The notes under the pieces are model-generated. The model worked only from the letters and a program-made list of their open reading frames with translations. It did not search any database and was not told the origin of the DNA. A stretch of 64,000 bases of DNA, from NCBI GenBank assembly GCA_038087875.1, contig CM075990.1, forward strand, positions 4,590,001 to 4,654,000, given 5' to 3'. Positions 1 through 64,000 of the stretch are shown piece by piece. Within the stretch, counting starts at the first letter, position 1. Each line of letters begins with the position of its first letter. The position numbers and the translations under genes are program-made. This DNA comes from Malacoraja senta. Lineage: Eukaryota.

Positions 1-266
1 TACTATAACAGCAGTTAAAAGGCACTCAGGCAGATACACAGATAGGAAAGGTTTGGAGGGATATAGGCAAATGGGACTAGCTTAGATGGGGCATCTAGGA
101 TGACATGTTGGGCCAAATGGCCTGGTTCCATGCTGTATGACTCTCCCCTCCAAATACCTCTTGTGTTTGACAGTCTGAAGTTGATGGATTTTTGACTTGT
201 GCAAGGGACAGATTAATCATGGCAGCCTGCAGGTATAACTTGCCTTGCCTCAACGTTCAAAAGTGA

Positions 267-640
267 TAGGAGCAGAATTAGGCCATTCGGCCCATCAAGT
301 CTACTCCACCATTCAATCATGGCTGATCTATCTTTCCCTCTTAACCTCAGTCTCCTGCCTTCTCCCCATAACCCCTGACACCCGTACTAATCAATAATCT
401 ATCTATTTCTGCTTTGATGGCCTTAACAGCCAGTGGCAATGAACTCCACAGATTCGCCACCATCCGACTAAAGAAATTCCTCCACATCTCCTTCCTAAAG
501 GAACGTCCTTTAATTCTGAGGCTATGACTTCTGGCCCTAGACTCTCCCACTAGTGGAAACATCCTCTCCACGTCCACTCTGTCCAGGCCTTTCACTATTT
601 GGTAAGTTTCAACAACGTTCCCCCCTCATCCTTCTAAACA
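267..640 (-). mobile_element. CR1-type LINE 3' fragment
   Basis: KGLDRVDVERMFPLVGESRARSHSLRIKGRSFRKEM.RNFFS motif plus the CR1 3' UTR. Confidence 0.85.
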
Positions 641-1371
641 TCTCCATAAACTTGGTGAAAATCTATCCTTCCGGCCAATCTTCACCTAAACCTTCCCCAT
701 TATCCCACCACAATTGCGACCTTTATTCTTCCCTTCCTGTCATCTTTTCATTCCTGTCATCCAAAACTCGAAGATTGCGGTCCAAGCCCAGGGGAACAGC
801 AGACGTGCAATTTGTTACATTCACCGTGAGTGTCACCCGTTGCATGACTCCAATCGACAAGCTGCAAATTGGAGCAACGTTTTGCTTGTTTATATTCGAG
901 GCTCCTGAAGATTTATGAAGACCTCCCAAAATAACCACCAATTGGCTTCAAGGCCTAGTTTCGTGGTAGAAAACAGATTCCATGAAACCAGTAGAACAAA
1001 TTCTGGAGAGCAAAGCTGTTTCACCTGTTCCTATTTATGGGCGCACCCTCTTATATCATTCCAGCTACCAACATCCTCAGGCTAAATGCTGGCCGTAAAA
1101 ACATGTTTTTCTTTGCTTTCTCAAACTGGAAATTACCCTGTGAAGTGGAAAGCCATTTAATTAAAGCTTCTGAGAAAAGCATAAGAGGAGATGTAACTTT
1201 CTTTGCTTTATCCACTCTATTTTTCGCGCTTGATTAGATCCCTCCTTGGTTCACTGCATCTTGTAAAAGAGCCGCCGCTGATGGAGAGATTCTTTTCAGC
1301 TCCATATAAATGTCCCTTTTCAAAAACACCAACGTCACAAGTCCTATTGGTACATGGTAGAGTAAAACATG

Positions 1372-1862
1372 CAAGAGTCAAGAGTGTTTTATTGTCATGT
1401 GTCCCAGATAGGACAATGAAATTCTTGCTTGCTGCAGCACAACAGGATATGTAAACATACATAATGGGAGGAAAAAGTTCAGTGTGTAGAAAAAAAACAC
1501 ATGCACACATGCTCAATAAATAAACAAATATAGTGCAATAATAATAATAGGCTGTTGTAGTTCAGAGCATATTTGTTGCCGTGTTTAATAGCCTGATGGC
1601 TGTGGGGAAATAGCTGTTCCTGAACCTGGACGTTACAGTTTTCAGGCTCTTGTACCTTCTTCCTGATGGCAGTGGTGAGATGAGTGTGTGGCCAGGATGG
1701 TGTGGGTCTCTGATGATATTGGCCGCCTTTTTGAGGCAGCGACTTTGATAGATCCCTTCGATGGTGGGGAGGTCAGAGCCGGTGATGGACCGGGCAGTGG
1801 TCACAACATTTTGCAGTCTTTTCCGCTCCTGGACGTTCAAGTTGCCGAACCAGGCCACGACG
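1372..1862 (-). mobile_element. Rex1/Babar-type LINE 3' end
   Basis: ORF 1562-1885 (WFGNLNVQERKRLQNVV...RCLKKAANIIRDPHHPGH...FFPTAIRLLN-like) homologous to the 56751 ORF; same tail. Confidence 0.85.
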
Positions 1863-1980
1863 CACCCATCCTGCACTCCATCCATTTTAGTTTAGAGATG
1901 GAGTGTGGAATCCCGCCCTTCGGCTCACTGAGCCCGCACCGACCAGTGAGCACCCCTATACTATTTCCACCCTACACTAT

Positions 1981-2420
1981 GAGGAACATTGCGTGCAGTT
2001 TTGGGCCCCGTATCAGAGGAAAGATATGCTGGCGTTGGAGAGGGTCCAGAGGAGGTTTGCGAGAATGATCTAACATATGATGAGCATTTGACGGCTCTGG
2101 GCCTGTACTCGCTGGAGTTCAGAAGGATGTGGGGGAACCTCATTGAAACTTATCGAATAGTGAAAGGCCTGGATAGAGTGGATGTGGAGAGGATGTTCCC
2201 ACAAGTGGGAGAGCCTATGACCAGATCCCATAGCCTCAGAATAAAAGGAAGTACCTTTAGAAAGGAGATGAGGAGGAATTTCTTTAGTCAGAGGGTGGTG
2301 AATCTGTGGGATTCATTTGCCACAGAGGCTGTGGAGGCCAAGTCAATGGATATATTTAAGGCAGAGATTGAAAGATTGTTGATTATTATGGGTGTCAGGG
2401 GGTATGGGGAGAAAGCAGGT
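1981..2420 (+). mobile_element. CR1-type LINE 3' fragment
   Basis: LGLYSLEFRRM.GNLIETYRIVKGLDRVD...RNFFSQRVVNLW. Confidence 0.85.
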
Positions 2421-4249
2421 GTTACACTTTGTGATACTTATCTGCCGGCTAAAAAAACATGCGCTGAAAAGCTTGAAAATGACTCAGCGTGAGTCAGATG
2501 AGAACTATTCAATGTAGGAAGATTATGTGCTAGAAAAGTGTCAGGAGCTACACACTCGTATTCATTCAGCCTTGAGCAATCTTCCCAGACACCAACCAAG
2601 AGAGGTGAACCAGTGTGAACATGTTCAAACTCAAAAGCAGTAATTGCTTTCAAATTATACTCTTTAAAAAAGTTAGTCTATAACATGCCTTTCAAAATTA
2701 ACTTCAATGCTTGACAAATTAACATATTGGGGTTTTGCATGTCATTCCAGCCCATGAACACATCTGATCATAAAAGTAACATGCTGAGTTCACCCCCATT
2801 CTAAATGATAGTATGGAGCGGCAAGACTGACTGTGCATTTACGTTTACTGGCTAATAATAAATCTCACATTGTCTCCTTTTAAACTATGAAAGAGTCGGC
2901 TAAGTGTCCAGTTGAGCCATAGAATAAGTTCATGAATCCAAACTCCATGCCTTCTCAGTCACATCAGTCTGAAGAAGGGTCTCGACCCAAAACGTCACCC
3001 ATTCCTTCTCTCCAGAGATTCTGCCTGTCCTGCTGACTTACTCCAGCATTTTGTATCAATCCTCCATGTCTCATGTTCCTTAGCATCCTATTTATCCCAG
3101 GAGAGAGAGCAAGCAATGGGACAACTCTTGGTACACTGTTTGAGGCAGGGTCTCGACGTGAAACGTCACCTATCCATGTTCTCCGGAGATGCGGCCCGAT
3201 CTGTTGAGTTACTCCAGCACTTTGTGTTCCTTTCTAAAACAACTGTCGACAGCTAACACACTGTACTACTTTTATACGCCAGGTCACTCAATCCTTTCCC
3301 ATCCACTGCCCAGAACGTAAACATATGTTTCCTCAAGGCGGCTCCAGGGTTCACTGAGATCGTAGTCATCCTGCATCTAAAGACCAATTTCCCACTGGAT
3401 CCCAAATTCTCCATACCCTTCACGTGCAAAATGCATCGTAAACTCAAATGACTGAGCATCCACAGATCTTAAATCAAAGTCAGTCAAAGTATCCTTTATT
3501 TGTCATTCAGACCTTTCGGTCTGAACGAAATGTCGTTGCCTTGCAGTCATACATATAATAAATAACAAAACACACAATAAACACAAATTTAACATCCACC
3601 ACAGTGAGTTCACCAGGCACCTCCTCACTGTGATGGAAGGCAAAGGTCGTAGTGAATTTAAATAGTAGTGAATTTCAAATACTGTATCTACAAATATCTA
3701 CAGTATATAAAAAAGCATTTCCTTTCAACTCATCCCTCCCTATCTTAAGCCTACGTCTTTAGTCTTATTGATATTAATATCAGTTTATTATGGTCACATG
3801 TATCAAGATACAGCGAGAAGCTTTTGATCACCAATCAAAACAACTGAACCATCCTATCACCGACTACAGATGGTCCTGACCTCCCATCTACCTCATTGGA
3901 GACTCTTGCACTAACTTTAATCGGACTTTACCTTGCACTAAACATCATTCCCTTTATCCTGCATCTGCTTATTGTGGGCGGCTTGATGGTAATGATGTAT
4001 AGTCTTTCTGCTGACTGGATAGAACGCAACAAAAAAGCTTTTCGCTGTTCCTCGATACATGTGACAATAAACGAAACTGTCACACGCTACGCGAGGACAA
4101 TCAACAACACAAGAATAGGTGGAGCAATGAGAAAAATACCAGAGTGCAGAATATAGTTTGTCAGCGTAGTTGCGTTAGAGTTCCGGAGAAAAAGTCCAAT
4201 GTGCGCAATGATGTAGGTTGGAAGATTATATCCCAGCTCTCCACTAGGG

Positions 4250-4631
4250 GCGATCTTATAGTGTACAAGATCATGAGAGGAACAGAGCAGGTAAACACAG
4301 TCTCTTGCCCAGAATTGGGGAAATAGAGAAACGGAGAACATAGGTTTAAGGTGAGGCTGCGAAAGATTTAATAGGAACCGGAGGGGTAACTTTTTCTTTA
4401 CACTAAGGGTGGTGGATGTATGGAACTAGCTGTCAGAGGAGGTGATTGAGGCAGGAACAATCGCAACATTTAAGAAACATTTAGACTGGTACTTGGATAA
4501 CCATATAACCATATACAGGTTTAGAGGGATAGGGGACAAACACAGGCAGGTGGGACTAGTGTAGATGGGACATGTTGGTCGGTGTGGGCAAGTTGGGCTG
4601 AGGGGTCGGCTTCCACGCTGTATGACTCTAT
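4250..4631 (+). mobile_element. CR1-type LINE 3' fragment
   Basis: GDLI.VYKIMRG...FTLRVVDVWN.L.EEV.EAG and 3' UTR ending tatgactcta. Confidence 0.8.
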
Positions 4632-4707
4632 GGGAGTATACAGCAGGGCATTTTAACAGCATTGGAGCATATTTGTAACACCCGTGGACCTGCAACCATA
4701 CTGTAGC

Positions 4708-5226
4708 TAGGGTTGCCAACTATCCCGTATTAGCCAGGACATCCTGTATATTGGGCTAAATTGGTTTGTCCCATACGGGACTGCCCTTATCTCGTATTTG
4801 ATTGTTACTATTTGGGTCGAGGGGAATGTCGGGTCAGCGCGCCGTGTCCGGCCCGCCTCACCTGGCACGACGTAGTGCAGCCCATGGAGTGCAGCAGCAG
4901 CACCTTGCCAGTGGCCCCGTCAGTCGGCAGCCCGGCCAGCTGTCCGACCTTCGGACCTTCGGTTACCACCAACACCACCACCCCTCCTTATGGGCAATCA
5001 TCGGTTCATGAGTTGGATGGGGTGTTGGACTCTGTGCGCGACATCGCGCGTGGGCCAAATTTCCTCAGCTGGCCCCTCCGGCTGGGCTTTGTGTGCAGTC
5101 CAGCACCCGGGCCAACTCATCATTCACCCAGCCACGGCCGAGTCGGTCAACAAATTGCCGTCGGGAATTTGTCCCTTATTTTGACCATTTGTCCCTTACT
5201 TGGGAGCGAGAAAGTTGGCGACCCTA
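4708..5226. mobile_element. Non-autonomous hAT element
   Basis: TIR TAGGGTTGCCAAC/GTTGGCGACCCTA; 8-bp TSD ACTGTAGC/ACTGTATC. Confidence 0.85.
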
Positions 5227-5971
5227 ACTGTATCTTACATCTTAATCCCAGCCACAGATTAACGACCATGGGTCAGGACTTTCCACGGCAGAAAGTCTAC
5301 ATGCTGTGCGCTTCAACCGAATGCATCGTCCTGCTGATTTCACCAAAATGTGTCAGCAGGCTCCACAGAACAAAGAAACTGAAATCGCTTATATTTTAAT
5401 GTCCTAAATATACAGCATAGTGTGAAAAACACTAAATTCTTTGTAGCTGCAAGATATGAATTGAAAAGAATTGAACTTTGGGAGACAAAACCTAATTGAG
5501 TTTCTCCAGCAGGACACCAGACAACTCTTCAGACATCTGCAGGTACTGATTTAATTCTTTCTTTAAAGCAATTACTGACATGGCTCTCACCCAATACACT
5601 GCAGCCTCCTCAGTCTATCAGCCCACTCCAAGGACTGGTATGCTTTTACAGGTTGTGATTCTTATCTCATTTGACATCTTCATTGTCTGATCACATAGCC
5701 TTATTGGATTGCAGTCCTCACATGTCAGACATTATACAATTTAAGCCATTAAACCCTTTCAAAACCTCCCACGGTTTTCAGTGAATACTTCCAGACAATA
5801 GTTCTGTACTGATAATTTCCCTCCGATGTTGTTCAACCCAGTTTAAATGGTTCGATCTAAACTTCCTTGTCAGTTTGTTGAAAAGTTTCTTGGTAACTTC
5901 ATCTGTGCTTGTTTCTATATCCTATTCTGTATCCATCAGATACTGACCTCCCCACTATTGAAAGGATGTAT

Positions 5972-6862
5972 AGGGAGGTTTCGCGGCAGTCGGGTCACGA
6001 CCCATGACCCATACTATTGCTAGGCTACGCCAACTGGAGTCCACACGATGAACTGCAGGTAATAACTGACCATTGTTTCCAGCGTAGCGGGCCCGTTAAA
6101 ACACGGCGAAATGGTCAATTTTTGCGCTGTAAATAATTATGGAAATCGGGATAAGCGTGAGAGACATTTAGCCTACTTCAGAATTCCAAAAGTGAGGAGA
6201 AATGACGGTAGATAGAAGCGAGAGCTGAAGGGACAACAGCCAGAGTGCTTGACGAACATTGGCCGTTTGCTCACTGCATTTCATCAACTTAGGCATTATT
6301 AGTGTTTTTCTTGATTGGCATCTAAAAAGTTTCAGAAGTGATGAATCTGGCTGTAAATTTTTTGAATCGCCCATGGTTTTCAAGTGGGTTTTTACATACA
6401 AAACGAAAACACCTCTGAAGCAAAATTTACAGCCAGATTCATCACTTCTGAGACTTTTTAGATACCAAAGGAATCAAGAAAAACCAAAAATAATGCCTTA
6501 CTGTTGATGAAATGCAGTGAGCAAACGCGATAATTCCCAATATTTTCAATTGCGATATCTGCACGGCCAATGTTCGCCAAGCACTTTAGCTGCTGTTGTC
6601 CCTTCAGCTCTCGCTTCTCTTTACCTTCATCTCGCTTCACATTTGGAATTCTGAAGTTGGGTACATGTCTCTCACACTTACCCCGACTTCCACAATTTTT
6701 TACAGCGAAAAAACTCAACATTTTGGCGGTTTTTAACAGGTAGGAAAGTACGCGTTTCTTGTATTAATAACATATACCGGAAGTGACGGATGTCCTCCAG
6801 ATGGATTGAGCGTCTCCGTGCGTCAAGCCCAATGACCCAGTGACCTTACATGCAACCCCCCT
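5972..6862. mobile_element. Palindromic non-autonomous DNA transposon with THAP-domain relics in both arms (ISL2EU/PHIS-like)
   Basis: Ends AGGGAGGTT/AACCCCCCT inserted at TATA within a LINE fragment; internal inverted repeat ~6090-6362 / 6420-6740. Confidence 0.75.
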
Positions 6863-7715
6863 ATAGGAGGCATTGCCTCAACAAAGCAGCCAATAATTAC
6901 CCTGGCCATGATCTCCTACCATTGGGAAGGTACATAAACCTGAAAAACCGTGACCACCTGACTCAAGAATAGACACAAAATGCTGGAGTAACTCAGCACG
7001 ACAGGCTGAAGAAGGGTCTCGACCCGAAACGTCACCCATTCCTTCTCTCCAGAGATGCTGCCTGTCCCCCTGAGTTAGAGATTCCTTTATTTGTCATTCA
7101 GACCTTTCGGTCTGAACGAAATTTCGTGCCTGCAGTCATACATATAATAATAAATAACAAAACACACAATAAACACAAATTAACATCCACCACAGTGAGT
7201 TCACCAGGTACCTCCTCACTGTGATGGAGGCAAAAGTCTTAAAGTCTCTGTCTCTTCCCTCTTTGTTCTTCCTCTGCGCTGAGGCGATCCAGGCTTCTGA
7301 TGTTGTGACCCCGCCGGGTGATGGTAAGTCAGTCCCGCGGCTGAATCCAGCACTTTGCGTCTGTCGTCAAATAAACCAGCATCTGCAGTTCTTTCCTACT
7401 GACTCAAGAAAAGCTTCTCTCCATCTACCATCAGGCTCTTGGACACTACACAAAAATACCATCAACTATTATGAATGTCGGCAGACTGTCTTTAGTTGCA
7501 TTAAAAACGTCATGGTTTTAATTGCACTGGTATTGTGGTCATTAATTTGGATTTTAGTTTAGTTTACATGATGTGTAAAGTTTACAGGTATGTTATGCTG
7601 CTGCAAGAAAGAATTTAATTGTTCCATTGTCAATACATAATATTAAGCACTCTTGACTTGACTACACTGGCAGTTCTTTGGCCCATTTTTCCCCAATGGC
7701 TTCTCCCTCTGATTT

Positions 7716-8420
7716 AGAAACATAGACAATAGGTGGAGTAGGCCATTCGAGCCAGCCATTCAATATGATCATGGCTGATCATCCAAAATCAGTACCCCAT
7801 TCCTACTTTCTCCCTATAATCCCTTAATTACGTTAGCCTTAAGAGCTATAATTTAAAGCCCCTGTCCCACGATGCAAGTTTACCCAAGAGCTCTCCCGAG
7901 TTAAAAAAAAATAATCAAATTCGTGGTACTTCATCACGAGTATTTTTTTACTCTTGGAAATTTTTCAGTTGAAAAAACTTCACGAGTTTCCGTGTTTCCC
8001 CGAGTACCTGCCGTTAGCGTTACGAGCTGCTACGAGACATCCACGAACTCCGACGTACCCGCTACGTACTTACCACGAGTTAGATATTTTTTTTAAACTC
8101 GCGAGAGCTCTTGGGTAAACTCGCATCGTGGGACAGGGTCTTAACTCTCTCTTGAAAACATCCAGTCAATTGATCTCCACTGCCTTCTGTGGTAGAAAAT
8201 TTCAGATTCACAACTCTGGGTGAAAAAGATTTTCCCTCAACTCAGTCCTAAATGGCCTACCCCTTATTCTTAAAAATGACCCCTGGATCTGGACTCCCCC
8301 AACATCGGGAACATTTTTCCTGCATCGAGCCTGTCCAATCCCTTAAGAATTTTATATGTTTCTATAAGATACCCTCTCATCCTTCTAAATTCCAGTGAAT
8401 ATAAGCCCAGTCGATCCATT
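7716..8420 (-). mobile_element. CR1-type LINE 3' fragment interrupted by a MITE
   Basis: Same 3' end as the copy at 37130-37470; split by the element at 7857-8141. Confidence 0.8.
7857..8141. mobile_element. PIF/Harbinger-type MITE
   Basis: TAA TSD; ~50-60-bp TIR AGCCCCTGTCCCAC.../...GTGGGACAGGGTCT. Confidence 0.88.
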
Positions 8421-8712
8421 TTTAAATTTCTTATACATTTTATTGTTTTTCATTCTACTTTACACATCCATCGGAGACTTGTTTCTTTAATGATCACTTA
8501 ATGCTTGGGATTTCCACTTGTCGTCGGTCAAGTTAGTTTTAGTATTTTGCCCCCAATTCTTTCCCAAACATCTTGAACTCAACAGCTGGCTCAAAACAAA
8601 GTTTGATGAAGATATACACAAAATGCTGGAGTAACTCAGACTGAAGAAAGGTCTCGACCCTTAACGTCACAGATTCCCTTTCTCCAGAGATGCTACCTGA
8701 TCCACTGACTTA

Positions 8713-9030
8713 AAGCCCTGTCCCACTGTACGAGTTCATTCAAGAGCTCTCCCGAGTTTTAAAAAAAAATCGAACTCGTGGAAGCTCGTAGAATGTACAT
8801 AGCGGGTACGTTGGAGCTCGGGGATGTCTCTTAGCGGCTCGTAACGCTAACGGCAGGTACTCGGGAAACGCGGTAGGCTCGGGAAGACTCGTGAAGATTT
8901 TTCAGCATGTTGAAAAATGTCCACGAGAGCCCCGAGTACCTACGAGCGGCCATTACCGTAAATCTCCGAGTTCGAATCAGGGCAAACTTGGGAGAAATCT
9001 TGAATGAACTCGTACAGTGGGACAGGGCTT
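8713..9030. mobile_element. PIF/Harbinger-type MITE
   Basis: TTA TSD; TIR AAGCCCTGTCCCACTGTACGAGTTCATTCAAGA; removing it restores the host repeat. Confidence 0.9.
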
Positions 9031-11554
9031 TTACTTCAGCATTTTGTGTTGATCTTCGATGTAAACCAGCATCTGCAGTTCCTTCCCACAAAGTTTGACC
9101 ATGGATATTCCCAAAATGTTTGGCATGTCAAAAATTGTAGAAAACAGTTTGTTATGTATTACTGACAAGCTTCAGTAAGGGATGAATCCATGAAGAAGCA
9201 GAAGTGATAACTCGGGGACACTTGAAAGGTCAAAAGTTTAATAATCTGAGAGTTCACATTCATGCAATTACAAAGAATGTAGAAAAGAACACAAGACTGC
9301 TGTTTTAAAAAAGGTTTGTCCCCGGTGCATAAATTACATCAAGTACTTCATTGCACCCACGGGGCCCAAATGCCAAAAAAAAAAGACAAATCTGACATGC
9401 TTAATCCTACAGAAATATGAAAGACATTCTCAGGGTCCCTCTGCCATAGTTCCATTCTGGACATTCACCCAGGCGTCAGTGATGGGCGAAGCACACTTCA
9501 AAAACTCAGAAGAGGGCGGCAGTACCACCACCAATGTCCTGCAGTTTTCAAGCAACACATCTTACCAAATGGATACGAGCAGCTCAGGGCAACCTGGTTT
9601 ACTGTTGTGAAAAAGTGCATTGTCTCAAATGTAACAGGCAAAGTTGCAAGATCACTCTGCCTGTGCAATCTGCAAGAAAACATCACCAATATACAGGGCA
9701 CTATAATGGACGCTCCTATGTGGTCAGCCTGAAGGGGTAACGGCTCTGGGACTTTGCTTTCCTGTAACAAAGCTGAAGACAAAGTTTAGTCCACAGGGTT
9801 TACGAGACAGATATCTGGTGACAGTTAAAGGTTTGTTTAAAAAAACAAAAAACTTTCACATCCATTTAGACAACTCGAGAGGCAAGATTGAAGAGATTTA
9901 AAAATAAAGACAGATTGGCTTCCAAGCAGGCTTACAGAATTGAAGGCCCTCGCTGTTTTAATGGCTGCACAGGGTGAGGGAGTCATGACTAGCCTCCAAA
10001 TTAAATGAGAACGTGTAAAACAGGGAGTACGGCCAAGTCCTGCTTAAATTGTAAAAAACCTCATGTCCTCAGCTTTGAATGGAAATTCTAAAAGAACAAC
10101 CACTGACAGATTGATTGGTGAACAAACTGCTTCTATAATTGCCTGGATTGTAGGCTAGGGTGTTCCGCCACTACACAATACAGGGTGGATTCCAGCTTGT
10201 GAATTTTTTAAAAAACTGCAAGCGTTTTGAATGTCACAATGGCCACCTTTCATTTGCTTTCTGCACCGCACCCGCCTCTCTCGGCCAGGATACGCCACAC
10301 TGCGCCCAGGCACACACATGCTCAGACTGCAGAGTCACTGACAGCCCACTCCCAGAGGGTTCAAACATCAGCTTAAAAAAAGCAGCATAAAGTGGCTGCA
10401 CTGTGACACTGGTGGAAAATAAACTGAGATGGCATATTTTCCACGCAGATGCGGGAAAGTAAGAAAATCAAGGCAGATAAGGAAGTTCTAACCTGGGAAT
10501 TAGCTCCCTGTACATATTTGTACAACTTCCCATCTCTACTCATGGGTCCTCTTTGGCTGGATTCACTTTCTCAAGGCAACTTTGTAATGGGCTTGCTATT
10601 ATTCACCCAATATGTGTCAGCTGCATTTTAAACAATCTGATCCTTAATCTTACAATATTACTTGGTACATTCTCCTCCTGTCAGCCAACTTGCCCGAAAT
10701 GACCAATTTATAGAAACCCAAGCTGTTGAAATTGCTGCTCTTTATATGCACATCTCCAATTGTCAGCAAGCCAATCCAAGCATCACAATGGAGTGTAACC
10801 CGAACCAGCTAAAGACAAGGGGCAACCTTTACTGCAGGACCAATGAACAATTGTGATGGGGAATCCAGCCTATTTTAGTTCTTAAAAACCCAGGGACACC
10901 AGCCAATTGTTGCGTTACTACCGCCTAGCTAGTTATAAAAATAATTCTGGCTAAATATCAATTATTAGTATACAATTTTTAAAAACCGATCTGTGCAAAT
11001 ACTGCTGCACACAAACAATATTGTTCAGCTCCTCCGTACACATTGGGTTCTGGTACTACTGTGGAAGGTGTGCTATCAATGACTTGAAGATCTTTGCAAT
11101 AGTCGAATGCAGAAGGTGGGATGCCAAACGTGTGGTGAAATCCACTCGAGGGGGGGATTATCTGCAGAAAGATAGCGTTTCCAGAACACAATGGGTTTCC
11201 ACCCTCATCGGTAAGATTTTTAGTTGCTGTAAATGAACCTGTAGAGAGATTCTGTTGGCTAGTTGGATGCCACAAAGGAAAATAACAATCCTTGTTCAGT
11301 AAATGTAACATGGCTCCCACTTGCCAGCAGTGTGAGATTGTGAAAAATTTCTGTAAGCCTTAATTATGATACCTGGGTTACATTAATTGATTATTCAAGC
11401 TATCGACTAATTCTGGCAGCTTCTATTGGAGAATTAGTGTTCCAATGGTTTAAAAGGCAAAAAGGAAAAAAAAGCAACAAGACATATGCAAACGTTTGAT
11501 ATGTCAGGCTGGGAGAGCGGAAGCAGGGTTCGATGAGGACGGGTGGCATCCACC

Positions 11555-11719
<165 letters not shown>

Positions 11720-12036
11720 TCAATCCCCCCCCCCCCCCCCCAGAACTCAGACTGGATCACCGCCCAACAGCCAGGTATTCCTCCTGCTCCTCGATCACGA
11801 GACGCGGGCCGTCCCTTGTTATTCAATCACGACAACCAAACTGAATTCAATCCAAAAAAGGACATTAAGTACTGGAGTAATTTAACAGATCAGGGAGTAT
11901 CCCTGGTATGTGACGTGTCAGGACTCTTCTGACTGATTGCAGGGGTTGGGAAAGAAGCTGGAAGAGGGGAGGGGCAGGACAAATTCTTTAGACTTTAGAC
12001 ATACAGCGTGCAAACAGGCACACCGAGTACATGCTG

Positions 12037-12547
12037 ACCAGCGATTGCCCCATACACCAGCGACTGCCCCATACACCAGCACTACCCCATACACCAGCAC
12101 TACCCCATACACCAGCACTACCCCATACACCAGCGACTACCCCATACACCAGCGACTGCCCCATACACCAGCGACTGCCCCATACACCAGCGACTGCCCC
12201 ATACACCAGCGACTGCCCCATACACCAGCGACTGCCCCATACACCAGCGACTGCCCCATACACCAGCGACTGCCCCATACACCAGCGACTGCCCCATACA
12301 CCAGCGACTGCCCCATACACCAGCGACTGCCCCATACACCAGCACTACCCCATACACCAGCGACTGCCCCATACACCAGCGACTGCCCCATACACCAGCG
12401 ACTGCCCCATACACCAGCGACTGCCCCATACACCAGCGACTGCCCCATACACCAGCGACTGCCCCATACACCAGCGACTGCCCCATACACCAGCGACTGC
12501 CCCATACACCAGCGACTGCCCCATACACCAGCGACTGCCCCATACAC
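12037..12547. repeat. Minisatellite, 19-bp unit ACCAGCGACTGCCCCATAC, ~27 copies including a few 18-bp variants
   Basis: Visible directly in the sequence; 19-aa periodicity in all reading frames. Confidence 0.97.
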
Positions 12548-14589
12548 AGATGACAATTTACAATTTTACCGAAACCAATTAACCTACAAACCTGCTTGCC
12601 TTGTGTGTTGGGGGGGGGGGGGGGGGAGAACCGGAGCACCCAAAGAGAACCCACGCGGTCACAGGGAGAACGTACAAACTCCATACAGACAGCACCCATA
12701 GTCATGATCAAACCTGGGTCTCTGGTGCTCTATGGCAGCAACTCTACCGCTTTGCCACCCAAATTCTAGTCACATAGATTCCATACATGGATTAAAGAGC
12801 AAGTCCCAAGGCGAGTGCAACTGCCCTTTACATCAGTTGACAATTGCATTAAGCATTTGCAGTAAATTTCAGTAGGTCAAAATCAAATAGAAATTCTCCA
12901 CTGGCTGCAGTTATAGCCAACAGAAGATGACAGATGTGAGTGCTTGACGTCAACAATCTTGGCCCCAGATAACAGTGCTAGTGGTCTTCAACGCAGTGTC
13001 CCAAGCACAACCACGATCAGCTGCATCACTGACTTTCAGTCAGTCACAAGATCAGAATTGGCAATGACTACTGACGATTGCATTCGCACCTTTGCAAAAA
13101 AATAATATCTATTTGCCAAGGAAACATTCAGGCTTGGACAACATCCAGCTTGGACTGAGAAAACAACAGAAGATAGACACAAGATGCTGGAGTAACTCAG
13201 CGGGACAGGCAGCATCTCTGGAAGGAATGGGTGACATTTTGGGTCGAGACCCTTCTTCAGACCTTACAGAAAGCAACATCTATATCACCAAAATTTTGGC
13301 CAATAACCTCCACAGAGAGACTCTGTCCAACACGCAATGATGCTAATAACACAATATCCTCCACTGCCAATATTCTTGAGGGACACTACTGACCCACAAC
13401 AACTGCAGCAGCTATATCAATGCCATGGCTAAATATAAAGGGCATAATCTGGGTACTCTGACAATTTTAGGATTCTCCAGCACCTTCCCGCCATTTACAG
13501 GGTGTTAGATGGCAAGCTTGACGGGTGCAGCTCCAACCTCATGCAACTCAATATCACGCAACCAAAAAGTCTTGCTTTATCGACACTCAGTCAATTATGA
13601 TAACACAAAATACACTGCAGCAGCATGTCAGCACTAAACATTGAATTTGCAACCACTACTGCAAAGGACAGGGGCTGCAGGGGCGTGGGGACATATGCAT
13701 GCTTCATTCAAGCCACACACACATTCTATCTTGACAGTATACTGATCACATTTTATTGCCAGTGCATCAAAGTCCTGATGCTCCCTCCGAGGAACGCATC
13801 TTAATAAAGGCAGGTGCAAAGGTGTAATGTGCATGTTAATAAAAGCAAGAATTACAGGTTGCGTGCCTGGCCGTTGGCTCACGTACTTCACGCTTTTATT
13901 AAACAAAAGAAGACTGGTTGTTTTGCATGTCAATAAAATCAGGCATTACAAATTCCCCATTGTATTCCTGTACATGGTTTCTGCTTGCCTCAGCTCCCTC
14001 ACTGACAAAAGGAAGAGCTGTGATCAAACTAGCACTTGCGCCGCTGAGGCAGGGGATGTTTGGGTTAAGGCTCAGTTCGGAGTGTGCTGTACGAATTCTA
14101 ACCTTAATCATATCACTTAACAACTGTTGAACAACCAGTGCACTACAAGGTGGAAAGTAGAAAGGTAGGGGCGAAGTTGATGGTCAGAAGATCGCAATTT
14201 TTTATTTTTTATTATCGATATTAATATATTTCCTGAATGGCATAAATATTTGGCTGTGAATTGCGACTTCTGCAAGGTATAGTATCTTGCCACAATGCTA
14301 ACACTTACATCCAAGTCTAAACATTAGATATTTAAAACAAGTTAAAAAAAAAATATGCAAACAACTCTAAATAGAAATGCGAATTAGTAAGAACAAAACT
14401 ATTCACATTTTTGAATCAAGAATCAGAATAAAACCTTTACTAACATGTTAAATGTCACATTAAACAGGAGTGATCATTGTGTTATTCAGAGGGGCAAAAA
14501 ATGTTTTCCCAGCTATTGCAAGTTTATATCTTTCAAGAGAGGATGAAAAGGTTGTTTCCTTTGAGAGCAAAGGATGAAAGGATAACCTC

Positions 14590-15140
14590 AAAGATTTACG
14601 AGGATGTTGCCAGGAATAGAGGGTCTGAGCTACAGTAAGAGGTTGAGTAGGCTGGGTGTCTATTCCGTGGAGCACAGGAGGATGAGGGGCGATCTTAAAG
14701 TGTATAATATCATGAGAGGAATAGATCGAGTAGATGCACAGTCTCTTTACCAGAGTTGGTGAATCGAGGACCAGAGGGTTTTGGTTTAAGGTGAAGAGGA
14801 AAAAAATTAATAGGAATCGGAGGGGTAACTTTTTCACACAAAGGGTGGTGGATGTATGGAACGAGCTGCCAGAGGAGGTAGTTGAGGCAGGGACTATCCC
14901 AACGTTTAATAGACAATAGACAATAGGTGCAGGAGTAGGCCATTTGGCCCTTCGAGCCAGCAATGTGATCATGGCTGATCATCCCCAATCAGTACCCCGT
15001 TCCTGCCTTCTCCCATAGACCCCTAATATTTAAGAAACAGTTAGACAGGTACATGATTAGGACAGGTTTGAAGGAATATGGGCCAAACATAGGCGGGTGG
15101 GACTAGTGTAGCTGGGGCATGTTGGCCAGTGTATGACTCG
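14590..15140 (+). mobile_element. CR1-type LINE 3' fragment with a nested inverted CR1 tail at ~14910-15025
   Basis: ESRTRG...KVKRKKINRNRRGNFFTQRVVDVWNELPEEVVEAG. Confidence 0.8.
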
Positions 15141-15775
15141 ATAAGAAGCATGGTCAGCATGTTTCAACGTGGTGACAGTGCGGCCATCAATATCAGAAAG
15201 CAGTCAAGAAATCAAATAGGGGATTTAGAAGAAAAACGTTTCCTGATCTGCAGATGGCGCTTGCTCGTACCATGTTATCTGAAGGGAATCTATCAGTTGC
15301 ATTTGAAGGAAAACTAGATGAACACACGAGGAAGGGATTAGAGGCATTAAGGGATTATGGCAATAGTGCTAAGTGAGAGGTTGGACTGAATGGTGTAATT
15401 CTGCACTGTATATTTTGAACCAAGCTTTGTAATGGAGATGCCACTCTCCAATTCAAGTGACTGCAAAAGATTGCATGGTTCATTTTAGGAGGGGAGTAAT
15501 CCGAGTCACTTGAGTAATATCCACCCTTCAACTTCACTCATCCATCCCTTTGTAGTTATTTGAAATCCTGTGTGCAAAAGAGTGGCCATATTGCGCTATT
15601 GAACTGTTTTCGGGAAGTCCACGATTAACAATGGAGCATTTTAGGATCCACAAAGCCTCGATTAAACACAAAGCCAATTTTTTTTCTAAATTAAATGCTG
15701 AAATCAAGGTAATTTGAATAATTCCAGGCTTCATCGTGCACAGAACAATAATGGTAGAAGAGGCCACTGTTGTCA

Positions 15776-15910
<135 letters not shown>

Positions 15911-17589
15911 CTATTAAAAAATAATAGGCAGAAATAATAATAAGAAATAAACAATATGAAATGGTCAGTCAGTCCAGATTAAGATATTATTTCTGTCTCA
16001 AGCTTTTTCTAAACCCGATGAAAAGGTTGTTGATGTTTCACTTCAATGTTTCTCGCTCCCATGCTGCTTATCTACTGACATTTTATTTTTATTCAGGAGA
16101 CAAGATGTTCTTGTTAAAATGGGTATCGCCACATTCTCAGACTAGGAGGCTCAAGAGTTCACTTGCGTGTTTCAAAATTGGGAGGTAGAAAAGGCCACTA
16201 AAAATCCATTTAGTTTCAAACTATGTTTTAAATCATGCAATTTGTATTTAAGCATTGCTCCGTCCCCCCCCACCCCCCCCAGACTTTAAACATTTTCAGT
16301 TAGAATTCATTTATTGTTTTTTTACCTCCCAATCAGGCTATTAAACACTAGAACCTCCATTAAGCTCTGAACTACATACACTGATATTGTTATTATTGTA
16401 GGGTTTTTTTTTGCGTGTGCGTATATATGTGTGCGTACGTGTGTGTGTGTGTGCGCGTGTACATGTGTGCCTGCGTGTGTATGTGTAAGTATGTGTATAT
16501 ATACACAGAACGTTTTATCGTTTATTATATAGTCTACAGTGTACTATGTTTACATATTCTGTTGTGCTGCAGCAAGTAAGAATGTCATTGTTCTATCTGG
16601 GACACATGACAATAAAACACTCTCGACTCTCGGCTTTCATTTTAGTTAAGTTAGCAAATCATCAGCTCTTAATTGCATTTTAGTCTGATAAGTATTTGAA
16701 TATCAGTTTCAATTTTATTCACAGAAGTGGTAAATTGGTCATAGATGAACCATTATCTTTAGCGGATACTTTTTCAGAACAACAGGATGCACTGGTCATT
16801 CTTATCTGCAGATTTACAATGCTCTCGTAAAGATTGAGCAACATTATAGAATGGAATCACAGCAATACTGTGGCTCACTAAATAAGATAATACTGTTTTT
16901 AAAGGATAATTATTCCATTCCTAGGTCATTCAAATTTTACATAAGGCTGACGATACAATCAATAGGAAAAGAGAATGGTGGGTCTTACTCAGTGTAATGC
17001 TCATTGTCCGAGAACTCTAATAATGTTAAACCGATCTTGACATCATTTCCACCATTGCTTCCAGTTCAATATTAACTGAGGAGATTGGCTTCTAAATAAT
17101 ATGGAAAACCATGCATAACCTATCGGTGAACCAGTTGCCCTTGGAAATATTTTCAATGAGGTACAAATTCTGCACGTTGTATCACAAGATAAAGCAATTT
17201 ACCGAATGTCGTCTTAAGTCTTTGCAGACTTTGTTTTACCCTTGTGGGAACTCCTGCCTCTACCAGAGAAAGACTGAGGCAGAGTTCCCACAATGGGCAA
17301 CACAAAAAGTTGGCAAAGATTCAAGGCAGCAGCTCAGTCCCAAAGGCAATGAGGGATGGCTAATACATGCTTGCATTTCCTGAGCTTATCATGAGCAGTG
17401 ACTTGGCCACCTCCTCTATCTGAAGAGGAACTATTGAGCTTCAATCAACACTAGTCTCTGACCATGCTCAGCAGTAACTCCCTCAGCTCACACTTCTATA
17501 TTAGCAAATCGCCTGAGTTATTCTATTGGCGTTCTGGTTAAACCAAAAGTGCAACACTGCCTTATAAGAAAATAACTGCAGGAGCTGCC

Positions 17590-17960
17590 ACATTTGTCTA
17601 TTCACCTCTTTCCTTCCCACCATCCAGTGTCCCCATCAGTCTTTCCAGGTGAAGTAGTGATTCATTTGCAGTTCTTCTAAATTTAGTGTACTGACTTCAG
17701 TACTCACAACGTTACCTCAACATTGGAGAAACCAAACTCGGAAGGGGTGACTATTTTGCAGAGAAGCTGCACTCAGTCTGCAGGACTGACTCTGTGCATC
17801 CAGGTGCCTGCCATGCTGTGCCCCATCCTACCTCCATTCTGTGTGGGCCCATCCGCACTGTTATAAGGCCCAGTGCAAGTCTGATGAACAATAGCATCAT
17901 CCACCTGGACACACTGCAGCCATAGCGACTCAATAGCAAGTTCCTCAATTTTAGATAACT
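17590..17960 (+). mobile_element. Degraded Penelope-like GIY-YIG fragment
   Basis: Colinear, diverged similarity to 45830-46215 (cagtctttccaggtg...cattggagaaaccaa...gaacaatagcatcatc). Confidence 0.6.
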
Positions 17961-18424
17961 CGCTCTTTTTGCATCAGACCGTCATCTGTTTGGCTGATGT
18001 GTTTAATTCCATTCCTGTTGTCTTGTAGACATCTCCTACAGCCTCACTATTAACAACATTTAAAAGCATAAAGTGCTTGGAAATGCCCCACTAATCCATT
18101 TAGTCTCATCCCATCAGATATATTTTATTTGTCCTACCCATAGGACATAGAATTAGGCCATTTGGCCCATTGGGCCTGTTCCACCGTACAAGCATGGCTG
18201 ATCTGTTTTTCTCTCTCAACCCCCTTCTCCTGCCTTCTCCATGTAACCTTTGCCACCCTTACTGATCAAGAACCTATCATTCTCCGTTTTCAATGGCATC
18301 CACCTTTTCCCTGCTATTTGAAACCAACTTTTAATCCTGACAGAATAATGGTTTGCTCATTCACCCATTGTTCTGAGGGTTTCCTCAGGGTGCGCCTGTT
18401 TCCACCAACATCCCAAAGACATGT

Positions 18425-18632
18425 AGGAGGGAACTGCAGATGCTGGTTTACACCGAAGATGGACACAAAATGCTGGAGTAACTCAGCGGGTCAGGCAGCA
18501 TCTCTGGAGAAAAGGAATAGGTGACGCTTTGGGTCAAAGTCTGAAGAAGTGTCTCAACTCGGAACGCCACCTATTCCTTTTCTCCAGAGATGCTGACTGA
18601 CCAGCTGAGTTACTCCAGCATTTTGAGTCTAT
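18425..18632. repeat. Representative palindromic repeat made of inverted Penelope terminal repeats; similar at ~6970-7075, 19655-19850, 19880-20095, 20703-20945, 31470-31692, 36880-37120, 46575-46765, 58630-58842
   Basis: acacaaaatgctggagtaactcagc...gctgagttactccagcattttg around a central ctgaagaa motif; same sequence as the 3' end of the Penelope element at 46310-46440. Confidence 0.8.
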
Positions 18633-19148
18633 CTGAACCCCAACTACCTTGTGCTGGGTTATTTTGGCTGCAGAATATTATCCTCAGTGGGTGGCAAGAG
18701 AAGCAGGGTGGAATTGATGGGAAATGGGAAGTATAGGTTGCAGGGAAATGTGGCGGAATGGGATTGCTCCAAGAGCCAGCATGGACTCAATGGGCTGAAT
18801 GGTCTCATACAATGGCGCAAAATATTAAAAAACAAATGTAAAAATTCACCTTAATTTTCAGGTGATATTTCCTGCATTGCTATAATTCATGCAAACCTCT
18901 AGGCATTTAACATTGCCCAACCATAACGGGGATTTTCTTTTAGGCATTTAACATTCCCCGACCATAATGGGGATTTTTCTTTTAATTGCCTATACAACAA
19001 TGAGCGCAGTATCTGTAAGAAAATAGGCGAACTGGAACCAAAAATCCAAATGTATTATGGATACTAAATCTTGCTACATAATGAAAAGTAGTTAGTAACC
19101 ATTACAGGAATATGTCAGAAAGGTGCAGAATCATAAGCCTGTTATTAA

Positions 19149-19344
19149 TGGCCCTGTCCCACGGGCAGGCGGTTACTGGTGGTGAAGCACGGTGTAGCAG
19201 GAAGTGGGGACCGCACATGGCCCGCGGGGTTGGTCCCACGCAGACCGCCGGACCCGTATGTAGTTGGTCCCAACACCGCGCGGTGCTCGCTTCCGGGGGC
19301 GCGCGCTTCACCGCCAGTAACTGCCTGCCCGTGGGACAGGGCCT
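19149..19344. mobile_element. PIF/Harbinger-type MITE
   Basis: TAA TSD; ~40-bp TIR TGGCCCTGTCCCACGGGCAGGC.../...CTGCCTGCCCGTGGGACAGGGCCT. Confidence 0.88.
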
Positions 19345-20514
19345 TAACACATCCAATAAAAACTGACACACTTGCCTTTGGTAGCAACCCAACCTGAAAC
19401 ACATTACTTTCACACAACTCTAAACTATTTTAGTATAGGAAAAAATTGGATAAGTTAGCAATAACATGCTGCGTTCAACACGCATTCTTTTCTGCCCACC
19501 CATTCTTTGCCGTGTCATTTTCATTTTGACACTTTTTCCGAACACAACTTTATGATTCACAGCTTTTCCCATCTTCGATGTGACCAATTCCATCGCTCTA
19601 GCAGGTAAAACCTGCAGCATCAACGGCAGACAAGTCTTCCCAGGCAGACACACAAGTGACTGCAGATGCTGGAATTTAGAGCAAAAATAAACAAAGTGCT
19701 GGAAGAACTCAGCAGGTCAGGCAGCATAGGTGGAGGGAATGGACAGAGTTTCAGGTCAGTCGGGATCCTCCCTGACCCGAAACGTCGTTTGACCACTCCC
19801 TCCATAGATGCTGCCTGACCTGCTGAGTTCCATCAGCACTGTGTCCTTTTTTGAATGTAAATAAGACCTTGCAAGACTTGAGCAAAACACAAAGTACTGG
19901 AGGAGCCCTGCAGGTCAGGCAGCATTTCTGGAGAACATGGTTAGGTGGCGATTCAGGTCATGACCATTCTTCAGGGCCTGAAGAAGGGTCCTGACCAAAA
20001 ATGTCACCTACCCATGTTCTCCAGACATGCTGGCTGTCCACTGAGTAACTCCACAACTGTGCCGTTCTGTATGAACCAGCATCTGTAGTTCCTTGATTTT
20101 TTTTATTTTTTATTTTCATTCAGTTAGTCTACATTTGACCCGATTTGCATTTAAAATTATATTCAGGATTATATTCCAAGTCTCAGTATGTATTTGTGGT
20201 TAAACCAGGACATTAGAGGACTGAATTACAGCACAGGTTCTTCAGCTTAACTCATTCATGCCGGCCAAGGAGACTTCCAGACTTAGTCCCATTTGACAAC
20301 ATTTGGCCCCCAATCATTTTTCCTATCAAACTACCTGTCCAAACGCCTTTTAAACATTATAATTGTATCCATCTCGGTTTCCTCTGGCAGCTTGCTCCAT
20401 TTACCCATCGCCCACAGTGTAATAAAGACTTAAATTCATCGGTTTTGCTGTCCATTGGATTCGGGGACAGGGCTGGAGGTTTGGGTGAAGAGGGGACATG
20501 TCCCAAAGACTCAC

Positions 20515-20606
20515 CGCTATTCTGGCTTGGAATTCCGCTGTGGGAACAACTGGTATTGTGCCACCGTGCTTGCCAAACTTCCTCTCCAAGCTTTCCTGGA
20601 CAGACA
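20515..20606 (-). CDS. GLUD1: GLUD1 internal exon (92 bp, equivalent to human exon 11; antenna region)
   Basis: cctcag|(M)[30 protein letters not shown]|gtgagt; phase-compatible with the previous exon. Confidence 0.97.
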
Positions 20607-21328
20607 CTGAGGGGTAAAGAAAATATCAGTTAAAATTCAGTTGGAAATATCTGGCATCTACCAATTTCCTTTCATCCAAAGCAGGATGATACCAAGTGTG
20701 TCGGAAGGAACTGCAGATGCTGGTTTATACCGTAGATACAAACTGCTGGAGTAACTCAGTAGGTCAGGCAGCAACTCTAGAGAAAAGGAACAGATGATAT
20801 TTTGGGTAGGAACCCATCTTCAGACAAATACATACTGAGAATCGAGTCCAAAGAAGGGTTCCGACACCAATCTTCACCTATTCTTTTTCTCCAGATATGC
20901 TGCCTGACCCGCTGAGTTACTCCACCATGTTGTGTCTATCTTCTAGATCAAGGGTTCCCAACCTGGGATAAAACCTGAAAGACACCAAGCCTGAAACTGT
21001 ACTTTCATAATGACCCGACTAGAACCCTAGATAAATGTATTTATTTTCTCTGCTGGATTATAACCAAGATAATTGGAGAAAGGTTTCAAGACAGTGACTC
21101 CTCAAATATGACTCCTTCACAGCAGACATTACTACTTTCGTTCAGAAAGGATTCAAACTCGATATCTAAAATTGAAGTCTTCTCTTTCCAACCTCCAATA
21201 CTAATGAGAATGGGAATCTAAATAGGATTTAGGCTGCGAGCACCTTACCCAAATGATATGTCCGCTTAGTTACTCCAGCACTCTGTGTCTTTTTTTAATG
21301 TAAACCAACATCGGCTGTTCCTTGTACA

Positions 21329-24060
21329 CAGGGCTCGAAATTAGCGGTTGCCCGGGTGCCCCTGACCACTCAAAGCGCTGCCGGGCAACCTAAACGCCGA
21401 GTCATTTTGCCCGGCTTGGCAACCAGATACTGGTTTGTACCGAAGATAGACACAAAAAACTGGAGTAACTCCGCGGGTCAGGCAGCATCCCTGGAGAAAA
21501 GGAACGCAACGTGTTGTGTCGGTGACGGCTGTGTTGCGGGGCAAATATACTAGGTGCGGGGTGAGGAAGGGTCGGAGTGAATGACGGGCCCCGAACAGCG
21601 GCAGCAGCGGCCGCGACAGCGGCTCCACCGCCTCCCCCTCCCTGACAGTGGTCGCTGCTTGTTTCAAAACAAACCCTCCCGCACGCCGAGGCCTCCCCCT
21701 CCCTCCTCCCGGCCTCGGCGTGCGGGAAGGTTTGTTTTGAAAAAAGCAGCGGCCGCGATCAGGGAGGAGGAGGCGATGGAGCCGCTGTCGCAGCCGCTGC
21801 TGCCGCTGTTCGGGGCCCGTCATTCGCTCTGACTCGTCTGAAGCAGCTGCACCAAAGATCCTATAGCTATAGGATCTCTGAGCTGCACCGCTTGGCCCCG
21901 CACCTTGCTGTTGGCTGGCGGAGGAGGGAGGCGGTGGCGAGGAGTTCCCAACGGCCAAGGCAGCGGGGCGATGTTGTCTGAGGAGCAGACCTTGCTTCCT
22001 CCCCACCTCGCTCCCTCTCTCTCTCTCTCTCTCTCTCCCTCTCTCTTGTACCCCCCCTCCACCCCCCCTTATCCTGGGACCCCTCCACTCCATCCCACAC
22101 TGATCCCCATTCCGCCCTCTATTCAGTCCTCACTGACCTCGCCTGTGCTCCCCTCCCCATCAATCCCCCCCCCCCATCTATTCATCCTGCGCTGATCACC
22201 CTATCCACCTCGCATTGATTCTCCTCCCACCACCTCCCCCCCCATCCATCCTCCACTGGTTCACCAATTCACCATGTACTTGCCCCTTTCCCATCCATCC
22301 TGCACTTCTCCTCCATCCATCCTGTACTGATCCCCCATCCTTCCTGTACTAATCCACGCATTCATCCCGTACTAACCCACCCTCCATTTACCCTGCACCT
22401 TCCCCCTTCCACTCATTCATCCTGTAGTGATCCCCCATTAATCCTGCACAGACCCTCCGATCCACACTGTACTGACCCCCCTCCCCCATTCATCCAGCGC
22501 TGATCCCCCCCCCCCATCCATCCTGTACTGATCCTCCCATTCAAGAATGGGGGGAACAGTCTGAAGAAGGGTCTCGACCCTAAATGTTGCCTATATCCTT
22601 CGCTCCATAGATGCTGCCTCATCCGCTCAGTTTCTCCAGCACTCTTGTCTACCACCATCCATCCTGTACTGAACCCCCCCATTCAACACCACTGACATCC
22701 CCCGTGCTTTCCCCTCACAATTTTACCTACTCAAACCAACACGTACTAATTCACCTGCCTCAATCCATCCATTCTGCACCGACTTCCTTCTAAACCCCCC
22801 CCCCCTCCATCTATCCACCCTGCACTGATTCACACACACCCCCCTCCCCGACCCTATTGTGCTGGAAATGTCTTCAGAGCGGACATTGACTATGTTTGAT
22901 AACGAAATGCAATCAAATGTGTTTTAATTCCCAATGTTATTATTTGTTTTAATCCATAAAGATCGATTAATTAAATTGTGAACACGTGAAACATTAAAAC
23001 CGCAGTGTTCGATTGTCACTGCTGCCGTTGACACGTTATTACAGAATTAATTTTAACGGCAAATCAATGCTCTTAATATGGAGTATCAGTACTGTCGTTA
23101 TTTAATGAGCAACATTCACAACTATACTTTGGATTTATCCAGGTTTTACTTCTACAGTCAATCATATACATCACAAATTTGGTCAGGAGATATTTCAGTT
23201 GAAATTTTAACGTTAATTCTGAAGTGGGAATGATGGAAACAGCGTTTATCAATAATTTTTTTTTAAATCTGGTGCTTACAAACTGGGTATCTTCATTGCT
23301 GTTCACAACACGTACAATTAATCTGAATGTCCGGTAATGTGGCGTCTTGACACCTTTAAATATATTACCAAAAGAACATTTGCTGCAGTTATGTCCTTTG
23401 GCCATCTCTTGTCAGCTAGTGTAATGTTTAACCTGTCAGATGGATATAGTTGGTTTTAACAGCTATTATCATAAAATGCCTGTAGAAATGTCCTTGCAAC
23501 CTGTATATTTTGTTGTGGATAAATTATGTGGGAAGCGAGAGTGTTTCTGTACCAATAGCAATAACGACCCATGCTATGGCCATGTTATGGTAATTTTCGG
23601 TCCTTCACAGAAAACATGCTTGCATCAATCAATCTGTAGTGTGCATGGTAAGCATATATGTTACCATGGTCCAGGATTTATTGACACAGGTTGAACATAC
23701 GCTGAATAATCCAACCACATTGTTGTTTGGAAGTGGAAAGAACTAATAGAAATTGCATTAATTGCAATGTGTAAAAATAGTTGAGATACTGTCTTATAAT
23801 TTTGCTGCATGTCATTGTGGGATATATCATGTCTTGATTGGTGAATATGTTTAGTTTGTGACTTTATTTGAAGCAGAAATAATATGTGAATGCTTCATTG
23901 AGTATAATTCCGACTGGTAACTACGCACTTCGTCCGAGCACATTATCGCACGCGTCATGCAAGCCGTCTTAAATTACCACCTAAACTGTCAGTTGGCAAC
24001 CTAAAAAGCTACCAAGGTTGCCCGGCTGGCAACAGGGAAAAAAGTTAAGCGAGAGCCCTG
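21329..24060. mobile_element. ~2.7-kb non-autonomous hAT-like element with nested repeats, in the GLUD1 intron between exons 10 and 11
   Basis: Ends CAGGGCTC/GAGCCCTG; subterminal GGTTGCC/GGCAAC motifs at both ends; flanks TGTACA/TGTATA (possible 6-bp TSD). Confidence 0.65.
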
Positions 24061-24290
24061 TGTATATCCCACTCCCAACCACACCTCACCCGCTCACCTC
24101 CCCACACACCCCTCCCACGCCACTCCCCACCCCCTTATAGTTCTTCCTCTGCCCAATTTAAGGCTTGCAACACCATTTTAGCAGCAGAGCAAAATAAACG
24201 TCAATTCATTCTAAAAATCACAAGACCACTTTCGCTGCTCACCACGGTAGTGACCTTCAGCACTGTGCTCGTAAATTCACACAAGCATCA

Positions 24291-24521
<231 letters not shown>

Positions 24522-25168
24522 TCAAGATCTTATTCCCAAATTCTGCATAGGGAAAGGCAGGGGATTAGTTGCTACCAACTAGACACCTCTGCTCACACTG
24601 GTTCCTGCTCTCATTCAGGAGATTAGACTAAAAACACAAATTAAGTTAAATTATTTCAGTAGATACCTTTGAGGAAAAGTGGCATTAACATGCAAAAGAG
24701 CCCAGTAGGAGAAAGGCAGGTGCTTGTACTGTGTTGGCTTCATTCATTTATGAGACTGCCATGTGGAGCGGAATTGATGGGCCTATTTCTGCTCCTGTGT
24801 CTTATGGAGAATAAGGCACTTTTTTTTTTAAACAGGTCACTAATCTGCTACTGAAGCCCGTTTCACACGACGAACAAAAACTGGTTTTCCTCACTTAGTT
24901 TGTGAATTTTTCCTAAATTACTCAAGGGAAGAGAGTGGAATTTTAATTTCGAAGGGAAGTCAAGTCAAGTCAAAATATCTCCATATCAAAGCCACAGAAA
25001 ATCCACCCAATTGTACTGACTAACACAAAAGTCACAGGAAGCTCACTGCAAGCAAAACAAGAAAATAACTAAAAGGTCACTTCCGAATAGATCACTACAA
25101 ATCAGCAGCCATTAACAAATAACGTCAGTAGCCACGAGCATGAAACAGAAAGCCAGGCCACAACTCAC

Positions 25169-25249
25169 TGGAATAACCATGATATTCCTTTCCATGCAGA
25201 TCTTGTCAGCTTCTGGAGTCATTGGCCCATTGGCACCCTCGGCAATAAT
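25169..25249 (-). CDS. GLUD1: GLUD1 internal exon (81 bp, equivalent to human exon 9)
   Basis: ttccag|[27 protein letters not shown]|gtgagt. Confidence 0.95.
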
Positions 25250-25689
25250 CTGGAAAGTAAATGATTGGAATTGTTACAAATGAAAACCTAAATATTTCCT
25301 TCCTTTCCGCTGTGACCGCAGCTCTTTTCTTCAAAAGTACTGCAGCCTCCTCTAGTCCTTCAAGCTCAGATCTTCAAGCTTCTTCAATTCTGTTCTCATG
25401 TGCACTCCTTGGCCCACAACAATAGCAATACTGATCACATTATCACGAGAGTGACAAATGTTAAGATAAATCTAATGTCTTCCATTATCTCAATGGTCGT
25501 TACATTGTGTACATGCTGAAAAGGAGTAAAGCAAGAACTTCCCGTTCACTTGATCTTGCACACAAGGACATGACAGAGAGAAGAATAAAAGTTGGACAGA
25601 AAGTGCGCGTTTTTTAAAAAACTGGTGGTACCACAGAAGAGTGTCTGTGTGTGTGATAAATCTCCCGAGAGACAGAAGCAAAAACAATC

Positions 25690-26155
25690 CCAGAGATGAC
25701 TGGGTTAATATACGAGGAGTGTTTGATGGCTCTGGGCCTGTACACACGAGAGTTTAGAAGGATGAGCGGGTTCTCATTGAAACCGGCCAAATACTGAAAG
25801 GCCTAGATAGAATGGATGAGGAGAGGATGCTTCCAATAGTGGATAATCTACTACCCTAGTGCACAGCCTCAGAATAAAAGGATGCATCTTTAGAATAAAG
25901 ATGAGGAACTTCTTAAGTCAGAGGGTAGTGAATCTGTGAAATTAATTGCCACAGACAGTACTAGAGGCCAAATCATTTGGTACTTTTAAAGTGGAGATTG
26001 ATAGGTTCTTGATTAGTAAGTGCATCAAAGGTAACAGGGGAGAAAGTAGGAAAATGGGGTTGAGGGGGAAAATAGATCAGCCATGATCGAATGGCAGGAC
26101 AGACTCGATGGGCCAAATGGCCTAATCTCTACTTCTATCATTTATGGTCTTATGA
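25690..26155 (+). mobile_element. CR1-type LINE 3' fragment
   Basis: Colinear with 2070-2420 plus the 3' UTR. Confidence 0.8.
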
Positions 26156-26182
26156 TCCAAAACATTTCAACCAGAAGACAGC

Positions 26183-26382
26183 NNNNNNNNNNNNNNNNNN
26201 NNNNNNNNNNNNNNNNNNNNNNNNNNNNNNNNNNNNNNNNNNNNNNNNNNNNNNNNNNNNNNNNNNNNNNNNNNNNNNNNNNNNNNNNNNNNNNNNNNNN
26301 NNNNNNNNNNNNNNNNNNNNNNNNNNNNNNNNNNNNNNNNNNNNNNNNNNNNNNNNNNNNNNNNNNNNNNNNNNNNNNNNNN
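26183..26382. other. Assembly gap (200 N)
   Basis: Run of exactly 200 N, typical of a scaffolding placeholder of unknown true size. Confidence 0.99.
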
Positions 26383-27072
26383 TTTTCATGCAACACGGTG
26401 ATTTTATTCCCCGAACTAACGGCAGTATTTTCATGCCAATACGGGGTTAAATTCACCACAAATGAACGTTCCAAAAGATCGCGTTCCTGAAATCCTCACT
26501 CGCAAGATGATTTAAATCCCCATTAATTTACAGGTATTAAACATTCAATTCCTTCCATTTGGCCTGTAAATCCATGAAAATGAGATTTAAAAATTATGTT
26601 ATATTGTGAATTATTGTGTGAATGTTATTTGGACACTTAGGCCATTTAAAAATGTTAATCTATTCTTAAGAAATTGATAGATGTTTAGATCTAGTAATTG
26701 AATTTTGTAATTAGCTACAATTAGGTAACTAACTAATTATATGCTTTACTTTCATGTCTTCGAAGTAAGATTGTTTCATATTTGTTTCAGAATGCTTCAA
26801 TCTATAATAACTGAAAATTTCTTTCAGTTATCATAATTTTTAAGAAAGTTATGGGCTTTTAACTGTCCTCGATCACAGCTTTTGTGTTAAGTCAACGGAA
26901 AAGCAATAGGGAACTAGATGCTAATTCCTGAGTATGATAATGGCCATAACTTTTTTAATACTGAAGATATGAAAGTGAATTAAGTGTCAAATTAAACTTA
27001 TTTTTATGCTTTATCTGATGGGATAAATTGCAGACTTTATTTTTAAAATCTCAAAATTTTGTAACATTGCTA
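26383..27072. mobile_element. AT-rich DNA-transposon-like segment truncated by the gap
   Basis: Abrupt AT-rich block ending ...CAAAATTTTGTAACATTGCTA; partner end not visible. Confidence 0.35.
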
Positions 27073-28899
27073 AATACAGCACCAAAAACTACTTGTAAAT
27101 CTTCAATGGTTTAGTGGAAAGTGAAAACAGCCCCTTTGGTGCACCCAGTCCACACTGACGACTATCGATCAGCCATTCACACTAGTTCTACGTTATCCCA
27201 CTTTTCCATCCACTCCCCACACACCAGTGGCAACTGACCTACAAACCCACACGTCTTTGCGATGTGGAAGGAAACCAGAGCACCACACGGTCACAGGTAA
27301 AAAGTGCAAACTCCACAGACAGCACCCGAGGCTCAGATGGAATTGGGGTCTGTGGCGTCGTGAGACAGCAGCTCTACCAGCTGCGCCACCCTTGTGCCAC
27401 AGTGCTTTAGTCTAAACAAGATGTTCATAACTGTACTCTATTATTCTCCAGTCCTCCAGATATACACTTACTCTTGGGGATGAGATGAAAGACCTTTTAC
27501 CAATATTCAAGGGACACTTGAATGAATGATTACAATTGCTCCACGTCTAACAAGCAAAACTAGGATAGTATTATGTCCAAGGAAGAGATGCACAAATTAA
27601 CATTAAATAGTGCAGTCAAGGTTCGGCAACAATTTAGTTCCCTCTCTCAACTAAACAAATGATTAGTTGAGAGAGGGAAAAAGATAAGTTTTCAGGGAAC
27701 AATAAAATTAGATTGTGTATGTTCTTGAAGATGTTTTTATTGTTTTTAATGTTTATTCTCTGTGGTTTATTTTGTGCTGCTCCAAGGTGAAGTTGATGAG
27801 AGCAATATGCCAGGGGGTAGGAGGAGAAGGTGAGACATAACAAATATTTGCCATGGACAAGATGAGATGAGAGAATTCAAAGGAAGACTACATTCATTTA
27901 GCAGTGATCACTGGCTGAAAAGCCAGAGATAGAACACAAAAAGGGAGGGGTGTGGTAAAGAGAAAGCAGTTTGAATAAAATTCCACTCTGGAGAAAAAAA
28001 TGAAAGAGAATGCAGAGAGAATGACATAACATGGAAAATATTCTGAATAACTCAAAGTTTTCTTAACTGTAGATGTCAATTATTTTTACTCTTTAAAAAA
28101 ACAACCCTCCACCAACCCCCCCCCCCCCCACCCCCCTCCCATGCTTCGATGAACCATAGTTCTGTTCATTCATTATGAAAACAATCTTTTTTTATATACA
28201 AATATTCTTTGGTCAGAATATTTACTGATGCCAAAAGACATGAAGGAGTTCAGTGAACAAATGTTTCTCTCACTTGTATCTTTGTGTGCATTTTAGTTAC
28301 CTTTCACTGACTCGCACTAGGTCTGCATTTTAATCTTAGAATGGCAAGGAGAAGTCTTTTTAATAGCAAGATTCATTCAAAGCCCTCAATTCAAGCATAT
28401 TCTTTTGAATCCGTCTGAAGAAGGGTTTCGGCCCGAAACGTTGCCTGTTTCCTTCGCTCCATAGATGCTGCTGCACCGCTGAGTTTCTCCAGCACTTTTG
28501 TGTATCTTCGATTTTCCAGCATCTGCAGTTCCTTCTTTAACACCTATTCTTTTTCTCCAGACTTGCTTTCTGACCCGCTGAGTTCCCCAGCTTTTTGTGT
28601 CTTTGTCCATATTACTTTGATGAATTATAAAAACACATGCTGCTTATTTAAATTATTACTATAACTAGATATTTTTGCCAAGGACTAGGAAAAGGATAAT
28701 ATTTCAGAGGACAAACAAAAATGCATCTTGCCTATTTATTCCTGAGCTATGCAAGATCCCTGTACGCCAAGCCACAACTAAAATGGTTCCAGTGTTCCAA
28801 TTAAAGGCTTTATGGATAGAAACTTCATAGCTGGATTACCTCCCAGTATGTCATGGGATAATCAAAATTCCACCGATTAAACATTATTAAATCTTTTAA

Positions 28900-29430
28900 T
28901 ACTTTGCACAAGACGTTGGTGAAGCCACATTTGGAGCATTGTCTTCAATTTTGGTCACCTGAACCACACCTATTGGAAAGACGCTGTTAAGCTGGAAAGA
29001 GTGCAGAGAAGATTTACGAGAATGTCGACGGGACTCGAGGGCCTGAGCTATAGGGAGAGATTAGGCAGGCTAGATGTTTAATTCCTTGGAGTGCAGGAGG
29101 ATGAGGGGCGCCCTTACAGAGATGTACAAGATCAGAGGGGAATAGATCGGTAGATACATAGAGTATTTTACCCAGAGTAAGGAAATCAAGAACCAGGGGA
29201 CATAGGTTTATGGTGAGAGGGCAAGATCTAACAGGAATCTGAAGGGCAGCTATTTCACACTGGGTGGTACGTATAAGGAACAAACTGCCAGAGGAGGTAG
29301 TTGAGGCAGATATAACATTCAAAAGATATTGGACAAATACATGGATAGGAAAGGTTTAGAGGGATATGGGCCAAACGCTGGCAGGTGGGAGTAGTGTAGA
29401 TGGGGCATCTTGGTTGACATGGGCAAGTTT
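28900..29430 (+). mobile_element. CR1-type LINE 3' fragment
   Basis: TLVKPHLEHC.QFWSP...KLERVQRRFTRM..GL.GLSY.ERL. Confidence 0.8.
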
Positions 29431-32400
29431 GCCAAAGGGCAAAGTTAATCAGTTTACTGGACTTTATCTTGTACTAAACATTAGTCCCTCTATCATGTAT
29501 CTGTACACTGGGGATGGCTCGATTGTAATCATATATAATCTTTCCGCTGACTGGTTATCTCGCAATCAAAGCTTTTTACTGGACCTTGGTACACTAAACT
29601 ATAAACTAAAGTTGGGCCATCGGGCCCGTTTCCATGCTGTATGACTCCAGGTCTCCCATTGCACTTGTTATTTAATTGAGAAAAAAAACAGCATTGGAAA
29701 ATATGCTTTCTAAAGGGACAAAGAGAACAGACCAACATAAAGGGCAGGAGGATGTGGCCTTTTAAGGATCAAAGGAGATTTTTGTAACGATCCAAATTTA
29801 TGATGAAGGTACTAAATATTATCACAGAGCATTAAGGAAAGGGAAATTGGGCAAAGCAAAGTTGATTATAAGATGGCATGAGGAGGGCTGGCCATACTTA
29901 AAATAGATGCCAGGGTTTTATTTAGAAAAACAGGACACTTACATAGAACTTATATAAATATGCACTGATTCAACAGCAGCAGGGGATTGCATCTCTGGGG
30001 ATCTGCTGAAGGATAGATGCAAATGATGTAGAAAAGAAAGATTTACTGACATGTTCCCAGGGATGAGGGACTAGTTACATGGTGCAAGTCAAGAAGCTGG
30101 GGGAAGTTCTCATTGGAGAAGTTGAGGAGCAAGGTGATGGAAGTATTCAGAAAGCAGCAAGTGTATAGAAAAGCAAAAAGGAAAAGTTTCCCTTAACAGA
30201 AAGGGCAAAAGAACCCAAGTATACACTGGAAAATCTTCATGCAGCACTTAGTTAAGATCAGGAATTCACTGCCTAAAAGGGGGAATGGAAGCAGATCTGA
30301 TTATTATTGTGTTAAGAGAATTGGGCAAGTACCGCAAAGGAACCTCCCAACCCTATTTATTTTCTCTCCTGATAAAACCTCCTTCATTTGCTTTGATTAC
30401 TATTCAAAATCTCAAAGCTGCTTAACCACATCCTCACATTTTAATGCTCCCATTCGAATCATTTCCCCCCCCCACCCTAAGTATTCCTCCAGTGCAGGCT
30501 TCAACATTTGCCCCATCTTTATTGAAGGATTCTTTTTTAAATGTCTCCTCCATCTCAAAAGCAAATACCATATGGACCTGTTACTGAGATGGAATACAGT
30601 TAAGTCACCCACACATTTTTGTTCCTTTGTCCCTAGTCTACTGGATCAAACTTCCCAATATTGAATGAATAAGTTTACTGGCCAAGTATGTACACATACA
30701 AGAAATTTTCCTTAGTGTCACAGCACGACGTACGGTAAAAAAAAAAAAATAATAAAACATAAAACATTAAAACAATAAGAATAAAACATTATATTAAACA
30801 AACACAGCAAAAGGAGGCTACAGACTTTTGGTTATTGAGTAGAGCTACTGCTCGTGGAAAAAAAAAGTTGTTTTTATGTCTGGCCGTGGTGGCCTTTCCC
30901 TTCCAGCTTAGTCCCAAGTCCACACTTTATTCTCAATTATTTCCTTAATTCTCTCATTTCAAGCTCATTTTGCCCAAGACTTAACTGCTGTAGTCACTCA
31001 AACGTTTGACACCAAACTTCCCTTCCTTGTGCCCACATTAATGGATAGTTAATAAATTTAGAGAAAAGACCAAAACCAATTATGGACAGCCACAAATGAC
31101 CTGCGGCAGGGTGGTGCCCTGGTGGGCCCCATTGTTGGCTAGCAAAGGTGTGAACTCAAGAGGGATACAATGTGGAGAGCTGAGAAACCGCTTAAACAAC
31201 TTGGGGGTGGGGGTGGGGGTGGGGGGGGGGGGGCGTAAGGAAGAAAGAGTATAGGCAGAAGTTACTTAAAATTAGAGAATTCAACATTCATACCATTGGG
31301 TTATAAGCTACCAAAGCAGAACATAACTTCCACCTACATTCTCCTCCCCGCCACCCTGGTCGTTTAACCAGTTCCTCGGCTCTCCACATTATATCCCTCA
31401 AGTTCACACCTTCCCCAACCAACAATGGACCCACCAGGGAACCATCCTGCCCGAGGTCAAAAGGTGTAAGAAAGAACTGCAGATGCTGGTTAAAATCGAA
31501 GGTAGACACAAAATGCTGGAGTAACTCAGCGGATGAGAGAAGGAATGGGTGACGTTTCGGATCAAGACCCTTCTACATGGGGCACCGCCCCCTCCCCTGA
31601 CAGTCTGAAGAAGTCTCAACCCGAAACATCGCCCATTCCTTCTCTCCAGAGATGCTGCCTCACCCGCTGAGTTACTCCAGCATTTTGTGTCCCCTGAAGT
31701 CAATTGTGGCTGGCCCTGATTGGTCCTGGTCTTTTCTCACCTCCACCTCATAGAGCGGATCATAGAGCTATGATCCCTACTTTAAACCGAAGAAGAGTTC
31801 TGACTCAAAACATCTCCCATCCATTTTCTCCAGAGATGCTGCCTGACTAGCTGAGTTACTCCAGCACTTGTGTTTATCTTCGGTATAAACCAGCATCTGC
31901 AGTTCTTTATTACTAGTACTAAGTTTGACTGTTTCTGTACACTCCTGACTCCTCACTTCCCTTGTTCTACCCAACCTGCCAAAACTTTGATTTAATTCAG
32001 GACCCTATTCAGTCAATTTTGCCTCCCCCCCCCCCTCCTCACTCCGCGAACTGTGTCCAAGTTCAGCAATCTCCGTGTTAAACTTCATCTATCTTCTCAA
32101 ATCCCCATATGGCCTCGCCTTTCGTTTATCCCTCATTTCTGCCTTACAACAACCAAAATATCTTTACTCGTTCGGGCAACCCCGGGTTCGATCCGGACCT
32201 CGGTTGCTGTCTGTGTGGAGTTTGCACGTTCTTCCAGTGACCGCATGATGTTTCCCTCCGTAGGCTTCGGTTTCAAACATCAGCGGGTTTGTAGCTCTGC
32301 AAATCGCCCCACGTGCAGGGGGGTGGAGTGGATGAGAAAGTGGAATAACAGAACTAGTACGAATGGGTGATCGATGGCTGGCGTGGACTCAGTGAACTGA

Positions 32401-32979
32401 ACAGCCTGTTTCCATGCTGTCTCTAAACTAAATATCTCTAAAATAAACATTAAACACTGGCCTCTTACACACATTCAAACGGATTTTTATTAAAAAAACT
32501 TCCACTGACGATTGTGTCTTCAGTTTCCTGATCCTATAGTTAAAAAAACCCTTCTGCACATTCCTTAAAGTGACACTGTAACTGAGCCTCGGGTCACCTG
32601 TCTTAGTAATATCATCTTGTTATCAAAATTAAACCACACGCGATCACTGTTCAAAGGCCCGTTGTCATATCTGGCCCATAGCTGCAAAGCAGTCTTTCCA
32701 AGAACAACATCATCAGTGCTTTTGGTGGGAAGGAGCCAGGATCACATTCCTTTGACACTGCGTTTTATGGATAAACTGGAAAGTTATTATTATGCCGCCC
32801 TATTGGAGGCTGGGAGGGCTGCTACTTACAGGACTCACATTAACGGGAATCTGTGGGGCATAATGCACTCGCATCCGTGTCAATGGAAACGGCAAAGGAA
32901 AAGTGCCCCTCCCTGCAGCTGCCTTCCTAAGGGGGCAAGAGTCCTTGCAACTCGGCGTGCATTCATTCCTCTGCCTTAC

Positions 32980-33423
32980 CTCCTTTGCAAGGCATCCGAT
33001 GCTGGCTGTGCTGGGCTCGGTAGCCCTCGATCACCTCCCACTCCCCGTTGTCCCTCTTGATGGGGAAGGAGATGGACAGGACGTGGTTGCAGGGTTTGAT
33101 GATCTTCAGGATGCCCCGCACCCCCGCTTGTGCTTCTGCTCGTCCGACTCTCGGCTCCGCAGGTCCTCCACCAACTTGTCCTCCACGATCTTCGCCCCCC
33201 GGTCGAAGAAGCCTTCCACCATGGTGAAGAAGTTGGGGTCGTCCTGCTGGTTGCACGCCGCCGTGGCCGCCGTGGCCGCCGTGGCCTGGGGTGGCTCGCT
33301 GGAGTAACGCCGGCATTGGTGCAGGGCAGCCGGGCCGCCCAGGCGCTGTACACCGCCCTCAGCAGCGGGCGTCAGAGAAGCGGCGGCCCCTCGAGCCAGC
33401 AGCTCGCCTAGGTACCGGTACAT
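32980..33423 (-). CDS. GLUD1: Glutamate dehydrogenase 1, coding exon 1 (mitochondrial presequence and N-terminus); frameshift at ~33121-33125
   Basis: GCCGCC-ATG Kozak context. Reads MYRYLGELL...[28 protein letters not shown]..., then in a shifted frame [47 protein letters not shown]. Ends in phase 1 at a G|GTAAG donor, as in human GLUD1 exon 1. Confidence 0.96.
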
Positions 33424-34130
33424 GGCGGCAGAGGACGCGGGCAGGAGTCACCGTGCTCCGAAAGGGGGACAGGCAGCGCAGCGTCTCTCGCCGGGGCCAC
33501 CGAGAAGCTCAGCCCGTCCCGTCAGTCAGACAGTCCCGCCCCGCCGTTTCACTGGAGCCGCCTCAACGATAAACAGCCCGCAGTCCGCATGCGCCCCGCT
33601 TTAGCAGCCCAGCACCGCGCGTGCGCCCCGGGCCAGGGGGAAGTACGCCGCGGCGCGTGACGTCATGACGGCATGTTGATGCTGCGGAGTGGGCGCGGCC
33701 TGCAGATCTGTCATCATGCGCCCCCGGGCCAGGGTGGGGGCGGGGCCTCACCTTCCCACGCAACGCGTGTCGTCATTGTGGCCGTGGCAGGAGAGGCGGA
33801 GGCTGCGAAGTGGGCGTGGCCGGCTGATCAATCCACTCACTGATCAATCCACTCACATCGGCAGCCCGGCACCGCGCATGCGCCCATGGCGAGGGAGGCA
33901 GGGCGGGGCTATGAGGAAGGCGGGGCTACAACCTCCCACGTGGCGCGCGAATGGCGAGGCGAGGCTGCGAAGCGGGCGTGGCAAGCTGGTCCGGAGCCAC
34001 TTCGGGCATCTCCGGCAATTTCCGTCGTTCAGAGACGTTGGGTTCGCGCTTCCCGCGCCGCTCGGGGGATGTTCGTTCATTTTCGTCAGCTTGCTGTTGC
34101 TGCAGGTAGGGAGGCCGCGGACTTCCGGTA
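33424..34130. promoter_or_regulatory. CpG-island promoter of GLUD1, probably bidirectional
   Basis: CpG-rich from ~33000 to 34130. Full CRE TGACGTCA 33658-33665; GC boxes at ~33737 and ~33901; NRF1-type GCGCATGCGC 33874-33883; E-box CACGTG ~33937; ETS-type ACTTCCGG 34121-34128. Confidence 0.85.
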
Positions 34131-34669
34131 TTGGTGGCTCGCTGTATATTTCTGGCGAATATTTAGTCAGCAATTCTAAAAATAATGTTTGGCATGTGTG
34201 AATTTGTCAATGGCCCGGATGTGATATACTGCATAGCCGCCCTTAACTAAAATATGACTTAATGTCCAGAGTGAGTCAAAGTGCTTGAGTAACTCAGCTG
34301 GTCAGGTTCTTCTTCTTCTTCTTCTTCTTCTTCTTCAAACTGTTATTTGATTCTACTTAATGTCCACGGTGCCAAACCACGGTCCACGGTGGTCAATCTA
34401 GAGACTGAAATACATTCTGCCGTTGCCTCGCCATCCATACCAGTTCTTCAAAATAAAATGGTTGATTCTTAAATTTTAAGTAATTGTCTAATTCTGACCA
34501 TCTGCCAGCCATTCCTCCCTCTTAATAAGAGGAGACAGATGCCATAACAGCATTGAAAAGACACTTGGACAGGTATATGGATAGGGAAGGTTTAGAGGGA
34601 TGCTGACAAACAGGACTTGTGAAGAAGATAGGAACATCTTGGACGGTATAGACAAGTTGGGCTAAAGGA

Positions 34670-35130
34670 ACCTCTCCTGGCATTGGAGAGGGTCCAGAGG
34701 AGGTCTATGGGAATGATCCTGGGGATGATTGGGTTAAAGTATGATGAGCACTCGCTGGAGTTTAGAAGGATGAGGGGGTACCTCGTTGAAGCTTATTGAA
34801 TAGTAAAACGCCTGGATAGACTGGCTATGGAGAGGATGTTTCCACTAGTGGGAGAGTCTAGGACCAGAGGCCACTGCCTCCGAATAAAAGGACGTACCTT
34901 TAGAAAGGAGATGAGGAGGAATTTCTTTAGTCAGAGGGTAGAGAACCTGTGGAATTATTTGCCACAGATGGCTGTGGAGGCCAAGTCATTGGGGATTTTT
35001 AAGGCAGAGATTGACAGATCCTTGATTAGTACGGATGTCAGGGGTTATGGGAGAAAGCAGGAGAATGGGGTTGAGAGGGAAAGATAGACAAGCTATGGCC
35101 AAATTCTGCTCCAATATCTTATTAACATGA
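34670..35130 (+). mobile_element. CR1-type LINE 3' fragment
   Basis: ORF 34827-35087 ERMFPLVGESRTRGHCLRIKGRTFRKEMRRNFFSQRV. Confidence 0.85.
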
Positions 35131-35407
35131 TTGGATTGCAAGGAGAAGCCTGTTTCCAAGTTTTACTGATATTATAACGATAGCACAGTAAACGGAATTG
35201 ATGTATGTATACATTAATATATTAATACATTAACTAATGGATTTCAATGAAGGTAAATGTGAGGTAATCCCCACTTTGAACCTATAGAAGATGGAACACT
35301 TTCAAAATGGTGAAAGGTTGGAGTCAGTGAAACGTCTTGGGTCCCATGTACGCAGATCATTAAAGTGATCATGACTGTGTGGCTAGGTTCAGCTCCAACT
35401 CGATAAT

Positions 35408-36024
35408 CGCCTTTACCACCTCAGGCAATTGAGGAAATTCAGAGTGTCTCCGAGGATCCTCCAGTGCTTCTACTCAGCGGCTGTGGGAAGCATCTTGTCT
35501 GGAAATATCACAATCTGGTTTGGGAATTGCTCTGCCCAGGACAAGAAGGCTCTGCAGAGAGTAGTGCATTCGGCCGAACGCACTATGGGAACTTCACTCG
35601 CCCCTCTGCAGGAACTATACATCAGGAGGTGCAACTCCAGAGCCAATAGGATCATGGGAGACCCCTTCCACCCCTGCAACGGACTTCCAGCTGCTACGGT
35701 CAGGCAAACGCCTCCGTTGCCATGCTGTGAGAACGGAGAGGTTGAGAAGGAGTTTCTTCCCAGAGGCCATTAGGACTGTAAACTCCTATCTCACCAGGGA
35801 CTAACTTTACTGTACCACTCTACTGTTTTGTTTTTTTATTGCTGTTTTTTTTTCCCTTTTTCCTTCCGCCCACAATATTTAATATGTAAAAGAGTATGTG
35901 ATTCTGTTCCATTCTGTTTGTAGTTTGTTTGTTTGTTTTATGCACAAAGTCCACGAGCATTGCCACTTTTCAATTCACTGCACATCTCGTATGTGTATGT
36001 GACGAATAAACTTGACTTGACTTG
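35408..36024 (+). mobile_element. Rex1/Babar-type LINE 3' fragment, different subfamily
   Basis: LRKFRVSPRILQCFYSAAVGSILSGNITIWFGNCSAQDKKALQRVV; ends AATAAA followed by (CTTGA)n. Confidence 0.8.
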
Positions 36025-38082
36025 TAATGGATGGAAATGGAAAATAATCAAAAGGGCCTTTACAAGAAAACAATGAGCTGGAAGTTATGCTACAAATATT
36101 CAATGTTCTGGTTAGACCACACCTGAAGTCTTCTTCTCCAAATCTTGGGACAGATATGTTGGCCTGGAAGGGAATGTAGAGTGCATTTGCCAGAATAAAA
36201 CAAGAGCTCCGAGGTTTAAATTATAAAGATATATATGTCAAGGAGCATGAGGTCTTTGAATAATAAGACGGCAAGTGGTAACAGCTGAGTTCTAGCAAAA
36301 CCCAATGAGGCATCAGTGAGTAGATTATTGATGAGTAAGTGCTGCTTGATAGATCTGTTGATAATACTTCCCTTCAGTTTGGTGATGATTTAGAAAAGGC
36401 TGATTCGGTGATGATTCCCAGGATTGGATTGGCCCTGCTTTTTGTGAACAGATCCAATCCTAGATTAGTTTAGTTTATTGTCATGTGAAGGGAATTATCA
36501 CCCAATCATTATTTTCTCATTATTGTTTAATTGTCATCATGAGATATGGTAGGACAGCAAACCCATTGACAATTTTCAATTTCAGTGAAACAAAACCATT
36601 TTGTCTATTCACAAATCAATCTGCTTTTATTAATCAATTGAACCCATTCTATTTAAAGGGCTAGCCCTCAATTTGCACTCTTTCCCAGTTTACTCCATAG
36701 AACTCTGCAACCTCACCTCTTACACCTACAATAACGTTTCTGCAATTGTATTCTCTGCACCTGACTCTTGCTGCTTGGTGTTGAAATTGCCCACAGACGT
36801 TGGAAGCATCACCATGGTGATATATGACATATGACAATGGTGAGATGAGGTCGTTCTGTGAACTCTTACATCTTCAGATACAGAAGATGGACACAAAATG
36901 CTGGAGTAACTCAGTGGGACAGGCAGCATCTCTGGAGAGAAGGAATGGGTGATGTTTTGGGCCAAGGCCCTTCTTGAGAAGAAGCAAACCCATTGATAAT
37001 TTATTCGGAAGAAGGGTCTCAACCCAAGACGTCACCCATTCCATCTCTCCAGAGAGGCTACCTGTCCCGCTGAGTTACTCCAGCATTTTGTGTCTATCTT
37101 CAGTTTAAACCCGCATCTACTTACAAAATTCTTAAGGGGTTGGACAGGCTAGATGCAAGAAGATTGTTCCCGATGTTGGGGAAGTCCAGAACAAGGGGTC
37201 ACAGTTTAAGGATAAGGGGGAAGTCTGTCTTTTAGGACCAAGATGAGAAAAAAATGTCACACAGAGAGTGGTGAATCTGTGGAATTCTCTGCCACAGAAT
37301 GTAGTTGAGGCCAGTTCATTGGCTATATTTAAGAGGGAGTTAGATGTGGCCCTTGTGGCTAAAGGGATCAGGGGGTATGGAGAGAAGGCAGGTACAGGAT
37401 ACTGAATTGGATGATCAGCCATGATCATATTGAATGGCCTACTCCTGCACCTATTTTCTATGTTTCTATGCAGTTCCTTCCTACACTCTTCAGACACAGG
37501 CTTGCTTGCACATGTGCCCAAACTGCTCTTAAAGATAAAGTAACCATCCTATTCATCTTCCTAGCCTCCGGTTAACTCCAGGCTGTGGTTGCTGATCTCT
37601 GCAACATCTTACAGTTTGCTGCGAGCTGCAGTTTCAGTTCTTCCAGACTCCGTAACTTTTGTTCAGCCACTGGAGCAGGCAAAACTGGCTCAGTGGTTTG
37701 CTGACATTGCAAACTTTTCTGAAGTACAGGCATTTGGAAATCATCGTACTTATGCAGTGTTCAAGGACATCCCTGGCAAGATTGCCAGAGCTGCTGGCAG
37801 AGTCTCCTTGCTCCCCTGTGTGTAATCATATAATTTACATTATAATAATGCTGTTATCATATCATCATTAGGATAACAGCAATAGAATTTAGTAGCGTGC
37901 TGGACAAATATTTAAAAGGATAGAAATCTTTTCAAGGCAGTGGAAAGAGGATAGGGCAAAGAAAATCAGTTAGATTGTACTGTACGTTTAGTTTAGAGAT
38001 ACAGCACGGAAACAGGCCCTTCGGCCCACCAGGTCCCGCCGACCAGCGATCCCCGCACATTAACACTATCCGACACCGACTA

Positions 38083-38577
38083 GTCAAGTCAAGTCAAGAG
38101 AGTTTATTGTCATATGTCCCAGATAGGACAATAAAATTCTTGCATTGCTGCAGCACAACAGGATATTGTAGTCATAAATACAGATCAGATCAGTGTGTCC
38201 ATATACCATAGAATATATATATACACACATCAGTAAACAGATAAAGTGCAATAGGTTGTTATAGTTCATAGTTTGTTTGAAGTTGTGTTTAATGGTCTGA
38301 TGGCTGTGGGGAAGAAGCTGTTCCTGAATCTGGATGTTGCAGATTTCAGGCTCCTGTACCTTCTACCTGATGGCAGCGGAGAGATGAGTGTATGGCCAGG
38401 ATGGTGTGGGTCCTTGATGGTGCTGGCAGCCTTTTTGAGGCAGCGACTGCGATAGATCTCCTTGATGGTAGGGAGGTCAGAACCGATGATGGATTGGGCA
38501 GTGGTTACGACGTTTTGCAGCCTTTTCTGCTCCTGGACGCTCAGGTTGCCGTACCAAGCCACGATGCAACCGGTCAA
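38083..38577 (-). mobile_element. Rex1/Babar-type LINE 3' end
   Basis: Highly similar to 56551-57050, including the 3' UTR and (TTGAC)n tail. Confidence 0.88.
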
Positions 38578-39318
38578 CACACAGACACGCACACAGAGGG
38601 AGACACACACACAGGGAGACACACACACAAGGAGACACACACAGTGAGGCACACATACACACGCAGGGAGACAGACACACAAGCACACACACACCTTTTC
38701 TTCCCCCTCCCTCCATCCACCCCTTCCTTCCTCCCATCCTTCCCTCTTTCCTCCCCCACCCTCTTTCTCCACTTTCTCCTTTCCTTCCTTCATCCCCTTT
38801 CTACATTCCCTCCCCTTGTTTCGCTTTGCCTCCATCCCTCCCTTTTTTTCTTTCCCTCTCTCTCTCTCTCTCTCTCTTCCCCCCTCCCTCTCTCTCCCCG
38901 GCCACCCAATGGGGAGTCTGGCGGGCACGGTGTAGCGTGGATTGGCGGCGCTGGCGCTGCCGTGTGAGTTGGAGGGCAGGAGGGAGGGAGGGAGCGAGGC
39001 TGCAGCGGCGGCCGGCAGCGCAGCGCTCACAGCCGGCACATAGAGCTGCTGACACCCGGCGGCTGCACATCCAACCAAGAGAGAAGAGACGCGACGTCAC
39101 ACAGCCGGCAACCGACGCACTTCCTCAGACCGTGCAGATCCCTGGCACGCGGCGCAAAGGGACAAACCAAAGATACTATAGCGGAGCTCCTCTAGTATCT
39201 TTGGGACAAACTGTGCAGGGACTGAACTCAGCGTGAGAACTCGGTCATGAGCGTGAGGGCGTGAGAATTTGCTCCAAGGCGTGATTCTCACGCTGGAAGC
39301 GTGAGAGTTGGCAGCCCT
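38578..39318. mobile_element. hAT-like element fragment (one terminus)
   Basis: Ends in GTTGGCAGCCCTG with repeated subterminal GCGTGA motifs; other end not found. Confidence 0.55.
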
Positions 39319-40014
39319 GCAAATAGCACGTGACCTCGATCAACCCAGCCTCGTCCCTGTTCAGGGAACACCTTCCTCTGAAGCAGTGGAGTGCCATGCT
39401 CCCACAATTGCACCAAAAGACAATGTTCATGGCTTGCCTCTAGGAGCTGAGCTGCCCCTGTTGGTGCAGGCTCCATTTAAATATTGGTCCTGGGTGCTGG
39501 TCCCAGTACTTGTTAAATGTACACTTCTGTATTTCCACCACCTGCATGTTTCTCTGTCTATTTGACTATTAAATTATTTCAGTGCTCCTAGATTTGGGGC
39601 TATTTAATAACTTCATGCCAACTGCATACATTGAAAAACGGATCACTGATCATTGCAAATACTTCTGCTAAACACTGCCAAGTATTATTACTTTGGCAGT
39701 CAATGCTGAGTAGACTAATGGATTTACTACCATTATTTTCCCCGTTGTAAAGATAAATATCTTTTAAACCAGTTCAACCTTTTCCTGTAAATACAATTAC
39801 AGGAGATTTTAATAGAAATGTGACTGCAGACATTTGCATGCCTGTTGCTAAATAGAATGTATGCCAGACTCCAATAGGAGAAGTTTCTAAAAAAAACTGT
39901 TGATAGTTTATTAAACTTGTATGTTTGTGATCACGTTGATGGGTTCATAACAAATTCGTTTCGCATTTTTCAGATTTAGTAGAGATTGTTGTAGAGAATT
40001 TTGGAGAATGTTAT

Positions 40015-40136
40015 CTTCTTCTTGCGTATGGCGTGCGCAGCCTAAACTTGTTCTATTTGATCTTGTTTGTGCACGTCGGGTTGATTGCATTTGTCGAAAC
40101 AGGGTGGACCACGTGGAGGTTGCAATCTCCCACCCC
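40015..40136 (-). mobile_element. 122-bp non-autonomous non-LTR element (Ingi/Vingi-like) with 12-bp TSD
   Basis: Direct repeat GGAGAATGTTAT at 40003-40014 and 40137-40148; 3' end CCATACGC(AAG)3. Confidence 0.85.
40083..40136 (-). ncRNA. Putative minimal HDV-like self-cleaving ribozyme
   Basis: GGGGUGG-GA-GAUUGCA-ACC-UCCACGU-GGU-CCACCCU-G-UUUCGA-CAAA-UGCAAUC: P1 7 bp with G1-U wobble, P2 7 bp, P3 3 bp, L3 UCCACGU, C in J4/2. Confidence 0.8.
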
Positions 40137-40149
40137 GGAGAATGTTATA

Positions 40150-40870
40150 GGGTGGAGGGATCAAGGAGTGCAGGTTCAGAGTTCCCAGAGAATGGCATCG
40201 CAGGTAGATAGGGTGGTCAGTAAAGCTTTTGATACATTGGCCTTCATCAGTCAGGGTATTAAGTATAGAAGTTGGGAGGTTATGTTTCAGTTGTACAAGA
40301 CATTGGAGAGGCCACACTTCCAATATTGTATTCAGCGTTTGTCAGCCTGCTGTAGGAAAAATGTTGTTAAGTTGGAAAGAGTGAAGAGAAGATTTATTAG
40401 GATGTTGCCAGGATTTTGAGGACCTGAGCTATTGATAAAGATTGGGGAGGCTAGAACTTTCCTCTAGTTCTGGAGTGCACGAGGCTGTGGGGTGATCTTA
40501 TGGAGGGGTATAAGATCATGAGGGTGAATGCACAGAGTCTTTTGCCCAGAGTAGGGCGATCAAGAACTAGTGGACATAGGTTTAAGGTGAGAGGGGATAA
40601 TTTAATAGGAACGTGAGGGGCAATTATTTCACACACAGGATGGTTGGTATATGGAACGAGCTTCCAGAGAAGGTAGTTGAGGCAGGGTCTATAACAATAT
40701 TTTAAAGACATTTTGACAGGTACATTGGGTAGGAAAGCTTTACAGGGATATGGGTCAAACGCAGGCAGGTACGACTCATGTAGATGGAGTACCTTGGTTG
40801 ACCTGGTTTGTCGGCATTGGCAAGTGCGGCTGAAGGGCCTGTTTCCGTGCTGTAGGACTCTATGACTATT
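40150..40870 (+). mobile_element. CR1-type LINE 3' fragment
   Basis: SQVDRVVSKAFDTLAFISQGIKYRSWEVMFQLYKTLERPHFQYC...KLERVKRRFIRMLPG. Confidence 0.85.
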
Positions 40871-41694
40871 CAGTTTTAGGCTGTTTTTGCGACTTTGATT
40901 GCATTAGGAAATACGGTACTGATTAAGTCCGTGCAACATGTGCCTTCAGTCCGTTTTCATGGTTTTGTGCATTCCTTGACTGTTTATTCATTGATTGAAA
41001 GCGCGTAACCAAGCTCAGGTTGACAAAATTAAAGGCCAACTTGCTTTTTGGCTGCCGTCTAATAGTGAAGTACAAGACCAGAGGTGGTGCACATCAAAGG
41101 GGCAAAGAGTTAACCCCGCGATAAGACGTGTGAGCATTGGATTGGCAGAAAATGGGGCTGATCCATGTCCAGCTTCTCCACTGGCCTTCTAACTTAATGC
41201 CAGCACACATCACTGAACAACATCTTTCAATCTTAGTTTGAGAAACCATCTGCCCAAAAGTCCCAGTGTGGAAATGACACGTTTAATTTTCACTAATATG
41301 ACTGATGAGATTGCATGAGAAATGTATTGTTGTAAATACGTCAATAAATAATGTATTAAAATATTGAATATATAGCATTAATTCTTTCCTTACACTGGTC
41401 TGAGCATCTGATTATTTCCATTTTACCTGATTTTATTATTGTTCAATAGGTGTACTTGCTCAGCAGAGAGTCTATGTGAATGTGTCATCATTATTCCATG
41501 GTGGACAGAAAAGAATAGAAAGATGTGCACTTTTTCAACTGTTTCCACTTTGCCTCCTCACGTTTCTGTCCGAGATCCTCTGTACTTTATAACTTTGAGA
41601 ATACTGTGCTGTCTGGAGTTTGCACGTTCTCCCTGTGACCATGTGGGTTTTTTCCGGGTGCTCTGGTTTTCTCCACACTCCAAAGACGTCTCCA

Positions 41695-42292
41695 TTTCCT
41701 TAGGCTTCGGAAGTTTGGCATGTTCCCAACAACTCTCACCAACTTCTACAGATGCGCCGTGGAAAGCATTTTATCGGGATGCATCACAGCTTGGTTTGAG
41801 AACAGCTCCATCCATGACCGCAAGAAATTGCAACGAATCGTGGATGCAGCCTAGACCATCACACAAACCAACCTCCCTTCCATTGACTCCATTTATACCT
41901 CATGCTGCCTCGGCAAGCCCAGCAGCATAATCAAGGTTGGGTCGCACCCTGGCCACTCCCTCTTATCCACTCGCCCATTGGGCAAAAGGTATAGGTGTGA
42001 AAACATACACCTCCAGATTCGGGGACAGTTTCTTCCAGCTGTTATCGGGCAACTGAACCATCTCACCATAACTAGAGAGCTGTCCTGAACTACTACGTAC
42101 CTCATTGGAGACTTGGGCTATCTTTGATCGGACTTTACTGGCTTTATCTTGCACTAAACGTTATTCCCTTATCATGTATCTGTACACTATGAATGGCTTG
42201 ATTGTTTTATCATGTATTGTATTTCCGCTGGTGGTTAGCACGCAACAAAAGCTAATCACTGTACATTGGTATACGTGACAATAAATTAAACT
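41695..42292 (+). mobile_element. Rex1/Babar-type LINE 3' fragment; a related 3' end lies at ~3830-4075
   Basis: Degenerate LTNFYRCAVESILSGCITAWF...KLQRIV...SHPGHSL...RFGDSFFPAVI; 3' UTR ends gtgacaataaa. Confidence 0.75.
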
Positions 42293-44059
42293 GAAACATG
42301 CAGCTTTGTAGGTTAATTGGCTTCTGTAAATTAACTCTAGTGTGTTGGATAGAACTAATGTATGGGTGTACGCTGGTCGGCACCCATTCCACGCTGTATA
42401 ACCATATAACAATTACAGCATGGAAACAGGCCATCTCGGCCCTTCAAGTCCATGCCAAACACTTTTTCTCCCCTAGTCCCATCTACCTGCACCCAGACCA
42501 TAACCCTCCATTCCTTTCTCGTCCATATACCCATCCAATCTATTTTTAAATGATAAAATCTAACCTGCCTCCACCACTTCCACTGGAAGCTCATTCCACA
42601 CAGCTGCCACTCTCTGAGTAAAGAAGTTCCCCCTAATGTTACCCCTAAACTTCTGTCCCTTAATTCTCAAGTCATGTCCTCTTGTTTGAATCTTCCCTAC
42701 TCTCTAAACAAAAATTAAATACGCCTCCTCCATTTGAGTTGGGATTAGGCTAAGGGTTCCCTTGGGTCTACCTTTCCTCAGAAGACTTTGAGCATGGCTT
42801 TCAGTCCTCCAGCAGGTTGTGGTTTACCTAAGATTCCAGCATCTGCAGTCTCCTGTGGCTCCCAGTTTTTTGTTCAGTGCAGCATCAGAGTGGCCATACA
42901 GGCTCTCTAATCCTGAAGAGATGACTTCATTTTTTTTATTACAGTAAGGAACAGGTGAAATCTTGGCAATGGGATTTTTCCTAATGCTGACGACAATGCA
43001 TGCATGCAGCTATTGACTACACTCCAATCCATAAACACTTCCATTAACAAACTTGGCTTTCATCAATTTAAATCATTTCTAGCCCATCAATGCACAGTGG
43101 CTGGCATTCATGAACATTCTTTTATTGACGATCAATGCCATATTTCCCAGTAGCATTGATGACTCCTGTGTTCTGAGGGAGTACACACAGCTGGACATTT
43201 ACATCAGGCAGCCCTGCCAGATAGAGATAGGTCCCGAGGCTAGAAGATACTTCACATAGGAAAAAAAGACACAAAGTACTGGAGTAACTCAGCGGATTAG
43301 GCAGCATCTCTGGAGAACATGGAAAGATGACGTTTCGGGTCGGGACCCTTCTTCAGATAAATTATATTAGATAGTGAGAGGTGGATACAGGTGGAGGGCT
43401 GAGCAAAGGCTAGGGACAGATGTAAGATAAAGATGTTCTTGCAAAAGAAGTGCACATGGCCTCCAGAGTGGTGAGCATGGTTTTAAGCAAGAGTACAGTG
43501 GTGGGCTCTACAGTGTTCCTTAGCATCACATCACTGGTCTGGCTAAGTCCATATCACCCTTATCAGGAATGCATCTTGATTGTGGCCCTCATCTGAACTT
43601 TCTGGAATGCATAGACCTTCCCCTCAGCGGGCCTCCATGCCTGGAACGATACTGCAGCCATGTTACATCCCATGTAATGTTTATCTTTCCGATGTAATCA
43701 GCTCTTCCCTCGTGGTGCGCATGTCTGATGTGGTGTTGTACGAAACCCTCTTCATCACAATGATCATTCTCCTCCTCACCCTGTCCTGCATCTTCTCCAT
43801 CAAATACAAGATGAGCCGCTCCATGTGTCTGAGGTACTGAGTCTGTGAAGGCCCCTGTCCCAAGTATCTCCAAGTCAGTGTAGACCGAGTGAAACGGTAA
43901 CGAGATTAACAATACCAGGACTGACAAGGCAACCTAAGCGGGGAATTCAAATCAAAAGAGAAATGGTGAGGGAGAAGATAACACTAAATTGCAAGAGACA
44001 AGTACAAAGAGAAAGGAAAAAGAAAACATTTAAATTAAACATTATGCATTGTTAAAAAT

Positions 44060-44397
44060 CTTGGTGTTGGTTAATTTATCAGAATATCTGGAAACTTGAT
44101 GGGAACTACCCAACATGGCAGCTGTGGAATAAAAATGTAGTTAATAATCTGTAATTTGAGAAAATGCTGGTCTTGGCAATAATGATCTCCAATTGTGGTA
44201 ACAACCCATCTGGTTCACTAAAATCCTTAACGGTACAAATCTGTCATCATTCCCAGTCTGCCCTCTGCACAATTCCAGATTTAACACCATTGTCGCTGTC
44301 TCATGATTGTCCTGTCCAGCAGCCTAGCAAAACTTGCTTTTATGGGCCGGCAATAAATGCAGGCTTTCGCAGCAATCCCACATCCTGAAAAATTAAA
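44060..44397 (+). mobile_element. Old SINE of a second family (resembles chondrichthyan SacSINE1/DeuSINE); related copies at ~61490-61820(+) and ~60425-60640(-)
   Basis: Motif order ccaacatggcagctg...cccatctggttcacta...gcaataaatgc...cccacatcc, partly shared with the other copies; family name recalled from memory. Confidence 0.5.
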
Positions 44398-44440
44398 ACA
44401 TATATTTTTAAATTTAAATATTATATAGTATATAAATTAG

Positions 44441-44750
44441 AGCGGCACGGTGGCACAGCGTAAAATTGCTGTCTTACAGCACATGCAACACCGGAGGCCC
44501 GGGTTCGGACTCAACTACGGGTGCTGTCTGTACGGAGTTTGTATGTTTTCCCTGTGATCGCTGGATCTTCACCAAAATCTTTTGTTTCCTCCCACACTCC
44601 AAAGATGTACTGGTTTGTAGGTTAATTGGCTTGGTAAATATAAAAATTGTCCCTAATGGGTGTAGGATAGTGTTAATGTGCGGGGATCGCTGGTCAGCGC
44701 GGACCCGGTGGGCTGAAGGACCTGTTTCCGCGCTGTATCTCTAAACTAAA
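44441..44750 (+). mobile_element. Full-length tRNA-derived V-SINE (shark HE1-like); further copies at ~11988-12760(-), 27120-27390(-), 32170-32432(+), 51331-51630(+), 51680-51925(-), 52340-52620(+), 53840-54115(-), 54950-55212(+), 62596-62850(+)
   Basis: tRNA-like head (GGCACGGTGG..CAGCG / CCCGGGTTCG A/B boxes), conserved core (gagtttgtacgttctccctgtgac...ttcctcccacactccaaagac), CR1-like tail and (CTAAA)n. Confidence 0.8.
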
Positions 44751-45454
44751 ATATAGAATTAAGACCTGTGGAATTGAGACTACTAACTTGAAGTTTTTGA
44801 ATGGTTTTTGTTATTGATTTTCCAGCTCCCAGTATCACTGCAAGACCAACATCTATTCCCCGTACATAATTGCCCTTGGACTGTTGCTGTCCGTCTGGTG
44901 AAGAAGCTTCCAGGAGGGAATTCCTGGAATTAGACCAAGCGATAATGAAGGAATGGCGATATATCTCCAAGTCAGTATGGTGAGTGAGTTGGAGGAAACT
45001 GAGCAGTTATCTTTCCTGGTATCTTACTGATATCTTTGTCTTTTCTGCCAGTAGCTCTCATGGCATTTAAGAGGTGCCGGCAGGGTCGCCTGACAGTGAA
45101 ACTGCAATGCATTTTGTAGATGGTACACTGTGCATTGGAGCTAGAAGGAATGACTTTAGGGTCATTAGGTGATGTCAAGATTCTTGAGAGTTGTAGCTTC
45201 ACTCGTCCAAGCAAGTGGAAAGTGTTCTATCTCACAAGACAACAAGGGTCGTAGATTTGTGCCTTGTAGATGTGGAAAGGCCTTGAGGTGTCATGAGGTG
45301 AGTCACTCGCTTCTTGATATTTGACACCTGACCTCTTCTCGGCATGACATGTATAGAGTTACACGGCATGGAAACAGGCCCTTCAGCCTGTTGAATCCAT
45401 ACTGACAATCAACAAACCAGTCACACTAGTCCCACAAGTTATTTCACTTTATTT

Positions 45455-46440
45455 TCCACACCAGGGCATCGGAGATGTCCTCATTCTTCAGGGAACGGGG
45501 ATTTCCCTCTTCTACTATAGATGAGGCTCTCACCAGGGTCTCTTCTATACCCCATAACTCTGCTCTCACTCCCAATCCCCCCACTCGTAACAAGGGCAGA
45601 GTCCCCCTTGTCCTCACCTTCCACACTACCAGCTGTCACATAAAAAAAATAATCCTCCGACATTTTCGCCACCTCCAACGGGATCCCACCACTGGCCACA
45701 TCTACCCATCTCCTCCCCTGCCTGCTTTCTGAAGAGACTGCTCCCTCCATAACTCCCTGGTCAATTCGTCCCTTCCCACCCAAACCACCCTCTCCCCTGG
45801 CACTTTCCCTTGCAACCGCAGGAAATGCTACACTTGTCGCTTTACCTCCCCCCTTGACTCCATTCAAGGACGCAAGCAGTCTTTCCAGGTGCGGCAGAGG
45901 TTCACCTGCACCTCCCCCAACCTCATCCATTGCATCCGCTGCTCTAGGTGTCAGCTGCTCTACATCAGTGAGACCAAGAGTAGGCTTGGCGATCGCTTCG
46001 CCCAACACCTCCGCTCGGTTCGCAATAAGCAACCTGATCTCCCGGTGGCTCAGCACTTCAACTTCCCCTCCCATTCCGAATCCGACCTTTCTGTCCTGGG
46101 CCTCCTCCATGGCCAGAGTGAGGCCCACCGTAAATTGGAGGAGCAGCACCTCATATTTTGCTTGGGCAGTATACACCCCAGCGGTATGAACATTGACTTC
46201 TCCAATTTCAGGTAGTCCCTGCTTTCTCCTCCCCTTCCCAGCTCTCCATCAGCCCACTGTGTCCGCCTCTTCCTTTCTTCTTCCCGCCGCCCCCCCCCCC
46301 ACCCTCACATCAGTCTGAAGAAGGGTCTCGACCTGAAACGTCGCCTATTTCCTTCGCTCCATAGATGCTGCCTCACCCGCTGAGTTTCTCCAGCATTTTT
46401 GTCTACCTTCGATTTTCCAGCATCTGCAGTTCCTTCTTAA
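45455..46440 (+). mobile_element. 5'-truncated Penelope-like retroelement (end of RT region, Cys/His linker, GIY-YIG endonuclease, 3' terminal repeat)
   Basis: One frame over 45475-46215 with a single internal stop at 45730-45732: ...CNRRKCYTC...FTCTSPNLIHCIRCSRCQLLYISETKSRLGDRFAQHL...VAQHFN...RKLEEQHLIFCLGSIHPSGMN. Hammerhead core at 46315-46342. Confidence 0.9.
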
Positions 46441-47310
46441 AAACTTCTTAATCATTTTATTCTCCGCACCATTCCACCAACTCCCCTAGAATCTACCACA
46501 AATACTATTCACCTACTATTCATGCACACTATTCACCCACATACCGGGGCAATTTACAGCGCCAATTATAGAAACAAGGAACTGCAAATGCCGGTTTACA
46601 TAAAAGGATGTAAAATGTCGGAATAACTCAGCAGGTCAAGCAGCATCTCTGGAGAACATAAATTGGTGACGTTTCAGTCTGCAGAAGGGACTCGACCCAA
46701 AACGGACCCTATTAATGTTCTCCAGTGATGCAGTCTGACCCGCTGATTACTCCAGCTTTGTGTCTAACCTAGTCTTAACATGTCTTTGGGATGTGGGATG
46801 AAACTAAAGCAGTAAGTGGTCAGAGAGGGAAAGGAACAAGTTTATAGTCAACAACAGGGAGGGCAACGGATTCTATGCCCTCCATTCCCACTGCTCTTGC
46901 CTGTAATCCTTCTTTAGCCACTTTACTACAGCTGCCTCCATCCTCCAATGCTGTCCTGCTGTCATTCAGCATGAGTTTCATATGGGAATAGTAACCTTTT
47001 AGCTTCATCCTTCATCTCTGTTTGACCTCCTACCCAAGCACGTTAATATCCACCCAGTCCCATCTCACACCATATCTATAATACCCCACCTGTCTATTTG
47101 CAGTCTCCCCTCACCACTCACACAAAGTCCCACCAGGTCAAACTCCACTCCTGTCGCACATCTTTTCCACATCCACTCCATCTAGGCCTTTGTCCAATAG
47201 GTTTCAATGAGATCACCCCTCATCCTTCTCAACCCCAGCCATCAAAAGCTCCTCATACGTTTACCCAATCATTCCAGATGACTGATCTGCTGAGTTTTCC
47301 ATTTTCTGTC

Positions 47311-48140
47311 TTCAAAGATGGCGGAGCCTCGCGGCAGCGGTCTCTGCAGTCCGTCTGTCTTTTAAAAAAAAAATTGTCCTGTTGAGTGTATAGTTTGGTT
47401 GTAGTTTATATATTGTTTTTAGCTGTGTATATGTGGGGGGCGGGGGGGGGGGGACTTTTAAATCTCTTCCCTGTACGGGGGACCTGACCTTTTCCCTGTC
47501 GGGTCTCTGTTGTCGTTGGGGCCTAGCACCGTGGAGCGGCCTCCAACCGGAACGACCAGGGGGCTCCAGTCCAGGAGCCTGCGGACTCACCATCGTGGAG
47601 CTGGCCGGCTTCGGAGCATGGAGAGCTGTGGTGGCGCGTGGCTGCGACCCGAGTTCGGAGCTTCGGAGGCTCCAGCCGCAGGCCCGGTGGACAGTGACAT
47701 TGGTTGCTCGCGGGTCCCTGGTGGGAGACCGCTTTTCGGAGCTCCCGCAACGGCAACTTCTCCCGCCCGAATTGCGGGGTTGAAAACGACCCGGAACGGG
47801 GCCTTACATCGCCCCGCGCGGCTTTGACGGCCGCGGGACTTGCCATCGCCCGCTGGGGGCTCCAACATCAAGACCCGGAGCAAGGCCTTGCATCGCCCGG
47901 CGCGGCCTTAACGGCCGCGGGACTTGCCATCGCCCGCCGGGGGCTTTAACATCGTGAAAAAATGGAAAACAGGGGAGAGACAATGACTTTGCCTTCCATC
48001 ACAGTGAGGAGGAGATTCACTGTGATGGATGTTTGTGTAATTGTGTTAATTGTGTGTCTTGGTTGTTTTTTCTTGTTGTATGACTGCAGAAACCAAATTT
48101 CGTTTTGAACTTTAATTGAGGTTCAAATCACAATAAACGG
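47311..48140 (+). mobile_element. Non-autonomous retroelement with AAGATGGCG 5' motif, GC-rich ~84-bp internal duplication and LINE-like tail; related 3' fragments at ~3490-3645(-), 7080-7350(-), 52015-52220(-)
   Basis: Shared 3' region ccatcacagtgagga...tcactgtg(a/g)tggatg...tgtatgactgca...acaataaa in four copies. Confidence 0.65.
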
Positions 48141-48687
48141 TTTATATTGTATATCATATATACTTAGTTCTTGCCTTACTTGTATCATTCTTGTCTACTG
48201 GCTGGTCATAACCTTGCCATTAATAACACATTACATCCACAAGAAGCCCAATGTGCTAGAAGCTCCCACATTAGTCAAGAGTGTTTTATTGTCACATGTA
48301 CCAAAATGGAACAACAACATTCTTACTTGCAGCAGCACATCAGATAACCTCCAGGATTCCTTTCAGGATTCTTGGAGTTCTTCCAGGATTTGTTACTGTT
48401 AGTCCCATTCTCCACTCTACCCTGAACTTAGTTTTCCACACAGTAAAATTCCCTTGTAACCAACTCTGAACTCTTAACATTGTAGGAATGAGCCATCAAA
48501 TCCCTGGGATTTGTACGTTTTTAGTTTCTTTACTAAATGTGTGTTTCCATAACACAAATTTGATATAACGAGGGTGATGAATTAGGGAACACTGTTTGCA
48601 TGACATGGGCCAAATTGGCTATAATGTGATTTCAATCAGAAAATGGAGAACCACTTGCAAGTTATATTGGAAATTGTCAAACAGATA

Positions 48688-50298
48688 CAGTGGCTTGCAA
48701 AACTTACCCCTTGAACTTTTCCACATTTTGTCATGTTACAACCACAAACGTAAATGTATTTTATTGGGATTTTATGTGATAGACCAACACAAAGTGGCGC
48801 ATAATTGTGAAGTGGAAGGAAAATGACACATGGTTTTCAAATTTTTTTACAAATATAAAACTGAAAAGTGTCGCGTGCAAAAGTATTCAGCCCCTTTACT
48901 CTGATACCCCTAAATAAAATCCAGTGCAACCAATTGCCTTCAGAAGTCACCTAATTAGTAAATAGAGTCCACTTGTGTGTAATCTAATCTCAGTATAAAT
49001 ACAGCTGTTCTGTGAAGGCCTCAGAGGTTTGTTAGAGAACATTAGTGAACAAACAGCATCATGAAGCCCAAGGAACACACCAGACAGGTCAGGGATAAAG
49101 TTGTGGAGAAGTTTAAAGCAGGGTTAGGTTATAAACAAATATCTCAAGCATTGAACATCTCACGGAGCACTGTTCAATCCATCATCAGAAAATGGAAAGA
49201 GTATGGCACAACTGCAAACCTACCAAGACATGGCCGTCCACCTAAACTGACAGGCCAGGCAAGGAGAGCATTGATCAGAGAAGCAGCCAAGAGGCCCATG
49301 GTAACTCTGGAGGAGCTGCAGAGATCCACAGCTCAGGTGGGAGAATCTGTCCACAGACAACTATTAGTCGTGCACTCCACAAATCGGGCCTTTATGGAAG
49401 AGTGGCAAGAAGAAAGCCATTGTTGAAAAAAAGCCATAAGAAGTCCCGTTTGCAGTTTGCCACAAGCCATGTGGGGGACACAGCAAACATGTGGAGGAAG
49501 CTGCTCTGGTCAGATGAGACCAAAATTGAAGTTTTTGGCCTAAATGCAAAACGCTATGTGTGGCGGAAACCTAACACTGCACATCACCCTGAACACACCA
49601 TCCCCACTGTGAAACATGGTGGTGGCAGCATCATGCTGTGGGGATGCTTTTCTTCAGCAGGGACAGGGAAGCTGGTCAGAGTTGATGGGAAGATGGATGG
49701 AGCCAAATACTGGGCAATCTTGGAAGAAAACCTGTTAGAGTCTGCAAAAGACTTGAGACTGGGGCGGAGGTTCACCTTCCAGCAGGACAACGACCCTAAA
49801 CATACAGCCAGAGCTACAATGGAATGGTTTAGATCAAAGCATATTCATGTGTTAGAATGGCCCAGTCAAAGTCCAGACCTAAATCCAATTGAGAATCTCT
49901 GGCAAGACTTGAAAATTGCTGTTCACAGACGCTCTCCATCCAATCTGACTGAGCTTGAGCTATTTTGCAAAGAAGAATGGGCAAAAAATCCAGTCTCTAG
50001 ATGTGCAAAGCTGGTAGAGACATACCCTAAAAGACTTGCAGCTGTAATTGCAGCGAAAGGTGGTTCTACAAAGTATTGACTCAGGGGGGCTGAATACTTT
50101 TGCACGTGACACTTTTCAGTTTTTTATTTGTAAAAAAATTTGAAAACCAAGTATCATTTTCCTTCCACTTCACAATTATGCGCCACTTTGTGATGGTCTA
50201 TCACATAAAATCCGAATAAAAATACATTTACGTTTGTGGTTGTAACGTAACAAAATGTGGAAAGGTTCAAGGGGTATGAAAACTTTTGCAAGCCACTG
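48688..50298 (+). mobile_element. Full-length Tc1/mariner transposon (DD34E, Passport-like); transposase 49061-50079 with one frameshift
   Basis: TA on both sides; ~210-bp TIRs CAGTGGCTTGCAAAA.../...TTTTGCAAGCCACTG with an inner direct repeat; GRPPK linker; WSDETK, QQDNDPKH and SPDLNPIE motifs with 34 residues between D2 and E; 1-nt deletion at ~49356. Confidence 0.96.
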
Positions 50299-53200
50299 TA
50301 AAAAACTATTTTGGATTTAAACAGGTTAGGAAAAAACTTTCTTGTAATTACTTCACAGTAATCAGGCACCATTGTCTCTTAAGATCATTGTTGCATCAAA
50401 TTAACCATAGGTGATTATTGAAATTGACTAGCAATCACTAATATTGACACATGCAACGATGCTCTGCTAAACAACGGAACATATAGCCTTCAATATTTTT
50501 AACTTGCATTAACAAAAATATACATTACTATTGAAAAGACCATTATTTTGAAATCCTGTGGGAAAAATAATATTTTTTATTACGTCTGAATCACTCGAGC
50601 CCCTAATCTCCTATTCCCCATTAGCACAATTGCCTGTATAAGGTGATTTTCTATAGCATGAGATTTCTTCGGAACGCAACTACCGTGTTCTAGCAGAAGT
50701 ACCTGCACCGTCATATAAATTAATTATTTTCATTAAATTATTGGTTCCTGGCAGTTTCTAGAATGTATTATCTATTTTAAACCCTTGAGTATAATATAAA
50801 GTAATTATTTGATATCTCTATAGTGTCTTTATTCCTTTGATCATTTGTCAAGGTGGACTTTGTCTGTAATTTTAAGCCAGGTTAGGACGACAAGGTCCAA
50901 CCTGGGAAAGCAGTTGCTGATTACTACTCTTTTGAGATTAGTGCTGTGGGTGTTGTCCCACTTGGTCCAATCACTGCTTGGTGGTGTGTCATGAACAGCC
51001 TGTAACAGGCAGGAGTCTGCCCTTTGAAACCTGATCCGAATGAATGACTTGTAGGTTGCAATAACATGAATAGATGGAATGCTATCGGGGGTGAGGGGAT
51101 TGATGGTTAATGAGTCGAAGGTTATGTCAAAACAAGCAGGGTTGAATTCAAGATTTAATTCATACAGTGCACTCTCCAAACTGACATGTGGACACATGAA
51201 AGAAATACCTATATCGATGATATTAATAAACAAACACAAGGACTGTCTAAATAATAACTGCCTTTAAACTTTATATTCTGATTTTAGATAGAAAATTCAG
51301 TCGACTGCTGTCAATATTTAAAAAAATAACACGGCACGGGGGCGCAGTGGTAGAGTTGCTGCCTTACAGCGCTCACAGCGCCGGAGACCCGGGTTCGATC
51401 CTGACTCTGTTCAGAGTTTGTACGTTCTCCCCGGACCGTGGGTTTTCTCCGAGATCTTCGGATTCCTCCTACACTCCAAAGACGTACAGGTTTGACTGGT
51501 TAATTAGCTTCAGTAAAATTGTAAATTGTCCCTAGTGTTGTAGGATATGTGCTGGGAACGGTTGGTGCAGACTTGGTGGGCCAAGGGCCTGTTTCCGCGC
51601 TGTATCTCTAAACTAAAAACTAAACTAAATCAGCTGGTTATGCATTGGAGATTCTTAAATATTGTTTTGGTTTTTAGTTTAGTTTTTAGTTTTAGAGATA
51701 CAGCGCGGAAACAGACCCTTCGGCCCATCGTGCCGACCAGCAATACCCATACCCAGCACTATCCTACACACTAGGGACAATTTACAATTTTACTGAAGCT
51801 AATCAACGTACAAACCTGTACATCTTTGGTGTGTTGAGGAATCTGGAGCACCCGTAGTAAACCCACATGGTCACAGGGAGAACGTACAAACTCCGCACAA
51901 ACAGCACCTGTAGTCAGGATTGACTTTGTTAAAGTCACATAAAAAGTGAAATCTTCATTAGTGAAGTTCACGGAACAGTGCTGTTAGGTTTAGATAGATA
52001 GATAGATAGATATGCCTTTATTGTCGTTCAGACCGAAGTCTGGACGAAATTGCAGCAGTCATACATATAATACAATATAAACAACAATAAACACATATTA
52101 ACATCCACCACAGTGAGTCCACCCAACATCTCCTCACTGTGATGGAGGCAAAAGTCTTAGGTCTGCAGTCTCTTCCCTCCTCTTCTCCCTCTGCGCTGAG
52201 GTGATACCCCCCGGGCGATGTTAAATCAGTTAAACCTGCGTAATGCTGTGCTGAAACTACTATCATTAGTTTCATAGCAAGTTCCATGGGACGTGTCAAC
52301 TTATAGTGCTGCAAATATACAGCCAGTTCTTGAAGAGGACCGGCACAGTGGTGCAGCGGTAGAGTTGCTGCCTTACAACGCCAAGACCCGGGTTCGATCC
52401 TGACTACAGGTGCTGTCTGTACAGAGTTTGTACATTCTCACTGTGACTGTGTGGGTTTTCTCTGGGTGCTCTGGTTTCCTCCCACATTCCAAAGGTTTGT
52501 AGGTTAATTGGCCTCTGTAAATTGTCCTGAGTGTAGGATAGAACTAGTCTACGGGGCGATTGTTGGTCGTCGTGGACTCGTTGGGCCGACGGGCCTATTT
52601 CTATCTCTAAAGTAAACTAATTACATAAAACATCATTTTTCTAACTGCAAAGAAGTGTTACTATTGAATGAATAGATGATTTAGTATGCAGTGGGCTTTT
52701 GAAGGGTTCACCCAGGGGGTCAGAATCTAGTGAAGAACATTGTTTACAAGTGGTGCATTCTTTATACACGGCCCCTCTGAAACCCCCCAGAGCCACAGCT
52801 GGATACCTGCGACAGGAACTCACCTGGAAGTCTCTAAGGCCTCCAGCATATGCAAGCCTGTCATGGAGGGAAAGACTGCGCTACCCATGTGTCTGGGCTG
52901 AAGGAAAAGAAAATGGAGTCTCATCTTCCCTGAATTTGGGTGAGCACCCAAATGTAGCAATGAGCTGCACTGTTTATGGAGCTGCAGCAACTTGGCATGA
53001 TCCTGAAGCTAGGAAGCTAAAAGTGGCCACAACACATAGGGAATGCACTGGAGCACAAGCACACCAGCTTCTGTTTCAATGGGAGTCATTGGGTTTCAGA
53101 GAGAACAAACTATGCAGCTGGAGTATTGACCATTGGAATGGTTTTAGGAGAAATAATATAAATCTTGTAGTTCTAGGGATAATATAAAAAAGGTCATCCA

Positions 53201-56200
53201 TAAAACCTGAGGTTGAAAATTTCACCCGAGGAATAGTGCTAATTGCCTTAGAATTTATGTTATTTGATAATTGTTTATGCTGGATGAAACTTAAGAGAAG
53301 AATGAAAATCCCGCCAGAAACTAAGGGTGAATCCATTGGAGCCAGAAACGTAGAGAAAATTGTTGAAATCTTATTAAGCAGACTTATTTTTTCCAGAGTT
53401 GAATGAATAGGTTTCTAATTCTCTTGAGTACAATAAAACCTTTCATGGTCCACTGAAAAGGTTACTTAATTTCAACAGGGAATAACTAAGGAATGAATAT
53501 GAAGTCAAATTAAGATATGAATATAACGTTGGAGATAAACAATGTGACGAGTGTCACAGAATGATGGCTTTCGCTAAACATCGGTGCCTTGGATTTTGAA
53601 ACTCGTAACAATTTAGGTAGGTTCACAGGGAAAGCCTTGGTGGGGTAATGGAGTTAGTGGAACGGAAGGAAGGAACCAAAACCCACAGGTGAATGACACA
53701 AAATTATGCCTGAACGAACAAAGACAAATGGACTTGACTCCAGTCCAGTGTAAAGTAATGCATAGGATAATATTGGTGAATAACCTCATAAAATAAATAT
53801 TAGGAAAACAGTGCAATCAGCTCCTTGGCCTTGCTGACTTTAGACTTTAGAGATACAGCGAGTCCACGCCGACCAGCGATCACCCCGTGCACCAGCACTA
53901 TTCCACACACTAGGGACAATTTACAGAACCCAATTCACCTGCAAAGTTGTATGTCTCTGGAGTGTGGAAGGAAACCAGAGCACCCAGAGAAAACCCATGC
54001 AGTCACAGGGAGAACGTACAAACTCCGAACAGACAGCACCTGTAGTCCGGATTGAACCCCAGTCTCTGGCGCTGTAAGGTAACAACTCTACTGCTTTGCC
54101 ACTGTGCCGCCCCCTCAATGGGGGCGGCACAGTGGCAAAGCAGTAGAGTTGTAACCTTACAGTTACCTGTTACATGTTACCTTACACGCCAGAGACATGT
54201 TACCTTACAGCGCCAGATTGTTTAGCGGTACCATTCAATCAGATTTTCAATCTCCCTCCTACATTCTGAACCGTTATTTGTCCGACAACGGTGGTATCGT
54301 TCGTGAATTTAAAGATCATGTTGGAATTGTGTCCTGCAATGGGTATGGAGAGAATAGAGACAAGGAACTGAGCAAACAGTGTGACATGTTCCTGTGCTGA
54401 TGGTTATCACGGTAATGTACTCTTCAGTTCCAAAACAGTAAAACCATGGTTGCAGTCAAGAACTAGTCAAAATAGTCTTCACCACAAGAATTTGGTGAAG
54501 ACTTAAAACTCTAAATATAAATGTAAATGAAGGTGAATAACATCATGAGGGGAATAGATAGGGTGGATGGATGCACAGAGTCCTTTACCCAGAGTAGGGA
54601 AGTCAAGAGAGGAAAGATTTAATAGGAATCTGAGAGCCAACTTTTTCAGATAGACGGTGGTGGGTATAAAGAACAAGCTAACAGAGGAGATAGTTGAGGC
54701 AGGTACTATAACAAAAATTTAAATACATTTGGACAGGTACATAGATAGGAAAAGTTTAGAGGGATATGGGCCAACTATAGGTGGGACTAGTGTAGATGGA
54801 GCATCTTGGTCAGCATGGGTAAGTTGGGCCGATGGGCCTGTTTCCATGCAGTATGACTCTATAACTGTAAGAGAGCCCTGACTCTCATTGCTAGGAATTC
54901 TAACTATTGTTTAAAGTTGTTTTCAAATGAATGCTAATCTAATGCACCGTGGGGTGGCACAGTGGTAGAGTTGCTGCCTTGCAGTGCTAGAGATTCTGAC
55001 CACAGGTGTTGTCTGTACGGGGTTTGTACATTCTCCCTGTGACCTGCGTAGGTTTTCTCTGTATGCTCCGGTTTCCTCTCGCACTACAAAGACATGCAGG
55101 TTTGTAGGTTAATTGGCTTTGGTAAAATTGTAAATTGTCCATAGCGTGTGTAGGTTGTTTGTTGGTGTGGGCCAAAGGGCCTGTTTCCGCATTGTATCAC
55201 TAAACTAAACTAATAATCAAAGAACTGCAGATGCTGGTTTAAATTGAAGGTAGACACAAAATGCTGGAGTAACTCAGCGGACAGGCAGCATCTCCAGAGA
55301 GAAGGAATGGGTGATGTTTCGGGTCGAGACCCTTCTTCAGACTGATGTTTTGGGTCGAGACCCTTCTTCAGATAATAATCGGTAGTATCCCATCATATGA
55401 AAAAAAAAAAACCGTGAAGAACAGAAGATAAATGGTCACCAATTTGTAATAACTCCACACTAATTATTCTCCTGTTTCCCAATGATTGAAGTCAGTGAGG
55501 CACCTGTACACTTGCAATGTTATATCACAGTTTATAGCAAATGTGTAACTTGGTCAAGGTTCATTTCGATTCATAACCTTAGGATGCCACAACCTGTTTT
55601 ACAGTCCATGATAGACTTTAGTGTTGCAATGTAGAAATTAAAATTGAAAGCGCAAAGTCAGCAGTTTCATCCAGCTGGTTGCTCATTAAAATGCAATACC
55701 TGCAGTTTATTGAGCACTTAACTGCTCCAGTATCTGATGATGTACCTTCACCGAGTTAAACATTGTCTAAGATTTATACAGGTTAAAAACAACTTGTATT
55801 AATGCAGCACATTTCCCAGAAAGTTCAGAGAGGAGAAACAGATTGCAAATAACAAAAGGGTCAAGAGAGGTAAAAAATATTTGTTTTTGAGGAGATTTTT
55901 GGAATTGAGAAGCTGGCAAAGGGATACAGTGATACAAATAAACGTGAGCAAACTTCTTTGTTCCGCTCTCCACTGGTACAAATACAAATGAGCTGGACTA
56001 AAATGTAGGGGGTTTGATTAACAAAAATCGTTGAAGCTACAAAATTGTCTACATGGAAGCAAGGTGCAGGAATGTACGATGGACTAGCTCAGTGTTCACA
56101 AAGACGGCAAAAGACATTCAATCGGGAAAATTGTGAGGGAATACATTTAGTTCCAATGCTAGCAAAGGAATGCATGATCAATGGTGCAATATTAAAAGTC

Positions 56201-56550
56201 CAGAGGAAGTTTGCAATGCATGTTATAGTACACACTAGACACAAAATGCTGGAGTAACTCAGCGACATGGGCAGCATCTCTGGAGAAGTGGAATAGGTGA
56301 CATTTTGGGTCGGAACCCTTCTTCAGACTTTTTTCTCCTCCTTTGTCGGCAGGTTTTGTGAAAGTACAAAGTGGGTAAATTAAGTGATTATGAGGCAAAT
56401 ATGATACTTGCTTCTTTTGGCTGAGGCATCGAATAAGAGCACAAATATAATGTTAGAGCTGTATAAAACACTGGTTATGACCCATTAAATGTACTATGCA
56501 TAGTTCTGGTCACTATGTTATAGAATGTGGTTAAAAACAGAAAGATGAAT

Positions 56551-57646
56551 TCAAGTCAAGTCAAGAGAGTTTATTGTCATGTGTCCCAGATAGGACAATG
56601 AAATTCTTGCTTTGCTTCAGCACAACAGGATATTGTAGTCATAAATACAGATCAGATCAGTGTGTCCATATACCATAGAATATATATATATATATACACA
56701 CATCAGTAAACAGATAAAGTGCAATAGGTTGTTATAGTTCATGGTTTGATTTAAGTTGTGTTTAATAGTCTGATGGCTGTGGGGAAGAAGCTGTTCCTGA
56801 ATCTGGATGTTGCAGATTTCAGGCTCCTGTACCTTCTACCCGAAGGGAGCGGAGAGATGAGTGTGTGGCCAGGATGGTGTGGGTCCTTGATGATGCTGGC
56901 AGCCTTTTTGAGGCAGCGACTGCGATAGATCCCCTCGATGGTAGGGAGGTCAGAACCGATGATGGACTGGGCAGTGATTATGACTTTTTGCAGCCTTTTC
57001 TGCTCCTGGACGCTCAGGTTGCCATACCAAGACACGATGCATCCGGTCAGCATGCTCTCTACTGTGCACCTGTAGAAGTTCGAGAGAGTCCTCCTTGACA
57101 TACTGACTCTCCGTAATCTTCTCAGGAAGTAGAGGCGCTGATGTGCTTCCTTTATGATTGCATCAGGGTTCTGGGACCAGGAGAGATCTTCGGAAATATG
57201 CATGCCCAGGAATTTGAAGTTCTTGACCCTTTCCACCATCGACCCGTTGATATAAACGGGACTGTGGGACCCCATGCTACCCCTTCCAAAGTCCACAATC
57301 AGTTCCTTGGTTTTGCTGGTGTTGAGGGCCAGGTTATTGTGCTGACACCATTTGGTCAATCGGTCGATCTCACTTCTATACTCTGACTCATCCCCATCAG
57401 TGATACGTCCCACAACAGTGGTGTCGTCGGCAAACTTGATGATGGAGTTCGCACTATGACCGGCTATGCAGTCATGAGTATAGAGTGAGTACAGCAGGGG
57501 GCTGAGCACGCAGCCTTGAGGTGCTCCCGTGCTGATTGTTATCGAGGATAACACATTTCCACCAATACGGACAGACTGTGGTCTATGAATGAGGAAGTCA
57601 AGGATTCAATTGCAGAGGGATGTGCAGAGACCCAGTTCTGAGAGTT
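56551..57646 (-). mobile_element. Rex1/Babar-type (CR1 group) LINE, 5'-truncated, with RT C-terminal ORF 56751-57554
   Basis: GAPQGCVLSPLLYSLYTHDC...IIKFADDTTVVG...KTKELIVDF; (TTGAC)n 3' tail; one TGA stop just upstream of the ORF. Confidence 0.9.
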
Positions 57647-57723
57647 CAGAGAAGATATACAGTGTCCTCCATAACGTAACGCTTGTTAAAATGCCTCGCA
57701 GATATGAAACGTGCTTTCAAATA

Positions 57724-58617
57724 TCTCTATACTTATAAAACTCTGATCTTGGATGTGTATTTATTTGTGTGTGTGTTTGTGTGTAATCACATCTTCATGA
57801 AAAAACAAATGAGGTAACGGTAAAAAAAATGTACATATTCCAGTAGACATTTCCCCCCTGGAGTCCAAAATCGCCTTATCTGAAAATTTCATGCTTCATT
57901 TCTCGCGTTATTAATGAAAATGTTCAAAAATCCGACTAAACTTTGAATTTAAAAACGACTGTCTTTCGCTGATGACGTTACAATGGGTCTGCATGCCTTG
58001 TTCCTCGCGCTGCGAGTGACGTCACCCCACCCCCCCCCCCCAATCCTCCCTCCTCCCCCCCGTTATTCAAAGACGCAGCCGGAGAAGTCGGGTCCTGGAC
58101 TGAAGACCAAAGATCATAGCTGAAGACTGCGGTGGCCCAACTCGCGGTCCTTTGGTTGACACTCGCCCACTGCCTCGCTCGGGGTCCTCGTGTCGGCGCA
58201 TAGTGGGGAGGTTGCTGCTGCTGCTCTGCCTCTGTCGCTGCCCTCTCTCTGCCTCTACCCCGCTGTCTCTGACCCCTGCCCTCTGACCCTTGCCCTCTGA
58301 TCCCTGCCCTCTGCCTTCTGCCCCCTGCCCTTTCCCTCTGTCTTCTGCCTTCTGCCCTCTGTCTTCTGCCCTCTGTCTTCTGCCCTCTATCTCTGCCCCT
58401 GCCCTCTCTACCCCCCTCCCTCTCCCTCTATAGCCGAGCCTGCGAGTTGGGGGCTATGAGTGAATGGATAGGGTGGGGGATGGGGTAAAAGGAGCGAATG
58501 AATAATATTAATATATTATCAAGGGGGGTGGTTTGTGTGTGTGTGTGAGACGCCGCAGGCCGCCTCCCGCAACCGCGCGTTGAGGGGACAAGACCCAACG
58601 GGTCCCACTTGGTCTAG
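57724..58617 (+). mobile_element. Non-autonomous Helitron
   Basis: A|TC 5' end (TCTCTATACTTATAAAA); 3' hairpin GACCC-AAC-GGGTC (58592-58604) 9 nt before CTAG|T; no TSD. Confidence 0.8.
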
Positions 58618-60699
58618 TATATCATAAAAAGGAACTGCAGATGTTGATTTGTGCCAAAGATAGACACAAATGCTGGAGTAACTCAGCAGGTCAAACAGCA
58701 TCTTCGGTGAGAATGGAATTGGTTTCAGTCTGCAATTTTAGTCTGAAACCAGTCTGTAGAATGGTCACGACCTGAAACGTCACCTTTTCATTTTTTCTAT
58801 AGATGCCGCCTGACTACTGAGTTACTCCAGCATTTTGTGTCTTGCAAATATATATTTGGTGGTATCTTGGCAGAGGTCAAATACACTCTCTGTCTAACAA
58901 CTTTAAAGCAGTATTTTGTTTTGTTAAATGAGTCCTCTTCTGTTTTAATCAATAAACAATGTTCTTCCTTTAGGCTTGAAACAGTAACCTGTGCATCATT
59001 ATTGAACTCGGGTCATAGTGTATACTGCCTTGACATGACTTGACAATGCTGTTCCTAGACCTGGAAACAATTCATGCTGCCCAGCCTCCGTTCCCAGTGC
59101 TGAATACAGCGCCAGGGCAAATTACTTTTGTGATGTTTTTCATCACAAATGTGGAGTCAAACTGGGGATTAGATTATACACTAAGCAGATTTAAACAGAA
59201 GCAATTTGTTCTGTGCAATCAAAAGTAACTGCATTTAACAAAGGGTCGATTTTGAGAATCTGGGGCTCAGCGATACATGTATGACTCATGCAGGCCATGT
59301 TTTCTTATTAGTGGTGAGTTAACTGATGGACTGCAAAATGCGAAAATATCATTAGTTTTATATTGTTTCCAAGATGGGAAGAGCATACATCAACCAGCAT
59401 TGTTGCTTTGTGTTCAATGGAAGTGTGGATGTAGGGCAAGGAAAAGGCAGTAATGACCTTTCGCGAAGAAAAGCATGTTGACACACTAGGTCCTGGCTTG
59501 CTGCTCTTGAAGGTTAGAATCTTGTGTGAGTCTTCGATGTGGGGGAGGGGAGAGAGAAAGAGAGAGAGAATTACTTTGAAATATAAAGGGCAAATTACTT
59601 AGCTGGGTGACAGCATAGATGAGAGGGTTATGGAGAGAAGGCAGGAGAATGGGGTTAGGAGGGAGAGGTAGGTCAGCCATGATTGTATGGTGGACTAGAC
59701 TTGATGGGCCGAATGGCCTAAGTCTGCTCCTATTGCTTATGAGCTTATGGAGATAGACTGGAACAAAAATATTGTGTTTATTGTTACTGTATCATGCAAT
59801 CAATCTATTTTTTCCCCCCTTACATGTTTGTTTTGGAATCATTCAGAGAGGGTCAATAACGTTATTCCCTGTACAACTTCCAGGGTTCAATCCTGACCTT
59901 GGGTATTCTTTATGTGCCCATCTTCCCCCTGACTGCTTGCGTTTCCTCCCCCACCACAAACATCTGCTGGCAGATTAATTGCTCCTCTAAATTACTCTTT
60001 AGAGTTGGGGGGAAATATATTTTTTAAAGGACTTGATGGGCATTTTGAGAGAAAATAAATGACTTAGAGATAAAAAGGGCAAATTGCTTTGCAAAGTACC
60101 AGCATCGATTCAAGGGGCTCAATGTACTCGTACTGTGTCACAGTGGGTGAATATAATGTTAGTCGTATAATCACAGCTTGGCAAAGTAAGCACACTGGCA
60201 TTCTTTGTTAATTGAAGAGTGAAGCAAACATATAAAATCAATTTAATTGAATTTTAAAATAAAGTTAATCTTGCATGATGTGGTAGCGCCGCTAATGACA
60301 TGGAAGAAAATGGTAAAAAGACCCTAAATTAAATGTATTTCCTGAGCTGTGCTGGGTTAACTGATTCCAACTTGGAAAGCAAATTATCCTGTAAATTTCT
60401 GCTCATTGGGAGTTCTTTAATACTTATTTTTGAGAAAGGATTTTGTTGCAAGGCCAGCATTTATTTCCCATCCTCAATCGGGTCAGGAAAATCCAAAATG
60501 GTGGTTTTACCATCCTATGTGGCTTCCCAACTGTGACATCGATGAAGATGTTCACTGGCAGATGCCAATTAAGGCTGTAGTTGGGCTTGGCAGGGATTCT
60601 CCTTTGGTTTTTAATTAATTTGCTGGACTAATCCTCCTAGTAACATATAACAAGGTGAAGGTTTGAAGGGCATCGGAGGAGTAGACTTTCATACTAAGT

Positions 60700-61165
60700 T
60701 CTCCCGGTTACTGAACACTTTAATTCTCCCTCCCATTCCCACACTGACCCTTCTTTCCTAGGCCACTTCCATTGTCAGAGTGGGGCCAAATGCAAATTGG
60801 AGGAACAGCATCTCATATTTCGCTTGGGCAGCTTACAACCCAGGGGTATAATGATTGATTTCTCTAACTTCAAGTAACCCCTGCATTCAATCTTTTCCAT
60901 CCCTCCCCCACCCAGGTCACACCAGCTTTTCGTTCTCACCTAGCAAACAGCTAACAATGGGCTGTTTCCTTTTTCATTGTTACTTTTTTGCATATCTTTC
61001 ATTCATTTGTTCTATAACTCTCTCTACATCATCGTCTATATCTCTCGTTTCCCTCTCCCATGACTTTCAGTCTGAAGAAGGGTCTCGACCCAAAACGTCG
61101 ACCATTCCTTCTCTCCAGGAATGCTGCCTGTCCCGCTGAGTTACTCCAGCATTCTGTGTCTATCT
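60700..61165 (+). mobile_element. Penelope-like 3' fragment
   Basis: Homologous to ~46035-46410 (KLEEQHLIFRLGSLQP region plus terminal repeat with a hammerhead-like motif at 61072). Confidence 0.8.
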
Positions 61166-64000
61166 AAGAGTAGTTGCTATCGGATCTGAGCTGCCAGAGG
61201 AGGTGGTAGCACAAACTTCAGCAACATTTGAGAGGCATCTGGGCAGGTACTTGAATGAGCAAGGCATACAGAAATTTGGAATTAATGCAGGGAAGTGGAA
61301 TTAGCATAGATAGTCATAATGGTTGGATATGTTTCTCTTCTATACAATTCTATAATCAGTTTGATCTTTAAAAAAAGTGGTTGCATAGAGGCCTGCCCTA
61401 TAAAAACTCTGCACCTAGTGTCACCACACAAGCTTCATTAATCTTATAGTTCTTGGTATGGAGTACATTGATAAAAAAAAAGTTAAGTTACTGGAGTGAT
61501 AGCTAGTGCTCTAGATCATTGATCCAGAGATACAAAGTGGAAGCCCACCATGGCAGCTGAGGAATTTTAAATTCAAACAATTGAATAAATCTTTTTTTTT
61601 TAATTTTTAAGAGCTTGTCTCAGTAACCATAACCACAAAACCACTGGATTGCTGTTTATAAATCTATCTGGTTTGCAGGTGTAGATAGCAACCAGAGAAA
61701 GGTCTCCTGTCCTTCCCTGATTATATATATGGGGCTTGGTTGAGTCTTGAACGCTTCCTCAATTAGGAAGAGACAATGACAGAGACAAGAGACACTGGTG
61801 TCCACATCCCATGAACTCATCTTGTTGCATTTAACAGTTTGAGACCACCATTTTCTCATTTGTTTATTTTCAGGAGCTTTATCAGGCAATTTATCTGTGC
61901 CAGATGTTTTATCCTCTTTTATAATGTTCATAAATTATATGAGCAGAATTAGGCCATTCAATCATGGCTGATCTATCTTTCCCTCTCAACCCCATTCTCC
62001 TGCATCCCATAACCGCTGACACCCGTATTAGTCACGGATCTATCAATCTCTGCATTAAAAATATCCATTGACTTGGTCTCCACAGCCGTCTGTGGCAAAT
62101 AATTCCACAGATTCACCACCCGTTGACAAAATAAATTCCTCTTTCTAAAGGTACTTTTTGCTAAATTCATTCATTTCTCTCTCTTTACATTTGACATATT
62201 AAGTATCCAACCCAGGAGGTAAAATCCCATGTTAACTATTGTAAAACCAGTGAAGAAGTCGTGTTGTAAACGTGTGGAGCTTTGGTGAGACCTGCACTAC
62301 TGAGTGTAGTTTTGACCTCTTTAAAGAAGGTTATGCTTGTTCCAGAAGGGATTTGCAAGATTACTTCCTGGGCTGATGGGACTGAGTAGCATTAGCCTAT
62401 ATTTTCTGAAGCACTGCAGAATGAGTGGTGATCTCATTTTTTAACCTGTATAATTCCTCATCGTTTTGAGGGTGAATGTTAAGAGACATTTTCAACTGGC
62501 AAGCATATGGAAACTGCAGATGCTTGTTTACAAAAAAAGACACAAAGTGCTGGAGTAACTCAGCCAGTCAGGCAGCATCTCTGACGAACATGTGCGACAC
62601 AGTGGCACAGTGGTAGAGTTGCCGCCTTACAGCGTCACAGACCCGGGTTTGATCCTGACTACGGGTGATGTCTGTACGGAATTTGTACGTTCTCCCTGTG
62701 TCCGGTTTCCTCGCACACTCCAGAGACGTTAAGGCTTGTAGGTTAATCGGCTTCCGTAAATTGTCCCTAGGGTGTAGGATAGTGATGGTGTGATTGCCGG
62801 TTGACATGGACTCAATGGGCCAAAGGGCCTGTTTCCCTAAAGTTTAAAGTCTAAAGGATGGGTGACGTTTCCGATCTGGACCCTTCAGACTGATGCAAAT
62901 AGGGGCATTTGTGAAACTTTGAGACTGAAACGTGGGCAAGCCAGCTTGAGAAGGCACTGTGCAGGGCTGCCACTACATGGCGGCGTCAACCTTGTAGTTA
63001 TGGAAACATTGAATTAAAGACATAAAATGAGATTAGATTAGATGCTTTTATTGTCGCATGTGACAAATCACAGTGAGATGCTTTGTTTTGCATACCATGG
63101 CATACAAAGAGGCCCCAGGTAAAGGGCGGCGACAAACTTATAAAGTACCCCCTTTTTTTCCCCCAATGGCTCCCCCACCCACCCACCACCACCACCACCA
63201 CCACTTAGTTCTCGGCACCCCCCCATGCCGGGAAACCCCTTTGTACAATGTGGCGGTGGAGGGGGGATGGGGAAGATAAAACACCCATGGTTTCAAAGGT
63301 CTGTTTATTGTCACGTGTACCAATTAAGGTTCAGTGAAATTCGAATGACCACGGTTGAAAGGCAGAGAAGACGATGGCCTAATTCTGCTCCTATAACTGA
63401 TGAACTTATTTTTTAATTTCAAAATAGACTTTATTCAAGTAATAAATATATACAATACGTGAACCGCGCGAAAAATGTCATCCGACATTTTCGGAGGCTA
63501 TACAAATTGTTCAATGCAGTTAATACATTTTTTCAAATTCCGTTAGATCAGCCAGCAGGAACTTCTTTAATCCACATTATCTCTAAATTCACTTGCATCC
63601 CCATTCACTTGCATCAGCGGTAGCTTCTTTATCGCCGCCAGTACAACCTGTTCTTTACCCAACCACTACTTTAGCACTGAAATCCTAAGGTCACACAAAG
63701 TCTGACCTGTTCCTCATTGTGGTTGCTTGATTTCTTTCCTAAGTGCCTCTTCTCTATCCTCTCTGCTATTTCAATACATGTTTCATATCTCACTATTGTC
63801 ATAAAGGCTATTACATTCTGCTGCTGCCGCATAGCAGCAACTGAGCATTCAATCTCCATTACATGGGAGCAAACCTGCTCTTTAGCATCCCCCACCTTCT
63901 TCCTGTTGCCTTTTACGGTGATGATCATCCCTTTGTTAAGAGAGTCAGGAGTGTTTTATTGTCATATGTCCCAGACAGAACAATGAAACACACACACACA

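Follow-up and report, generated by a model that had tools for sequence, protein, structure and literature searches.

In their geometry, the structures analyzed here match excision products described for Drosophila P elements and for a P-associated MITE. The Drosophila P transposase makes a staggered cut of 17 nt (PMC7776569), and repair of the donor site leaves two copies of the target site duplication (TSD) with fused stubs of the terminal inverted repeats (TIRs) between them, joined at microhomologies of 1-3 nt near the 3' ends (PMC5466332). In the fly assay the commonest short-microhomology product joined stubs of 16+16 that share a 2-nt overlap (3 and 9 isolates; Tables 1-2), and near-precise joins at long microhomologies formed the most frequent class (PMC5466332). 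TIR-only excision scars of P elements are thus a kind already known from fruit flies, and the staggered P cut leaving TIR remnants between TSDs, which the earlier note on this DNA had invoked, is documented (PMC5466332, PMC7776569). A natural case is that of BuT5, a P-associated MITE (PMC3698922), for which a 27-bp (12+15) footprint in Drosophila mojavensis was read by its authors as the result of excision (PMC3355041). Zebrafish THAP9 assayed in fly cells gave larger flanking deletions according to the accessible text (bioRxiv 10.1101/2024.03.22.586318), and neat stubs are therefore an unproven outcome for vertebrate P enzymes.

The window, the whole stretch of 64,000 nucleotides analyzed here, is repeat-rich animal DNA with a CpG observed/expected ratio of 0.48, in which one short repeat unit has 31 matches; its short repeats suggest that it may come from a cartilaginous fish. 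At positions 21853-21880 it contains a 28-bp near-palindromic insert (site 1), whose two 14-nt arms are inverted copies of each other apart from one mismatch and adjoin directly, without a spacer. The left TIR stub (21853-21866, forward strand) measures 14 nt, or 15 nt if the central GC is shared, and the right stub (21867-21880, reverse strand) is its 14-nt inverted match with the one mismatch. Both are enclosed by the same 8 bases at 21845-21852 and 21881-21888, a perfect repeat. The coordinates were re-verified, and this part of the earlier description proved exact. Its reading as a TIR-only remnant with a TSD is likewise upheld.

Site 1 is hosted by an older 2.7-kb element of unclassified superfamily (21325-24064), whose ends match in inverted orientation over 12 bp, an outer TA included. 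No 8-bp duplication was found around this element, and a Pfam search of 11 of its internal frames returned no match above the cut-off; matches below the cut-off were dismissed as weak. The same host contains a 270-bp GC-rich foldback (21566-21838) with 128-nt arms of 90% complementarity and a 17-nt loop, which stops 6 bp upstream of the site 1 TSD and is present as a single copy in the window. Taken alone, site 1 probably has no function.

We scanned the window for inserts of 20-60 bp that are bounded by exact 8-bp repeats and have 10-nt inverted ends with at most one mismatch, excluding matches inside the 200-N assembly gap at 26183-26382. Two sites were recovered, site 1 (21845-21888) and site 2 (39160-39211), the latter absent from the earlier note. 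Among 200 block-wise Markov shuffles, one such structure occurred in two and two structures in none. A looser scan (CA...TG ends, inserts of 16-60 bp, 7- or 8-bp repeats, at most one mismatch) returned only the same two sites. Site 2 is a 36-bp insert with ends as in site 1, flanked by a perfect 8-bp repeat (39160-39167, identical to 39204-39211) of a sequence unlike that of the site 1 TSD. Its left stub (39168-39186, forward strand) is 19 nt long, and its right stub (39187-39203, reverse strand) comprises 17 nt, that is, the 19-nt arm minus 2 nt and with one substitution; position 8 carries the same variant base in both arms. The two sites share 13 of 14 bases in their left arms (P ~2e-7 for unrelated sequence), and all four matches to the arm at one mismatch or less in the window fall within the two remnants. 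Site 1 and site 2 are real and are part of a dispersed family.

Two sites in 64 kb correspond to 31 per Mb (95% interval 4-113), although the window was picked for one of them, so about half of this density is fairer. Site 2 lies in a GC- and CpG-rich stretch (38900-39319), about 110 bp inside a terminus near 39319 that we take to be hAT-like; no partner end with a matching duplication was found for this terminus in the window. The GC content of the surrounding 600-bp windows is 0.64 at site 1 and 0.60 at site 2, a value of 0.60 being reached by 3.2% of such windows. This GC-rich setting recalls the promoter bias of P elements, as a post hoc observation on two sites.

A third copy was found by scanning metagenomes with the 19-nt arm, which gave two matches. 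One of them, L001, was rejected as chance, since it has no partner arm and ~1.5 chance matches are expected per 1e11 bases. The other, on the animal-derived contig L002, is a 33-bp remnant with the partner arm directly adjacent, and its arm is matched by the left arm of site 2 except at position 8. No clean TSD encloses this remnant, the best candidate being a repeat that matches at 7/8 bases once a 3-nt offset is allowed; the contig stops 35 bases past the flanking repeats. The flanks (2945-3005) show a 9-bp tandem repeat to the left of the remnant and, at either edge of it, three additional inverted bases, a pattern that could stem from a further insertion or excision event at this position. 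A frame at 153-365 on the reverse strand resembles an immunoglobulin domain of the Roundabout receptor (E 2.5e-5; Pfam Ig_3 below cut-off) and is a probable exon for such a domain, which identifies the contig as animal host DNA. The CpG observed/expected ratio of L002 is 0.93 and the remnant is its only significant DNA match to the window, so the contig probably derives from an invertebrate. The L002 remnant backs the TIR family, not the TSD.

The recurrence of these ends bears on whether a transposon was involved at all. Matches of 14-15 nt do occur in large collections, and one arm was found at 45 viral and three bacterial-type loci, as would suit chance palindromes or locally templated repair insertions. 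However, for none of the 45 viral matches of the 15-nt arm was there a second arm within 80 bp, or one accompanied by a TSD, and no partner arm was found at L001, L003 or L004. Moreover, the ends are common to both window inserts and are not shared with their flanks. We consider an origin without a transposon extremely improbable, since the occurrence of common ends at unrelated sites already goes most of the way to refuting chance. In viral contigs there were no matches to the 19-nt arm and none to the two-arm pattern; two matches of the 19-nt arm in prokaryote genomes were rejected on inspection.

With the longest arm as the reference, the three remnants were parsed into TIR stubs of 14+14 (site 1), 19+14 (L002) and 19+19 less 2 nt with a few substitutions (site 2). 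The terminus CAAAG is present in five of the six arms, the remaining one having a substitution. All three joins have AGCT at their center, and an equally valid parse is 15+15, 20+15 and 20+20 with a shared 2-nt GC. Site 2 and L002 each provide independent evidence for TIR base 15, and the 2-nt overlap at site 1 is therefore solid. At the 19/20 break, where TIR base 20 is visible only within joins, the overlap is presumed, and site 1 is the only remnant in which it has independent support. Under a null model of uniform trimming, 19-24% of random blunt joins look alike, which gives 0.007-0.013 for three; this suggestive and partly circular statistic favors joining through the GC overlap. The breakpoints repeat at two arm positions across the three remnants. 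The longest possible microhomology (6 nt, yielding a 22-bp product) was unused in all three, although long microhomologies predominated in the fly assay, and the 19-nt pattern used for the metagenomes is blind to such a product.

The same measurements bear on the option, kept in the earlier note, of an ultra-short MITE, here one mobile as units of 28-38 bp. Each remnant has two TIR ends, with a perfect TSD at the two window sites, and each folds as a hairpin (z = -3.1, -5.6 and -7.6), as would be expected of such units. However, the three copies have three different lengths (28, 36 and 33 bp), and variable length is what the earlier note had set for a footprint; because the lengths vary, they are not a fixed-length MITE, and MITEs are described in the accessible text as homogeneous in size (PMC3698922). 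Drosophila P also requires 138 and 216 bp of its ends, and Anopheles P-MITEs retain up to ~100 bp, according to the accessible parts of the source (PMC1562414). We regard independent mobility of such short units as improbable.

Two independent insertions with their own TSDs now hold only fused outer tips, of differing lengths. We favor, with a probability of about 0.6, the reading that site 1 and its kin are P-like excision scars made of the fused tips of one transposon family. According to this model, an element would have inserted and duplicated 8 bp, and a transposase making widely staggered cuts within the TIRs would later have released it, so that each flank retained a single-stranded 3' tail of TIR sequence. 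The tails would then have been trimmed by a few bases and joined via the 2-nt GC microhomology, and the excision and joining would have taken place in the germ line to be inherited afterwards. Tails of 19-20 nt would require a deeper stagger than that of the fly enzyme (17 nt) or else a few bases synthesized from the sister chromatid prior to joining. The scars themselves are most likely inert.

The inserts resemble Drosophila P donor-site joins, as described in the accessible text, in their flanking 8-bp TSDs, fused stubs, total length of ~30 bp, short microhomology and variable lengths. They differ from them in TIR sequence and in having stubs of up to 19 nt (20 nt with the overlap), compared with the 17-nt limit in the fly. 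The 17-nt fly mechanism proposed earlier for this locus does not apply here unchanged, as three of the six arms are ~19 nt long. In contrast to the products of the fly assay, they are also inherited genomic relics, and site 1 and site 2 lack templated filler. The BuT5 footprint is likewise a natural remnant of both ends between target duplications, but according to the accessible account it is an isolated example that lies at an inversion breakpoint, has 9-bp TSDs and derives from a known parent, whereas here several sites with 8-bp TSDs occur in a vertebrate-type host.

The arms longer than 17 nt would be obtained without new chemistry if a longer non-autonomous hAT or P element had collapsed in the absence of a long staggered cut. 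This main rival could follow two routes. The interior of a foldback MITE, extruded as a hairpin or cruciform, may have been lost between short GC repeats; alternatively, gap repair after excision may have aborted once a few bases of the TIR had been copied from the sister chromatid, to be followed by end joining. In favor of collapse, long inverted repeats are abundant in the window, and skate assemblies may contain a longer foldback element whose ends are of this kind. Neither route calls for a special transposase, and both are open to hAT elements, of which 8-bp TSDs and YARNG ends are hallmarks. Internally deleted elements do arise by gap repair, as far as the accessible part of the source goes (PMC1562414). 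Under collapse, however, insert lengths should grade continuously and intact or half-deleted copies should be common, whereas the two window sites and the one real metagenome match are all minimal, with both outer tips intact. The breakpoints also recur at the same two arm positions, although three remnants are a small sample. We therefore hold collapse to be unlikely, if the strongest of the alternatives to P-like excision.

A parent in the P superfamily was proposed in the earlier note. The remnants behave like P donor-site scars, while the 8-bp TSD and CA start fit hAT equally well and no long copy or transposase was found in the window or the collections scanned. By analogy with the fly scars, the parent element is a candidate member of the P superfamily. 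The TSDs, 8 bp and perfect at both window sites, fall within the 7-9 bp of P elements; L002 offers only the offset 7/8 repeat. A putative P-specific terminal form, CANRG, was not found in print in the literature accessible to full-text search. The TIRs start with CA in the YARNG pattern given for P (PMC2820524), but the accessible text on hAT elements reports YARNG ends together with an 8-bp TSD (PMC3014272), and this character does not discriminate between them.

Compared by eye, each of the two window TSDs matches the P target motif GTCCGGAC at 4 of 8 positions; both end in AC, which is a feature of hobo's motif as well (PMC3276498). Of the two fixed bases of the hAT target NTNNNNAN, each window TSD has one in either orientation, whereas both are present in the left 8 bases of L002 (PMC3276498). 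In hAT excision it is the flanks and not the element that end up with hairpins, and the accessible descriptions mention no such stubs (PMC3878927, PMC5499845). A hAT footprint has no element sequence and carries flank-derived palindromic bases, whereas the window sites retain 28-36 bp of TIR between two intact copies of the TSD. The 8-bp TSDs and YARNG ends are shared with hAT elements and their MITEs, but hAT excision alters the TSD and leaves no TIR stubs in the accounts available, and a hAT origin would need the deletion or the aborted-repair route.

No intact or partly deleted copy of the element was found in the window, nor any paralogue of either flank and hence no empty site. The viral, metagenome and prokaryote scans likewise yielded no long copy that could represent the parent element or its transposase. 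P/THAP profiles had no match in the 30 of 48 long window frames scanned, nor in 11 short frames, and Rfam gave no match in the window or L002.

Several other repeats were recorded in the window. A Tc1/Sleeping Beauty-like element (48690-50300) has long TIRs of 95-96% complementarity and a transposase split between two frames (49049-49426 with HTH_SB; 49246-50079 with HTH_Tnp_Tc3_2 and DDE_3). It looks young and is presumably a candidate for horizontal transfer, by analogy with fish Tc1 elements. A 519-bp MITE (4708-5226) with ~14-bp TIRs and a 7/8 target duplication is, we assume, hAT-like. The common short repeat occurs as close inverted pairs with 17-38-nt spacers at 18457-18634, 20733-20938 and 36880-37104, suggesting a palindromic composite element. 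There are also a very homogeneous minisatellite (12037-12547; 19-bp unit, 27 copies, 98% matches) and a LINE-derived reverse transcriptase fragment on the reverse strand (56754-57605; RVT_1 with ALKBH8_N).

Among described fish elements, zebrafish Pdre2/THAP9 and medaka Izanagi share CA-starting TIRs and 8-bp TSDs with the family reported here (bioRxiv 10.1101/2024.03.22.586318; PMC2820524). Their TIRs otherwise differ (13 bp and 27 bp), and the accessible texts on them neither describe TIR-only scars nor give the stagger at which these enzymes cut. A post hoc comparison by eye with the available Izanagi TIR gave a lead: 5 of its first 6 bases and 7/8 of an internal block are common to the arms, and 10/10 bases match the variant right arm of site 2. 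Within the openly accessible literature, neither this TIR nor such scars in cartilaginous fish were found; TIR tables in Repbase, Dfam or supplements may already name the family. The arm sequence, searched for in full texts, turned up in one unrelated paper, and the accessible part of a skate genome paper makes no mention of P elements (PMC12361510).

TIR-only scars go unannotated because they are too short for most repeat libraries. If the inserts are P-type footprints, their length spectrum would give the cut depth of an enzyme that has never been purified, would test the universality of the 17-nt stagger across the P superfamily, and would count past germ-line excisions in a vertebrate that were repaired by end joining. 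The match to the invertebrate-like contig L002 hints at a family that may be widespread or have been transferred between hosts. A bolder reading is a P family that cut at least 19-20 nt deep and whose inherited scars number thousands to tens of thousands in the genome of a vertebrate, probably a cartilaginous fish, with a near-identical TIR in an invertebrate-like animal; we put it forward tentatively, as a doubtful proposition. If it is true, a TIR conserved almost letter for letter across animals would imply horizontal transfer or unusually conserved ends, and the scars would be a fossil read-out of cut depth and of microhomology-mediated joining in the germ line.
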